From Callorhinchus milii (Eukaryota): 64,000 nt of DNA. Both the position numbers and the translations under genes were made by a program. The stretch covers positions 44,394,001-44,458,000 of the forward strand of contig NW_024704742.1 of the NCBI RefSeq assembly GCF_018977255.1. The letters are read 5' to 3'. Shown here one piece after another: positions 1 to 64,000 of this stretch. The notes beneath the pieces are model-generated. The model saw only the letters and a list, made by a program, of their open reading frames with translations. It searched no databases and was not told the origin of the DNA. The first letter of the stretch is position 1. Each line of letters opens with the position of its first letter.

Positions 1-896
1 CATTCCTGTTTCCTATGCGAACTATCCTTCTGTTTGCTCCCTACCGTGTGAAATTGTGATAAAAAAACTAGCAGATTGGTTCATTGAATTGACTGAGTCG
101 CTAACAGGCATTCCTGCCAATAACCAGCAGTTTGCCACAGTCAGCCTGTCGGAACCACCTGATCTCCTAATGATGCATTGGAGTGGGAATCCTAACCTGT
201 TGGCTGTGACGTACTACCAGTTCCCTTCAGGATTCCCTATAAAAGTTTGTGAACTATTATTGGAGAATCCTGTTGCCAGTTAACGATTGTCTCACCCAAT
301 TATCTATTTCAGATAACAACAACAAAATTACATTTGTAAAGCTCCTTTCACATAGGGGAGGATGTCCCAAGGCACTGACATAAGAAGTCCGTGTTGAGAA
401 AAGGGTATTTGTCTCTTTGTAATGCATCCTTACAATTATACTACAGGAAGCAATGTGATACTGAGGGAGAATATGTTTCATTGGTTTTCAAGGTCAGCAC
501 ATTTTAGTGATAAAGGGAGAATAATTCCTTTGTAGTCTCCTTTGTCTCCTGTTCTTGGGGTGAACACTGTTATTTAATTCACTTTTTTACTTGATTCAGC
601 ACATTGTAAGGACAGTTAAAGAAAAACATTGCTACTATTATTCACAGGTTTCTTTGTCAGTCTCTCTGTTGCAATATGATTCCATTCATTGTATATTTAT
701 GACTCAAGTTTATCCACCTTTGTAGAAATCCCATTATAAATGCACCTCGAAACATGTACCACACTTAGTGAGCAGAAAAGGACCAATGTGAGAAAAGGAA
801 TACTTGATCGGATTCATGTAATATAATTTTTTACAGAATCTAAAACATAAAAAATACAATTTACACATGCTAGACTTTACAAATAATTGCTTTAGG

Positions 897-1280
897 GAAC
901 TGGGCAGCACAGTGGTTTAGTACACTGCCATTTCATTTCTCTGACCTGGATTTGAATCTAACTCAGAATGATAAGAAGAAAGCTTTCTCTGTCAGTTGTA
1001 AAGGTCCTACATTAATATAGTATTGGCTGAAACAGCCCAGTTCCTGCTCGATGCAGGTCCAGAGCACAAAGCTGTCCATAATTTGATATAAATTGGCAAT
1101 AAATTTCCAGTCACTGACAGAGAGGCTTTATGGATGGTTGACATGGGAAATGGATAAATTCACCCTGGTGCTGTAGGGGGTGCTAGTCTGAGGTTTGACC
1201 TCATCCAAGTCATTTGGACAGAGTAGTGGGACTCTTGCTATGAATCTGGCTGTGCTATACCTCACCTATGAGTGCTTGGT
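897..1280 (+). mobile_element. LF-SINE-like ancient SINE
   Basis: Ordered blocks resembling the recalled LF-SINE consensus: cagtggtttagta, tttgaatc, cagcccagttcct, cacaaa, aattggca, cagagaggc, gctgtgctatacct. Confidence 0.6.
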
Positions 1281-2164
1281 GTTGATTCACTGTCAAGTGT
1301 TCACTTCCCCAGAACTGATATCCATCACCATGGTGAGCAGAACAAATAACATAAAATGCATGAAAAAACATCAATTTCTTATAAGTTCTGGATAGATGTT
1401 CCTCAGCAACAATGGCAGAATTTATGTGTCTGGCTAGGAAACACACTTGGTGCAGATCAGAGTAAAAGTTTTATTTTCATGTATAGAATGCATAGATTCC
1501 TCCTCATTAAGCTGGTGATATCAATTTTAGGGAAATCACCACTATTAACACTGGTGTCTGGCAGTTTTATCGAGTGTTTCTAGGTTGACTACAATGTAAT
1601 CAGATACAGAGTAAAGGTCCATGTAATTTACTCAATCAATGAGATGTAAAATCAAGGTTGAGTCACACATGGGAACACCTTCTAGTCACCTGAAGTACCT
1701 GAGGGAACTCTGCAATGGCACAATCTACCTCCTGAGTGGACTTCCTGTGTATCAGAATGATGTTGGTCCAGTTATTGGAAAAGGTTAGTAAGCAATTCCA
1801 TTAGACATCACTGAAAATTAGACTGAACATTTGTTAACTGATTGCAATGTATTCATGTTAAAAACTAAATTTAAAATTCAGCTGGACACAGTAACATGTT
1901 GAAAACAAATAAACGTGGACAAATGTTTGAAACATATGTCTGGTGCCTTAAGCTTTTCTATTATAAACAGGAATGTTTACTGCAATCTGTTATAGGTTCT
2001 ATTTGCCTGAAGTCAAAATGAAACAATTTTCTAACTTAGGTTAACCTAGGTTGATAAACCTGTTGAAAAACAAACACAATGAGTGATATTTGAGAAATAA
2101 ATATGAGCAACATTTATCCAGTATTTATAAGATATCACTCTTAGGTTTTCTGTGATTTGCAAGG

Positions 2165-2420
2165 AAGTAAGCAAGGAAGCTGGAAGACCTGGGTTCGATT
2201 CCCAGGAGGGTGAATCGTTGGGCAAGTTTCTTTACTCCACAAGCCTCTGTTTGCCTAGCAGTAAGTAGGAATCTGGTTGTTAGTAGATTGATGGATCGCT
2301 TTTCCGGGGGTAATAATCCCTTAAAAACTCAATCTAAGACTTTGTGGAACACTGCTGTGCGCAATTAGCTGCTGCATTTTGCCCACAAAAGGACTATTGA
2401 CACCATTGTACTACAGTATA
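2165..2420 (+). mobile_element. Same SINE family, partial copy
   Basis: gggttcgattccc B box, gggcaagtttctttactccac, core. Confidence 0.8.
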
Positions 2421-2489
2421 GAGTCATGTCCAAAGGAGATTTTAAGTGAATTGGTTAAATGTAGTGGGAGTAATGTTTCCTTTTATTGA

Positions 2490-3675
2490 TCTTTACCTCT
2501 TTGAGCCCCTTCGATCTGGTTTCCGACCCGCCCATAACACCAAATCTGTCTTAGTCAAAGTTACCAACGATGTTCTCTCCATCTACCACCAGAGCTTCCT
2601 TTCCCTCCTTGTTTTCCCCAACTTCTCTGATGCCTTAGATATCATCGACAACTCCATCCTTTTCCACTGTATTGGTTCCCTGCTCCAACTCCATGGCCTT
2701 CTCCTTTACTGATTTCACTTTTATAATAATCCTTGCAGTTACATTTGATGTAGCAACTTATCATGCATATCTGTATGACACCCAACTCTATTTCTCTGCC
2801 TCTACCCTTGACTCTCGGATCACTGCTGTTTTAACTGATTGCCTGTTGGATATCAAGTCCTGAATATGTTTCAGCTTTATAGAGCTCAATGTTAACAAGA
2901 CCGAGGCTCTCATGCATGGCTCCTATCAGCGCCTTCTCACTTCAGTCGCTGACTGCATTGAGCTGCATTGATACTCACTCCATCTCATGGTGTAGGCGTG
3001 GAACCTTGGTATCTTATTTGACTCCACACTGTCCTTCAAACCCCATATCTGGTCTCACACCCACTCAGCTTCCCCTCACCTCCACCATCAACATCAGAGT
3101 CCCCCATTTCCACCGATATTATTTTCCCCAGGCTGTTGAGATCCTCATCCATGCCTTCCTCTTATCCAAGCTCAATTACTCCAATGCCTGCTTACCCTAC
3201 TCCCCAACTTTTCCCTACGCAAGCTGCAGACTAACCAGAACTCTGATGCTCATGTTCTCTCCTACACCAGGTTTCCGCAAACCTATCACCCTCATCCTTG
3301 CTTGGCTCCCCATCTTCCAGTGGATTAATTTCTCATCCTCAATTTCAATTACCTTCACAGCCTCATCCCCCCTACCTCTATAACCCTATTGCCCTGGACT
3401 AGAGGCAAACACCGACCTGCTTATGTCCCCAGCTCGATGTGCTCCATCATTTCAGTAATCTTTGCCCATTCTCTGGAACCCCATCCTGAATTTCTTTGCC
3501 TTTCTCCTTCTGTACCTGCCTTCAGAACCCACCTTAAGATCTATCTTTTTGACCACACTTTTGTAATCTGCCTCCGCACTCTCAGCTCTTCCTCTCCCCA
3601 GCACAGATCCCAGTCAGCTGTGTGATGCACTTTGAGACATCCTCACAGCGTGTAAAAGTAAATGCAAATTGCAAT
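2490..3675 (+). mobile_element. Old, decayed L2 copy
   Basis: LFEPLRSGFRPAHNTKSVLVKVTND, YDTQLYFS, L2-type 3' tail. Confidence 0.85.
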
Positions 3676-3712
3676 GATCTAATTGACATATAGCTGGTTA
3701 GTCTAAATCTAG

Positions 3713-4673
3713 ACATAAATGATCTGGACTTAGGTATAGCAAGCACCATTTCCAAGTTTGCGGATGACACAAAGTTAGATAGGGTAGTAAACAGTGAGAA
3801 GGATAGTAGCCAACTGCAGGAAGACATAGACAGAATGGTAAAATGGGCAGACACATGGCAGATGAGTTTCAATGTGGAGAAATGCGAGGTAATGCATTTT
3901 GGTAGAAAGAATGAGGGGAGGCAATATAGCTAGGTAATACAATCTTAAGGGGGGTTAAAGAACAGAGACACCTGGGGGTGCAGGTAAATGAATCCTTGAA
4001 GGTGGCAGGACAGGTAGATAAAGCTGTAAAGGGCCATATGGGATATGAGGCTTTATAAATAGGGGCATAGAGTACAAGAGTCAGGAGGTTATGATTAATC
4101 TATATAAAACACTGGTTAGGCCTCAGTTAGAATACTGCACCCAGTTCTGGGCACCACACTATAGGAAGGATGTTAAGGCATTGGAAAGGGTGCAGAGGAG
4201 ATTTAAGAGGATGGAATCAGGTATGAGGGACCTTGATTATGAGGAAAGGCTGGAGAGGCTGGGATTATTCTCATTGGAGCAGAGAAGGCTACAAGGAGAC
4301 CTAATAGAGGTCTTCAAAATCATGAGGGGATTTGATAGGTTAGAAAGGGAAAGACTGTTTCCACTGGTGGGTGTGTCGGTAACTCGAGGTCACAGATTCA
4401 AAATAGTCTCTAAAAGAAGCAGAGGGGAGGTGAGAAGAATTTTTTTCACGCAGCGATTTGTTCGAATCTGAAACGCATTGCCTGAAAGGGTGGTCAAGGC
4501 CAATTCAATAACAACTTTTAAAAATGCAGTGGATGGGTATTTGAGGAGGATGGGTTTGCAGGGTTATGGAGAAAGGGCTGGGGAGTGGGATTGACATTAA
4601 TTGCTCTATTCAAAGAGCCGGCACAAACTCGATGGGGCGAATGGCATCTTTTTGTGCTGTATGATTCTATGAT
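3713..4673 (+). mobile_element. 5'-truncated CR1-clade LINE
   Basis: INDLD..ISKFADDTK; LYKTLVRPQLEYCTQFWAPHY; LFSLEQRRLQGDLIEVFKI; 3' ATTCTATG-type repeat. Confidence 0.95.
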
Positions 4674-5142
4674 CCTAATTTCAACAAGGCAAGTTAAAAT
4701 TCAGGCTGTATCCTAAGGATATTAGATTATAAATTGAATCTGCCTATTGTGACATGGTATAGCTCATTGGTGAGGTCCTATTTATAACCTTCCTTACAAG
4801 TATTGTCATTCAGCTTTTAAAATGACATCAATATGTTGGAAAAGATGCAAAGAAAAGTAAAAATAGTAATTGCAGGATATAAAGTAGGAAGAAAGAGTAC
4901 AGAAGTCGACTAACTTTTATTGCATAAAATAAGGTTGGTTTGTTTGACGGTCTAAATCTTATTAAGTCACCCTGTGTTTTAATTTAATGTTACCAAGAGT
5001 AAAAATATTTTACTTTTCCAAGTAGTAGGTGCAGTGTGTAGAATATACTGCTATCAAACCTGTTCACACTGCAATGATTTAAAACACACTGGGTAAATGT
5101 TTGACTAAGAAAGGCCTTGAAGGTTAAGTCTAGACATAGATA

Positions 5143-5443
5143 TAATAATAATCCTTGCATTTGATAGAGCGCTTTTTCACGTCTTCTAGACGTCTCAAAG
5201 TGCTTCACAGAATAGACTGTAAAGTGAATTGACTGTATATTTGTGGACGAAATGCGGCAGCCAATTGCACACAGCAGTGTCCCACCAACAGCCGTGGATT
5301 GAAGTGACCAATTTTTGTTTTTTAAGGATTATAATCAGGCGTGTGGAGTAAGGAAACTTGCCCAATGTTTCGCCCTGCCGGGAATTGTACCCAGATCACT
5401 TGCTTGTGAGGCGAGCGCTCTAAACACTGAGCTACAGGATTCC
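5143..5443 (-). mobile_element. Same SINE family, short (internally deleted) form
   Basis: tRNA head, core and (TAA)n tail; lacks the ~60-bp middle segment. Confidence 0.9.
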
Positions 5444-6231
5444 TAGTATATACAAATACTCTGCAGACAATGTTGGCTCTTATACACTGCTACGGCCAAG
5501 GATATATCATCTGAGGAATGGATGTGGTCAGGGTTGAGTAATGTATGCTGTAGAGGTAGACTGGTGTTCTCCAGAGTGTTTCTGGATTACTTTAATGGCT
5601 CAAAGAGAAATTTCACACTGTTTACTTTTCTTGAAAGTTTTAGGTTTGACAATCTACTTCGCTTGGAGAATTAAATAAATCAAATTAATTGGCAAGAGCT
5701 CCCTCAATGACTCAGTGGACAAATGCACCACAGGACAACATTATAAGTATAAACAACTCATTTGGTAAAAATGTAATCACATTTATTTGTACCTTAATTG
5801 TGTGAATTGATATATTGAGCTCAGCTTCATCTCAGGAGGCAGAGTTTAATATACACTATTTCCTGAATGTGTGAATACTTGGTAGTCAATACTTGTTGCA
5901 ATTCACCAAAATATCAGATTAATTGCAGGGAAAACGCAGTATAAATTGTTTTAGAAGTCATGTTTTTGTGAAGTAATTTGCCTTGGAGCCTGCCAGCCAA
6001 GCTCATGTTGAGGAGATACCTTCACTGGGACATTAATTCACACCATTGCAGTATCAATGCAGGATGGGGGCGAATCAATTCTGATTCTGTTTAGTCTGTT
6101 CCTTAGAGGTTCTTGAGCAGTCCAATGTTTAAGGCACTATTTTTTTTAAATAGTATTAAACAGTTAGTTACTCTCCAAACTTTTTAATAACATCAAAACT
6201 AATATTGTTAAGGGAAGAACCATACAAGCAC

Positions 6232-6805
6232 CAACAACAACAACAACAAGATTGCATTTATAGAGCGCGTTTCACGTCGGGAGGACGTCCCAAGGCGCTG
6301 GACAGTTGGGTCGGGACCTGAGCAGGGGGCAGATGGTCAGGGTGAGGGGAGGGTAGGGAGGGAGCGAGGAGGCGGTAGAGAGTCAAGAAGGGAGCTGAAG
6401 GCACGGTTGAAGAGACAGGTCTTGAGACCGGCCTTGAAGGAGGAAAGGGAGGAAGCAAGGCGAAGGCACTAGGGGATGGAGTTCCAGAGCCTGGGGGCTG
6501 AGAGGCTGAAGGCCCGGCCACCGATGGTAGGGCGGTTGGGGCAGGGGACGTGGAGCAGACCGGAGCCAGAGGAACGGAGGGAACAGGCAGGCAAGTAGGG
6601 GGATAGTAGGTTGTAGAGGTAGAAGGGAGCAGGGCCGTGAATGGCCTTGTAGATGAGGATGAGGATCTTGAATTCGATCCTCTGGGGGATGGGGAGCCAG
6701 TGGAGGCGAGCGAGGGTGGGAGTGATGTGGTCGCGAAGCCTGGTGTGGGACAGTACACGAGTTCTGAATGACCTGCAGCTTGTGGAGGGAGGTGCCGGGA
6801 AGGCC
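6232..6805 (-). mobile_element. 5'-truncated young L2 copy
   Basis: Closely matches the 3' ~600 bp of the 59973-63490 element; (CAA)n on + strand marks the tail. Confidence 0.95.
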
Positions 6806-7077
6806 CACTAAGTTATGCATTTTCAGAGTTCTCAGTCCCTAGTAATAGAGAATGATAAATAAAATGCTATTTCTCAATCTGAATTGCTCAATCTGAGTTG
6901 GAAGTGATGCAACATTCTTTCCAGCATATTAACTGGGTAATGGACCTCTTAAAGTCTAATTCAGTGAACCAAATGCATATAGCCCAGAAAGTAACAAAGC
7001 GAGCTGTTATAGTTGGATCAGAGTTTTACAATAAAGTCACTCTTTTTGGAAAGCTTTTCAAGGCCTGTAATTTCTTA

Positions 7078-7292
7078 TAGTCTTAAGACTGTTGTCTTAA
7101 AATGTTAAGTATATGCAGGATTTTGGAAAATTCTCAAAAATTCAATCAATGTGGAAGCTAGTTTTCCATAATATTCAAAACGAACCTCAGGGGGAAAAAA
7201 ATCTTCGAATCTAAATTAAGACGGATTTCAAAACAATTAAAAAACTTGCCAATCTTAAATTTTAAGAAAGTGGTCTTAAGGTGAAGGCCATG
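7078..7292. repeat. AT-rich palindromic MITE-like repeat (other copies ~14720-14850, 37612-37808, 46130-46282)
   Basis: cttaagactgttgtcttaaaat ... attttaagaaagtggtcttaag; cross-matches between copies. Confidence 0.6.
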
Positions 7293-8609
7293 AGAAATTT
7301 GGGCAGCTGATTCTTGGAGTATGAATCAGCATTGTTTCTATATATCATTTCTTGATGGGCACCAATTTATAAATGATAAATTGGGTTTTTCATCTTGTGT
7401 CTGACTAGAATACCCTGTGGGATATTCTCTGCTGGATGTCAGTATTATTGTCTGATTCAGTTGTCCATTGATTAGTTTCCAACTGTGCATTAATGTTCTC
7501 AAGATCTGAGGTTAATTTCTGAAGCATAACCTTGATATTTGATTTTATTGTGGATATGTTATGAGCTCTTAACCCTGTGACGTATTACTGCTTGTCCTTC
7601 TGTAGAAGGTGCCTTGGGATTGCTGACAGTAGTTACTGGTCATAAATGAGGTGCCACTAGTTTATTTGTACATTAATCTGAAGAAATCCTGTATAAAGAA
7701 ACTGTCACTTAGGAATGCAATTGGGACGTGCAGAACAAAAGGATTGAAGAGTTTACCGGGGATATGCTTTCCCAGCACACAACCACAACCAATTATATTA
7801 TTGTGAAATTTTTTTAAATGAAAGGACCATTCATAAAATCTAGTTCATAAGGTTCACTTTTGTTCAAGTCTTCATAATGCACAAAGCTGGAGGTCGAATG
7901 TATGTAAGCTGAAAAATAACAACAACCACTTGTATTTATATAATGCTCTTCATGCAGGATAGAGGTCTCAAAGCATTTGTTGTCAAAAGTGTTTATTGGC
8001 AAAATAGCAGTGTTACTGGTGCCTTGATTCTGGAAATCAAACTCCTTGTGGTGAAAACTGCAGGGGCCAATGTATGCTGTGTTGACCAATGAGATCAGCG
8101 CCAACCAGAGATTGCCTTAGAGATTAATTTTTCTTAGTTGGTGCGATATGCATAGGGTTCCCAACAGGAGGGACTTTTATTCTGCTATATGTGATGAAGG
8201 TTTCCTGTTGAATCCTTTCTGACTCAGTATCTTTGGCTCTGTAGAGCTGGCTCCATGTATCCCTTTAGCATCCCTTTAGCAGACATTGTTTTGGTAAATT
8301 AAAAACCCTGGAAGATGCACAGCTTTACATACATTTTCCTTCCTCCTGTACATTCACTGTGTTCAAGATCTAAAATGCAGCAATTTTATTGGGATTTCTT
8401 CAGAAGGAAAGTTGTTAAAATAGGGTTTGCTTCCCGGAAACATGTTTTAGCAAGCAAGGAACCTCTGCTCTAACACAGTTTATCTTAAGAACGTAATTTC
8501 TGAAGGTCAGTGGAATTTCTAGCATAACAACAACAACTTTCATTTATTTTGTGCCTTTCACGCGGGGCAGCGTCTTGGAGCGCTTAACAGTTAGGAGGAT
8601 AGTAGTCGA

Positions 8610-8970
8610 CTGCAGGAGGACATAGACAAGCTGGTGAAATGAGCAGACAGAGGGTTTTGGTTGAGTAGATAGGGAAAAAACTGGTTCTTCTAGTGGGTGG
8701 GTCGGTAACCAGAGGGCACAGATCTAAGATAATCGTCAAAAGAAGAGGGGAGACGAGGAGAATTTTTTTTTTACCTGGAGAGTTGTTATGGTCTGGCATG
8801 CACTGCTTAAAGGGTGGTGGAAGCAGATTCGATAATGTCTTTGAAAAGGGAATTGGATAGGTACTTAAAAAGGAAAAAATTGCATGGGTAAGACCGGAGG
8901 AGTGGGACTAGTTGGTAGCTCTTTCAATGGGCTGAATGGTTTCCTCCTGTGCTATAAGATTCTATGATTC
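8610..8970 (+). mobile_element. Deleted CR1 3' fragment nested inside an old minus-strand L2 3' end (8525-9085)
   Basis: ctgcaggaggacatagacaagctg...ttctatgattcta; L2 tail on the left and L2 3' coding sequence on the right. Confidence 0.75.
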
Positions 8971-10502
8971 TAGGGGTGGAGTCTGATATGGAGGAGGTGG
9001 CCATTAGCACGGTCGAAGAGAAAGGTCTTCAATCCAGAACTAAACGAGTGGAAAGAGGGGTCAAGGTGGAGGGATTGGAGGAGAGAAGGGATAAGGAATC
9101 CTGTTGGGAGATTCTGTATCTTAGATGTCTAAAACTCATTGTCCTGTGTCTTACTCCAACAAATTATTCCCAGAAGCTGAAGCCAGTGGCACTCTATACC
9201 TCCTCCAATCTTCCCTTCCTCATACAATCTGATAGCTTTTAAAACCCAAGGTTATCACTCACATTTTCTTGATTTATCTTATGTTCTGCTAGTCTTTTCA
9301 ACATTGTAGCTTTTAACCAATGGTACAGACAAGATTAGTTGCATGGACTCCTTCTGTTCTAAAAACTGCTATTAGAGGCATCTTGCAATACATGGACCAC
9401 TGCCTAACTTCACAATATCGAGATTTTTTAAAAAAAATGTGATACTTTGGCACTAAACATGACAAGGTTGCCATTTCTCTCAAGAGAGGAAGAAAAATTT
9501 GCTGAAGAATTATTGCTATGTATTTCACACTCTTATTTAATAATATCTTTAATTAGAGCAGAAATGCTGAGATGCAACTATTTTAGCTGGGCTGCTGCCA
9601 CTTCTAGCCATCTGTGTACCTATGATTAAAAACGATTCACAGTTGTTTCATGAAATGGTGCAGTTTTGAAAAGCACTGCACCAGAACCAGGCAAAATGAG
9701 ATTTAAGAAAAATTCTGTTATTTTATCAGTAGTTCCACAGGAATGTAAAAGCAATCTGATTTGCTCAGCATTTTCTAATGCAGCACTCTCCGTAGAATGC
9801 TTGTACATGGATATTAAATTCCCTGCCCTAAATAGAATTTCAGTCTATAGAAGCTTTCAGCAATGCCACTTACAGCCAAAGTTAAAAACTGATTGGTCAA
9901 TCCTTTTAACTTCATATCTATCAAGGTGAATGCTGTATTAATATAAAATTCTTCACATTGAGGAAGGATATTAGTAGAACAGCTATCTTTGAAATTGCCA
10001 AAATTATATTACTTTTTCATGAAAATACTAATTCTGTGAGTTTATCTATGTGTCTGGGACCATAGGATGTGCAGCTGCAGATAGGCAGGAAATCATATTT
10101 GACTGTTTGAAATGAATTAGGAAAAAAAGTCAGATGAATGATTGTCCAGGAAAATGTTAACAGTGGTATTGACCCAAGGGCACTACAGCAGAACAGTTGG
10201 AATGTTATTTTTTGAAGTAATCTTAAACGAATGTGACAGAAAATAAGAAGTAAATGTCACTGAATAATTTTGTAACTACAAGACTTTAACTAACGAAATG
10301 TCCTTTCCCACCATGTTGCTTTTCATTCATGATCTGTAAAGTATATTATGTTCATAAGATTACAGAAGAAGTACAAATGAAGAAGCCCTTCAGCACATTT
10401 AATCTATTCCCCTTCCAGATTACTAACATTATCTTCCCATTGGTGCATTGAGCTAATGCTTGATTGACTCTAGTTTCCTCACCTCAACCCTGCTTTCTGG
10501 TA

Positions 10503-11290
10503 ATTTTTTGTGGAGTCAGACAGGTCTTTGACACATGTGAAAACCTATCACCATGCTGAAGAGTATACAAAACAAACTGAGAATTCCATGCATCCCACCT
10601 ACACGTAGAAGTTCCAGAGATGTTTATTGGAATGGAATGCGTACCCTCTCCCTAGAGGGACACATCCTGCTTACATAATTCTGGAGAGTATTAGTTGCAG
10701 GTTGGCAAGAGCTAAGGCTTTATTTGCGTTGGGGTGCTGTTGGAGTCTAACCACGTAAAACCGCAGAGCTTGCCATTGAAAGCACTATCTGGCAAGCTTT
10801 CTAGGGTTGACAGGAGCTAAGTGGGAATAATCTCTGCCCCCAATGACTGGTCTACCCTCCCAAATCCTGCTGATGAGCCAGGCTGTCTGGGTTATCATCA
10901 GCAGTGCACTGGAGTTCCATTCATCCCATCTATACATGGAAATTCCTGAGATATTTATTGGAATAGAATGCACACTTTCTCCCTGGAGGGATGCATCTTG
11001 CTTACCTAATCACATCCTGCAGACCGCCTGACTCAGGAACTGGATTATCAAGACTGCCATTGAGGGTGGCTTGATTCTGACATTTTGTTGTCAAACATGT
11101 TACCTTGGAGCCATTTCAGCTGCAAGGAGACCTCACTACCTCCTCTCAAGGAGGATAGTCACTAATTGATCATTTGACATCTTACAAACCTGGTTTTCAA
11201 ATGTCTAGAACTCATACTCAAGTTCTGGTAGGTTTGCACCAAGAATACTGCATATAATCCTAGTTACCTTGACATTAGGGGGCTGCCTCA
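10503..11290 (-). mobile_element. Copy of the unclassified LINE-like family
   Basis: Reverse complement aligns to ~16800-17730 (minus the L2 insert); T-run at the 3' end. Confidence 0.7.
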
Positions 11291-11364
11291 GCCCAGGAGA
11301 GCAGCAGCGATGATCTTCAGTGTCAGATAAATGAACTATGAGCATTGATCAGTCAAGTTAAGGC

Positions 11365-11710
11365 AATTCAGTCTTGAAAAGAGACATCTAAGATGGGACC
11401 TTATAGAAGTACATAACATTTTAAATAGGATTGGAAAAGCAAATCTAGAACAATGCTTTGGATGCACTGGGACAGCAAATAAACAGGAGTTTAGAGTGGC
11501 AAATGGCAATTTCAGGACAGATACCTGGAAGTATTCCTTTAACTGGAAACAGTTACTAGGAAGGTTGTTGACGTTAGGGTGCTACAATCCATGAGTGGGA
11601 TAGAACATAACTTGACGAGGTGATGGGAGAATGGAAAGAAGGGTATTCTGGAAGGATGAAATGGGCTGAAGAGCTTTTTTTTAATCTAAAATCTCTTATG
11701 ATCCTGTGAT
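11365..11710 (+). mobile_element. Old CR1 3' fragment
   Basis: FSLEKRHLRWDLIEVHNIL-like translation; decayed tail. Confidence 0.65.
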
Positions 11711-12227
11711 GTCTTCCTGAAAATTGTTCTTCACTACTCTGGACTTTTTGTCATTCTGTCCTTGTTTATTGAAATTATTGTTCAGGGTTTGCTCTCTTAA
11801 TTTCATTTAACATTTATGTACATGTATAAGGTCCACTCTAAGACATCTTACAGGACTAGATGGAACTTCAGGCTTTTAGTAGCAATAAAGAGACGTTTTG
11901 TAAAGAAACAAAAATCCTCACAGTAAAAGATTTGTTTGAAGGCTGTGTATTACTTTTTTATTTCACATTTGACTGAGGGATATCTGTCATGTAGCAGCAC
12001 AGATGGAGTGCACTAATATTAGCTCACAAGCAAAGAGCCAGAATTCAGAATATCAGCACTGAAAAAAGAGTTAGATATTTGTTCAATTATTTTCAAATGT
12101 TGTTGATGTGGAATCAATTTCTGAGTGACAATTGGCTAGCTTGAAATTTTTTTCTTGAAAATGTTTTTGCCTGCCCTGCCTTGCATGTCTGCATGCCCTG
12201 CCCTGCCTACATTGCCCGCCTTGCTTG

Positions 12228-12615
12228 CCTATACTAATAAAGACCTAATGTCTGTCTGTACGTGTGTCGTATGGGCCCCGGGCTGGGTGGCGCCATGTCA
12301 GATTTGGCTGATGGCGGCTGATGGTTATCTGGGTAAGGCCCCGGGGTCTCCGGGTTCCTCCGAGCTGCTGCCTAGCAGCGACTAGCCAGGGAAGGTGAAG
12401 CCTGGGGCTCAATTTGGGGCCTCAACTGGGGCTGAGATTTAGCCACACCCACTCTGGAGTTTAGCCCCTCCTCTTCTCCCTCCCCTTATGTGTATATTTT
12501 TAATATAATAATCTATCTATATTAATAAAGACAAAATGTCTGTCTGTGTGTCAATCTACATTCCATATTGGATCCTTTGGTTGCAAGCGAAGTTGTAATG
12601 GGTGGGTACAGCTAG
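12228..12615 (+). mobile_element. Non-autonomous Helitron (core 12512-12615; second 5' terminus at ~12228)
   Basis: A|TCTATCTATATTAATAAAG, GTCT microsatellite, subterminal hairpin TTGCAA-gcgaag-TTGTAA, GGGTACAGCTAG|T. Confidence 0.7.
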
Positions 12616-13149
12616 TTTTATATAAAAATACATCACTGGAAAATATGGTCCAATAGTTTGGTTTTTTGATTGAAATGTAAGCGAGTAAGTTGTGAATACA
12701 AAAGTAATAAACTGTTACTTTTGCACTTTGTTTTAAAAAATTGAATTATTGTGCAGTTAAAAGAATTCAAAAAGGAACATATGTTGGATTTTGTTCAATG
12801 CAATACTCTGTTGCAGAAATGCTCAACTATTCAGCACAGTGTAATCATTTAAAACCATTTTTGTGTTTCCGTGTCCTTTGATGATGGAGATACATGCACG
12901 TGCATTGACTGTAATGTATTATACCAGATGTCTGTGGGGAGCACCAAAAACCTTAATTGTATTTTCACAAAATGCCTTCTTTGGTCATTGTTACCAGCTG
13001 ATCTCGGAGGACAATTAGGGATTTTGAAAAGAAGTCAGAAGAAAGCACAGAATGCAAAAGACCATTTGATCAGTCAAACCTCTTCCTTGGATAGGCTATG
13101 TATGTTGCCTTCCCATTGAATAATACATGAATCATTGTGTTCTGTGGTG

Positions 13150-13760
13150 GGTTTGCTGAACCATGCATTTTCGTATCCTTATAACTTTCAACCCTATTCT
13201 TTGCCAGGTATACACACTGTTTCGTTTGAACTCGGAAATATTGTGCCTCGGCCCTCCAGTTCTGATTCCAGTTTCAGTAAAATATATGTTCAGATTTATT
13301 TTATCTATGTCTCTCAATATTTTAAAGACCTGAATTGTATCACCAACCAATCTTATTTTCTCCCTTGAAAATAACTTAATACATTTGATAATTTAAAACT
13401 AGAAATCCCAGAATCATCTTTGTCACTCTTCACTGAATCCTCTCCAATGCCATATTTGTCATATTTCTATATTTTTTAAAACATCTCTTTTAACCTTAGT
13501 TATTGCTTCCATTTTCCCACACCTCCGCCAGATAACTTATTTTTTAACAACTTTGCACTGGTAATTCTTACTATTATCACACATATCTTTGTTTTACTTA
13601 TAAGACTTTCACACCTCACCAACATCTGTAAATAATTCATTTGTTAACCTTTTGTATATGTAGGTCCTGGTTTCAGTTTTAATCTCTTCCTAAAATCTTC
13701 ATGGCTTGGTTCGACTGTGTTTTTCTTCAGTCTACCCAAGTTTGGTGCAAAATATTGTCC
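13150..13760 (-). mobile_element. Very old CR1 fragment
   Basis: GDTIQVFKILRDIDKI in ORF 13132-13350. Confidence 0.55.
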
Positions 13761-13859
13761 TCTTTAATGGTTCGCTACAAATGCCTCCTCTTTAGTGAAG
13801 TCAGGAAGAAGTTCCACTGGGTCTCCACATTCTAGTTTCTTAACATTTGAGTGCATATT

Positions 13860-14705
13860 CTCAAACTCTGTTCTTGATCCTCTCCTTTTTAATATTTACA
13901 TGTTCCCGCTTGGTGTGGACATCAGCAGACATGTTGTTAACTTTCACATGTCTGCAGATGACACCCAACTCTATCTCTCTGCCTCCACCCTCGATTCCAG
14001 GACCACTGCTGTTCTGACTGATTACCTATTGCTCAAGTCCTGGATGAGTTCTAACATTCTTCAGTTGAAAGTTGAGAAGATGGAGGATCTCCTCCTTGCC
14101 TCCTTCAAGACCTGTCTGAAGACCTTCCCCTTTGACCACGCCTTCAATCACCCTTCTTCCTCCTCTGCTCTCCATCCTCCCCAAACCCCGACCCCCAGCT
14201 CAGGTCTGAAATTGATTGTCCAGCACCTTGGGGCATCCTCCCAATGTGAAAGGTGCTATACAAATGTAATTTTGTTGTTGTTGTAGGCTCCACGAGCCTA
14301 ACCCCCCACACACACATTCTCTCCTGGCTGCATTGGCTTCTCCTCCTCCAGAGTTCAAAATCCTCACCTTAACCTTTAAATCCCTCCATGGTTTCACCCA
14401 CGCTACCTCTGCAACTTCCTCAAAAATTACAAACCTGGTCACTCCCTTCCCTCAGCGGGCAGCAGCCGGCTTCACCCCACCATCACCGTATCCGCCCCCA
14501 CTCTCTGGAACTCCATCCCCAAATCCCTTTGTCTCGCTTCCTTTAAGATCAGCCTCAAAACTTTTCTCTTTGACCGTGCTTTCGGACATCTTTCCTACCC
14601 TCAACCCCACCAACTCAGCCCCCCACCCCAGCTCAGGTGCAAATTTTAGATTGTCCAAATGCCTTGGGACGTGAAAGACATTATATAAATGTAAATTTGT
14701 ATTAT
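13860..14705 (+). mobile_element. Two tandem decayed L2 fragments, each ending in its own tail (~14284 and ~14705)
   Basis: [40 protein letters not shown]; two GTGAAAG..TATA.AAATGTAA tails. Confidence 0.85.
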
Positions 14706-16249
14706 ATTTGCATACAGACTTTGGCAAATTCTTAAATTCTGTCTTAATTTTGAATGCAAGTTTCTATAGTTCTTATAACCTCAGGTCAGGCTTCAAAATT
14801 GTACTGAGTTTAGGAAATTACCAAGTTCTGAACACTCTGAAGTGTTATTTTGGGTGCCTAAACCTGACTGAGAAAAGCAAAAGGCAGATCGGAAGTAATG
14901 TAAAACAACAAACCTGATACCAGTTGGAATTTTGAAAATGTTTTGTTAACAAGGGTTCTGTTAATCCAGGAACAGTAATTAATTTGTGGTATTTCTTAAA
15001 CCATTCCTTTTGGTAATTAAGACTAAGGATATATTAAGGCAAACTGCAAATATTGGCCCTTTATTTCTTTATGGCTCTTTTTTTTCTGTTTCTGTAGCTT
15101 TTCTACCTTCCAGCTTCACATAAAGAAATTAAGTGGAATTATTCCTTTCCTGTAGATCATGACTAAAATGTTATATAAGGTGCTCTATTTCTGATAGGTA
15201 CAATTGATGATGGAACATAGTGATCCGTCTTCAGAAAAATCTGCTGACGTAGTTTCATGTTAAGCCTGATTCTTAAACCAATAGATCTCTTTCTTTAGCG
15301 TAACAAATTTGATGGCTTTAACATCAAACGAGGAGGGACAGCTCAACATGTTGATTTCACCCGAGCTGTCGTGACAATGATTTTCTGGGGGTTAGCTCCT
15401 GGAAAACCAGTATGAATAAGCTGGACTGTTCAACGATGGCCTGCAGCCAGAATGTCAATTTTTCTGTAGCTAAAATTCAAGTGGGAATAGATAAAACTCA
15501 TCACACATATGGCTGGTCAGTTTGCAAGCAGTGCAGTGTGATAGCTGTCAGAATGTCTACATTAGCATTTTTCACATGTAACATATAATAAAAAAGTAAT
15601 GCACAAATTTGCTGGTGGGCACATTCTATATAAAAAAATCTATTAATGTGTATTACTACTTGGATTATTAAATTAGTCTTTTTATTGCTGCAGTCAAGAA
15701 CACTAATGGTGTGTTTTACTGAACAGATTCCCTTCATAAATTCTTTCGTTTCTTACAGTAAGCTGTAAATCAATAGCAGCTAACTCCTGGGGCAGAGAAC
15801 ATTGACAGCAGCACAAAATTCTCTTCATGTCCACACCACTTTCAATGTCATCTGTAGCCTGAAGACAGAAGTGTCTTATAGGATGTCATTTTCTTTCTCG
15901 GTTATTAAGCTATGTCAGCACCTCCTTCAAAATGCCAGTGCACCCTCCCTTTATGTTTATCTTTCACAGCCTGTCTGCGCCTCAGCCTTTTCCTTTCATT
16001 GCTGTTTGTCTGATTACCTTCACTGCTCCACAGCAGTGATTTTATACTGTTCCTCCATTTTAACTTCAATCTTATTATATATGTCTTTTCACTCATTCTT
16101 TCTCAGTAATTTTTTTTAGTCATTCTGGTTTTGTTAATGTGATCATCAATTTATCCTTATGCATCTGCTCATTCTGCCTGCTTGATGTTCATATCAAATC
16201 TATCCTACAGTTACGCCATTTATTGTTTTTCCTCCTTAATGAATCTGTG

Positions 16250-17738
16250 CTCCTAGGGATGCCACAGGGAGGCTTCCTCTGACCCATCTGCAAAGTCCAG
16301 GATTTGTGGCAAATACGGGAAGCGGCTACAGGGAGAGAGGGCTCTGGCCTACACTGACCTTTAGTTAAGCATCTTGGAAGCGAAGTCAGCTTCACAGTGG
16401 GCATGTCTATTTGCCAAGGACCCTCGCATGAGGACCAGGATTGAGCAGCTGTTACTGAGTAAGCCTGGTACATGGCATTGGACTTGGACCTCACGAACAT
16501 CAAGGCACGTCACAATCTGCCCTGTAAAGGTCCTCCCATCACACTGAAGGCAGATGCCCACCAGATAGCTGATAAGGAAACTCTGAGGCTTGGGGTGACA
16601 GTTGCTGGAAGACGTTACCTGGAGTCCGAGTTTGTGAACACACGTTCGTACATCCAATGCCTGGAATCCACCTTGATTGGCCTGCAGACTCCACACCTCC
16701 AATTGGTGGATCCATCGCTCAAAAGGAAGAGATGTGTGCCTGAGCTGCGGTCAGGAAGATGGTGGCAATGTTTTCACCCATTTCATGCTGAGATGCATTG
16801 CTCAGCAGGAAACTTGCAGGGAGTTCTTTGTACCTACCATCCACCTAGTGAGGACTCAAACCGACACTTGTTTGATGTCGAATGAACAACTAGTGACTAT
16901 CCTCCTTGGGTGGGAGGTAAGTGGGGTCTCCTTGGAGCTGAACTGGCTCCAAGGTGACATGCCTAACCATGGAATGTCGGTATTGAGCCAACTCTCTGTG
17001 GTGGTCCCGATAGCCCGGTTCCTGAGCCAGGCGGGTCCGCAGTATTCCAGGGCACTGTTGATGACAGCGCAGCCAGTCTGCTCATCGGCAGGATCTGGAA
17101 GTGCAGACCAGTCACTGGGGGCAGGGATTCATTCCACTCAGCTCCTATTAACCCTGCAAGCCAAAGCTTTAACAGGTAGGGTGGTCCTAGCTGGACAAGA
17201 AGTGGGAAAGCTTGCTGCACAGCAAAATCAATGGCAAGCTATATGGTTTTAGCTGGTTGGACTCCAGCAGCACCCCAACACACACTCTGGGGTCCCCAAG
17301 CCTTGGCTCTTACCAACCTGCACCTAATACTTTCCGGAATTAGGTACAACAACAACAACAAGATTCCATTTATAAAGCGCCTTTCACGTCAGGAGGACGT
17401 CCCAAGGCGCTGCACAGTTGGGTCATGACCCGAGCAGGGGGGAAATGGTCAGGGTGAGGGGAGGGAAGGGAGGGAGCGAGGAGGGGGGAAATGGTCAGGG
17501 TGAGGGGAGGGAAGGGAGGGAGCGAGGAGGGGGAAGAGAGTCGAGAGGGGAGCTGAAGGCTCGGTCAAAGAGAAAAGGTAAGCAGGATATGTCCCTCTAG
17601 GGTGAGAGTGAATCTATTTCTGGGATTTCCATGTGTAGGTGGGATGCATGGAAATCTCAGCTTGGATAGGATACTCTTAAGCATGCTGATGGGTTTCTGG
17701 ATGTGTCAGACACTCAGCTGACCAAAAAACAAAAAAAT
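16250..17738 (+). mobile_element. Unclassified LINE-like element 3' region (CCHC knuckle, long 3' UTR, A-rich end)
   Basis: CLSCGQEDGGNVFTHFMLRC...LVTILLG in ORF 16677-17252; ends ccaaaaaacaaaaaaa; 4 other copies in the window. Confidence 0.65.
17347..17575 (-). mobile_element. Very short young L2 3' end with 5-bp TSD (AGGTA)
   Basis: Near-identical to 59973-60200; AGGTA at 17342-17346 and 17576-17580. Confidence 0.92.
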
Positions 17739-18129
17739 GTCTGTCTCCTTTTATGTATAAATATTTATTTGTGTTTCTTTTTATTACAGTATTTTGAACT
17801 CTGTATCTGACTTGTACGTCCTAAACAGTTCCCTGATGATGATCTTGTTGGAACAAGCAAATTGATAAAATGAACAATAGACTTGAAAGAGGCACTTATG
17901 AGTACATTAATTTGTTTTGCTTTCCGGTGTTAACTTGATTATCTCAGTTTAAATTATACTGTAAGCAATTCTTTGTAGATCTGTGACTGAAGCTTTAATT
18001 TGCATCAGCAATATGTTGTCATTCGGCTTATTAATTCAGTTGAAACACACAATTTATAGAGGAAAGTAGGAATCCTTGCAGTTGTTTCTAGACTTAAAAT
18101 TATATATGTATATTTTCTCTTTTATGAAA

Positions 18130-18495
18130 AACTGTGTTTCTCCAAGCCAGGGAGAAAAGGGAGCTGACTGTGGATACAGCCAAAAAAGCAAGGCTTCAGG
18201 TGTGATCTGAAGATGGATAAAGAGGGAGCAAGAACGATGGGATTGAGGCAAGGGGTTCCAGAGGTTTGAAGCACAGACGCTGATAGTGGAGGAGAGAGGT
18301 AGAGGGATATGCAGAAGCCCCGAGCCAACTGAATAAATTGGGCAGGGAGAGGAGTGGACTGTGAGCAGGTCGGAGAGGTAGAGAGGTGCTTGGGCATGAA
18401 GTGATTTGTATGTGAGTGTGAGGATCTTGAAATCACTCCATTCTGTGATGGGGAGCCAATGGAGCCTGGCAAGGCCTGGTGTGATGGGTGTATGA
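18130..18495 (-). mobile_element. Old L2 3' fragment
   Basis: Decayed match to the LHWLPI..FKIL..LKT region. Confidence 0.65.
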
Positions 18496-19811
18496 AACGT
18501 TAATTTTTAAAAAATTTCTCCCCATTGACATATATGTGCCTCTGCTCCTGATCCAAAGTCACTTCTATCTGGAGCATGATTCCACAGGCACTTTGGTATT
18601 CAGCTCAAGTGGTCATTATGGGAGACTGGCGAGTTAGTATTGGCAGTCCATTCAACTGCAGATCACATCAAGGTCAAGCCTGACCTCTCCTCACTTAGCT
18701 GCCACGATGGAGAGTGCTGTAGAGAGATCAATAATAGGAACCCTGGCTGGTCCCTGTGGTTCACCACTTTCAGAAACCCTTTATTATGAAGCACATTTGT
18801 GTGGATGAGGACAGGCTCAGTTCTGTAGCCCTGGAGTCTGTAAACACTCATTGTCAGGACTCACATATGGCCACTTGGGTGATATGCCATAGGATGCTTG
18901 GCAAACAATGGAAGAACAATGAGTCAAACACCTACAGGAGAGGAGGAGAGAAAATTGGAGGAAAATTTAATGGTGAATATTTGTGAAACAAAATATAATG
19001 AGGAGAAATAATCTGAATCAAAAGTAATATTATAAGTAATATCATTGGAAAAGGTTGAATGAAGCTCTGCTAATAATTATACCAATAATAGTGTGAACAA
19101 GTGCCGGGGTTCTTTCCTGTTCTTTATAAGTTGAGAACAACAGGAAGGAATTTTAGAAGATACTCAGCTTTACAAATGCATCTGTGATGTTTGCAGGAAG
19201 CACCACTTTCACGGGAATCACAACTCCAACATCTTTCCAACTGAATATATGTAAACATTTCTATGTGACTTATGCCACATTTGTTTTACTAGATGTCATG
19301 AGGTGTTATTTTCTTTACAAATCAGAGGCAATTCCTTTTGCAACAACTTCTGTAGTGTCAACATTTCTTTGCCCTGCCGATGATAGATTTTTTTAGGGGA
19401 AAAATGGCTCAAGGTTATTTATTTTGTTCTTTTGAATCTTCAGCAAGGAACAGTTATAGGCAGAAGCTGGAGATGTGGGTGTCAGTAACTTCTATCGGTC
19501 AAAGCTTGCAGAGATTATGAAAGAATGTTTGCTATAAAATGAACAATGCCAATTGAATGGATATGCTACATAATGAAATGCTTATATTGTGTAACTGAAG
19601 ACATGAGTCATGTACTAAAACTCTGACTCGTCCTTCTAACAGTGAATTCAAGGGCCTAAGGAAATGTGACTGTATAAAATGCATTCATCTGAGAGTATTA
19701 TCCAATTTTAGCGTGAAGATAATAAAGCTCAAAATAAAATGGATTTAAATCTTCAAGCCCTTAGGAACTTAGAAAAGTGAAGAAATTATTTCCAAAAATT
19801 TGGAATCAAGA

Positions 19812-20622
19812 TTCATAGATTTTCATAGAATGTTACGGCACAGAAGGAGGCCATTTGGCCCATCGAGTCTGTGCTGGCTCTTTGACAGAGCAAGTCACTT
19901 TCACTAACCCCAATCACCAGCTTTTTCCGCATAACCCTGCAAACCCGTCTTCCCCAGGTACCTTCAGTTCGCTCTTAAAGGCTGTTATCGAATCGGACTT
20001 CACTACCCTTTCAGGCAGATCATTCCAAATTCGAACAACTCGCTGAGTGAAAACATTTCTTCTAACCTCCCCTCTGCTTCTTTTGGTAGATCTCTTAAGA
20101 CTGTGACCACGGGTCACAGACACACCTACCAGCGGAAACAGCTTTTCCTTATCTAGCCTGTCGAAACCTTTCATGATGTTGATCTATCAGGTCCCCGCGT
20201 AACCTTCTCTGCTCTAATGGGAAAAGTCCTAACGTCTCCAGCCTGTCCTCATAGCTAAGGTTCCCCACTCCTAGTATCATTCTCGTGAATCTCCTCTGCA
20301 CTCTTTCCAGTGCCTCAATATCCTTCCTGAATTAAGGTGCCCAGAAATGGACGCAGTACTCCAGCTGAGGCCTAACCAGTGTTTTGTATAGATTAACCAT
20401 AACCTCCTTACTCTTATACTCTATGCCCCTACTAATAAAGCTCAGTACACCAAATGCCTTTTTTACTGCCTTATCTACCTGCTTCGCTACCTTTAATGAT
20501 TCGCTTACTTGAACACCCAGATCTCTCTGTACGTTCACCCCCCTTAAGATTGAGTTACCAAGTCTATATTGCCTCCTATCATTTTTCCTACCTAAGCGTA
20601 TCACCTCACACTTATCCTCATT
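19812..20622 (-). mobile_element. 5'-truncated CR1-clade LINE
   Basis: ORFs 20332-20691 (LYKTLVRPQLEYCVHFWAP) and 19914-20174 (FTQRVVRIWNDLPE); CATAGA repeats at the 3' end. Confidence 0.93.
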
Positions 20623-20824
20623 GAATATCAAGATGCACTTGAGATAAAATAAATAAAAATTGGATCTGAGCTGACTGACCGAAGAGAACAAGTTTCAAAC
20701 ATTTACTGCTCATGTGGTTAAAGCTTCAGATATGCCAGAGATGTGATTGAGTAAAGCAGAAATGGACAAATCAACTATTTCTTGTCCCAACACCACAATA
20801 ATAATAATAGACCTGTAGCTAAGT

Positions 20825-21213
20825 GGGGAGTCCTGTAGCTTAGTGGTTAGAGCGCTAACCTCACAAGGGACAGGCCCTCGGTTCGATTCCCGGGCAGGGC
20901 GAAATGCTGGGCAAGTTTCCTTACTCCACATGCCTGTTTATCTAGCAGTAAGTAGCATCCAGTTGTTAGTCGATTTGTGAATCGCTTTCCGGGGCTAATA
21001 ATCCCTTCAAAAAAAATAATAATAATAATAATCATAATTTGGTCACTCAAACCACAGCTGTTTGTGGGACACTGCTGTGCGCAATTAGCTTCTGTGTTTC
21101 GCCCATGAAAATATACAGTCAATTCACTTTAGAGTATATTCTGTAAAGTGCTTTGAGCCATCTTGAAGATATGATAAGGTGCTATATCATACGCAAGGAT
21201 TATTATTATTATT
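20825..21213 (+). mobile_element. tRNA-derived SINE with Deu-like domain and L2-type tail (long form)
   Basis: A box (tagcttagtgg), B box (ggttcgattcc), tgtttgtgggacactgctgtgcgcaatt core, (ATT)n tail. Confidence 0.9.
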
Positions 21214-21600
21214 AATAACCTTTGCATTTGATACTGTCATATATTTGAGATGCCTCAAAATACTTCACAGGATACACTGTGACTTGGTGTGACCGTGTAT
21301 TTTGTGGGCGAATGCAGCAGCAAATTTGCGCACAGCAATGCCCACAAACAGCCAAGGAATGATTGACTGATTTTATTTTGGGGTTTCTCCCAGGACACTC
21401 TCTTTTCAAATACAGCAGTGCCATGGGATCTTTAACATCCACCTGACTGGGACCTTAGTTTAAGGTCTCATCCGAAGTATGGTATCTCCAACAATGCAGC
21501 ATACCCCAGCACTGCACTGGAGTGTCAGCATTGACTGTATGGTTTCCAAATCCTGAGATGAGGATTGAACTCATGAGTTTCTAACAAGAACTATGATTAT
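21214..21600 (-). mobile_element. Older Deu-domain SINE, tail-to-tail with the SINE at 20825
   Basis: agtgccatgggatctttaacatccacctg, cagcactgcactggagtgtcagc. Confidence 0.75.
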
Positions 21601-21754
21601 CAATTGAGAAATTTAGGCCTCCCAGGCCCCCCAAGGTATCTGTTAGTTGGTAAACTTCCTGACCTGTATGCGCTTACAATTGCATTTCCTTATTATAGTA
21701 TATACCAACTAACTTTGTAATAGAACAGAGTTTGGAACCAGCAATGTGGGAGCT

Positions 21755-22191
21755 TGTTAAGTGATGAAGTTGAAGTGTACTGTACCCGCTTCACTTCTGC
21801 CACCTCCCTACCTCTCCGACCTCCTCACTCCCCAGAGCCTGTGCAGTATAAAAGCTATTACCCAATTCCTCAATCCCTCAGGCTGGGAACAGTACCTTGC
21901 AGCCTTGGGGCACAAAGCTGGGAAGAACAAAATAAGTCTACAGCCTAGCCACAAGGCCAACCTTGATGTGGATTGAATGATATGCAATGAGAGTGAGATG
22001 CATTAAACCAACTACAAACCCAGACACTTGGAAACCTCTGGACTTGCTGGAGATAGCTGAGTGCTGTATGTTGTCTGCTGCGAATCATGGATGGACCACT
22101 GAGATCTTAGTACTGAACAATAAACCACCTGGTTCATAAATCGTGTCTCCACGTCTTTGTTTTGGTTTGATCTAGTCAGTGCTACTGTAAC
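21755..22191 (+). mobile_element. Possible decayed solo LTR
   Basis: TGTTAA...GTAAC ends, TATAAAA at ~21847, AATAAA at ~22119 followed by a GT-rich tract. Confidence 0.3.
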
Positions 22192-23224
22192 TCTACCAAT
22201 GGAATTTCAATTCAAGTGCAACACTTACTTTCCATAGTCACATCGCCCAAATTAATTGGTACAATATTTTGATTTACTTTTGTTTATTTTAATTTTTAAT
22301 CAGATAATGGCTTTAACTCTTTGTCCTCGTTATCCAGGAATATTGTTTGATTTGGGGAGAGAGTGAGTAATAAAACAAATGGAGCAGAATAACCTTTCAC
22401 AGAATGTGGAGTGCTTTTAATTGTAGTTTGATAAGAAACAGTTTTCCTTCGGGCTGCTTAATTTCAATAAACATATGGTGTGCTAACTCTTCATAATGAA
22501 TGTTAGCCTAAATACTAAACACCCAGTCTGGTGCAACAGCTAATTTACTGTAATTTCACTGTGTAAATGAACACATGGTGAGCCACTATTTTTGGAAATT
22601 GATATGGATAGAGGAAAAATTTGTGAACAGAATGTACAGTGAAAAGCTTCAGTGAGTTATTTAATGAGAGGACGTGGGAGTCTAATATTGAATTACTAAC
22701 ATTCAGTTCAACTCTTCTTATCCTTACTCAGAACAAAGTCAAACATAACCTCAAACAAATGCTTCTTATCTTAAAAATTTACTCTGATGCAGGAAGCTTG
22801 GTTCCTAAGGGTTCCTTATATGCTTCAAACACATGAAGAAAAAGCTAGGAGAGAGTACAAACAGATGTTCAGAATCCACGCTACTTACTATGATAAACAA
22901 TACATTATTATTAATTCTAGCTTTATAAATAGGAATGTGTGTTGTATTGGGGTTGAATGGGGAATTCTGAATTTCTAATTCTTGCCCACCACTACTCTAC
23001 GCTACAAGGAGGGACTAGCAGAGCTGAAATACGTTTTCATTGGAGAAAAGACGATTGAGAGGAAACGTGAACTGAAGGTTTAAAGTGAACTAGAAAACAT
23101 GGGTTCAGATTAAAGAATCTTCAAGTGAGCCTGGAGATTAAGAAGAAACATTTTCAGAGCATTTATGGAACAGACTACCTGACAATAGACTGAGATGATC
23201 AAATATTCCATAAAACATACTTGT

Positions 23225-24380
23225 TAGGTACTGTTGGATAGAGGGAATTAAGCAGGGTCTCCTTGGAGCTGAACTGACTCCAATATGACATGTTTGCCAA
23301 CAGAATGTCAGAATCAACCCTTTGTAGCAGTCTTAGTATTTCAATTCCTGAGCAAGGTGGGTCTTCAGTATTCCAGGGCACTGCTTACAACAGCATAGCC
23401 AGCCTGACTCATTGGCAGGACTTGGAAGAGCAGACCAGTGAGCGAGTAGGGGGTAGAGAGTCGAGAGGGGAGCTGAAGGCACAGTTGAAGAGAAAGGTCT
23501 TGAGACCGCCCTGAAGGAGGAAAGGGAGGAAGCAAGGCGAAGGCACTGGGGGATGGAGTTCCAGAGCCTAGGGGCTGAGAGGCTGAAGGCCCAGCCATCG
23601 ATGGTAGGGCGGTTGAGGCGGGGAATGTGGAGCAGAACGGAACCAGAGGAATGGAGGGTACGGGCAGGTAAGTAGGGGGATAGTAGGTCGGAGAGGTAGG
23701 AGGGAGCAAGGCCGTGAATGGCCTTGTAGGTGAGGATGAGGATCTTGAATTCGGTCCTCTGGGGGATGGGAAGCCAGTGGAGGCGAGCGAGGGTGGGAGT
23801 GATGTGGTCCCGAAGCCTGGTGCGGGACAGTACACGAGCTGCAGAGTTCTGAATGACCTGCAGCTTATGGAGGGAGGTGCCGGGAAGGCCGGCGAAGGAA
23901 GAGTTCCCATAGTCCAGCCTTGAGGTGATAAAGACGTGGACCAGTGTTTCAGCAGCGTGAGGGGTGAGGTAGTGCCGTAGTCTGGAGATATTCCGCAGGT
24001 GATGGAAGGCGGTGCCAGTTGTGGCGCGGATATGAGGAAGAAAGGACAGCTCAGGAACTCTTTGCACTCAGTTCCCATTATTCCTGCAAGCAAAACTCCT
24101 AATGGGTAGGGTAGTCCTAGCTGGACAAGCAATGGGAAAACTTGTCAGGCAGTACTTTCAATGGCAAGCTATGCAATTTTAGCTGGTTAGATTCCATCAG
24201 TACCCCAAATTACACTCTCGAGTCCCCAGGCCTTGGCTCTTGCCAAACTGCACCTAATATTTTCTGGAATTACGTAAGCAGGATAAGGCCATCCAGGGAG
24301 AGAGTGTGCATTCCATTCCAACAAATATCTTTGGAATATCTCTGGGATATCCACGTGTAGTTGGGATGCATGGAACTCCT
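23225..24380 (+). mobile_element. Copy of the unclassified LINE-like family, split by an L2 fragment
   Basis: gggtctccttggagctgaactg ... gtgtagttgggatgcatggaactc is shared with 16920-17660. Confidence 0.75.
23440..24055 (-). mobile_element. Internal young L2 fragment lacking both 5' end and 3' tail
   Basis: ORF 23333-24067 gives PELSFLPHI...SRLDYGN...LHWLPI; no stem-loop or (TTG)n tail. Confidence 0.92.
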
Positions 24381-26229
24381 TGCAGCTTCCACAAGTAAAG
24401 TAAGATTACATGTACCTTTTTTTTAGATTTGTTGGTTGGAGAGGGATGAGCATGATTGCCTTTTCTTGCTTAGTGCCTTTCAGCATTCATTGCTTTTAGT
24501 ATTCATAATGCGCGACTGTGCATTCTTATGTTATTCTGAATGCTTTGCGCTTGGATTTTAATGGCAATAAGACATGAATGGGAAGCAGAAGTTTCAGAAT
24601 ATCATTCCTGGTATAGAGTCCTATTGCACTCCAATTAAGTAAGCATTCTCTGGAATATTGTATAGCTCAGTCCAAGCGAATTCAATCAAGTTTTCAGAAA
24701 GTCAATATTATTTTGAAATTTACATAGTTTTTCTATACAAAGAACAAGATTATGTTGTGGCGAGTGGAGCGTATAAATTGAAAATATACTGTGTGGATCA
24801 TGAAATATACTGAGATGTGCGTGTGTGATATAATTTTATGTTATTACCTCATTTACCAAAGGGTTAACTGAAGAATTACAATTACATTCTCCAAGAATCA
24901 TCATCTTCACAGTATTGAGCAAAGCATAGGGACAAGCATCATTTTTCCACTTGCAATAGGCTCATTGTTACCAAAAAAATAGGAAATGACTTGTTCAGCC
25001 AAGACTCTCTAATCTAGAAAAGGCATAAAAAGCAAAACTCTTGCAGTCTTATTATTTTACTGACGGTGAAGGAAAACTATTGACCCACACAATGAAATGC
25101 AGATGCAAATTACTGATCAAGCAATAAAACTGGATGGGTAATCCATCAATGGAGAATTCATGTTCTGCAGGATCACCACAGAAAGAGAATGAAATAACCT
25201 GATAGAGTATAACACTATGTTCTAACTGAACCCTTTCTTGGGTATGATTGGAAAACAAATGGAAGACAAAATAAAGATGTACATTTAAAAACATTTTTCT
25301 CCACGCCTCAAATGAAGGCTGTAAATCATATTGGTTAAACAGAGGAATAGGATTTAAGATATTTTACCCAGCAAATTTTTTCTGCCATTTTTTAAGATTG
25401 TGGCAGATCTTTTAATCTGATTTCATTGCCTCTTCCATTTAATAGCTTACTTCCCAAGTATCTAAAATAACAATTTGCATTTATATAGCACTCTTCACAT
25501 GGGATAGGGTCCTGTCTATCCATCTTGTTTTAAAACATCCTAAATGATTCTGCCTCTAAGGTTTTCTGGAACAGTGAATTCCTCATTCTAACAACCTTTT
25601 TGTGTGAAGAAAGATTTTCTGATTTCACTTTCATAGCACGGTGCATGGTAATAGTTCTATGGTCACTCCCAGTCCTTGAGTATCTCACACAACTAAATCT
25701 TCATGCACGAGTCTAGTTAACAGAATGTCAATGGACATCTGAATGTGTGGAGCACCACTGCATGGGCTGATTATGGTCTTACCCAAAATTCACACGTGGG
25801 CACATGAATAGGATCCTTAGTTGATTTCCTTCTCTTCAGTCTTATTCCCAATCTGTTGTAAAAAGCAACCTGCTAAAAAGAAAATCCTTCATTTTGTAAG
25901 CTATTTACTCCTCATGCGTTCAAGACTGTGTTGATAAGGGCAAAGGGCACTCTGGTTGTTTTTATCTCTCTTCAATCACAGTAAGGTCTGAATGCAGGCT
26001 AAGCTTGTGATGTGTATGTATGAAGTGTGCCCAAGCAGTTCTTCTTTAAGGTTCTGAGCTCATGGGGATAAAGTGGAGGGAGTTCATTTGGCTCATATGT
26101 AAAGTCCAAGATCAAGCAGTCAATTGGATTGTAGTAAATGGGGAGCACTGCAGAGAGGGTGGGCTCCATCCTACTATGACCACTGCAGAGCACCCTGGAA
26201 GTGGAGTTAGATTCATGACATGTCCATTT

Positions 26230-26465
26230 GTCAAAGTCCCTCACACAAGGACATGGATTAAGCAGTTAAGTGTTTAGGAAGCCTAGTACTTGCCTACTGC
26301 TCTCCAGAATTAGGTAAGAAGGACACATCCCTCCAAGGAGACTGTGTATTCCATTCTAGATGCAGGGACCTTTCTATGAGTAGGTGGAATACATACGTGA
26401 AAGTTTCAGTCTGGTTTGGATTCACTTAAGCACAGTGATGGGTTTCCACATGTATCATATCTTGC
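26230..26465 (+). mobile_element. Short 3' copy of the unclassified LINE-like family
   Basis: ccagaattaggtaagaaggacacatccctccaagg...gatgggtttccacatgt. Confidence 0.6.
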
Positions 26466-26474
26466 CTCAACCAA

Positions 26475-26650
26475 CACCCCGCAGGAAATTCCACATCCTA
26501 ACAACCCAATGTGTAAAAAATATCCTGACAATCTCCCGATTAATAATTATCTTAACTTGATGCCCTCTAGTCACTGACTCACCAACCAGTGGAAATAATT
26601 GCTCCCTAAAAACTCTATCAGGACCTCTCATAATTTGAAAGACCTCATTA
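26475..26650 (-). mobile_element. CR1 3' fragment
   Basis: EVFQIMRGPDRVFREQLFPLVGESVTRGH. Confidence 0.75.
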
Positions 26651-29334
26651 GCTGTGATTGAAATTAGTGTCCAAACTGCTGTATTCGTTGAAAATAATGT
26701 GCTTGAAAAGTACACATTGTCAATCAATATCTGAAAGAGAAGGGCTAGTAGGTTAACACCTTGGGTGTGACCCTTCATAAAGCTGCTGCAAATATTTGTT
26801 TTTAAAATTGCTAGAATAATATTTTCTGTTCAGTAATCTTTAGTTATGTTGACACTTGTCTTCAATTTCATCACAGCTATTATAACATAGGGCTTGAGGC
26901 CTTTCCTGCTCAGCAGGATAGCTGAAAGTAAAACGTTTCAGCATTACAACTTTTCAGTCTATATGAAGAAGAAACAATCTTTGATGCTGTGCATTTCTTA
27001 ATTTCAGTGTCAATCCTCAATATTCAAAGGATTTTAAAAATATATAAATCATGGATTGCAAAATCATATTTAAAAGTAACATTTGTGTAAGACTAGGGTG
27101 TGCTATTGAATCTGTAAACTTCATTACCACAAATACAAAGGAAGAGGTTAGAAATCTTTTTTATACCAAATGTTATATGGACTTGACATCACAAGATCAC
27201 AAGGTTGTCTGGGTGTAGAAGGCCCTTTGGCCCTTCCGATCTCATCCTTCCAGAACTTCCACCCAATCACTAAATCAATGGAATGTCCAAGTAAAAACAG
27301 TGCTTAAAGCAGAATCCATAATAGCTTTTAAAATGGAATGAAGGCAAATATTTGAAAAAGAAAATATATAACGGCTTGGGAAAAAGAAAGGGGAATGAAA
27401 CTAAATGCAAAGCTTTTTTTTTAAGAGACCTGACACAGGCACAATCAATGATAAAATGACCTCCTTCTGTCCTTTAAAATCTTAAGATTCTATTTTGTGC
27501 CTCCAACCATCCCAATAAAAGAGAGTAACTAACAGCTGGGATGAGTTACCATGAATAGTGATCATTTAAGAAAAATCTTAATACTTTAATTGGAAATCGG
27601 ACAGCACTGTAGCACTGTAATTGGAAATGCAAGATTTTTTTTATAAGAAGACATGTTTGGTAGTTTGAAGGATGAAATCAAATGGGTTGCAGACTTTTCT
27701 TTAACTGGACTTACTTTGTGGTCATGTGAAGTACAGTGTCAAGGGATTGACATACTCATTGGTCAACATTTGTTGTCAAACCAACAGCTGTTAAAGCAGT
27801 TTGAATATAATAAAGGAAATTCAGTAGAGTTAAGATTAAAAAGGATGTTCTTTCTTTATGTTGGCCTTTTTAAATAAAGTTGTATTGTAATGTTCATTGA
27901 CAAATGCGTAACAACTATAAAACGCAGCTGACCTCCGAATAGAGATTAGTCAATATTTTCTGTGAAACCTTCCTGGCATGAATATAATTGCTAAAATGTT
28001 TTACTGCCTTTTTGTAGAGGCACAGGCTTTTTATTTACACTGAACAGGATGCCTGTTTGCTTTTGTTCCTCTGCTGTATAACTTGACATTGATTAGAATG
28101 AGGATGCAGCTCTCTGCACAAACCCTTTGACTTTCCTCAGCCAAAGTCATTAAGTTCTACTTACAGAACGGCTTAGTTGCAGCTCATGACTCATCAGAAA
28201 GGGAAGACAGGTACTTATCAATTTCCTTCCAATTAAAGTTACATAATGCTTCATATTTGATGGTGGCTGACTTCTCTAAGATATCCTTTCAACTTAGTAA
28301 AGTCCATTTCAAAAAGTTTAGCTATATTACAAATGACAAAGAATTGAACAACATTTTTTGGGTTTAGCTGGAATCCTGCTGTATCATACTTACCGCACAA
28401 TATAAATGTTTCAAAATATTACAGTTCAAAGAATGCAATATTATAAAAAAACCTTTAACATTTCCAACTACTGCATAATATCACTGCAGTAGGTAAATAG
28501 TAACAGCAAAGATAAGTACAAAACTAACAGATAATGCAGTGTTTCTGGTTTCTCGTTGTCAGCAAAAGACTCTTGAAATTGAGATTAAGTTATGTCATCC
28601 ATATTAATGTGAAAGATACTGCATCACTGATCAAATCTAAAATAAAATTACAAGGGTTGGGAATGCTGACAGTAATCTAAAAATATATTGGCTGTGGATA
28701 GCCAGAGAGAAAAAAAAATGATTTACTCTTGCAACCTTTGTGGTGTTTTTCCCAGTTGAAGGTTACTCTTCTGCTTTGAGTTCGATCTTTCCTTTAGCTG
28801 GCAGTAGTGGTAAATCTGGTGATTAATCTGCAGTCTTTGTGGTGTCGCAGAAAGATATGATGTTCTCTGCCAGACCAGTCGGTGGTGGTATTACAAGCAG
28901 CAATGTTTTGCTTGGATCATACAAGTTATATGGTACTGACAATGTTGCCCATCAAACTGGGGTCATAGAGCAACACTGGTGGTGAATACACTCAAACCTT
29001 ATATTACTTATGATAACTTGACAAAATTGCTTGCCTGAAAGCTGATTTCACAGCATTGGCTGTTGTCCAGATAAGATAGCCTAATCAGTTCTTAGTTTCC
29101 AACTCTTGATCTACTTGTCACGTATCAATATATTACATGTCACATGTAAAATATCACAAGACATAGCAATGTAACAGTCGGGTTCATTTAATACCTCCAT
29201 ATGGAAGGCAATTAAAGCTTGGAGGGTGACTTGGAAAGTCATTTTTTTTTAACTGAAATTGCATTAAAAGCTGCAATTTTAACACTGAGGGATTTGCAAA
29301 GAATTTGAGCCATGTTGCAAACAATTGGATTCGC

Positions 29335-29620
29335 AATAATCCACTGAGGGAAATGCAGTGGATGTAGTATATCTGCATTTCCAGAAGGCTTTTGATAAGT
29401 GCCATATGAGAGGCCCATGACTAAATCAGGGGCATGTGGAATTGTGGGAGAGGTAGCAGAATAGATTAGCGAACAGTTAGGAAACTGAAAGTAAAGGGTA
29501 GGAGTTAAGGATATCTTCTCAGGCTGGAAAGAAGTAGGAAGTGGTATTCCACAGTTATTCATGTTGGCACCACTACTGTTCATAATACACATAAATGATT
29601 TGGACACAAATCTAGTTACC
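29335..29620 (+). mobile_element. CR1 RT internal fragment
   Basis: GNAVDVVYLHFQKAFDK and YINDLD-like motifs. Confidence 0.8.
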
Positions 29621-30389
29621 ATGATTACTATTTAACTCAAGTCTAAATTAAAAGAATTAATTTACCGTGCATAGGATTACTTCTTGAATGAGAAAACCTG
29701 TGGCAATTCATTGGATATAAAGCTGAGCTGCAGCAGCAGCAAAAAAGATAGGACATCAGCTTCCAACATAGCAGAATTTGTTTTGATCAGCCAGCTGCCA
29801 GAAATGCTTAAGAGTATCCAATCCATTTTGAAATTTGTGGAGGGGATAGCCCTTCAGAAAACTCTGTGTCTGTGCTCAAGAGGAACTCTGTTAAACAACA
29901 ACCAAAGAGGGAAAAGGAAGAACCACAAATATTGGAGAAAAGGTGAAATGAAGGGCCAGGTATTCCGAAACCATAAAGAGAAAAGATAACAAGCTGGGTC
30001 ACGGTCACTGCACATTTTTTATGAAGGTGAAAAGAATCTCTCCCTCTTTTCTCTCAACTCTCTGTCCTTCATATCCCCAAGAATAAGCCTTGAGGCAGTT
30101 GCTAAACACATGAGTGCATATTGCTGCCTCTGCTGTGATGTCTCAATAACAGATATGCTGTATCTTCTTCTCACTGCTTCTACTGTTTCATTTTCCATCG
30201 ATTTTAAACTTAATCTTGATATTAACGAGATAAAAAAATGATTGAAAGATAACTCAATTAATTCCAAAATTGTATTTTGCATTAGAAAAACTGAAATAAG
30301 TTTCAAAGCTAAAAGCTTTGGTTCCCAGCTATTTCTTTTCCCGTCGCTCCCTTCACAAACCCCTCCAGCACAAAAACAGCTTCCGTCAA

Positions 30390-31718
30390 TGTGACAAATG
30401 ACATTTTGTCCATCTGTGGCCAGGGTTCCCTCTGCCGCCTCATTCTCCTTGACCACTCTGCTGCCTTCAATACCGTTGACCACTCTATCCTCCTCCATCG
30501 CCTCTCCTCTCACCTCAACCTTCATGGTTCTATCCTTGAGTGGTTCAGATCCTACCTCACACAACGACTCCACTTCATCTCCACAAACAGTTTCTCCTCT
30601 AGGCCCCACACCATCTCATGCGGCATTCCTCAACTTCCACATGTATGCGGATGACACCCAACTCTACCTCTCTACCTCCACCCTTGACTCCAGGATCACT
30701 GCTGTGCTGACAGAATGCCGGTCAGACATCAAGTCCTGGATGAGAGCTAGCTTTCTACAGTTTAACGTCAAAAGACCGAGGCCCTCCTGATTGGCTCCTG
30801 TCAGCGCTTCCTCACCTCAAGTGCTGACAGCATCCCCATCCAAGGATGCACACTCCACCTTGCTAAGCCACCTTCGCCCACAAATATATGGTCAATTCAC
30901 TTTACAGCATTTTCTGTGAAGTGCTTTGAGACGTCTAGAAGACGTGAAAAGCGCTATATCAAATGCAAGGATTATTATTATTATTATTGGCTTCTTGTTT
31001 GCCCTCAACTATCTTTTTTAACCAGATCCATGCCATGGCCCACTCTGCCTTCCCCCACCTCTGCAACTCGGCCAGCTCTGCCACTGTCGCATACCACAGG
31101 CCGCCAAAACCCTCATACATGCATTCATAACATCCAGGCTTGACTATGTAAACTCCCTGCTTGTCAGCCTCCCCAACTCCTCCCTCCATCGGCTGCAGAT
31201 CATCCAGAACTTTGCAGCCCGTGTCCTCTCCCGCACCAGGCTCCATCACCCTATCACCCCCAATCTCGCCCAACACCACTGGCTTCCCATCATACAGAAG
31301 ATACAGTTCAAGATCCTGGTCCTCACCTTCAAAGCCCTCCATGGCCTCGCTCTCCGCTACATCTCCGACCTTCTAATCCTCTAACAACTTGCCCGCTCTC
31401 TCCACTCAGCAGGCTCTGGCCTGCTTCACGTCCCTCGCCTTGTCCGCCCCATCATTGGCGGGTGGGCCTTCAGCCACTCTGCCCCCACCCTCCGGAACTC
31501 CATCCCGCAATCACTCCATCTTACCCCCTCCCTTGCCTCATTCAAAACCTGTCTCAAGACCCTTCTCTTTAACTGTGCCTTTGATCACCCTCCTTCCCCC
31601 CTGCCCTCCACCCTCCCTGATCCTGATCCCAAGCTCAGGCCCGAAACACTGATTGTCCAGCTCCTTGGGATGTCCTCCTGACATGAAAGGCGCTATACAA
31701 CTGTAATTTTGTTGTTGT
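30390..31718 (+). mobile_element. Degenerate L2 (RT to 3' tail) interrupted by a SINE 3' fragment
   Basis: [34 protein letters not shown]; tail near 31690-31718. Confidence 0.9.
30871..30988 (+). mobile_element. SINE 3' fragment nested in L2
   Basis: ttcgcccacaaatatatggtcaattcactttacag...gattattattatt. Confidence 0.85.
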
Positions 31719-33657
31719 AAAAGCTACTCATTACCTCAATTATTTCACACAATTGTCAGTGTGACACAAACAGATGGATGTGGAATGTTTTTGGCGTAGG
31801 TTCTCTCAAACATTGAAAGTGAATTGAAGCAGTTAGATTGCCCAGAGGAGAAATCTGAAAGAGGCTGCTTTGTTTGACTTGTAATAATACAATTTGGATA
31901 TAAATGATAGTTTCATAAAACATTTTGCTTCTTTGTGATTTCTTTATCCAGTGAAAAGAAGTATAGCAAAGAGTAAAGAACATAGAGACATGGCTGACAT
32001 GCAAAATATTTCATAGAGGTACATGGAACGATAAGTTACAGAAACATGCCATTTAGCTCAACCAATCTGTAATGTTTGTGTTTATGCTCCACATGAGCCA
32101 CCACCTCTGACCTATTCCCTCACCTCTGCCCCTTTATTCCCTAATATTGTTCAGAATGCATTCTGAAGAAGCATTGATTGAAAGTGAAGATAAAGCTGTC
32201 AGCAAATGAAGTTAAAGAATAGGGCAGCCAAGATAGCTTAGATATTTTAACATCATTACAGGAGTGTTGCTAACTATTTTAAGTCGTTGTAGGCCAACAG
32301 GTTGGTATAACATTGAAACATTCTGACCTGAGCGCTGGAAGGATTATTAACAGCTAACAATTCAAGCAATGAAACAGGGTTGTTAAGGGTCATTGATACG
32401 GCAAATGCTCTGCAAGAGATAATACAATACTCTGCAAGAGTTTATGAGATTGTCAGGGGATTTGCAGCAACATTATTGGATGATGAAGGACTTTTTAGCA
32501 AGTAGGTTAAGGATAACCAATTCACACAATGATGGTTTTGACCTAAACTTCATCCCATGGGTAGAGACCATTCATAAACCCCCACGTGTATCGATTTAAT
32601 CTAAATCTCTTACTGTCATCTTAAATTTAGATGGAAGATGAAACAAGGCAACTCACTCTCCCAGAGTTTGATTTATTTTGACTTTAGGATCTGTGGCATA
32701 AGACTCGTAAATTAGGGTTACATTAACTGGAGCTAAACAAAAATTCAATTTGATGTGCATAAAATTCAGTTGCTATTTTAAATATTGGAAGTTACCTCGA
32801 AGAAGCATTTGGTTTAATTGCTTCCCTCTTAGCCATATCTGAATATAAGATTAACTGGGAAAATGGAGAATGCTCAACATTGTGCAGGGTGATGCTTTGA
32901 AGGTTGGTCAATCTATGAACTTTCCTGATGGTCCATACACTTTCCAACTGGTGTGTCAGCCTGGCTCAGCTGGTTGCACTTTCACTCCAATTTGCACTTG
33001 CTCTCTCCTTCAGTTTCAATTGTAATAGCAAGGAAACAGATGAAGAAAAGTAAACAAGAAGTTTTCAAGCTAGGATAAAAGGTTAGAACAGATAGGAAAT
33101 GGCAAAAATAAATCATCATTTAAAAAAGTAAAGAGAAAATAAAATTTAAAGAGCAATAACAGGACAAGAATAGCAATAGTTTTGAAAAAATGTTTGATGT
33201 TTACTTAAAATTGTTTTATATTTATTTTAGGAGGTCAGGGTGAATATTACAATTCATACGAATGCTCATTTTAGAGTGGCTTTATTAGAATATTAAGTGT
33301 AGCAGTGCACAGAGGAATTTCTGCAGACTCACAGATGCACAAAGGGTAAGAATACTCAAAATTACAATACTCTAATCTTAATAATAATCCTTGCATTTGA
33401 TGTAGTGCCTTATGTCTTCGAGATGTCTGTTAGATTCCCTTTCCTACAAAATACACAGTCACTACACTTCACAGTAAAATCCTGTGAAACACTTTGAGGG
33501 GTCCTCCAGATGTGAAAGGTACTATATCAAAGGCAAAGGTTTTTATATCATCATTATTTTAATTTACTTTAAGTTCATTTAGTAATTTTGCAAATAGACT
33601 ATGTAGTTATTCTACAGTCATCTTTTCTCAGTGGATGATTTATTCAGTCTTTTTGAA

Positions 33658-34381
33658 TAACAACAACAACAAAATTACATTTATGGAGCGCCTTTCACAT
33701 CGGGAGGATGTCCCAAGGTGCTGGACAGTCAGGGGTCAGGACCTGAGCATGGGGGAGGGGTGGGGTATGGGTGACGGAAGGCAGAGAGGTGGGAGGGCGA
33801 CTGAAGGCACGGTCGAAGAGGAGCGTCTTGAGACCGGCCTTGAAGGAGGCAAGGGAGGAAGCGAGGCGAAGGGACAGTGGGATTGAGTTCCAGAGTGTGG
33901 GGGAAGAGAGGCTGAAAGCCCGGCCACCGATGGTAGGGAGTGTTAGGCGGGAGACATGGAGCAGGCCGGAGCCCCCTGAACGGAGGGAGCGGGCAGGTTG
34001 GTAGGGAGTCAGCAGATCAGTAAGGTAGGAGGGGCGAGGCCATGGATGGCCTTGAAAGTGCGGATGAGGATCTTGAATTCGATCCTCTGAGGGATGGGGA
34101 GCCAGTGGAGTTGGGCGAGGGTGGGAGTGATGGGGTTGCGGAGCCTGGTGCATGAGAGTACACGAACTGCAGAGTTTTGGATGATCTGCAGCTTGTGAAG
34201 GGAAGAGTTGGGAAGGCCGATGAGGAGGGAGTTCCCATAATCGAGCCTTGAGGTGATGAATGCGCGGCTGAGGGTTTTGGCAGCCTGAGGGGTGAAACAG
34301 TGGCGGAGTCTGGCAATGTTGCGGAGGTGGTGGTAGGCTGTGCTGGTCATGGTGTGGATGTGGGGGAGAAAGGACAGTTCA
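33658..34381 (-). mobile_element. 5'-truncated L2 copy, related subfamily
   Basis: ORF 34009-34401: ELSFLPHI, SRLDYGNSLL, LHWLPIPQRIEFKI; tail present. Confidence 0.9.
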
Positions 34382-34569
34382 GTGGCACGTTCGTGGATCA
34401 TCTTCCTAGGATGGTGGTGGAAATTGTTTGAGTCAGCAAATCCAAGAGGGAATCAGGAGGCTATTTGGTAGAATATTTTACCAACAATATTTTCTCCAAG
34501 ATTGCACTATACTTCCTATATCCTACGAATGCTAATTGCTTTTTTTCTGATTTTCTCTCCACTGTCTTT

Positions 34570-34920
34570 AAGGCAGCGTGTCTCTCTGCTCCTGGTCTGA
34601 CCTCCTCCTGCTGGGGTGCAGTTCCATGGGCGCGGCTTGCCCACTGGTAGCCCGCCAAGTGGTCAGTATTTATAAGTGAGTGTTGGCAGGCCATTTGACA
34701 CTAGAAGGTATCACAGTTGAAAATGGCCTCTTGCCACCCAGGGAGTACAACCAGTAGAGGATGCTGTAGAGACTAGGAATAGGATCTCCAGGCTGGGAAC
34801 AATGAAGTCTTCCTATGCAATCCTGGCTGAGACCAACAAATTTTGCCTTGACCAAGAATCAAACCTATGAGCTCCTGATCCATAAGCAGCAGCTCTATCA
34901 ATGATACCACTGGGGCTGCT
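34570..34920 (-). mobile_element. Ancient tRNA-head SINE-like repeat (related copies at 18535-18900 and ~25690-25850)
   Basis: Shared ctgctcctg..., caagtggtca, agtgttggcagg blocks; reverse tRNA-like head near 34850-34920. Confidence 0.5.
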
Positions 34921-35189
34921 CAACAGTGTTTTCTCCAATGAAATACCTACATGTCAAGTAGCCTCACGAGACGTAGGATGCACCTACTAGATATCAAGTA
35001 TGAGGCATGGTCTGTGCTGAGCTGGGGAAAATACAGAGATTTAGCTAGAATTTTGCCATTTACCACACGGCATTGACACAAAAAGGGCACGGTAGTCGTG
35101 GATTGTTGTGTAGTTTTTGTCACAATGAAAGGGATTGAGGGTACTAATATGATAGTCAAGCCAACATTACAAACAAACAAATTAATAAT

Positions 35190-35319
35190 AATATTAGTAA
35201 TACTTGCATTTGATATAGCGTTTTATCACATCACTGAGATGTCTCAAAGAGCTTCATAGAATATACTGTAAAGTGGATTGACTGTGTATTTTGTGGGTTA
35301 AACTCGGCAGCCAATTGCA
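35190..35319 (-). mobile_element. SINE 3' half
   Basis: Tail and core, ending at ccaattgca. Confidence 0.8.
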
Positions 35320-35326
35320 GAGATCC

Positions 35327-36123
35327 TGCAGAAAGAGGAAGCTCGCTAATACATGAGGAATTCTCGGAATGCACTTGTTAGAATTTACACTTTTTATATA
35401 ATGTTAGAATCATAATAGATGTTGCGAACGGGTTAACTTTTAAGTTAAGTGTGTTGTGGGCAGCTGGACTGAAACTCCCTACACGTACACGAGATAACGG
35501 ACTGTCTCAAGGACAGTGTGTTTGTGTGTGTGAGGCACGTACACCCCATGAGGTGTTCACGTGAACCCAGCATGATTTCGACCGGGTGATCTAATATCCA
35601 CACCATGATTGATGAATATTGGTATAAGAGTTCCAATAACTTTGTGTACGGGGCCGTCCCGGGTCGCGGAGACAAGGATACGGGAGATGGAGCCGTCCCG
35701 GGTCGCGGAGACTAGGATACGGGAGATGGAGCCATCCCGGGTCGTGGAGACAAGGATACGGGAGATGGAGCCATCCCGGGTCGTGGAGACAAGGATACGG
35801 GAGATGGAGCCGTCCCGGGTCGTGGAGACAAGGATACAGAGATGGAAGACTGAGAGCTGGAAACACTAAGACTGAGGATATCAGATGGAAGATTGAAAGC
35901 TGTAAGCAAGAAGACTGAAAGCATGAAGAATCAAGCTTGTGTGCTGAAAAGACACAGTGTTGAACTCTTGAACTCGAGATATCTATAGTGGTGTTATTCT
36001 GTTATAAGATCTATTGGTTGTACCGGCCTTTGGTCTGACCCATCGGGATATTGGGGAATAACGAACGAATTATAATAAAACAGTCTGATATCTGATTAGA
36101 GGAATTAGCGTTATTTCCTTGCA
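35327..36123 (+). mobile_element. Probable solo LTR containing the minisatellite
   Basis: TGCA...TGCA termini, CpG-rich relative to flanks, AATAAA ~45 bp before the end; TSD not convincing. Confidence 0.4.
35653..35846. repeat. Minisatellite, 39-bp unit x5
   Basis: gccgtcccgggtcg(c/t)ggagacaaggatacgggagatgga tandem, no spacers. Confidence 0.97.
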
Positions 36124-38124
36124 GATTTGGCTGATTTTATTTTCTAACACACTGTATTCACATTTGGAGGAGGTGCATTGTACATCTTTCCCAGAAATGA
36201 CATGTGTGTATACAGAAATAGAGTCAGTGACTTAGGAATGACGAAGGAGATGTGCTGAGAGGGTCACTGGTGATAACAATCAGAGCTGTAAAAGTCAAGT
36301 TAGGCTGGTATTCCACAAGCCAGCACTAAAATACAACTGATTTCTGAGAGAACCTATGAAAGTTTCCTTACAACATGAGGCAACAGGTTCAATTGTGTTG
36401 AGGGCCAACTAAACGGATAGTGTTGGGCCCAACCATTTTGCCAAGCCAAAGTCAGGACGGTGTTCAGACACTGACTTGGCTACCATGTACGAATTATCAC
36501 ATCGAATGCCACATTTTGCACTCTGTAATTACTCCACACTTACGACCAAAATAGTCTTTAACAGTCATAGAAACGATAATTCTGCTAATAATTTCTGACT
36601 GCATCAGAAAGGTTACATGTCCTAACCAGCAGCTTTATGTTTATTGTTAAATCCATAGAACTCTTCAGTTTCTTAAGTGTCATTTACATTGTCCTGCCTT
36701 GGCGCTTCTCTTGGAATTTTGCTATTGTGACTGTTTTGCTGTTGAAAGGTTTTAAGAGTTGATTTCCTCACAGTAGTTTGACCTGCTGCCATCCAGTTGT
36801 AAATGTTTTGTTGGTTCAAATAGATTGGTTTGTTTCCCTAATGGCCTTTTTAATGGAATTGTGAAGCATGGTATTCCCACTGGCCTTGAATGCATTAGCA
36901 GCTTACACCATAGTGTTGGCCTTGAGATACTCACATGGTTTAAAATGCAGTAAAGGCATGTTGCCCTGCAGACATTCTATTTGAAAGACAACTCAGAAAT
37001 CTCCAGATACAAAGCCTCCTCCTAAGGTGAAAACTAGCTACTGACTGCATTAAGGAGACGAAACGGCAAGTACAGTAACTGCCACATTCCACATTGCACT
37101 TCAGCTGTAAGTTGCATAACAAGAACTGTTCCAAAGACAAAACACTGCTTCCCATTTCTTGTTTATAACTTGCTTGTTTTTTTAGAATCACTGCAGAAGA
37201 ATGCAGCAAATTCTACTGTGCAATTTGATTGTACGACACACAAAGAGCAAACATTTGTTGGTAACTGGAAAAGGATTATACCATGTTATACCTGATCCAA
37301 ACATTCCTTTACCAACTATTCTCTCTCCTACACTACCTCTGCAGCTCACTGCACTCCCTCACACCTATAAACATGTAAAACATTTCAGTTACTCCATATT
37401 TTATATGTAATCTTCAGCTTTCCAGAGCAGTGGCTGTCAGTCTCAGGCTGACTTGTCACTGAAAAACAGGACTGAATAATAAATGCTGTGGCACTACTCA
37501 TTTTAGAACTCAGAAAGACGTTTTTGCAGATTCAAGCCAATTTGTAATATATTTATCCTCACAGCACAAAACTACACATAATTCAACAGTGAAGGCATAA
37601 GCTCTCATCCAGTCCTAGTCTTGATTTTAAAATTGAAAAATCTCAAAGAATTATGGATTTTTAAAAAAATCGGTCTCAATTTGGAAACTGATTATTTTCC
37701 AGAACTGTAGAAAATCAGATTCCATATTAAGACTGAATTTAAGAATTTTCCATAATTTTGTGTAATTTTAAATTTGAAGACAAGATGATCTTACAGATTA
37801 AGACTGGGTCAAATTTGGCGCAATAAACTGTTATATTCATACAGAGCTTCCAAACAGTGCTTGGTGTGGAACATTGAAAATATCAAGCTGATGCAGTAGG
37901 GGTGCTTTCTTGAAAGCATGTCAGGATAAACTTTTAATTTGCACCAAGCTATACCTGTCTAGTGAAGGCTCGGTTTAACACTGAATACCCAAGGCAAGAA
38001 AGTGTTCCATTCCCCAGGAACGATATCCCTCTCCTTTGTTTGCACAAAATTCAACAACAGAAAGTTGAGAAATTAAGGAAAAGGCTTCCTAACTAAAGGG
38101 AAGAGCAGTACTCTAACTTTGAAC

Positions 38125-38555
38125 GTGGGTGTCAGCTTAGCTCAATAGGTATCACGCTCATTTCTCAATCAGAAGGTTTTGGTTCACGACCCATGTTGAG
38201 ACCTTGAGGTCTAGGTCATGGTCTAGGCTGACACGCCAATGCAGTGCTGGGAGATTGCTGAGTTATTGGAGGTGTACTCCTTTGGATGCGATATTAAATT
38301 GAAGTCTTGCCTGCCTCTTTAGGTTAAATACCATGTTAAAGATCCTGTGGCACCATTCCAAAATAGAAGGAAGTTCCTTCCAGCCAATAATTCCCTAAAT
38401 AAAATTGCTCATTCACTTCATGGATGTTTGTGGGATATAGCTTTGCGCAAATTGACCGTTGCATTTACCAACAATATAACACAGTAACACACTTTGCTGT
38501 AAAGTGATTTGAAATGTTTTTATGATGTGAAAAGGTACAAGTATTATAAAAGTAT
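38125..38555 (+). mobile_element. Older full-length Deu-domain SINE (SacSINE1/AmnSINE1-like)
   Basis: tRNA head, ctaggctgacac..cagtgctgggag, taaagatcc..tggcac, tgtttgtgggat..gcgcaaattg, L2-type tail. Confidence 0.75.
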
Positions 38556-39384
38556 TAGTCAATCACTCCCGGAAGTGTAAATCTATTTCACATTATTTTT
38601 CAAATCGTTTCTCATTATATTGTCGCTGTCAGAGCTTCACAGTTCCATGAGGTGCTGTATGATTATATTAAATGTGAATCCATTGTAATTGTGGTAATTC
38701 TATGTGATTAGGGTAGAATGGCACTGAAAAAGATAACACATATAATGCCATAATGCCGAAAAGCAGATATCTGGTAAATATAATACATATGACAAAGACA
38801 GCAGGACATTGGGGGATAGGTTCAAGGTTGCGAAGGGCAATTGTAGGACAGGACGGCTGGTTGAGGCTACAATGATGGACTCATTTATGAAACAATTTGA
38901 TACTATAATACGAGACAGTAAATTGGAGATTCCAGTAGGGGTGAAAAATGCAATGATTCAAAGCAGATTCCATGTGGCAATTAACATACTTGTTAAGAAA
39001 CAATGTAATTTCAATGAATAATTATGGGTTGCTTTTGGGTGTAAACACCCCCTGGCTTTAGCATAATGGTTTTATTTGAAGTATCTTTTCAAAATACATT
39101 ACAAATTTACATTAAAATAACGCCTTTCAAATCAGGAGCACGTCCCAAGGTGCTTAGCGTATTTGGGTGCCACATTGAACACCCATTCAGCAATATTGGA
39201 CAAAAATACTTTTTAATCAACCCTGGGGTTTCTGGGGTTTTGAAGAGCCCCTTTGGTTTTGTCACAATGTTTGGGTCTGAAGATCTTTGTCCTCCTGATC
39301 ATGGAGCATTGAATATTTGTGCAACTAATAGTCGGCTGACAGCTTAATGTAAGTGTTTATTCAAATATATTTTGCCTTCAGTAG

Positions 39385-39805
39385 CTTGCTCTGACCAATT
39401 TGCCTGACAGACATTAAGCCCTGGATGAGTTCCAACTTTCTACAGCTCAATGTCAATAAAACCGAGGCTCCTTTGCTTAGCTCCCATCAGCACCTTCTCA
39501 CTTCAAACATCGACTGCAGTGATCTACAAAGTTGCTCACTCCACTTCACAGAACCTGTGCAGAACATTGTTCAACCTCCAACTGTATTTTACACCTTACA
39601 TCTAGGATCTTACTATATTTGCGGTCCCTCCTCATCATTCTCCACCTCTGGCACCAACCTCTCCTCACAGGCTGCTGAGAGTATCATCATGCCGCCTCAC
39701 CTCCAAGTTTGATTATCAAAGGCTCTCCTCCCTGAACTTCCCAGCTTTTTCCTACACAAGCTACAGACTATCCAGAACTTTGCAGTCCATGTCCTTTCCT
39801 GCCAT
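39385..39805 (+). mobile_element. Old L2 internal fragment
   Basis: WMSSNFLQLNVNKTEA motif. Confidence 0.75.
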
Positions 39806-39976
39806 AGGGATATTATGTTAATATGCCCCTGACATAAGACAGTGTCAAAACATCTTAATGGGTTGAGGCATGAAGCCCCTTCCTGCTTTTACTGATTTTA
39901 GGTGTGCAATGTTCTAAAGGGCAGGTTTTGACAAAGAACTTCTTATGTGACTGATACATCCCTTAATGTATCATAG

Positions 39977-40338
39977 TAATAATAATAATAATCCTTGCAT
40001 TCGATATAGTGCTTTATCATGCTTTCGAGGCATCTCAAATCGCTTCAAAGAATATACTATAAAGTGAATTGACTGTATATTTTGTGGGCAAAACGCAGCA
40101 GCCATTGCGCACAGCAGTGTCTCACAATCGTGGATTGAATGATCAATTTGCTATTATTATTTTTTGAAGGAATTATTACCCCCGGAAAAGGATCCACCAA
40201 TCGACTAACAACTGGGTTCCTACAGCTAGGTAAACAGAGGTGTGTGGAGTGAGGGAACCTGCCCAAGGTTTCACCCTGACGGAAAGTAAATCCAGGTCTC
40301 TAGCTTGTGAGGGGAGTGCTCTAACCACTGACCTACAG
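39977..40338 (-). mobile_element. Same SINE family, long form
   Basis: Aligns to 20825-21213. Confidence 0.9.
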
Positions 40339-41252
40339 AAGCTTCAAATCCCGCCTAAAGACAATCGTGCTTACGGTCACCTCAGTCATATTTTCTCTTT
40401 TCCTAAATTTCTTGTCTTCCTCTTTAGAAACAGGGATGGATAATAATAATAATAATAATACCAAGAATAATATTTGCATTGATATAGCACCTTTTACATA
40501 AGGAGGACTTCTCAAAGTCCTCACAAGATTTACTGTAAAATATAGTAACTCTATGCTTCGTATAAGAATGCTGCAGACCATTTTCCACAGCAGTGTCCCA
40601 CAAATAGCCATAAGTTAATGACAATTTTTATTATGCATCGGTTCTTCATCTGAAAATACATTATATGATTGAGTTTTTATGGGGCTCAGCAATCTGTTTA
40701 GGTGTGAAAGTATGGATTATGAATATATGACTGAACCTTGCATCATTTGAAAATGTTTTTGTATACTGTAGATTATTGCATATGCCAAGTGAATATCAGG
40801 GTCATTCTGCACTCAGTGTGGCACATTGTTTGATATGGCCTAAGCACCATTCTTCGCTGGGTAGTTTCACAAATTTGTCTTTGTGTACTTATAAATGCAT
40901 CTGATGAAATTTTAAAGCATAGATAACAAGCCATTAAAGGTTCATGAAATATACTCTACTTTTAAAATTGCATTAGAATTATTTATGGCCACGTAGAGTC
41001 AAATTCATGTAACCTACTGAACAGAAGAGAAAGCACTTTTGTCCACATCAATACAAGTGCTAAATTGAACACAGTGAAGTAGAATAAGCGTTCCCCATCC
41101 CCCATGCAGGTATAACTGTCTGCATGCAGGCTCTGAGTGTTACATAACATATGTGGCATATAATGTGATGATTAGCACCGGTGATAATTATCACATCACA
41201 CTTACCACATTTCTTTCCTTCTTCCCCCATACTGTAAGCTATCTATAGCAAT

Positions 41253-41623
41253 ATAATAATAATCCTTGTATTTGATATAGCGCCTTAACACGTTTTTGTG
41301 ACGTCTCAAAGGGCATCATGGAATATACGGTAAAGTGAATTGAATGTATATGTTGTGGGCGAAACGCAGCAGGCTATTGTGCACAGCAGTGTCCCACAAA
41401 CAGTCGTGGATTGAGTGACCAAATTATTTTTATTTATTTGAAGGAATTATTACCCCTGAAAAGTGATCCTCCAATTGACTAACGACTGGGTTCCTACTTA
41501 CTGCTAGGTAAACAGAGGCGTGTGGAGAAAGGAAACTTGCCCAATGTTTCGGCCTGCTGGGAATTGAACCCAGGTCCTCTCACTTGTGAGATAAGTGCTC
41601 TAACCACTAAACTACAGGACTCC
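41253..41623 (-). mobile_element. Same SINE family, long form
   Basis: Aligns to 20825-21213. Confidence 0.9.
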
Positions 41624-42129
41624 ACATTTATTGGCACACAGAGTATACGAGCTTCCATTAAATATGGTTGATATTTGCATACTGGGTTGAGAGTGGGGGA
41701 GGAGGGAATATTTTTTGGAAGAAAGTAAAATCGTGGTTAAAATAATAATCTTTGCAATTGATATACCCTTGTGATGGTGCCAAGACATCTCAAAGCTCTT
41801 CACAGGATTTTACTATGAAGTGTTGTAACTGTGCATTTGTGTGTGAACGGTAATTGGTGGAGATGGGTGACTGTTTTAGAATTGTACTTGATTACATTTA
41901 GGGATCAAGGTTATTTTACATAACTTTCCCTCTGGAGATTGAAAGATTGGTGGAGTTTCCTTTAAGACAGGTTTTACGTTGCCTTTAAATGAACTGGACT
42001 TGATGCCTGAATTCATTTTCTGGTACAATATTTTTGTGCCTATTACTATGCAAAGGTATTGGGGTCAAACTCATCATTTTGGGGCTGAACATATTTTACC
42101 AAAGTGAAAATTAAACATTTAACCCCAGG

Positions 42130-42395
42130 CAACAACAAAACAACAACAATAACTTGCTTTTATACAGTGCCCTCCAGGAGTCTCAGGATGATTGACAATG
42201 GTGGAGCCCAAGGCCGAGCCAGGGAAAGGGGAAAGGTGACCATGGGCGCGATCAAAGAGAAAGGTCTTCAGGCGCGACCTGAAGATGGGGAAGGAGGGGG
42301 CAAGGCAAAGGGGTTGAGGGAGGGACTTCCAAAGTTTCAGGGCATAGTGACTGAAGGCATGGCCGCCGATGGTGGAGCAGAGCATTGAAAGCACA
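42130..42395 (-). mobile_element. Old L2 3' end
   Basis: TIGGHAFSHYALKLWKSLP...LKTFLFDRA and a CAA-rich tail. Confidence 0.8.
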
Positions 42396-45044
42396 GGCAA
42401 GCACATTGCAAGAAAATAATCTGAGACCAAAGTTAATTTGAGCCTTGCAGAACCAGTAACACTACGAAAAATTCCTTCCTCCAACTGAACAAAAATGTTG
42501 TGGTCGCCAGACGTGTAAAACACCTTCTTGTTCTGTAACATTTTAAAAGTTAATGGGAGGGGATTTTCCTCCTGTCAATCATTAGAGACTTTAAGAAAGA
42601 AACCGGAGATATGTTTTCAATCGGGTAAGTTACATTTTGTAAAGCAAAGAAATTAAACAAACAAAACCCTAGGGCCTAAAATTTAAAAAAACAGTATTAA
42701 TAGCATCGGGGTAAAAGTAAAATGGTGGGACTTGGACCCTGAGTTCAGTAAGCCACTTACCCGGAGAGGGCAGCATTGCTGGTTTTCCTGAACAAGATCC
42801 TTAAATAGAAAACAAAATTAGGAATCCCATAAAAGTTATCCCATTGTTTTAGCAACCTACTGGTGTGAGCCCACAAAACACACACTGTAATATCACTTTA
42901 CAATATATCCTGCAAAGCACTTTATCTCCATGATGTGAAGTATTATATCAAATGCAGAGATTTTTATTATTATATATCTGTTATATGCTTGCTGCATTAG
43001 TTTATAAGATTTACTCCAACAAGAAGCCATTCTTGGAGCTTCTTATCATTGATGAAAATAGTGGCAGTAGTGGAATTGGGAAGCATTAAAGAATCATGGT
43101 CAGTCCTGGGAAGCGCAAAATGTCATAAAAGATGTGGCAAGCTTCTCATCTCTGAACATTTTGTGGGTAAATTCCCTTTCTGCTGATGTGTGTCAGTTTG
43201 TTGACGGTCGGTGCCCTAGGTGTCATATCAGTGCAATCAACTTCTTTGGATCCCTGCAATAATAAAGCTGCGGCCGCCTCCTTACTTGCCTGCCCAGCTC
43301 CAGTATGTGTGTGCGCAGTATTCCTGGCCCTTCTCAACAAGATTTCCATCTACTGCTCAATCACTAAATTGTTCAAGGGGATTGAAAGAAGATCTTTGAA
43401 AAGAAGTTCAGCTTAGGAGTCATCTTCACTGACATGGGGAGAATGGTTTTACCCACTTAGGAACATAGGACCTGATGTACAGATTTCTTTAAGCTAACCT
43501 GTTTCATTATGAAGTTTATGGCAATTTGTTTTACTGATACACATAGTCTGAGCCAGTGGCCTTTGTCCAACAGCTATGGTGTCCAGTGGAGAGTAATCCA
43601 GCTTTGGGCTTCACCTTGTTATTATTCCTATACTCCTCTGCTTAAAGACAACATTTACAGTATGAGTAAAGATCATTTGTTTTGTGAATGAAAACTTGGC
43701 CATGCACTCTGCTAAAGTTGCAGTTCTCTGCAAACAGATCTATGACTTGATGCCACATAAACCATGATTAAATACTCTCATGTTCAGCAAGCCTTAGAGG
43801 CAGCAGAAACTGATAGATTTTCTGGCCTAATTGGTTTACAGCATCAATTAATTGCCTTAATTGCATTTTGAAACCACTATTTAGCAGGTGGAAAGCTGCA
43901 ACTTCCATTTTTATTATATAAAAATTCTGTGTCATTAAATCTGATTTTTCTCATGGTGGTATTCACACACTAATTTTGTGGAGAGATAGAAATATTTCTA
44001 TATTTCGTTACTTGTTTACCCCACCTCGACACTCAATTTAAAAATAAATTTTCCTCATCCTCTTTAGCATTCACTATTTCCCATCTGAGGGATCAGTGGG
44101 ATGATGTATACCAAGTGTACTTGGCCAAGTCGATTGATGCTTCAGCTAGGCTTCAGCCAATTGCCTGCCTCTGGCTCATCTTATTATTGACTAAAAGGTG
44201 TGAGTCAAGGACAAGGGGCTAGGGAAATGCAGTCAATATTTCAGCCTTCAGCTCAGAAATCACACTGAGATTGATGACCAATATTAAATTTCCTTTTCCC
44301 TAGCAAAATAAATCGATTACATGACACACAAACCAATAACTAATAAATGCTACTATTCTGGTTAAAGGTAAAGTTGAAATCTTATCTCTCACGTGACAGG
44401 GATTTGGTGTGGCTTTTCTTTCCGTTCTGCAGTGATATACAAAAAGCTAGTCGGCAGCTAGGGATTGTCCCTGGGAGAATTAAGGGAGGAGGTTGAAAGA
44501 AACATTTTCAATCAGAGGGTTGTTAGCACACCGAATGCTTTGCAAAGTAGCTTTTGAGGCTGAAACCATAACATAGCCTTTTCAAAGGCTCATAATTTAT
44601 CCTTCATGAGAGTATACATTTCTCATGAAACTGCTTACTGTTAACAGATACTTGCCAAATGATATGTACCCGTTATACTGATAGAAACCATTAAAGCAGG
44701 CATTACAACTGAAATGGGATGCCACAATTAAATTGCTCAACTCCAGAGATGGCTATGTTGGTTATTGTCAGGTTGGATTTTGCTTTTACTTTAAGTTGAT
44801 CATCATTTACATTCTGTCGGTGTGAAAGATGCTATACCAAATGCAAAGATTATTATTTATTATTATCTGTATGTTTGTTGGTGAGGCATTTTGTACACTG
44901 GAAACTTTTGCTAGCTATAGACACATAACAATGTGTAATTAAATGAATGCAGCAATAAAAATATTACTTGAATTTGTTATAACATGTTTCACATTGGGAG
45001 GCTTCAGACCACTTCACAGGATTCACTGTTCAGCGTAATAACTG

Positions 45045-45325
45045 CTGCAGGTCCCTCGCACTTCCTGCCCCACCATTGGTGGTAAGGTATTCAGCATCTC
45101 TGCCCCGACACTCTTGAACTCTACCTACAATCCCTCCACTTCACCCCTTCTCTTACCACCTTCAAGTCCCGTCTGAAGACCTTCCTCTTCAAACGTGCCT
45201 TCGGCCATATCCACCCCCCTGCCCTTCACCCCTCCTGACCCCAACTCGGGTCCAAAAAACCCTGATTGTCCAGTTCCCTGGCACGTCTTTCCAACATGAA
45301 GGGCACTACACAAGTCTAATTTGTT
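45045..45325 (+). mobile_element. Old L2 3' end
   Basis: Matches the L2 3' coding region and tail. Confidence 0.75.
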
Positions 45326-45494
45326 ACAAGTTGTAGCTGTTTTGTAGGTGAATGTGGTAGCCAATTTATGCACATCAAACTTCCACAAACAGCCATGAAG
45401 TGAATGACCAATATTTCTGGGAATTGTTGACCAGGACACCAAAAGAAACTCCCTTCTCTTTTCGAATAGTGTCATGAAATCTTTACACATCATC

Positions 45495-45820
45495 CTGACT
45501 CAGTTTGTAGCACTTTCGCGGTCCTGGGATCCGTTATTGTGAAGCGCTCTGCGACGCCATCCGGCGTGGAGGGCGCTATATAAATCCAAGTTGTTGTTGT
45601 TGTTTCACCTCTGAGTCCAAAGGTTGTGGGTTCAAGACCCATGTTGGGGCTTTGAACTCACATAGTCTAGCATGACACTCCACTGTCAGAGGTGTTGTCC
45701 TTCAGAGGAGTCATTAAATTGAGGTCCCAGTGTGTCCATCACCTGCACGTTAAGGATCCAATGGCATTTTTGGAAAAGAAAAAGGCAGTTTCTCTCAGTG
45801 TCCTGCCCAATAATCCCAGA
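45495..45820 (+). mobile_element. Older Deu-domain SINE with an ~85-bp L2-type tail (45520-45603) inserted in its tRNA head
   Basis: ctcagtttgtagcactttcgc | insert | ttcacctctgagtcc..ggttcaag. Confidence 0.7.
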
Positions 45821-47744
45821 ATTATCTTTTAAAGTTTCCTGTCTATATTCTTCACTCATCAATTCTGTATATTGCTTTTTCCTCATTCCATTTGCCTCAC
45901 CATTAATGTATTTTACTGAATATGCAAGCCAATAACTCAATTGCTAAATACATATTTGTACCAATGTAACGTTGTTCATTTTATGGTAGAATATCCCTTG
46001 CATGCGTTGGTTTGATGGTTTAGGGCTGAATAGCGAATTGTGTATCTTATAATTACAGTGACATTTAATAGGAGCTACCCTATACTTAAAACAGATGAGG
46101 CTTGAAATTTCTCATGGTTGTTCCTTTAGGTCATGGCCTTCAAATTTAAGCTTATGCAGAATTTTGAAAAATTATTTGAATAACTGTGAAAAACAGCCTC
46201 CAAATTCAACCCATATTTGAGAAGTTTTCAAAATCCTCAACATGTTACATTTTAAGACAGTGATTTTAAGGCTAAGACTGAGAAATATCAGGCCTCAGAT
46301 TGGCTTTATGGTGCATATCATGAGCAGTATATATGTTTGAAAGTTAGGCTCTTTGGGTACAGATCTAGAGGCAGGGTTTTTTGAAACACTTTCCAAACTC
46401 ATTTCAAAAGCTCTGTGAAGTGCTGCCAACTCTTAAATAATTATCCTGTCAGTGAGAGTGTTGATGCTGTACTTGTTTTTGATTTCTAACATGGAAATAA
46501 TCTGTGCTGCAGAGAAGCAGAGAATGCACCAAACATGTTTTCAGATTAAAAAAACAGCAACTTCTTGGAATAAACAGTGGAGGCAATTTCATGCTTACTC
46601 AAAATAATGTCCTTTGTGAAGCAATGCAAAAGGAGGAAGTGATAGAACAAGCCAGTAAGATAATGGATGGTTTCAGTTTTCATTTGCGCAGTTCAGTTAC
46701 ATTATCCAAAATCCCAATAGCTTGTTCCTGTGCATAGAGAAAAAAGGTTCATAAAAGGGAAACATTTGCCAAAATTGATCTATATCAAATGCAATAGTTA
46801 TTATTATCAGATCACAACAAATATGCAATGCTGTCATTACATAATTTTCACTTGATTTCATCATCGTTGATCCAGTTAGCATTAGTTTGCATCTTCAGCG
46901 GTGAAGCGAAAATAATAGGATTGCCCCTTTATAAATGGATATCGCCAAAGGCATTGTAACTAACATGGAGTTTTAGCCCTTCTCTATACAATGATATAAA
47001 GTTCTTCTTATTCATCTCTGTCACCAAATAAAGTAATTTACCAAATGTCTATGATGATGATGCTGCTTTTATTGTTTCCTGCCTATCTAACAATTTTAAA
47101 ACAAATATCACTTTTATTTTATCCACAATATAAACAGTCAATTCACTTTACAGTATATTCTGTGATGCACTTTGAGACACCTCAAAGATGTGATAAGGCG
47201 CCATATCAATTGCAATTATTATTATTACATTTAATTTGTGGAATTTGCAGATCTCTATGGCTCTTCTTTGTTAAAAATGTAAACACTATTAGCAAATAAG
47301 TGTGACATGCCATTAACACACAAGAGTATTAGTGCTAAGTTGCGATTTATAATCTAAATGTTACACTGCAATTTATTGCTGTCAAACTGCCAGTCAGAAC
47401 TCCCTGGAGTAATGAGTACAGTTCTTGTAGATGTGACGCAAGGGGTGGTACCATCTTCGAAACACTTCAGAAAAGAGCAATGGAGCTCATCCCCAGTGTT
47501 ACAGGGATGAGCTGTAAGAAATTACTAGATAAGCTAGGGATCTTCAGCCTCGAAAGAATCTCAAAGGGGATCTTATAGTGATGTATAAGATGATAAATGA
47601 GAGAAGGAAAGTAAATCCAGAACAATACTTTCAGATACACCAAGGCAGAAGGATAAAATATCAGGGGTTCAGAGTTGTGAAGGGCAATTTTAAGACATAC
47701 ACCAGAAAGTATTTATTTTCACAGAGGTTAACCAATTTATCTTA

Positions 47745-48660
47745 CAAAGAATGTAATACAAGGAAACAGACTACTTGGCCCAACCAGTCTGTGCCTGTGT
47801 TTGTATTCTACATGAGTCTTCACCCATTTCTTTCTCCCTCCCATACCCTTCTATTCCCCTCTCTTTCATGTGAAGGTCTAGCTTCCTTTTCAATGCATCC
47901 CCATCCCCAGAGGATCGAATTCAAGATCCTCATCCTCACCTACAAGGCCATTCACGGCCTTGCTCCCTCCTACCTCTCCGACCTACTATCCCCCTACTTA
48001 CCTGCCCGTACCCTTCATTCCTCTGGCTCCGGTCTGCTCCACATCGCCCGCCCTAACTGCCCTACCATCGGTGGCCGGGCTTTGAGTCTCTCAGCCCCTA
48101 GGCTCTGGAACTCCATCCCCCAGTGCCTTCACCTTGCTTCCTCCCTTTCCTCCTTCAAGGCCAGTCTCAAGACCTTTCTCTTCATCCGTGCCTTCACCTC
48201 CCCTCTCGACTCTCTACCCCCTCCTTACTCCCTCCCTCCCCTCACCCTGACCATTTCCCCCCTCCTCGCTCCCTCCCTCCCCTCACCCTGACCATTTCCC
48301 CCCTGCTCGGGTCCCGACCCAACTGTCCAGCGTCTTGGGACGTCCTCCCGACGTGAAAGGAGCTCTATAAATACAATCTTGTTGTTGTTGTTGTTGTCTA
48401 TACTATCCGATTCAACTACCGCTTCAGGCAGTGAGTTCCAGAATCTCTCTATCCTTTTGTGAAGTAGTTCCTCCTAACTTCTCTTTGAGATCCCCTTGTC
48501 ACTTATATTTGTGTAACCTGGTTATGGAATCCCCAACCAGTGGGAAACAGTCTATTTATGCTAACCTTATTGAATTATTTTTATGATTTTAAACACCTCT
48601 ATTAAGTCCCCTGTTAAACATTGCTTCTCTAGCAAAAAAAGCCCTAACCTATGACAATCT
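47745..48660 (-). mobile_element. Old CR1 3' end split by the L2 at 47899-48396; another + strand CR1 fragment abuts at ~47480-47735
   Basis: Similar to the CR1 at 19812-20250 on both sides of the L2. Confidence 0.65.
47899..48396 (+). mobile_element. 5'-truncated young L2 copy inserted in an old CR1 3' end
   Basis: PQRIEFKILILTYKAIHGLAPSYL; (TTG)n tail; CR1-like sequence resumes on both sides. Confidence 0.92.
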
Positions 48661-49944
48661 AGCCAAATGGAAAACTCCTTTCTCTTGTCAAGTTGTGCCA
48701 TGGCAGCTTTAACAAGCAGACTGGATCTCAATTTAACATTTCACTGCATTGGAGCGTCATCTTAGACTATGAGCTCAAAGTCTTGAAATATGGATTGAAT
48801 ACTATGACACAACCTGTCTGGTAGAGTTGGTATTAGGAAGGATGATACAAAATGGGAAGAAGGAACCTCTTGTGATTGTCACTGAAATTAACAACAGGAA
48901 AATGTTTCTCAGCCATAGCCTCCATTTTACCACTGGCCACAGTAAGTATCCTGGAAAACGTGTTAGGATGGTGTCAATCTCCATCAACTTGTCTTGAGTT
49001 TGTCCCTCTCACAACTTTTGTAAACAAGATCTTTTAACATAATTTGCACAAAAAGAAAATGTTGCCTTGCAACAGATGTAATTTACCAATATTTCTAGTA
49101 ATTTATTTCAGCCAAAAATTTCAGTCATTACACATTAACTAGAGAACTGGAGTTGAATCTTTATGATGAATAAACAATCAGAGAAGCAGGATCTTTCATA
49201 AGATCTTTTATTATAAATTAAACAAAACCTACTAATCGTATTCAGATATTAAGCATGTACATTATTCAAAACACAGAGAATTCCAGCCTCACAAGCTTAG
49301 TACCAGCAAGGAGATGGAACAAAAACATTAAATTGAAACTAAATAATATATAAACCTTTGGTTTTAAGTTTGGTCTTGGATCACTTTACCAGAAGCTTGT
49401 AAGATTGAGTTAATTGTTTATTTTAAGACTGCATCTACAAGGGAAGGTATCAAACCCATTACATCTGTCTTATTTAGAGGCAGGTTATAATTATCAAGTT
49501 GACATTTGAATAAGACATTTAAATAAAGTAAACAATAAATATGAAACATAAATAGTGGTTAACTGCAGTTAGCCTTTCATATTGAAATCATACATCATAC
49601 ATCCCTTTTTATATATGTGAAGCAGCTGCTTAGGGAAATTAAAATGATGCAGACAATCAGCCTAAAAAAAGCCTAAATCAGCGCAGGAGAGAGTGCAGAA
49701 TTTAGGGGGTTTTAAAAGATAGTGGTCTAATAAGAATTCTAATACTTAAACCTGAGGTTAATAAGCTGTTCTACAGTGGCTGGAATTGTTAAAAAAAGAA
49801 CATGGCAATTCTATGCTGAACACCCCGGCAGGACAACCCATTGTCTCAAAGCTAGAGGGGTGCTTTGTCCTGAACTCATACAGAATAAAAACAGTGATAA
49901 TTATCACATGACATATCACAATTTTCTCCTGTGATTTATTAATT

Positions 49945-50130
49945 GTCAACCTGGCTCAGTTGGGAGCTCTCTTGCCTCTTAGTCAGAAGCTTGTAGATTG
50001 AAGCTCGAAGTTGGGACCTAAACTCACAGTCTAGGCCAACACTCCAATATAGTGCTGGGGGTGTACTTCATTGTCAGAGCTACTGTCCTTCAGATGAGAT
50101 GTTAAACTAATGTCCTTTCTACTTACTCGA
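49945..50130 (+). mobile_element. Older Deu-domain SINE 5' half
   Basis: tggctcagttgggagctctcttgcctcttagtcagaag..., tcagatgagatgttaaac. Confidence 0.65.
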
Positions 50131-50404
50131 AGTGCTCTGATTAACCATAAGTTAATTGTAATGTGTGCTTATTTTTCTTTATCCTCAATTGAACTCTATA
50201 CTTTCATGCAATATCAGTGATATTGCTGTGTATACATTGTGCGCAAAAAGGCACAGTCACTACTGGACTGTGCAACATGTGCTTCCTTTCCAGGTTAACC
50301 CAAAATCTCCTAAATAGACATCAGGAGCATTGAAGCATCTTTAAGAAAGGTTTTGCATCATAGTTTGAAATTGTGCTGGTTTGTTCAGATCCTTGCTTTT
50401 TGTT

Positions 50405-50925
50405 TTGAAAATATATATTTATTTATTAATATATTTAGTACAATAGAAATCCAAAATAAAACACAATATCTTCTGTTACAATTTCTTTCCTTTTCTCGCA
50501 ATACAAAACGCATTCCGTTGTTTATGGTACATTGCTTCACCGCACATAGGTTGTGCACACGTTTTTTTTTGGACGCTCCCTTTAACACAGTCGGGAGTCG
50601 CCCCTGTGTACACCACATTCATGTGCGTGCCCGCGCATACCCTGATAAGATGTACTTGCCGCTTTTGGAAACCGCCCCGATGTGTACCGTACGCGCAAAT
50701 GTTTACCGTACATTCATTTTTGGAACACTCTTTGGTTATATTTCTGCACCCTTACTTCAGTCAGTTCTGGCTGCGCTCATGGGCTACCCGGTGGGTTGTG
50801 CTGGAGCGACTCCTGCTGGGTCAGGCCCCATCTGGCCTTTGCCGTAGTTGAGCTGAACTTCAGCTTGTTCCTCGGTATATAGTCCCTGATTCTAGCATGC
50901 ATGAGCCTGAGACAGGCCCTCATCA
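50405..50925 (-). mobile_element. Second Tx1-type 3' end of the same family
   Basis: Reverse complement aligns with ~56545-57090 (CLRLMHARIRDYIPRNKLKFSSTTAKARWG). Confidence 0.8.
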
Positions 50926-51012
50926 TCTCTGCATTTCTGCAGATTTCTGAAACCACCTTATCAAGGTATCAGGCATGATACTTACCTCCTTGTAACTTTC
51001 TTCCTTTCTTCT

Positions 51013-51337
51013 TAATAATAATAATAATAATCCTTGCATTTGATATAGCGCTTTTCACATCGGGAGGACGTCCCAAAGCGCTTCACAGAACACACTGTAA
51101 AGTGAATTGACTGTATATTTGTGGGCGAACGCGGCAGCCAATTGCACACAGCAATGTCCCACAAACAGTCGTGGATTGAAAATGACCAATTTATTATTGT
51201 TTTGGGTTTTGGAGGGATTATTATTAGGCTCTGTGTGGAGTAAGGAAACTTGCCCAAGGTTTCGCCCTCTGCCTGGAATTGAACTCAGGTCTCTCACTTG
51301 CAAAGCGAGTGCTCTAACCACTGAGCTACAGGACTCC
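51013..51337 (-). mobile_element. Same SINE family, short form, young
   Basis: Clean A/B boxes, core, (TAA)n tail. Confidence 0.9.
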
Positions 51338-52749
51338 ACTTCCCTGCATGCTCAGGATATTGCTAAAGTTCCTTCCTTATTCACTTCTGCAGCATCTTCC
51401 AAGCATTCTGTAGTTTCACAGCAACATGACCTTCATGGGCTTGTTACTTTCTCTACTATCAGCTGAATTGTCTGCACTCCACAGCTGTATCGTTGGCACC
51501 ATACACTATTCATACAGTGAAGAGATAGTTGAGCTCATTGAGACATCTATCACTGCTCATTATTTGTATGCTCTCCCATTGGCATCAATCTAACAGTCAT
51601 ATGGCAGAACCTGCAGGCGTAATGCAATCACACTCAGTAGGCGGCGTTGACATTTTAAGGCAACCCCACCCCCCCCTCCAACTCTTATAGTGCATCTCCC
51701 TGAACTGCAATGAAAATGTGTGCCTTAGATGCCTATCTCTTTCAACACACTGTATTTGTGTGGCATTGTGTTTATGCATTGACAATGAGGGCAGATGGTT
51801 GTGATTTGGCATGTATATGTGTGCGTGCTTCAGGGTTCCAAGTCTTCTAGCACAAAAGCAGTTTGATTGGATTTTTGTGTCTGGTGAGGGAACCTGCCAG
51901 CTGCTGATAAGGGAAAACCAAGGAGGAAGAGAGTCCTGGGACAGTTGGTTCAGCGGGTTCAATTGAATATAATTAATGGAGAGAAGACATTTGCTTGTTA
52001 AAGTCAAGATTGAGTGGACCCTAGGCAGAGTGACTTTGTGTGCCTCATTGTCCCCAGTCCTTCTGCAGATCTGACAATACAGAATTATGGTAGTAGCAGT
52101 GCATATTGCTGAAGTGGAAAATGGGATTCAAAATGTAGTATTTTCAAACTGAAGCCAGTGTGCTGATAGCCATTAACGTTTCAGACCACTTCTTGGTTAG
52201 GTAATGGGCCATGGCTCAGAAAATCTGACAAGAGATCAGAAAGCAAACAATCTTTGCCTGACTTTGAGATCCCATTTTTCCTATTTTTTTAAAGCAAATT
52301 TCATAGCATTCCATTCAAAATAGAAAGTCACTTACAGCAACTACTGTATTTTAAAACTACCTTTCTATAATAATAACAATGCTTTCATTTGATATAGCAC
52401 CATTATCATAATGTTGAAACATTTCAAAGCGCTACACAGGATTTACTGTAAAGTGTAGTGATTATATATTTCTAGGTAATGTTGATGTTAGGTGGAAGCA
52501 GAAAGAACTGAATGAGAGGGTGAGAGCTGAGATCTCTGCAGTGCTATTGATGAGCACTCTGTCTTGTCGTAATGTTGGGTATCAATTCAGCTTTACAGTG
52601 TCTAAAATTCCTTATGTGATTATCATTTGTTTAGAAATGCTTCAAGATTGCACTCCACTGTGCAATATACAATTAGAAATGAGCTCACTCAGTAACTGTT
52701 GCAACCCCTTTCCCAAGGCAACCTGCCCATTGCAGTTCCTATAAATATA

Positions 52750-52988
52750 TTCATAGAATCATTGAATTATACAGCACAGAAGAAGGCCAATTGGCCCAAT
52801 GTATCTGTGCCGGCTCTTTGAAAAGAGCTATCCAATTGAATCCCACACCCCTGTTCTCTCCCCATAGCCCTGCAAACTTGTCCTCTCTAAATAATTATCT
52901 ACTTTTCTCTTAAAAGTTGTTATCGAATCGGCTTCAGGCAATGCATTTCAGATCTGAACAACTTGCTGTGTGAAAAAATTTCTCCTGT
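52750..52988 (-). mobile_element. CR1 3' end
   Basis: catagaatcattgaattatacagcacagaagaaggcc..., matches 19812-20070. Confidence 0.85.
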
Positions 52989-53544
52989 TTGCTCCACAAT
53001 ACTCAGACAGAGTTTGCTGTTATAAAGATATGAAATTTCCAAACTGTGTTGGTATTGAGAATGATAAAACAACAACTTACATTTATACAACACCTTTCAT
53101 GGAATATCTCGAAACAAACAATAAACTTGTATTTAATATAGAATGTTGTTTTGGAGTCGCATACGCCAGCCTATCTGCACTAGGAGTATCCCACAAACAA
53201 CAATAAGATGAGGAGCCAAATTAATTTAATTTTTTTGGAAGGGTGGAGAATTTGGCTCAGCGAAGAATATTGGGCAGCAAAATATTCACTGCTACACTTA
53301 CATTAACAGGGAACTGAAACATTTCAAATATAACACGTTATGTAACTTAGCTTATTTGCTAATGAAGTTCCAGCAGGATGGCATCATGCTCTCATTAACA
53401 TGTTTCACTTATAGATGCATCCATTGAATGCTTTGTGCTTGCTCCTAAAGATTGCCTCACATATATCCTTATATCGTCTATAGATAAGTGGTAATCCACA
53501 TTATTTGCACAAATATGGAATTCTTGGTTTGCATTTGCTTTAAC

Positions 53545-54505
53545 GTAACAAATGATGCCCTCTATCTCTGTGATCAGGACTCCCTCTGCCTCTTCATACT
53601 CCTGGATTTCTCCGCCGCATTTGACAAAGTCAACCACACTATCCTCCTTTACTGTCTACCTCATCCACCTTCGTGGGACTGCACTCACATGGTTCGAGTC
53701 CTACTTAATCAACCGCCACCACTTCATCTCGGCCAATGGATTTTCCTCTCGCCAGGTCATCTGTGCTGTAGCCCCAGGGCTCTATCCTTGGCCCCAGTCT
53801 TTTCCTCAACTGCTTGCTCCCTCTCGGCAATGTCATCCACAGACACGGGGTTAATTTCCACATGTACATGGATGACACACAAATCTACTTCTCCTCCAGC
53901 TGTGACTCCCAGCCCACTAATGTCCTGTCAGCTTGTTTGACGGACATCAAGGCCTGGATAAGCACAAATTTCTTGCAGCTGAATGTTGGCAAGACGGAAG
54001 CCATGCTCTTTGGTTCCCATCAATGACTTCTGTCTGTCGGGTCTGAACTCCTCAACCTCCCCGGGCTCTCTCTCAGATTCTCCAAACCCGTGCACAGCTT
54101 AGGCGTGAGGTTCAATCCCCCAGCTTGGTCCATACCTCACAACCAATGCAGCTGAAACCTTCATCGACACCTTTGTCACTTCTTGGCTGCTTACTCCACC
54201 ATCTGCTGCCTCTGCTCAGCTGGCTCCAGCTTCCTATTTATCCCTCGTGCGTTCTCTATTCCACCATCGGTGGCTGTGCCTCCAACCACTACACCCCGAA
54301 ACTTTGCATCTCTCGCACAATCCATACATTTCCCCCCTCCCTCCCCACCTTCAAATCCCACCTAAAGACCTTTTTGATCATGCTTATGCTCACCTACCCC
54401 CTCCCTCTCCCCCTAGCTCGCTGTCAGACTCCACCACTGTGAAGCACTGCAGAGACGCTACCCTGTGTGAAGGGCACTATATAAATGCAAATTATTGTTG
54501 TTGTT
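53545..54505 (+). mobile_element. Old decayed L2 copy
   Basis: VTNDALYLCDQDSLCLFILLDFSAAFDKVNH, HMYMDDTQIYFS, tail with ttgttgttg. Confidence 0.88.
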
Positions 54506-55455
54506 TCTGGTTTAAGTGTTTTCCTAGTGAATGTCCTCATACATTCTACAGATGAGTGGTTAGCTCAATTCTCATTTAGTGCCATTTGATTATTTTATTC
54601 CCTTAACTGTTTATCATCGTTCCAGATTTAAAGAAATGAAACGTCCAGTCCAATTATTCTTCATTAAAGCATAAAAACATGACTAGATTTTCACAAGTAT
54701 TTAATCAACCTTTAACTTTCCATCAGTTCTGTTTTCGTCTACAAACTTCTGTAGCAACAGGAGCTGCCACTGCGGGAGTAATTGAAACTCCGATGTCTAA
54801 GAATAGCTTGCTTACCAAAGCAAAATTAAGTTATTCGCAGTCTCCATTTATCCTTATCCGAGGAAAGCACTGTCCCATTCTGAATTCCTGAGGAGAATTC
54901 GTCAAGGTGACAAGGGCAGCCTGAAAGGGAGAGGTTTAGAAATAACTCTGCCAACTAATCGACCAGATATTTTAATTTTACTCAGCTGTATAAAATGTGG
55001 ACTTAGATGCCTAATATTTAAATTACTTCTCCGGTATTTGGAGTTATTGCCTAGCTTAGCTCAGCATAGTTGCAAAAAAGGTTTGGGCACACACTCTTTC
55101 TGGTAAACAAGCTATCTATTCTTCTCCTTTCTCTGAAATCAATTATATGATTGCAATAGTTGCATTTAATATAGTGCCTTATCATGTCTTCATGGAGTCT
55201 CAAAGCGTATCACAGGATTTCACTACAAAGTATAGTGATTGTGTATTTGTAGCTAGTGTGCTGGGACATTGCAGTGTGCAAATTGGTTGTTGTGTTGGCA
55301 CAGTCCTACATTTCACAGAGACAGCTCGACAATATGCTAAAATGCTACAGGAAATATTATCATTATTATATATACATGCAAGGAATATTATCATTATTAT
55401 ATATACAGCAAACCCCTCCACTTATTAAGTGATTCATTATAACACAGGTATGTCA

Positions 55456-55511
55456 ACAACAACAACAACAAGATTCCATTTATAGAGCGCCTTTCACGTC
55501 AGGAGGACGTC
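55456..55511 (-). mobile_element. Minimal young L2 tail insertion (~55 bp)
   Basis: caacaacaacaagattccatttatagagcgcctttcacgtcaggaggacgtc, near-identical to the young L2 terminus. Confidence 0.85.
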
Positions 55512-55689
55512 ATGGTTGTAGTGTGGACCTAACAAATCCAAAATTCAGACACCGGTTCTAGTAGTGTTCTGCCGGAGTGGGGAAGCAAAATGAATGACTT
55601 CTGCATGTAAATCATGCAGCATTTGCTGTTGGCAGTGACTTTTGGCTCTGTGTGCACTAGCTGGTGTTTTGTCTTCTGTGCACATGTGT

Positions 55690-56087
55690 AATGAATGGGA
55701 AAGCAAGATCGTAGTGCTAGTTGGGATTTTAATCACCGCAACTACTGCGTGATCCAAGGTGATACATTTCACACAGAATGTTAGAATCAAGCCAGCCCTC
55801 TGTAGTGGTTTTGGTATGGTAGTTGAGTTCCTGAGCCAGGCGGGTCCGCAGTATTCCAGGGCACTGCTGGTGACAACACAACCAGCCTGGCTCATCGGCA
55901 GGACCTGGGAGGGAAGAACAGTCACTGGGGGCAGGGAGTCTTCTCACACGGCTTCCGATCACCTTGCAAGCCCAAGCCCTAACAGATAGGGTGCTCTTAG
56001 CTGGACAAGTATCAGGAAAACTTGACAGACAGTGCCACACACAAGCTATGCGGTTTTAACTGGTTAGACTTGAGCAAACTCTGGGGT
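55690..56087 (+). mobile_element. Copy of the unclassified LINE-like family, truncated at 56087
   Basis: ttcctgagccaggcgggtccgcagtattccagggcactg is identical to 17019-17057. Confidence 0.8.
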
Positions 56088-56251
56088 CTGTGTAAAAGAA
56101 TGAAATCTAATCTGTGTTCACCTTCCCACTTATGAGCTCAAGTCTATATGTGTCCTGTTTTATCCACAGCCAACCCATTCTTAATTGGTTGCTTCTATGG
56201 ACTGGACCATGAGTGCAGGACCCACAGATACATGTTTATCCTTGCAGCACC
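56088..56251 (+). repeat. ~165-bp direct repeat, copy 1 (copy 2 at 58244-58407)
   Basis: ctgtgtaaaa.aatgaaatctaatctgtgttcaccttccc...ccttgcag.acc, few substitutions. Confidence 0.95.
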
Positions 56252-57100
56252 GAGTGCCGTGACAGCGGGTTCCCAGGGACGAACTGCCAGAGAAGCCATT
56301 CCATCTTTTTCCAAACCGCATTTGCAATCATACCAACACTCCAGGAAGAGGTGGTCCATGGTCTCCTTGCCTCTGCAGCCGGCCCGAAGGCAGCTCTGAC
56401 TGGCCCAGACCTCGATTGGCATCACGGCGGGCACTCACAGCGAAACCCACATTGAGTTGCCTGGAGGATCATAAACTCGGTAAAGGAGGCCTTTTTGCTC
56501 CCGAAACCAGGTGTTCTTCTGGCAGAATGAGGGAACGGTGAGGGTCTGCCTCAGGCTCGCGCACGGTAGGATCACGGTCTATGTACTGAGGGACAAGCTG
56601 AAGTTCGGTTCAACCGCCACAAAGGCCAGATGGGGCCTGACCCCAGCAGAAGCTGCTCCTGTGCAAACCGCTCAGGGCGCCCCCTACATAATCCATGAGT
56701 GCACCCAAAACTATGACTAAAATAAACATGAGGGTACCCATATAAATGAAGAGAGGGATGCTTGAGATGTAAACAAAGAGTGCCCTGAAAATGTAAGCAT
56801 GTGCGTATATGGAGAACATCGGGGCACCTTTCTAAAGTGGCAAATGCGCCTTCACAGGGTGTGTGCGGGTACTCACATGGATGTGGTGCACACAGGAGTG
56901 ACTCCTGACTGTTTTAAAGGGAGCGCCCGCAAAAAAACGTGTGCACAACCTGTTTGTGGTGAAGGGATGTATTGTAAAGAAAGGAATGCTTTTATATCAA
57001 GAGAAAGGGAAAAATGTAACAAAAAATGTTGTACATTGTGTTTGTTTTGATATATGTACTAAATATTATATTTATAAATAAATATATATTATTAGAAATA
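56252..57100 (+). mobile_element. Tx1/L1-clade LINE 3' end with an inverted 5' segment (56252-56428)
   Basis: Minus-strand CCHC knuckle CLRAGCRGKETMDHLFLEC; plus-strand WRIINSVKEA...CLRLAHGRITVYVLRDKLKFGSTATKARWG, then 3' UTR with AATAAA. Confidence 0.8.
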
Positions 57101-57186
57101 AATGCGTTGCGCAAATTGTTGCCTTCACCTACAAAATTAAAGATTCACCACACTTTACCATAACTATGTTCGTTTAACAACATAGT

Positions 57187-57258
57187 TATAATATTGAGCT
57201 ATCTCAAAGCACTTTGCCATAACTGTGGTAAAGTGCTTTGAGATAGTTCAATGTTATA
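57187..57258 (+). repeat. Inverted repeat, 34-bp arms, 4-nt loop
   Basis: tataatattgagctatctcaaagcactttgccat-aact-gtggtaaagtgctttgagatagttcaatgttata. Confidence 0.95.
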
Positions 57259-57769
57259 TGAACTGTATTAGTACAAGGATTGTTATCCGTAATCGTGATT
57301 CATAGAGATTGAAGGACTTATATTGAATCACAGGGAAAAATTCAGAAATACTATAATTGGTGAAATTTGTGGCCTCTCTATGATGCATTTGATGTAATAA
57401 TTATCATACTGAACTAACACACTTTGAAATACCACAAATTTCATCCCAAGTGGGAAGTTTACCAGCTGCTTAAAATTATTATACTAGGTAATACAATCAA
57501 TGAAATGGTGCTAAGTTTGACAAAACATGAAATTGTTCTCTATCCAACTGTTTTTAAGAATTACAAGGCACAAGGCAAACTCCAATTTACATGAACAGAG
57601 CAAAGTCTTAGCGATCGAATCAAAACCCATCTCGTTCAAGAATGTAAATGTACAAAGTGTAGAGTCACCTCACAGCACAGCAGCCACCAATCTTTAAAAA
57701 TATTAGGTTTCGAACAAGAAAAGTAAGAGATCCTGCATGCAGATATCTGCAAAATAACTGTTTCAAATA

Positions 57770-57950
57770 GAACCATAGAAATGCATGACACAGAAGGAGG
57801 CCATTCAGCCCATGTTTTCATGTCAGCATTTGCTCCTCCAAGAAATCATCCATCTTAATCTCAATTTCCTGCTGTTTCCCCACACCTTCTGATACCCTTT
57901 CTCTTTCCATGTGCTTGTTCAATTCTTTTTAAATTTCCCAGATGGTTTCA
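57770..57950 (-). mobile_element. Old CR1 3' end
   Basis: atagaaccatagaaatgcatgacacagaaggaggccattcagccc. Confidence 0.65.
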
Positions 57951-58243
57951 ATACAATGAAAATGAATGAATCCGAGTGCTTGACGGATTTTGCCTATTCG
58001 CTTTCTGGTAGAGAATTAGTCAAAGTGCTGAGCATGGCTAGCTACAGTCCCACGAAAGAAACCTAGGAATCTACAGGACCAGTGTGGTCCATCGCAATGG
58101 TTTCAAAGTTAAATAAATAATGCAGCACTACTCTAGTTCTCATAGTTCTACAACAATTTCTTTGCCAAATAGCTGTATAATTCCACTCTTGACCCAATTT
58201 GTCTACCGAACTGCCTCCCTGGGTGATCCATTCCACAATTTCA

Positions 58244-58407
58244 CTGTGTAAAATAATGAAATCTAATCTGTGTTCACCTTCCCACTTATGAGCTCAAGTC
58301 TGTATGTGTGCTGTTTTATCCACAGCCAACCCATTCTTAATTGGTTGCTTCTATGGATTGGACCATGAGTGCAGAAACCACAGATATATGTTGATCCTTG
58401 CAGTACC
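58244..58407 (+). repeat. ~165-bp direct repeat, copy 2
   Basis: Matches 56088-56251. Confidence 0.95.
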
Positions 58408-59037
58408 CCAGTGACTGTTCTGTGAAAGAACAAGTGGGATCTGGCAACTGGACATATCACAGTCAGTGTTCTATCATGTAGATTGCATGTTAACTTGATA
58501 CTCTTGGAAGTTTTACTTGTGGCTATTCATCTCCATCGGAATACTAAATACTTTCAGGGAGCATCTAAGACAACGCAACGTGCATGAATTCTGCAGCGAT
58601 ATGATAGTATTGCTCTCACATAGATTTACTGGATGTAATCATGTGAAAAAGTTGAACGGATTATGATAAAACAACAGGTGAAATATGACTGTGGCTCTGC
58701 TTTGCCCTACAGCAGCAGAACAAGGCTGTACCTCAATTACGTTGACTCAATAGATAATTTACAAGCAAGCCAAATGTCACCAAGGTCATCGTTTGCATCA
58801 ACGTTTCGTGACACCAGTTAAAAAGATATATCAGGCGAGGTCATCAATACCCTTCCCCACACCATCCCTTCTAACATTGAACACGTCTTAAAGGGGAAAT
58901 AATGTCTTATTCAAAGTATTAATCCAAAAAATATGATCTCTAAAAGTGTCTCCTTGCACTAGGCTGCAATTGTACCAATTGTTTTGAGGGGGAACTTCCT
59001 ACGCCCTAAACTGACTTCATTGATATTAATGAATGAG

Positions 59038-59736
59038 GTGAGTACAGGAGTACAGGAGACTAAAAGAGCACGTTTTGTGATAGTTGCCTAGCACTCTATT
59101 CTTTGGTTCAACTTGTTGCACAGATCATACAGCATTTTGTTATTACGTTCTGAAAGTTTAGTGAGTCACTACTGTTTGTTAAGGCGTTTAACTTGCATTA
59201 TTATATTTAACCTTCACTTGGATAAATGAAGTTACTTTTGGGTAAAAAATACAATGAAGAAGTGTAACAATGCTTCAGCTCAAACTAGGTTTAATACATC
59301 TAATACCCAACACCGCTTTTTTTCAAAATTAACATATAATTTTGTGCCTGTTACATTTTGAGAATTCTTGCATTTGAGATTGTTGTTAAATATGTGCTTT
59401 ATGCTATATATTGTGGGTGATATTGTGACATCATTACATCTGTGTAAATGTAGCATTTGGTGCCCTATCAAGATTTTGCGCATACATTTTTTTACAAGTC
59501 TGTTGTCTCATTCAATAATCTCTCAGTGGTGGGAGCTGAATTGCAAAATGAAGATACATGTTTCAGTATTGCGAATGTCATATTAAATTCATAATTTACT
59601 CTGACATTCAATGTCATTGCAAATTTAAATTGAATAAGAAAATACTGTATAACCTGTGCAACAAGTTGAAACAGAGGTTAGAGTGTTAGGCAAGTATCAC
59701 AAGATGTATTCTTTTATTCTCACCTCCAGTACTCAC
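59038..59736. mobile_element. MITE/foldback-like element with ~105-bp terminal inverted repeats
   Basis: 59038-59144 is the reverse complement of 59633-59736 (e.g. ttcaacttgttgcacag / ctgtgcaacaagttgaa). Confidence 0.75.
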
Positions 59737-59972
59737 GTTGTTCGCAGCAGAATTTTCAAATCCCTGCAGACCAAGCCATGAAGATCAGTGAATCAGCAAC
59801 AATTAAGTCACCATTAGCTTTGCATACAAGAGAACCAATTACCATTCCCAATTTCTCCACTGTTAATCCTTCAACTGTTCCCAGGATCCAATCTGTTGAG
59901 ATTGTGAACATTTATGCTAACTTTTTCAGGAAAAAAACTTTCATTCTTTAACTTTTGCAACACCGCAAACAT

Positions 59973-62900
59973 CAACAACAACAACAACAAGATTCCATTT
60001 ATAAAGCGCCTTTCACGTCAGGAGGACGTCCCAAGGCGCTGCACAGTTGGGTCATGACCCGAGCAGGGGGGAAATGGTCAGGGTGAGGGAAGGGGAGGGA
60101 GCGAGGAGGGGGGAAATGGTCAGGGTGAGGGGAGGGAAGGGAGGGAGCGAGAAGGGGGAAGAGAGTCGAGAGGGGAGCTGAAGGCTCGGTCAAAGAGAAA
60201 GGTTTTGAGACCGGCCTTGAAGGAGGAAAGGGAGGAAGCAAGGCGAAGGCACTGGGGGATAGAGTTCCAGAGCCTCGGGGCTGAGAGGCTGAAGGCCCGA
60301 CCACCGATGGTAGGGCGATTGGGGCGGGGGACGTGGAGCAGACCGGAGCCAGAGGAACGGAGGGTACGGGCAGGTAGGTAGGGGGATAGTAGGTTGGAGA
60401 GGTAGGAGGGAGCAAGGCCGTGAATGGCCTTGTAGGTGAGGATGAGGATCTTGAAATCAATCCTCTGGGGGATGGGGAGCCAGTGGAGGCGAGCGAGGGT
60501 GGGAGTGATGTGGTCCCGAAGCCTGGTGCGGGACAGTACACGAGCTGCAGAGTTCTGAATGACCTGCAGCTTGTGGAGGGAGGTGGCGGGAAGGCCGGCG
60601 AGGAGAGAGTTCCCATAGTCCAGCCTTGAGGTGACAAAGGCGTGGACCAGGGTTTCAGCAGCGTGAGGGGTGAGGTAGTGCCGTAGTCTGGCGATGTTCC
60701 GGAGGTGATGGAAGGCGGTGCCAGTTGTGGTGCGGATGTGAGGGAGAAAGGACAGCTCAGGGTCGAACAAAACGCCGAGGTTCCTGACTGGCTTTGAGAG
60801 GTGGAGAGTGCAGCCTTGGATGCTGATGGTGTCAGCGCCTGAGGTGCGGAGGCGCTGACGTGAGCCAATCAGGAGGGCCTCGGTTTTTCGCACGTTGAGC
60901 TGAAGAAAGTTGTCTCTCGTCCAGGACTCGATGTCGGACAGGCAGCTGTCAGGACATCGGTGGTCGTGGAGTTGAGAGTAGAGGAGGAAAGGTAGAGTTG
61001 GGTGTCATCCGCATACATGTGGAAGTTAACTCCATGTCTGCGGATGATGTCACCAAGGGGGAGCATATAGAGGGTGAAGAGGAGGGGACCGAGGACAGAG
61101 CCCTGAGGGACACCACATGAGACAGTACGGGGGGTGGAGGAGAAGCCATTCGTCGAGACAAAGTGAAGACGGTGAGAAAGGTACGACCTAAACCATTCAA
61201 GGACAGTGCCTTGAAGGTTGAGGTGGGAGGACAAGCGGTGGAGTAGGATAGCGTGGTCGACCGTATCGAATGCTGCCGATAGGTCGAGGAGGACGAGGAG
61301 GCAGAGGGAGCCCTGGTCACAGATGGTCAGGATATCATTGGTGACCTTGACCAGGGCAGTTTCTGTGCTATGGGCAGCACGGAAACCTGACTGAAGGGGT
61401 TCAAAAAGAGAATGGGTGGAAAGGAAAGAGCGCAGTTGGGAGGCGACAACTCTTTCCAAGACCTTGGAGAGAAAGGGGAGGTTGGAGATGGGCCGGTAGC
61501 TTGATAGCTGCGACGCATCAAGGGAGGGTTTTTTCAGGGTGGGCGTGATGGTGGCAGTTTTTAATGGAATGGGGACAGAGCCAGAGGAGAGGGACAGGTT
61601 GATGATGTCAGTGATATGTGGGGCAAGAAAGTGGAGCTGGGAGATAAGGAGTGGAGTGGGGATGGGGTCAAGGGAGCAGGTGGTTGGTTTTAGGGATAGG
61701 ATGAGTTCAGTGACAGAGGGTGGGGAAACGGGTACGAAAGTGTGTAGGGGAGGATGGGTAGGAGTCGGAGTGTGGGAGGGAGGGGGTGGGGGGTTGGTGG
61801 AAGTTGGAGGGGAAGTGACCGCGGAGCGGATTCCCTTGATCTTGGATTCAAGGAAATCCAGCATCTCCTCGCAGTGAAGGTTGGAGGAGATGACCTGCGC
61901 GGGGTGGCGGGGGGGACGGAGGAGTCGGGTTGTGGTGGAAAACAGTAGCCTGGGGTTGTTCTTCGCCTCCAGGATTATCCTGGAGTAGAAGGACGACTTG
62001 GCCGAGGCTAGAGTGGAGCGGTAAATTTTGAGGAGGTCCAGCCAGATTTGTCGGTGGACCGTTAGGCCAGATTTGACACAGGTGCGTTCAGCAGCCCGCA
62101 CCTGGCTTTTCAGTGAGCGGAGGTGGGTGGTGTACCAGGGGGAGGAGCGGGAGTAGGAGACAGTGCGGGAAGTGATGGGGGCAAGAGTATCGAGTGTGGA
62201 GGAGAGGGTATTGTGGAGGAGGGAGAGAGGAGAAGAGGGGTCGGTGAGGGTTGAAGGCCAGAGGGAGAGGAGTTCAGAGGACTCCAAGGCATCGGTTAGG
62301 GATTGTGGGGGTAACTTCTTCCAAGGGCGGTAGAAGATGGTGGTGGGTCTGGTGGAGGTGGGGAGGGGGGTGGAGGTGGTGAAGGAGATGAAGTAGTGGT
62401 CAGAGATGGCCTTGTCGGTAATAGTGACATCCGAGACACTGAGGCCCCGGGTGATCACCAAATCGAGTGGGTGGCCGTGACTGTGAGTGGGGGAGTTTAT
62501 GTGTAAGGAGAGGTTGAGTGAGGAGAGCAGGGAAGAGAAGTCTGTGGAGATGGAGCAGGAGGGGGTGAAGTGTAGGTTAAAGTCGCCCAGGATGATGAGG
62601 CGATCAGAGCAGAGGCAAAGAGATGTGAGGAGTGTTGAAATGTCAGAGATGAAGGTGGGAGAGGTTTTAGGGGGCCGGTAGAGGAGGAGGATTTTAAGGG
62701 AGAGGAATGAGGGGTGGGAGAGGGTGAGGTGCTCAAAGGAGGGGAAAGAGCCAGTGGAGTAGGGGATAGGGCAAGTGGTGTCCTTGAGATAAGGGCAACA
62801 CCACCGCCACGGCGGTTGGGGCGGGGGATGTGGTGGGAGGTGTAGCCGGGTGGCGTGGCCTCCGTGAGGGGGAAGGTGTCGCCTGGGGTGAGCCAGGTTT

Positions 62901-63490
62901 CTGTTAAGGCCATGATATCAACGTTCTCATCAAGGATGAGATCGTTGATGACCAGGGCCTTGTTGCAGAGGGAGCGGACATTTTGCAGTCCGATGTGGAG
63001 GGAGCGGTTGACAGAAGGGTGTGTGGGAGGGGAGGGGGTCCAGGTTGTGAGGCAGGGGTGGGGGAATGGGGATGAGGGAGGAGAGGTTGACTCCCCGGGT
63101 CTGTGTCCGGGGTGGGTGGCGAGTGTGGTGGGGAATGGGGCAGTCGGTGTGGCTGCTGCTGGACAGCCAACGCCGAGTGCCGCGGTGAGCCCGGCGGAGG
63201 ATTCCCAGGCTGGAACAGAGGGAGGTTGTGGGAGGGTCAAGTGGGGATAGAAGACGAGAGGGACGGAGAGAGAGGAGGAGAGAGCGGGAGAGATGCAGAG
63301 GGGGGAGGGTTTGGGGGGAGAGAGGAGGGGGGAGGGAGGGGGTGAGGGGGGGAGGGTCAAAGCGGCAGCCATAGTGCGCACGCGGGGACCGGGAGCGAGC
63401 GGTCAGGTGGATGGCATTATCCCGTAGATTGGGGCAGCGAACGCAACAGGACCATAGTGGGCTCTGATGTGAGCCCTGGGGGGGGGCAGA
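59973..63490 (-). mobile_element. Near full-length L2-clade non-LTR retrotransposon (single ORF: APE endonuclease + RT), young subfamily
   Basis: APE motifs GLQNVRSLCNK, ALTETWL, ILGDFN, HPLDL, SDH. RT motifs [42 protein letters not shown]2 C-terminus SRLDYGN...LHWLPI..RI.FKI. 3' stem-loop plus (TTG)n tail. Confidence 0.95.
60120..63372 (-). pseudogene. L2 endonuclease/reverse transcriptase ORF, frameshifted as assembled (~1085 aa if restored)
   Basis: Track ORFs 62497-63381, 60869-62461 and 60120-60893 join by -1 shifts near 62763 and 60944. Further shifts are inferred in the C-rich N-terminal region. No in-frame stops in the joined path. Confidence 0.85.
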
Positions 63491-64000
63491 GGGTTTTTTT
63501 TTTTTTTTTTTGCGCGCGCACGCACCTGAAAACTAATCTATGACGTCAGCATGAATGTGTTCCAGTTAGCTTGGCACCATCGCTGCTTTTTAAAAAAAAA
63601 TCCATATCAGTGTAGGATTAGACAAGAATTGACAATGGGCAGTCATTGTGCAACATGTTAATCTGCAGATCTAAATGAATAAATGTATTTGATTGTGTTT
63701 TTCTCTTTTAGAAGGCTTCAGAGGCTATGCTCTGGAGCCATAGGTCATGATCCCAAGGGCAGAAAAAAGCTCCCCTGCCAACATAAAGAGTGATAAAATG
63801 ATTTGAAGCAAAGGACAAATAAAAGTTGTCCAAATTAAAATGAAGTAGTACAAACAAGTGTCGGTGTTATTTGCTGGTGGGTAGGAGGAGTAGACTACCC
63901 CACTCAGTTTAGCATCCAATGTTTGCTTGTTCCACATGACTTCCTAAATAAGGTTCTCAACTTATGATGCTGAAGTGAGTATTTTTTTCTTTTCTAAGGA

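Follow-up and report, generated by a model that had tools for sequence, protein, structure and literature searches.

The window analysed here, a stretch of 64,000 nucleotides of Callorhinchus milii DNA, contains on its minus strand at 59973–63547 a C-rich LINE (C content 43%), which is likely to be a young, front-truncated member of an L2 family that has been described under the name CalMil_L2-1. In this reading, the one-base losses that interrupt its open reading frame (ORF) are mostly or all errors of the assembly, and the copy is coding-competent or nearly so, without transcription of its own. Its L2 clade label is taken from the match to the published CalMil_L2-1, and Pfam matches and motifs identified one protein that combines an AP-type endonuclease with a downstream non-LTR reverse transcriptase, as in APE-type non-LTR elements. 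The copy is thus an ordinary young member of a known elephant-shark family, and the family, its lack of an ORF1 and its many intact copies are already in print.

The extent of the element was determined from the published consensus and from contig depth. From 63547 onward, the 5′ part was found by eye to follow the CalMil_L2-1 consensus, in its visible part, through an A run and a C run to about 63450. In run X15, the summed contig depth fell from 8664 in the bin 63386–63546 to 20.5 in the next bin. As the depth was single-copy beyond 63546 and the consensus matched up to this point, the element edge was placed at 63547; summed depth was not used as a measure of copy number. The match was made by eye over approximately 120 bases, the first 400 or so consensus bases having been compared, and the total length fits, because the 3882 consensus bases minus about 280 agree with the 3575 bases of the copy plus those lost. 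Accordingly, the earlier note's description of a full-length element ending at 63490 was not upheld, as the copy starts at 63547, about 280 bases short of the CalMil_L2-1 5′ end. In the visible consensus, these 280 bases are made up of 88-base units, two of them whole and one partial, together with a G-rich stretch (about 44 bases), and a 14-base motif from this part had no match in the window with up to two mismatches allowed. The remaining 5′ UTR (63373–63547, minus strand) includes the A run, the C run and upstream ATGs at 63455 and 63418, with neither the 88-base monomers nor the G-rich stretch, and its fold was no better than that of shuffles (z −1.02). Judged from this alignment, the copy is 5′-truncated inside its UTR, which leaves the ORF complete and the monomers, a presumed promoter, lost.

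The same comparison bears on the number of ORFs. It had been proposed that the element is a single-ORF L2 with no room for an ORF1, and that a consensus extending 5′ into an ORF1 would speak against this. The consensus does extend upstream, but into tandem 88-base non-coding units and not into an ORF1, and the available text of PMC13343379 likewise describes cartilaginous-fish L2s as lacking ORF1; the single-ORF description therefore stands. As a separate observation, positions 63541–63548 (minus strand) at the 5′ junction form the palindrome TGACGTCA, in which a T is contributed by the flank where the consensus has C. We take this palindrome to be a CRE. The visible 5′ part of CalMil_L2-2 also contains TGACGTCA, ahead of an A-rich tract.

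The longest minus-strand frames were 62497–63402, 60869–62917 and 60120–61004, and the peptide path in five steps that had been read from the sequence was recovered across these three frames. With one unknown base supplied at each break, positions 63372 to 60120 give 3258 bases or 1086 codons, as had been calculated, and the sole stop is terminal. The result is a single ORF of 1085 residues read through five breaks (60120–63372), in which every expected catalytic motif is present. ATG 63372 is its probable start, a placement kept tentative because no C. milii protein covering the N-terminal part was found: none was present among the main protein matches (348–1108 residues), and a search for a full-length one among 202 candidates returned one match, a 49% relative. 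The leader nevertheless aligned by eye with 28 homologues of at least 1030 residues that start with Met, which supports the frame first chosen between breaks 1 and 2. The upstream ATGs at 63455 and 63418 open short frames, and in run X6 a second ATG lies in frame at 63360. Judged by eye, the visible part of CalMil_L2-2 seems to have no counterpart of the 63372 ATG and to start from a closer one. Moreover, in several fish L2 proteins (P0034, P0042, P0043, P0047, P0058, P0059, P0062, P0086 and P0114) a hydrophobic, signal-peptide-like leader precedes the YS..LL.LR motif, and a proline-rich tract replaces it here.

In the case of the catalytic domains, the AP-type endonuclease (62395–63000) is split by the break at 62761 and gave one Pfam match per half (PF03372, E 3.4e-9; PF14529, E 1.8e-6), across the frames 62497–63402 and 60869–62917. 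Its motifs are QN (62985), TETW (62904), YRPP (62680), GDFN (62587), LDLV (62467) and SDH (62404). The reverse transcriptase (60770–61534; PF00078, E 5.8e-31), matched in the frame 60869–62917 and split by the break at 60944, has QSGFR (61393), DLSAAFD (61285), GVPQGS (61114), YADD (61015) and NLGV (60782), and its best solved relatives are R2 and LINE-1 proteins. Between the two domains, a region resembling the conserved tail-binding region (cTBR) of ZfL2-2 was tentatively placed at 62072–62140 by the offset of a Pro-Trp pair taken from the available description of ZfL2-2 (PMC4176376). The Pro, Trp, Lys, Arg and Glu of the cTBR are kept, as in 104–106 of 106 homologues. At the place counted as W344 the copy has Cys; this was considered as a crippling change and rejected, since the column is variable (Trp in just 45 of 106 homologues), and the change counts and record 29 gave no run with another letter there at 20% or more. 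Overall, 233 of the 242 columns conserved in 90% of the 106 homologues are kept, and six of the nine exceptions are common to the C. milii proteins covering them. A further observation concerns the DYCN motif (60612–60614, minus strand): its Cys is present in 102 of 102 homologues, and the copy and all five C. milii proteins covering the site read DYGN, so that an invariant cysteine appears from these alignments to be lost family-wide. The best protein matches were from C. milii (93–98% identity), followed by fish and unnamed proteins at 40–48%. No entry named ZfL2 or UnaL2 came up when the clusters of 10 proteins were looked up, and no Rfam family came near its gathering score in 59800–63700 (four weak matches).

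The five breaks were compared with family letters, which were obtained as contigs over 59200–64000 from four public runs (X15, X18, X1 and X6) of the 23 listed; runs with small word shares were left out. For shifts 2 to 5, the family contigs had one extra base (G on the plus strand) in all four runs, exactly where the losses had been put, namely behind plus-strand positions 60944, 62761, 63033 and 63059. On the minus strand, break 2 (63060–63064) and break 3 (63034–63038) are runs of five C where the family has six, break 4 (62762–62765) is a run of four where the family has five, and break 5 (60945) is a single C where the family contigs have CC. Break 1 probably lies in the C-rich, low-complexity tract at 63316–63356, which was skipped in the contig alignment. 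A single contig (X6 record 32) has 346 letters on the 345 bases of 63083–63427 with one gap, which confirms the fifth loss in its direction by length. Records 7 and 30 bridge three break sites with zero substitutions. The claim that all losses fall in C runs was thus correct for three located losses, in runs of four or five C, and not for 60944, where CC became C; at a C content of 43%, there is nearly always some C run close by.

The same comparison makes it hardly credible that the element uses programmed ribosomal frameshifting at the breaks. Every step does go in the same direction, as such a mechanism would have it, but the family lacks the breaks, and its contigs largely refute the idea. 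At break 5, four of four older in-window copies have one more base, and seven of the eight C. milii proteins covering the site read straight through (the eighth has an extra residue), as teleost homologues do, in one frame. Moreover, hardly any product would remain after five shifts in series.

Whether the losses are errors or real decay was harder to decide. The alternative that they are mostly real, the copy having either died by decay once inserted or come from a defective lineage that was copied in trans, is unlikely on balance but retains some weight. In its favor, the share of depth carrying the extra base, 100% in X6, was 8–46% in X15 and 12–30% in X18, low for the deep runs. We attribute this to the clipping of very short contigs where the gap lies, one loose end being listed at 60945; a lineage sharing a loss would give the same picture. 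The family also has shared frameshifts, such as a two-base loss at 60240 inside the ORF, seen in 8% (X15) to 56% (X6) of family depth, and two other C. milii proteins, P0001 and P0004, have frame switches at C runs. Protein P0176 ends in an out-of-frame tail from the 60240 region. By contrast, no protein was found to end in the tail that the 60944 loss would produce (375–1194 residues; four candidates, of which one matched, covering the in-frame part only), a minor point against real losses.

The unique flank carried more weight, because it shows the same one-base losses, which favors assembly error. Behind plus-strand positions 59299 and 59413, a two-base run is read as one in each case. X15 record 9 has 763 letters on the 761 bases of 59200–59960, with no substitution and two extra bases, so that real losses would have to have accumulated against a haplotype without a single substitution. 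The X18 contig has five substitutions in 632 bases and also the extra base at 59413, which is thus present in both runs covering that site; 59299 lies outside its coverage. On the other side, at 63527–64000, X15 showed one substitution and no gap. At 63862, X15 and X18 have T where the window has C, either another haplotype or a substitution error. Other letters at 59671–59686 (five rows, X15) were dropped, as they were read as a flank contig placed twice on an inverted repeat (59038–59144 with 59633–59736). Taken together, two losses in 1235 flank bases match five in 3575 element bases (binomial p = 1.0), and all seven length differences in flank and element are losses, none being of another size or direction. 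A host gene was sought as a second error gauge, but the 140 longest of 426 non-repeat frames gave three weak Pfam matches below the cut-off, and no host gene was found by Pfam in the window.

The number of losses is also too high for the substitution load. Older in-window copies have eight one-base losses per 459 substitutions and the young three have four per 115; given 10–35 private substitutions, five real losses have a probability of at most 0.008, and under the same assumptions the probability of all five being errors is between 0.25 and 0.84. Among the variant rows listed (40 of 114), 16 of 24 coding rows were synonymous against 31% expected (p = 3e-4); five of 29 coding rows with a share below 20% in X15 had been dropped, and with them 17 of 29 are synonymous. 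Mostly synonymous differences point mainly to lineage history under selection and not to decay. The absence of nonsense changes, on which the earlier note had relied, was confirmed, but it is weak evidence alone, since the probability of none is 0.69 at 20 random substitutions and 0.48 at 40.

Therefore, assembly error is the best reading of the losses, and that all five are errors is somewhat more probable than that any is real. Support for the proposed sequencing error thus comes from the family contigs and, above all, from the matching flank losses, and not from the locus itself, since a break and unique flank never occur together in one of the contigs listed. Two events underlie the flank rate, and X15 may come from another animal than the window. 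Real decay also has some room, as the best contigs listed are 1.8–1.9% away from the copy. Furthermore, 1.4 losses per kb genome-wide would leave almost no intact copy, yet 43% were scored intact; thus the errors are local, or the assembly or the definition of intactness differs.

At the 3′ end, the tail forms a stem-loop that contains an internal loop and has five bases in its terminal loop (60005–60040, minus strand; −25.1 kcal/mol, z −4.37), which was matched in stability by none of 200 shuffles. Two of its 12 pairs show a compensatory change among eight in-window copies, and no Rfam family matched the tail. The element ends in a (TTG)6 repeat (59973–59990). A 3′ stem-loop followed by a short tandem repeat, with no poly(A), is the end expected of a stringent-type L2. 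The end of the ORF and the 3′ UTR (60057–60150, minus strand) contain a tandem duplication of about 40 bases, of which the copy at 6225 has a single unit. The candidate target-site duplication is weak, with ATGCT on the left (63548–63552) and ATGTT on the right (59968–59972), one mismatch apart. Among the 15 of 129 joints listed, no empty-site joint was found, both junctions lying in skipped repeats; the joint 60040–63679 was rejected as an empty site owing to wrong coordinates and a side of 25 letters. In X15 and X18, one contig each joins a 25-letter L2 tail piece to 63679 onward, with unknown letters between, and flank contigs near 63679 have about half depth. A weakly founded suggestion is that this joint comes from an allele in which a tail-sharing SINE lies 130 bases upstream of the L2 copy.

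Near-identical truncated copies had been cited as signs of recent family activity, and two exist in the window on the minus strand, at 17346–17575 (97.4% over 230 bases; ACCT flanks on both sides) and 55453–55511 (98.3% over 59 bases; tail only and too short to date). The 230-base copy at 17346 differs from the element by one or two substitutions and a four-base gap and shares its tail variants, which indicates a young subfamily. At least 12 further L2 fragments of several ages (64–97% identity) lie within 1–59900. As for the insertion itself, the X15 and X18 flank contigs run 36 letters past 59960 and then stop, as expected on entry to a high-copy tail, these letters falling in a skipped stretch, and an X15 contig (record 16) holds the 5′ junction. 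The insertion therefore appears to be present in both animals, on flank haplotypes that differ by 0.8%, and this speaks against a very recent event. At 1e-3 per site per million years, the rate given in the available text of PMC5499810, this difference would suggest an age of a few million years, a span that also lends something to the reading of real losses.

These results bear on the claim that the copy could be an active source element. A fully intact, self-transcribing element now making new copies is improbable. The catalytic motifs, the tail stem-loop and the terminal repeat are all present, a 97% identical short copy has the same tail variants, and 175 bases of 5′ UTR and the junction palindrome TGACGTCA are left. 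However, about 280 5′ bases with all monomers are missing, and without monomers the copy cannot regenerate them. In addition, the insertion appears in both runs covering the flank, on the two haplotypes described above, and in the available text of PMC13343379 the ORF2 is scored as intact in 141 of the 326 near-complete copies of CalMil_L2-1, so that nothing singles this copy out. Hence, the claim was not sustained, and a role as source element is unlikely. Slightly less credible still is an intact ORF transcribed from the TGACGTCA junction palindrome or by host read-through, that is, a promoter-swapped helper in a mobile family. If that were true, this copy would still make L2 protein, both for its own RNA and for the SINEs that share its tail, and it would be the first working LINE from a cartilaginous fish.

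We thus return to the reading of a young, truncated copy, belonging to the dominant single-ORF L2 of the elephant shark (CalMil_L2-1), with losses that are mostly or all assembly errors. In the mechanism suggested by its anatomy, one protein with leader, AP endonuclease, tail-binding linker and reverse transcriptase would bind the 3′ stem-loop of its own RNA, nick DNA and prime on the (UUG)n end by target-primed reverse transcription. Copying would have halted with about 280 bases of the consensus still to go, with the ORF complete and the 88-base monomers uncopied, and most or all of the five losses would be errors of the assembled sequence, of the same kind as in the flank. The copy is probably coding-competent or nearly so, yet unable to drive its own transcription, and it is one among hundreds. 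As such, it illustrates clearly how a young retrotransposon can look dead through single-base losses in the assembly, and counts of intact L2 elements in C. milii may for this reason be too low. A literature search, in which subscription journals were thinly covered, found no retrotransposition assay of an elephant-shark LINE. The CalMil_L2-1 family is more useful than this copy, and a monomer-bearing intact sister is the one to assay.

The closest known system is CalMil_L2-1 itself (PMC13343379, Tables S2 and S3; RT cluster 72), which, in the parts available, has the same 5′ UTR from 63547, the same A and C runs and no ORF1, whereas in the copy the 5′ monomers are missing and five single bases are lost; the top ORF2 listed for the family has 1128 residues against 1085 read through here. 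According to the same partial source, L2 makes up 12.7% of the C. milii genome, and cartilaginous-fish L2s sit in clade A beside lineages with an esterase ORF1, so that the single ORF is probably a separate loss. Compared by their described features, the active elements ZfL2-2 of zebrafish and UnaL2 of eel likewise have one ORF with endonuclease and reverse transcriptase, a basic linker with Pro-Trp, a 3′ stem-loop with an internal loop and a short terminal repeat (PMC4176376, PMC1636434; available text). ZfL2-2 is described as having ORF2 only and binding the stem-loop via the linker between endonuclease and reverse transcriptase, with W344 needed for RNA binding (PMC4176376), where the copy has Cys at the counted place. 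UnaL2 is reported to prime on its own terminal repeat, and its terminal loop GGAUA and (UGUAA)n differ from CUCCU and (UUG)n here (PMC1636434). In the portions available, L2 inserts are often 5′-truncated with short target alterations (PMC2666801), and ZfL2-1 makes 5-base duplications (PMC4245944). The C. milii L2 listed in Repbase as L2-2_CM, which may or may not be this same family, is described as having a tail common to the SINEs CmiSINE and SacSINE1-CM (PMC5499810), and a dominant LINE together with a SINE of the same 3′ end had been reported earlier (PMC1845163; both in part). Here, 71–72 contigs (X15, X18) leave the element at 60041 and continue with about 255 different letters, the pattern expected of tail-sharing SINEs. 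Although the clade is different and the promoter role of the 88-base units is presumed, the tandem 5′ units are also like those of rodent LINE-1, which has tandem monomeric 5′ promoters and in which copies truncated below them keep the ORF and lose the promoter.
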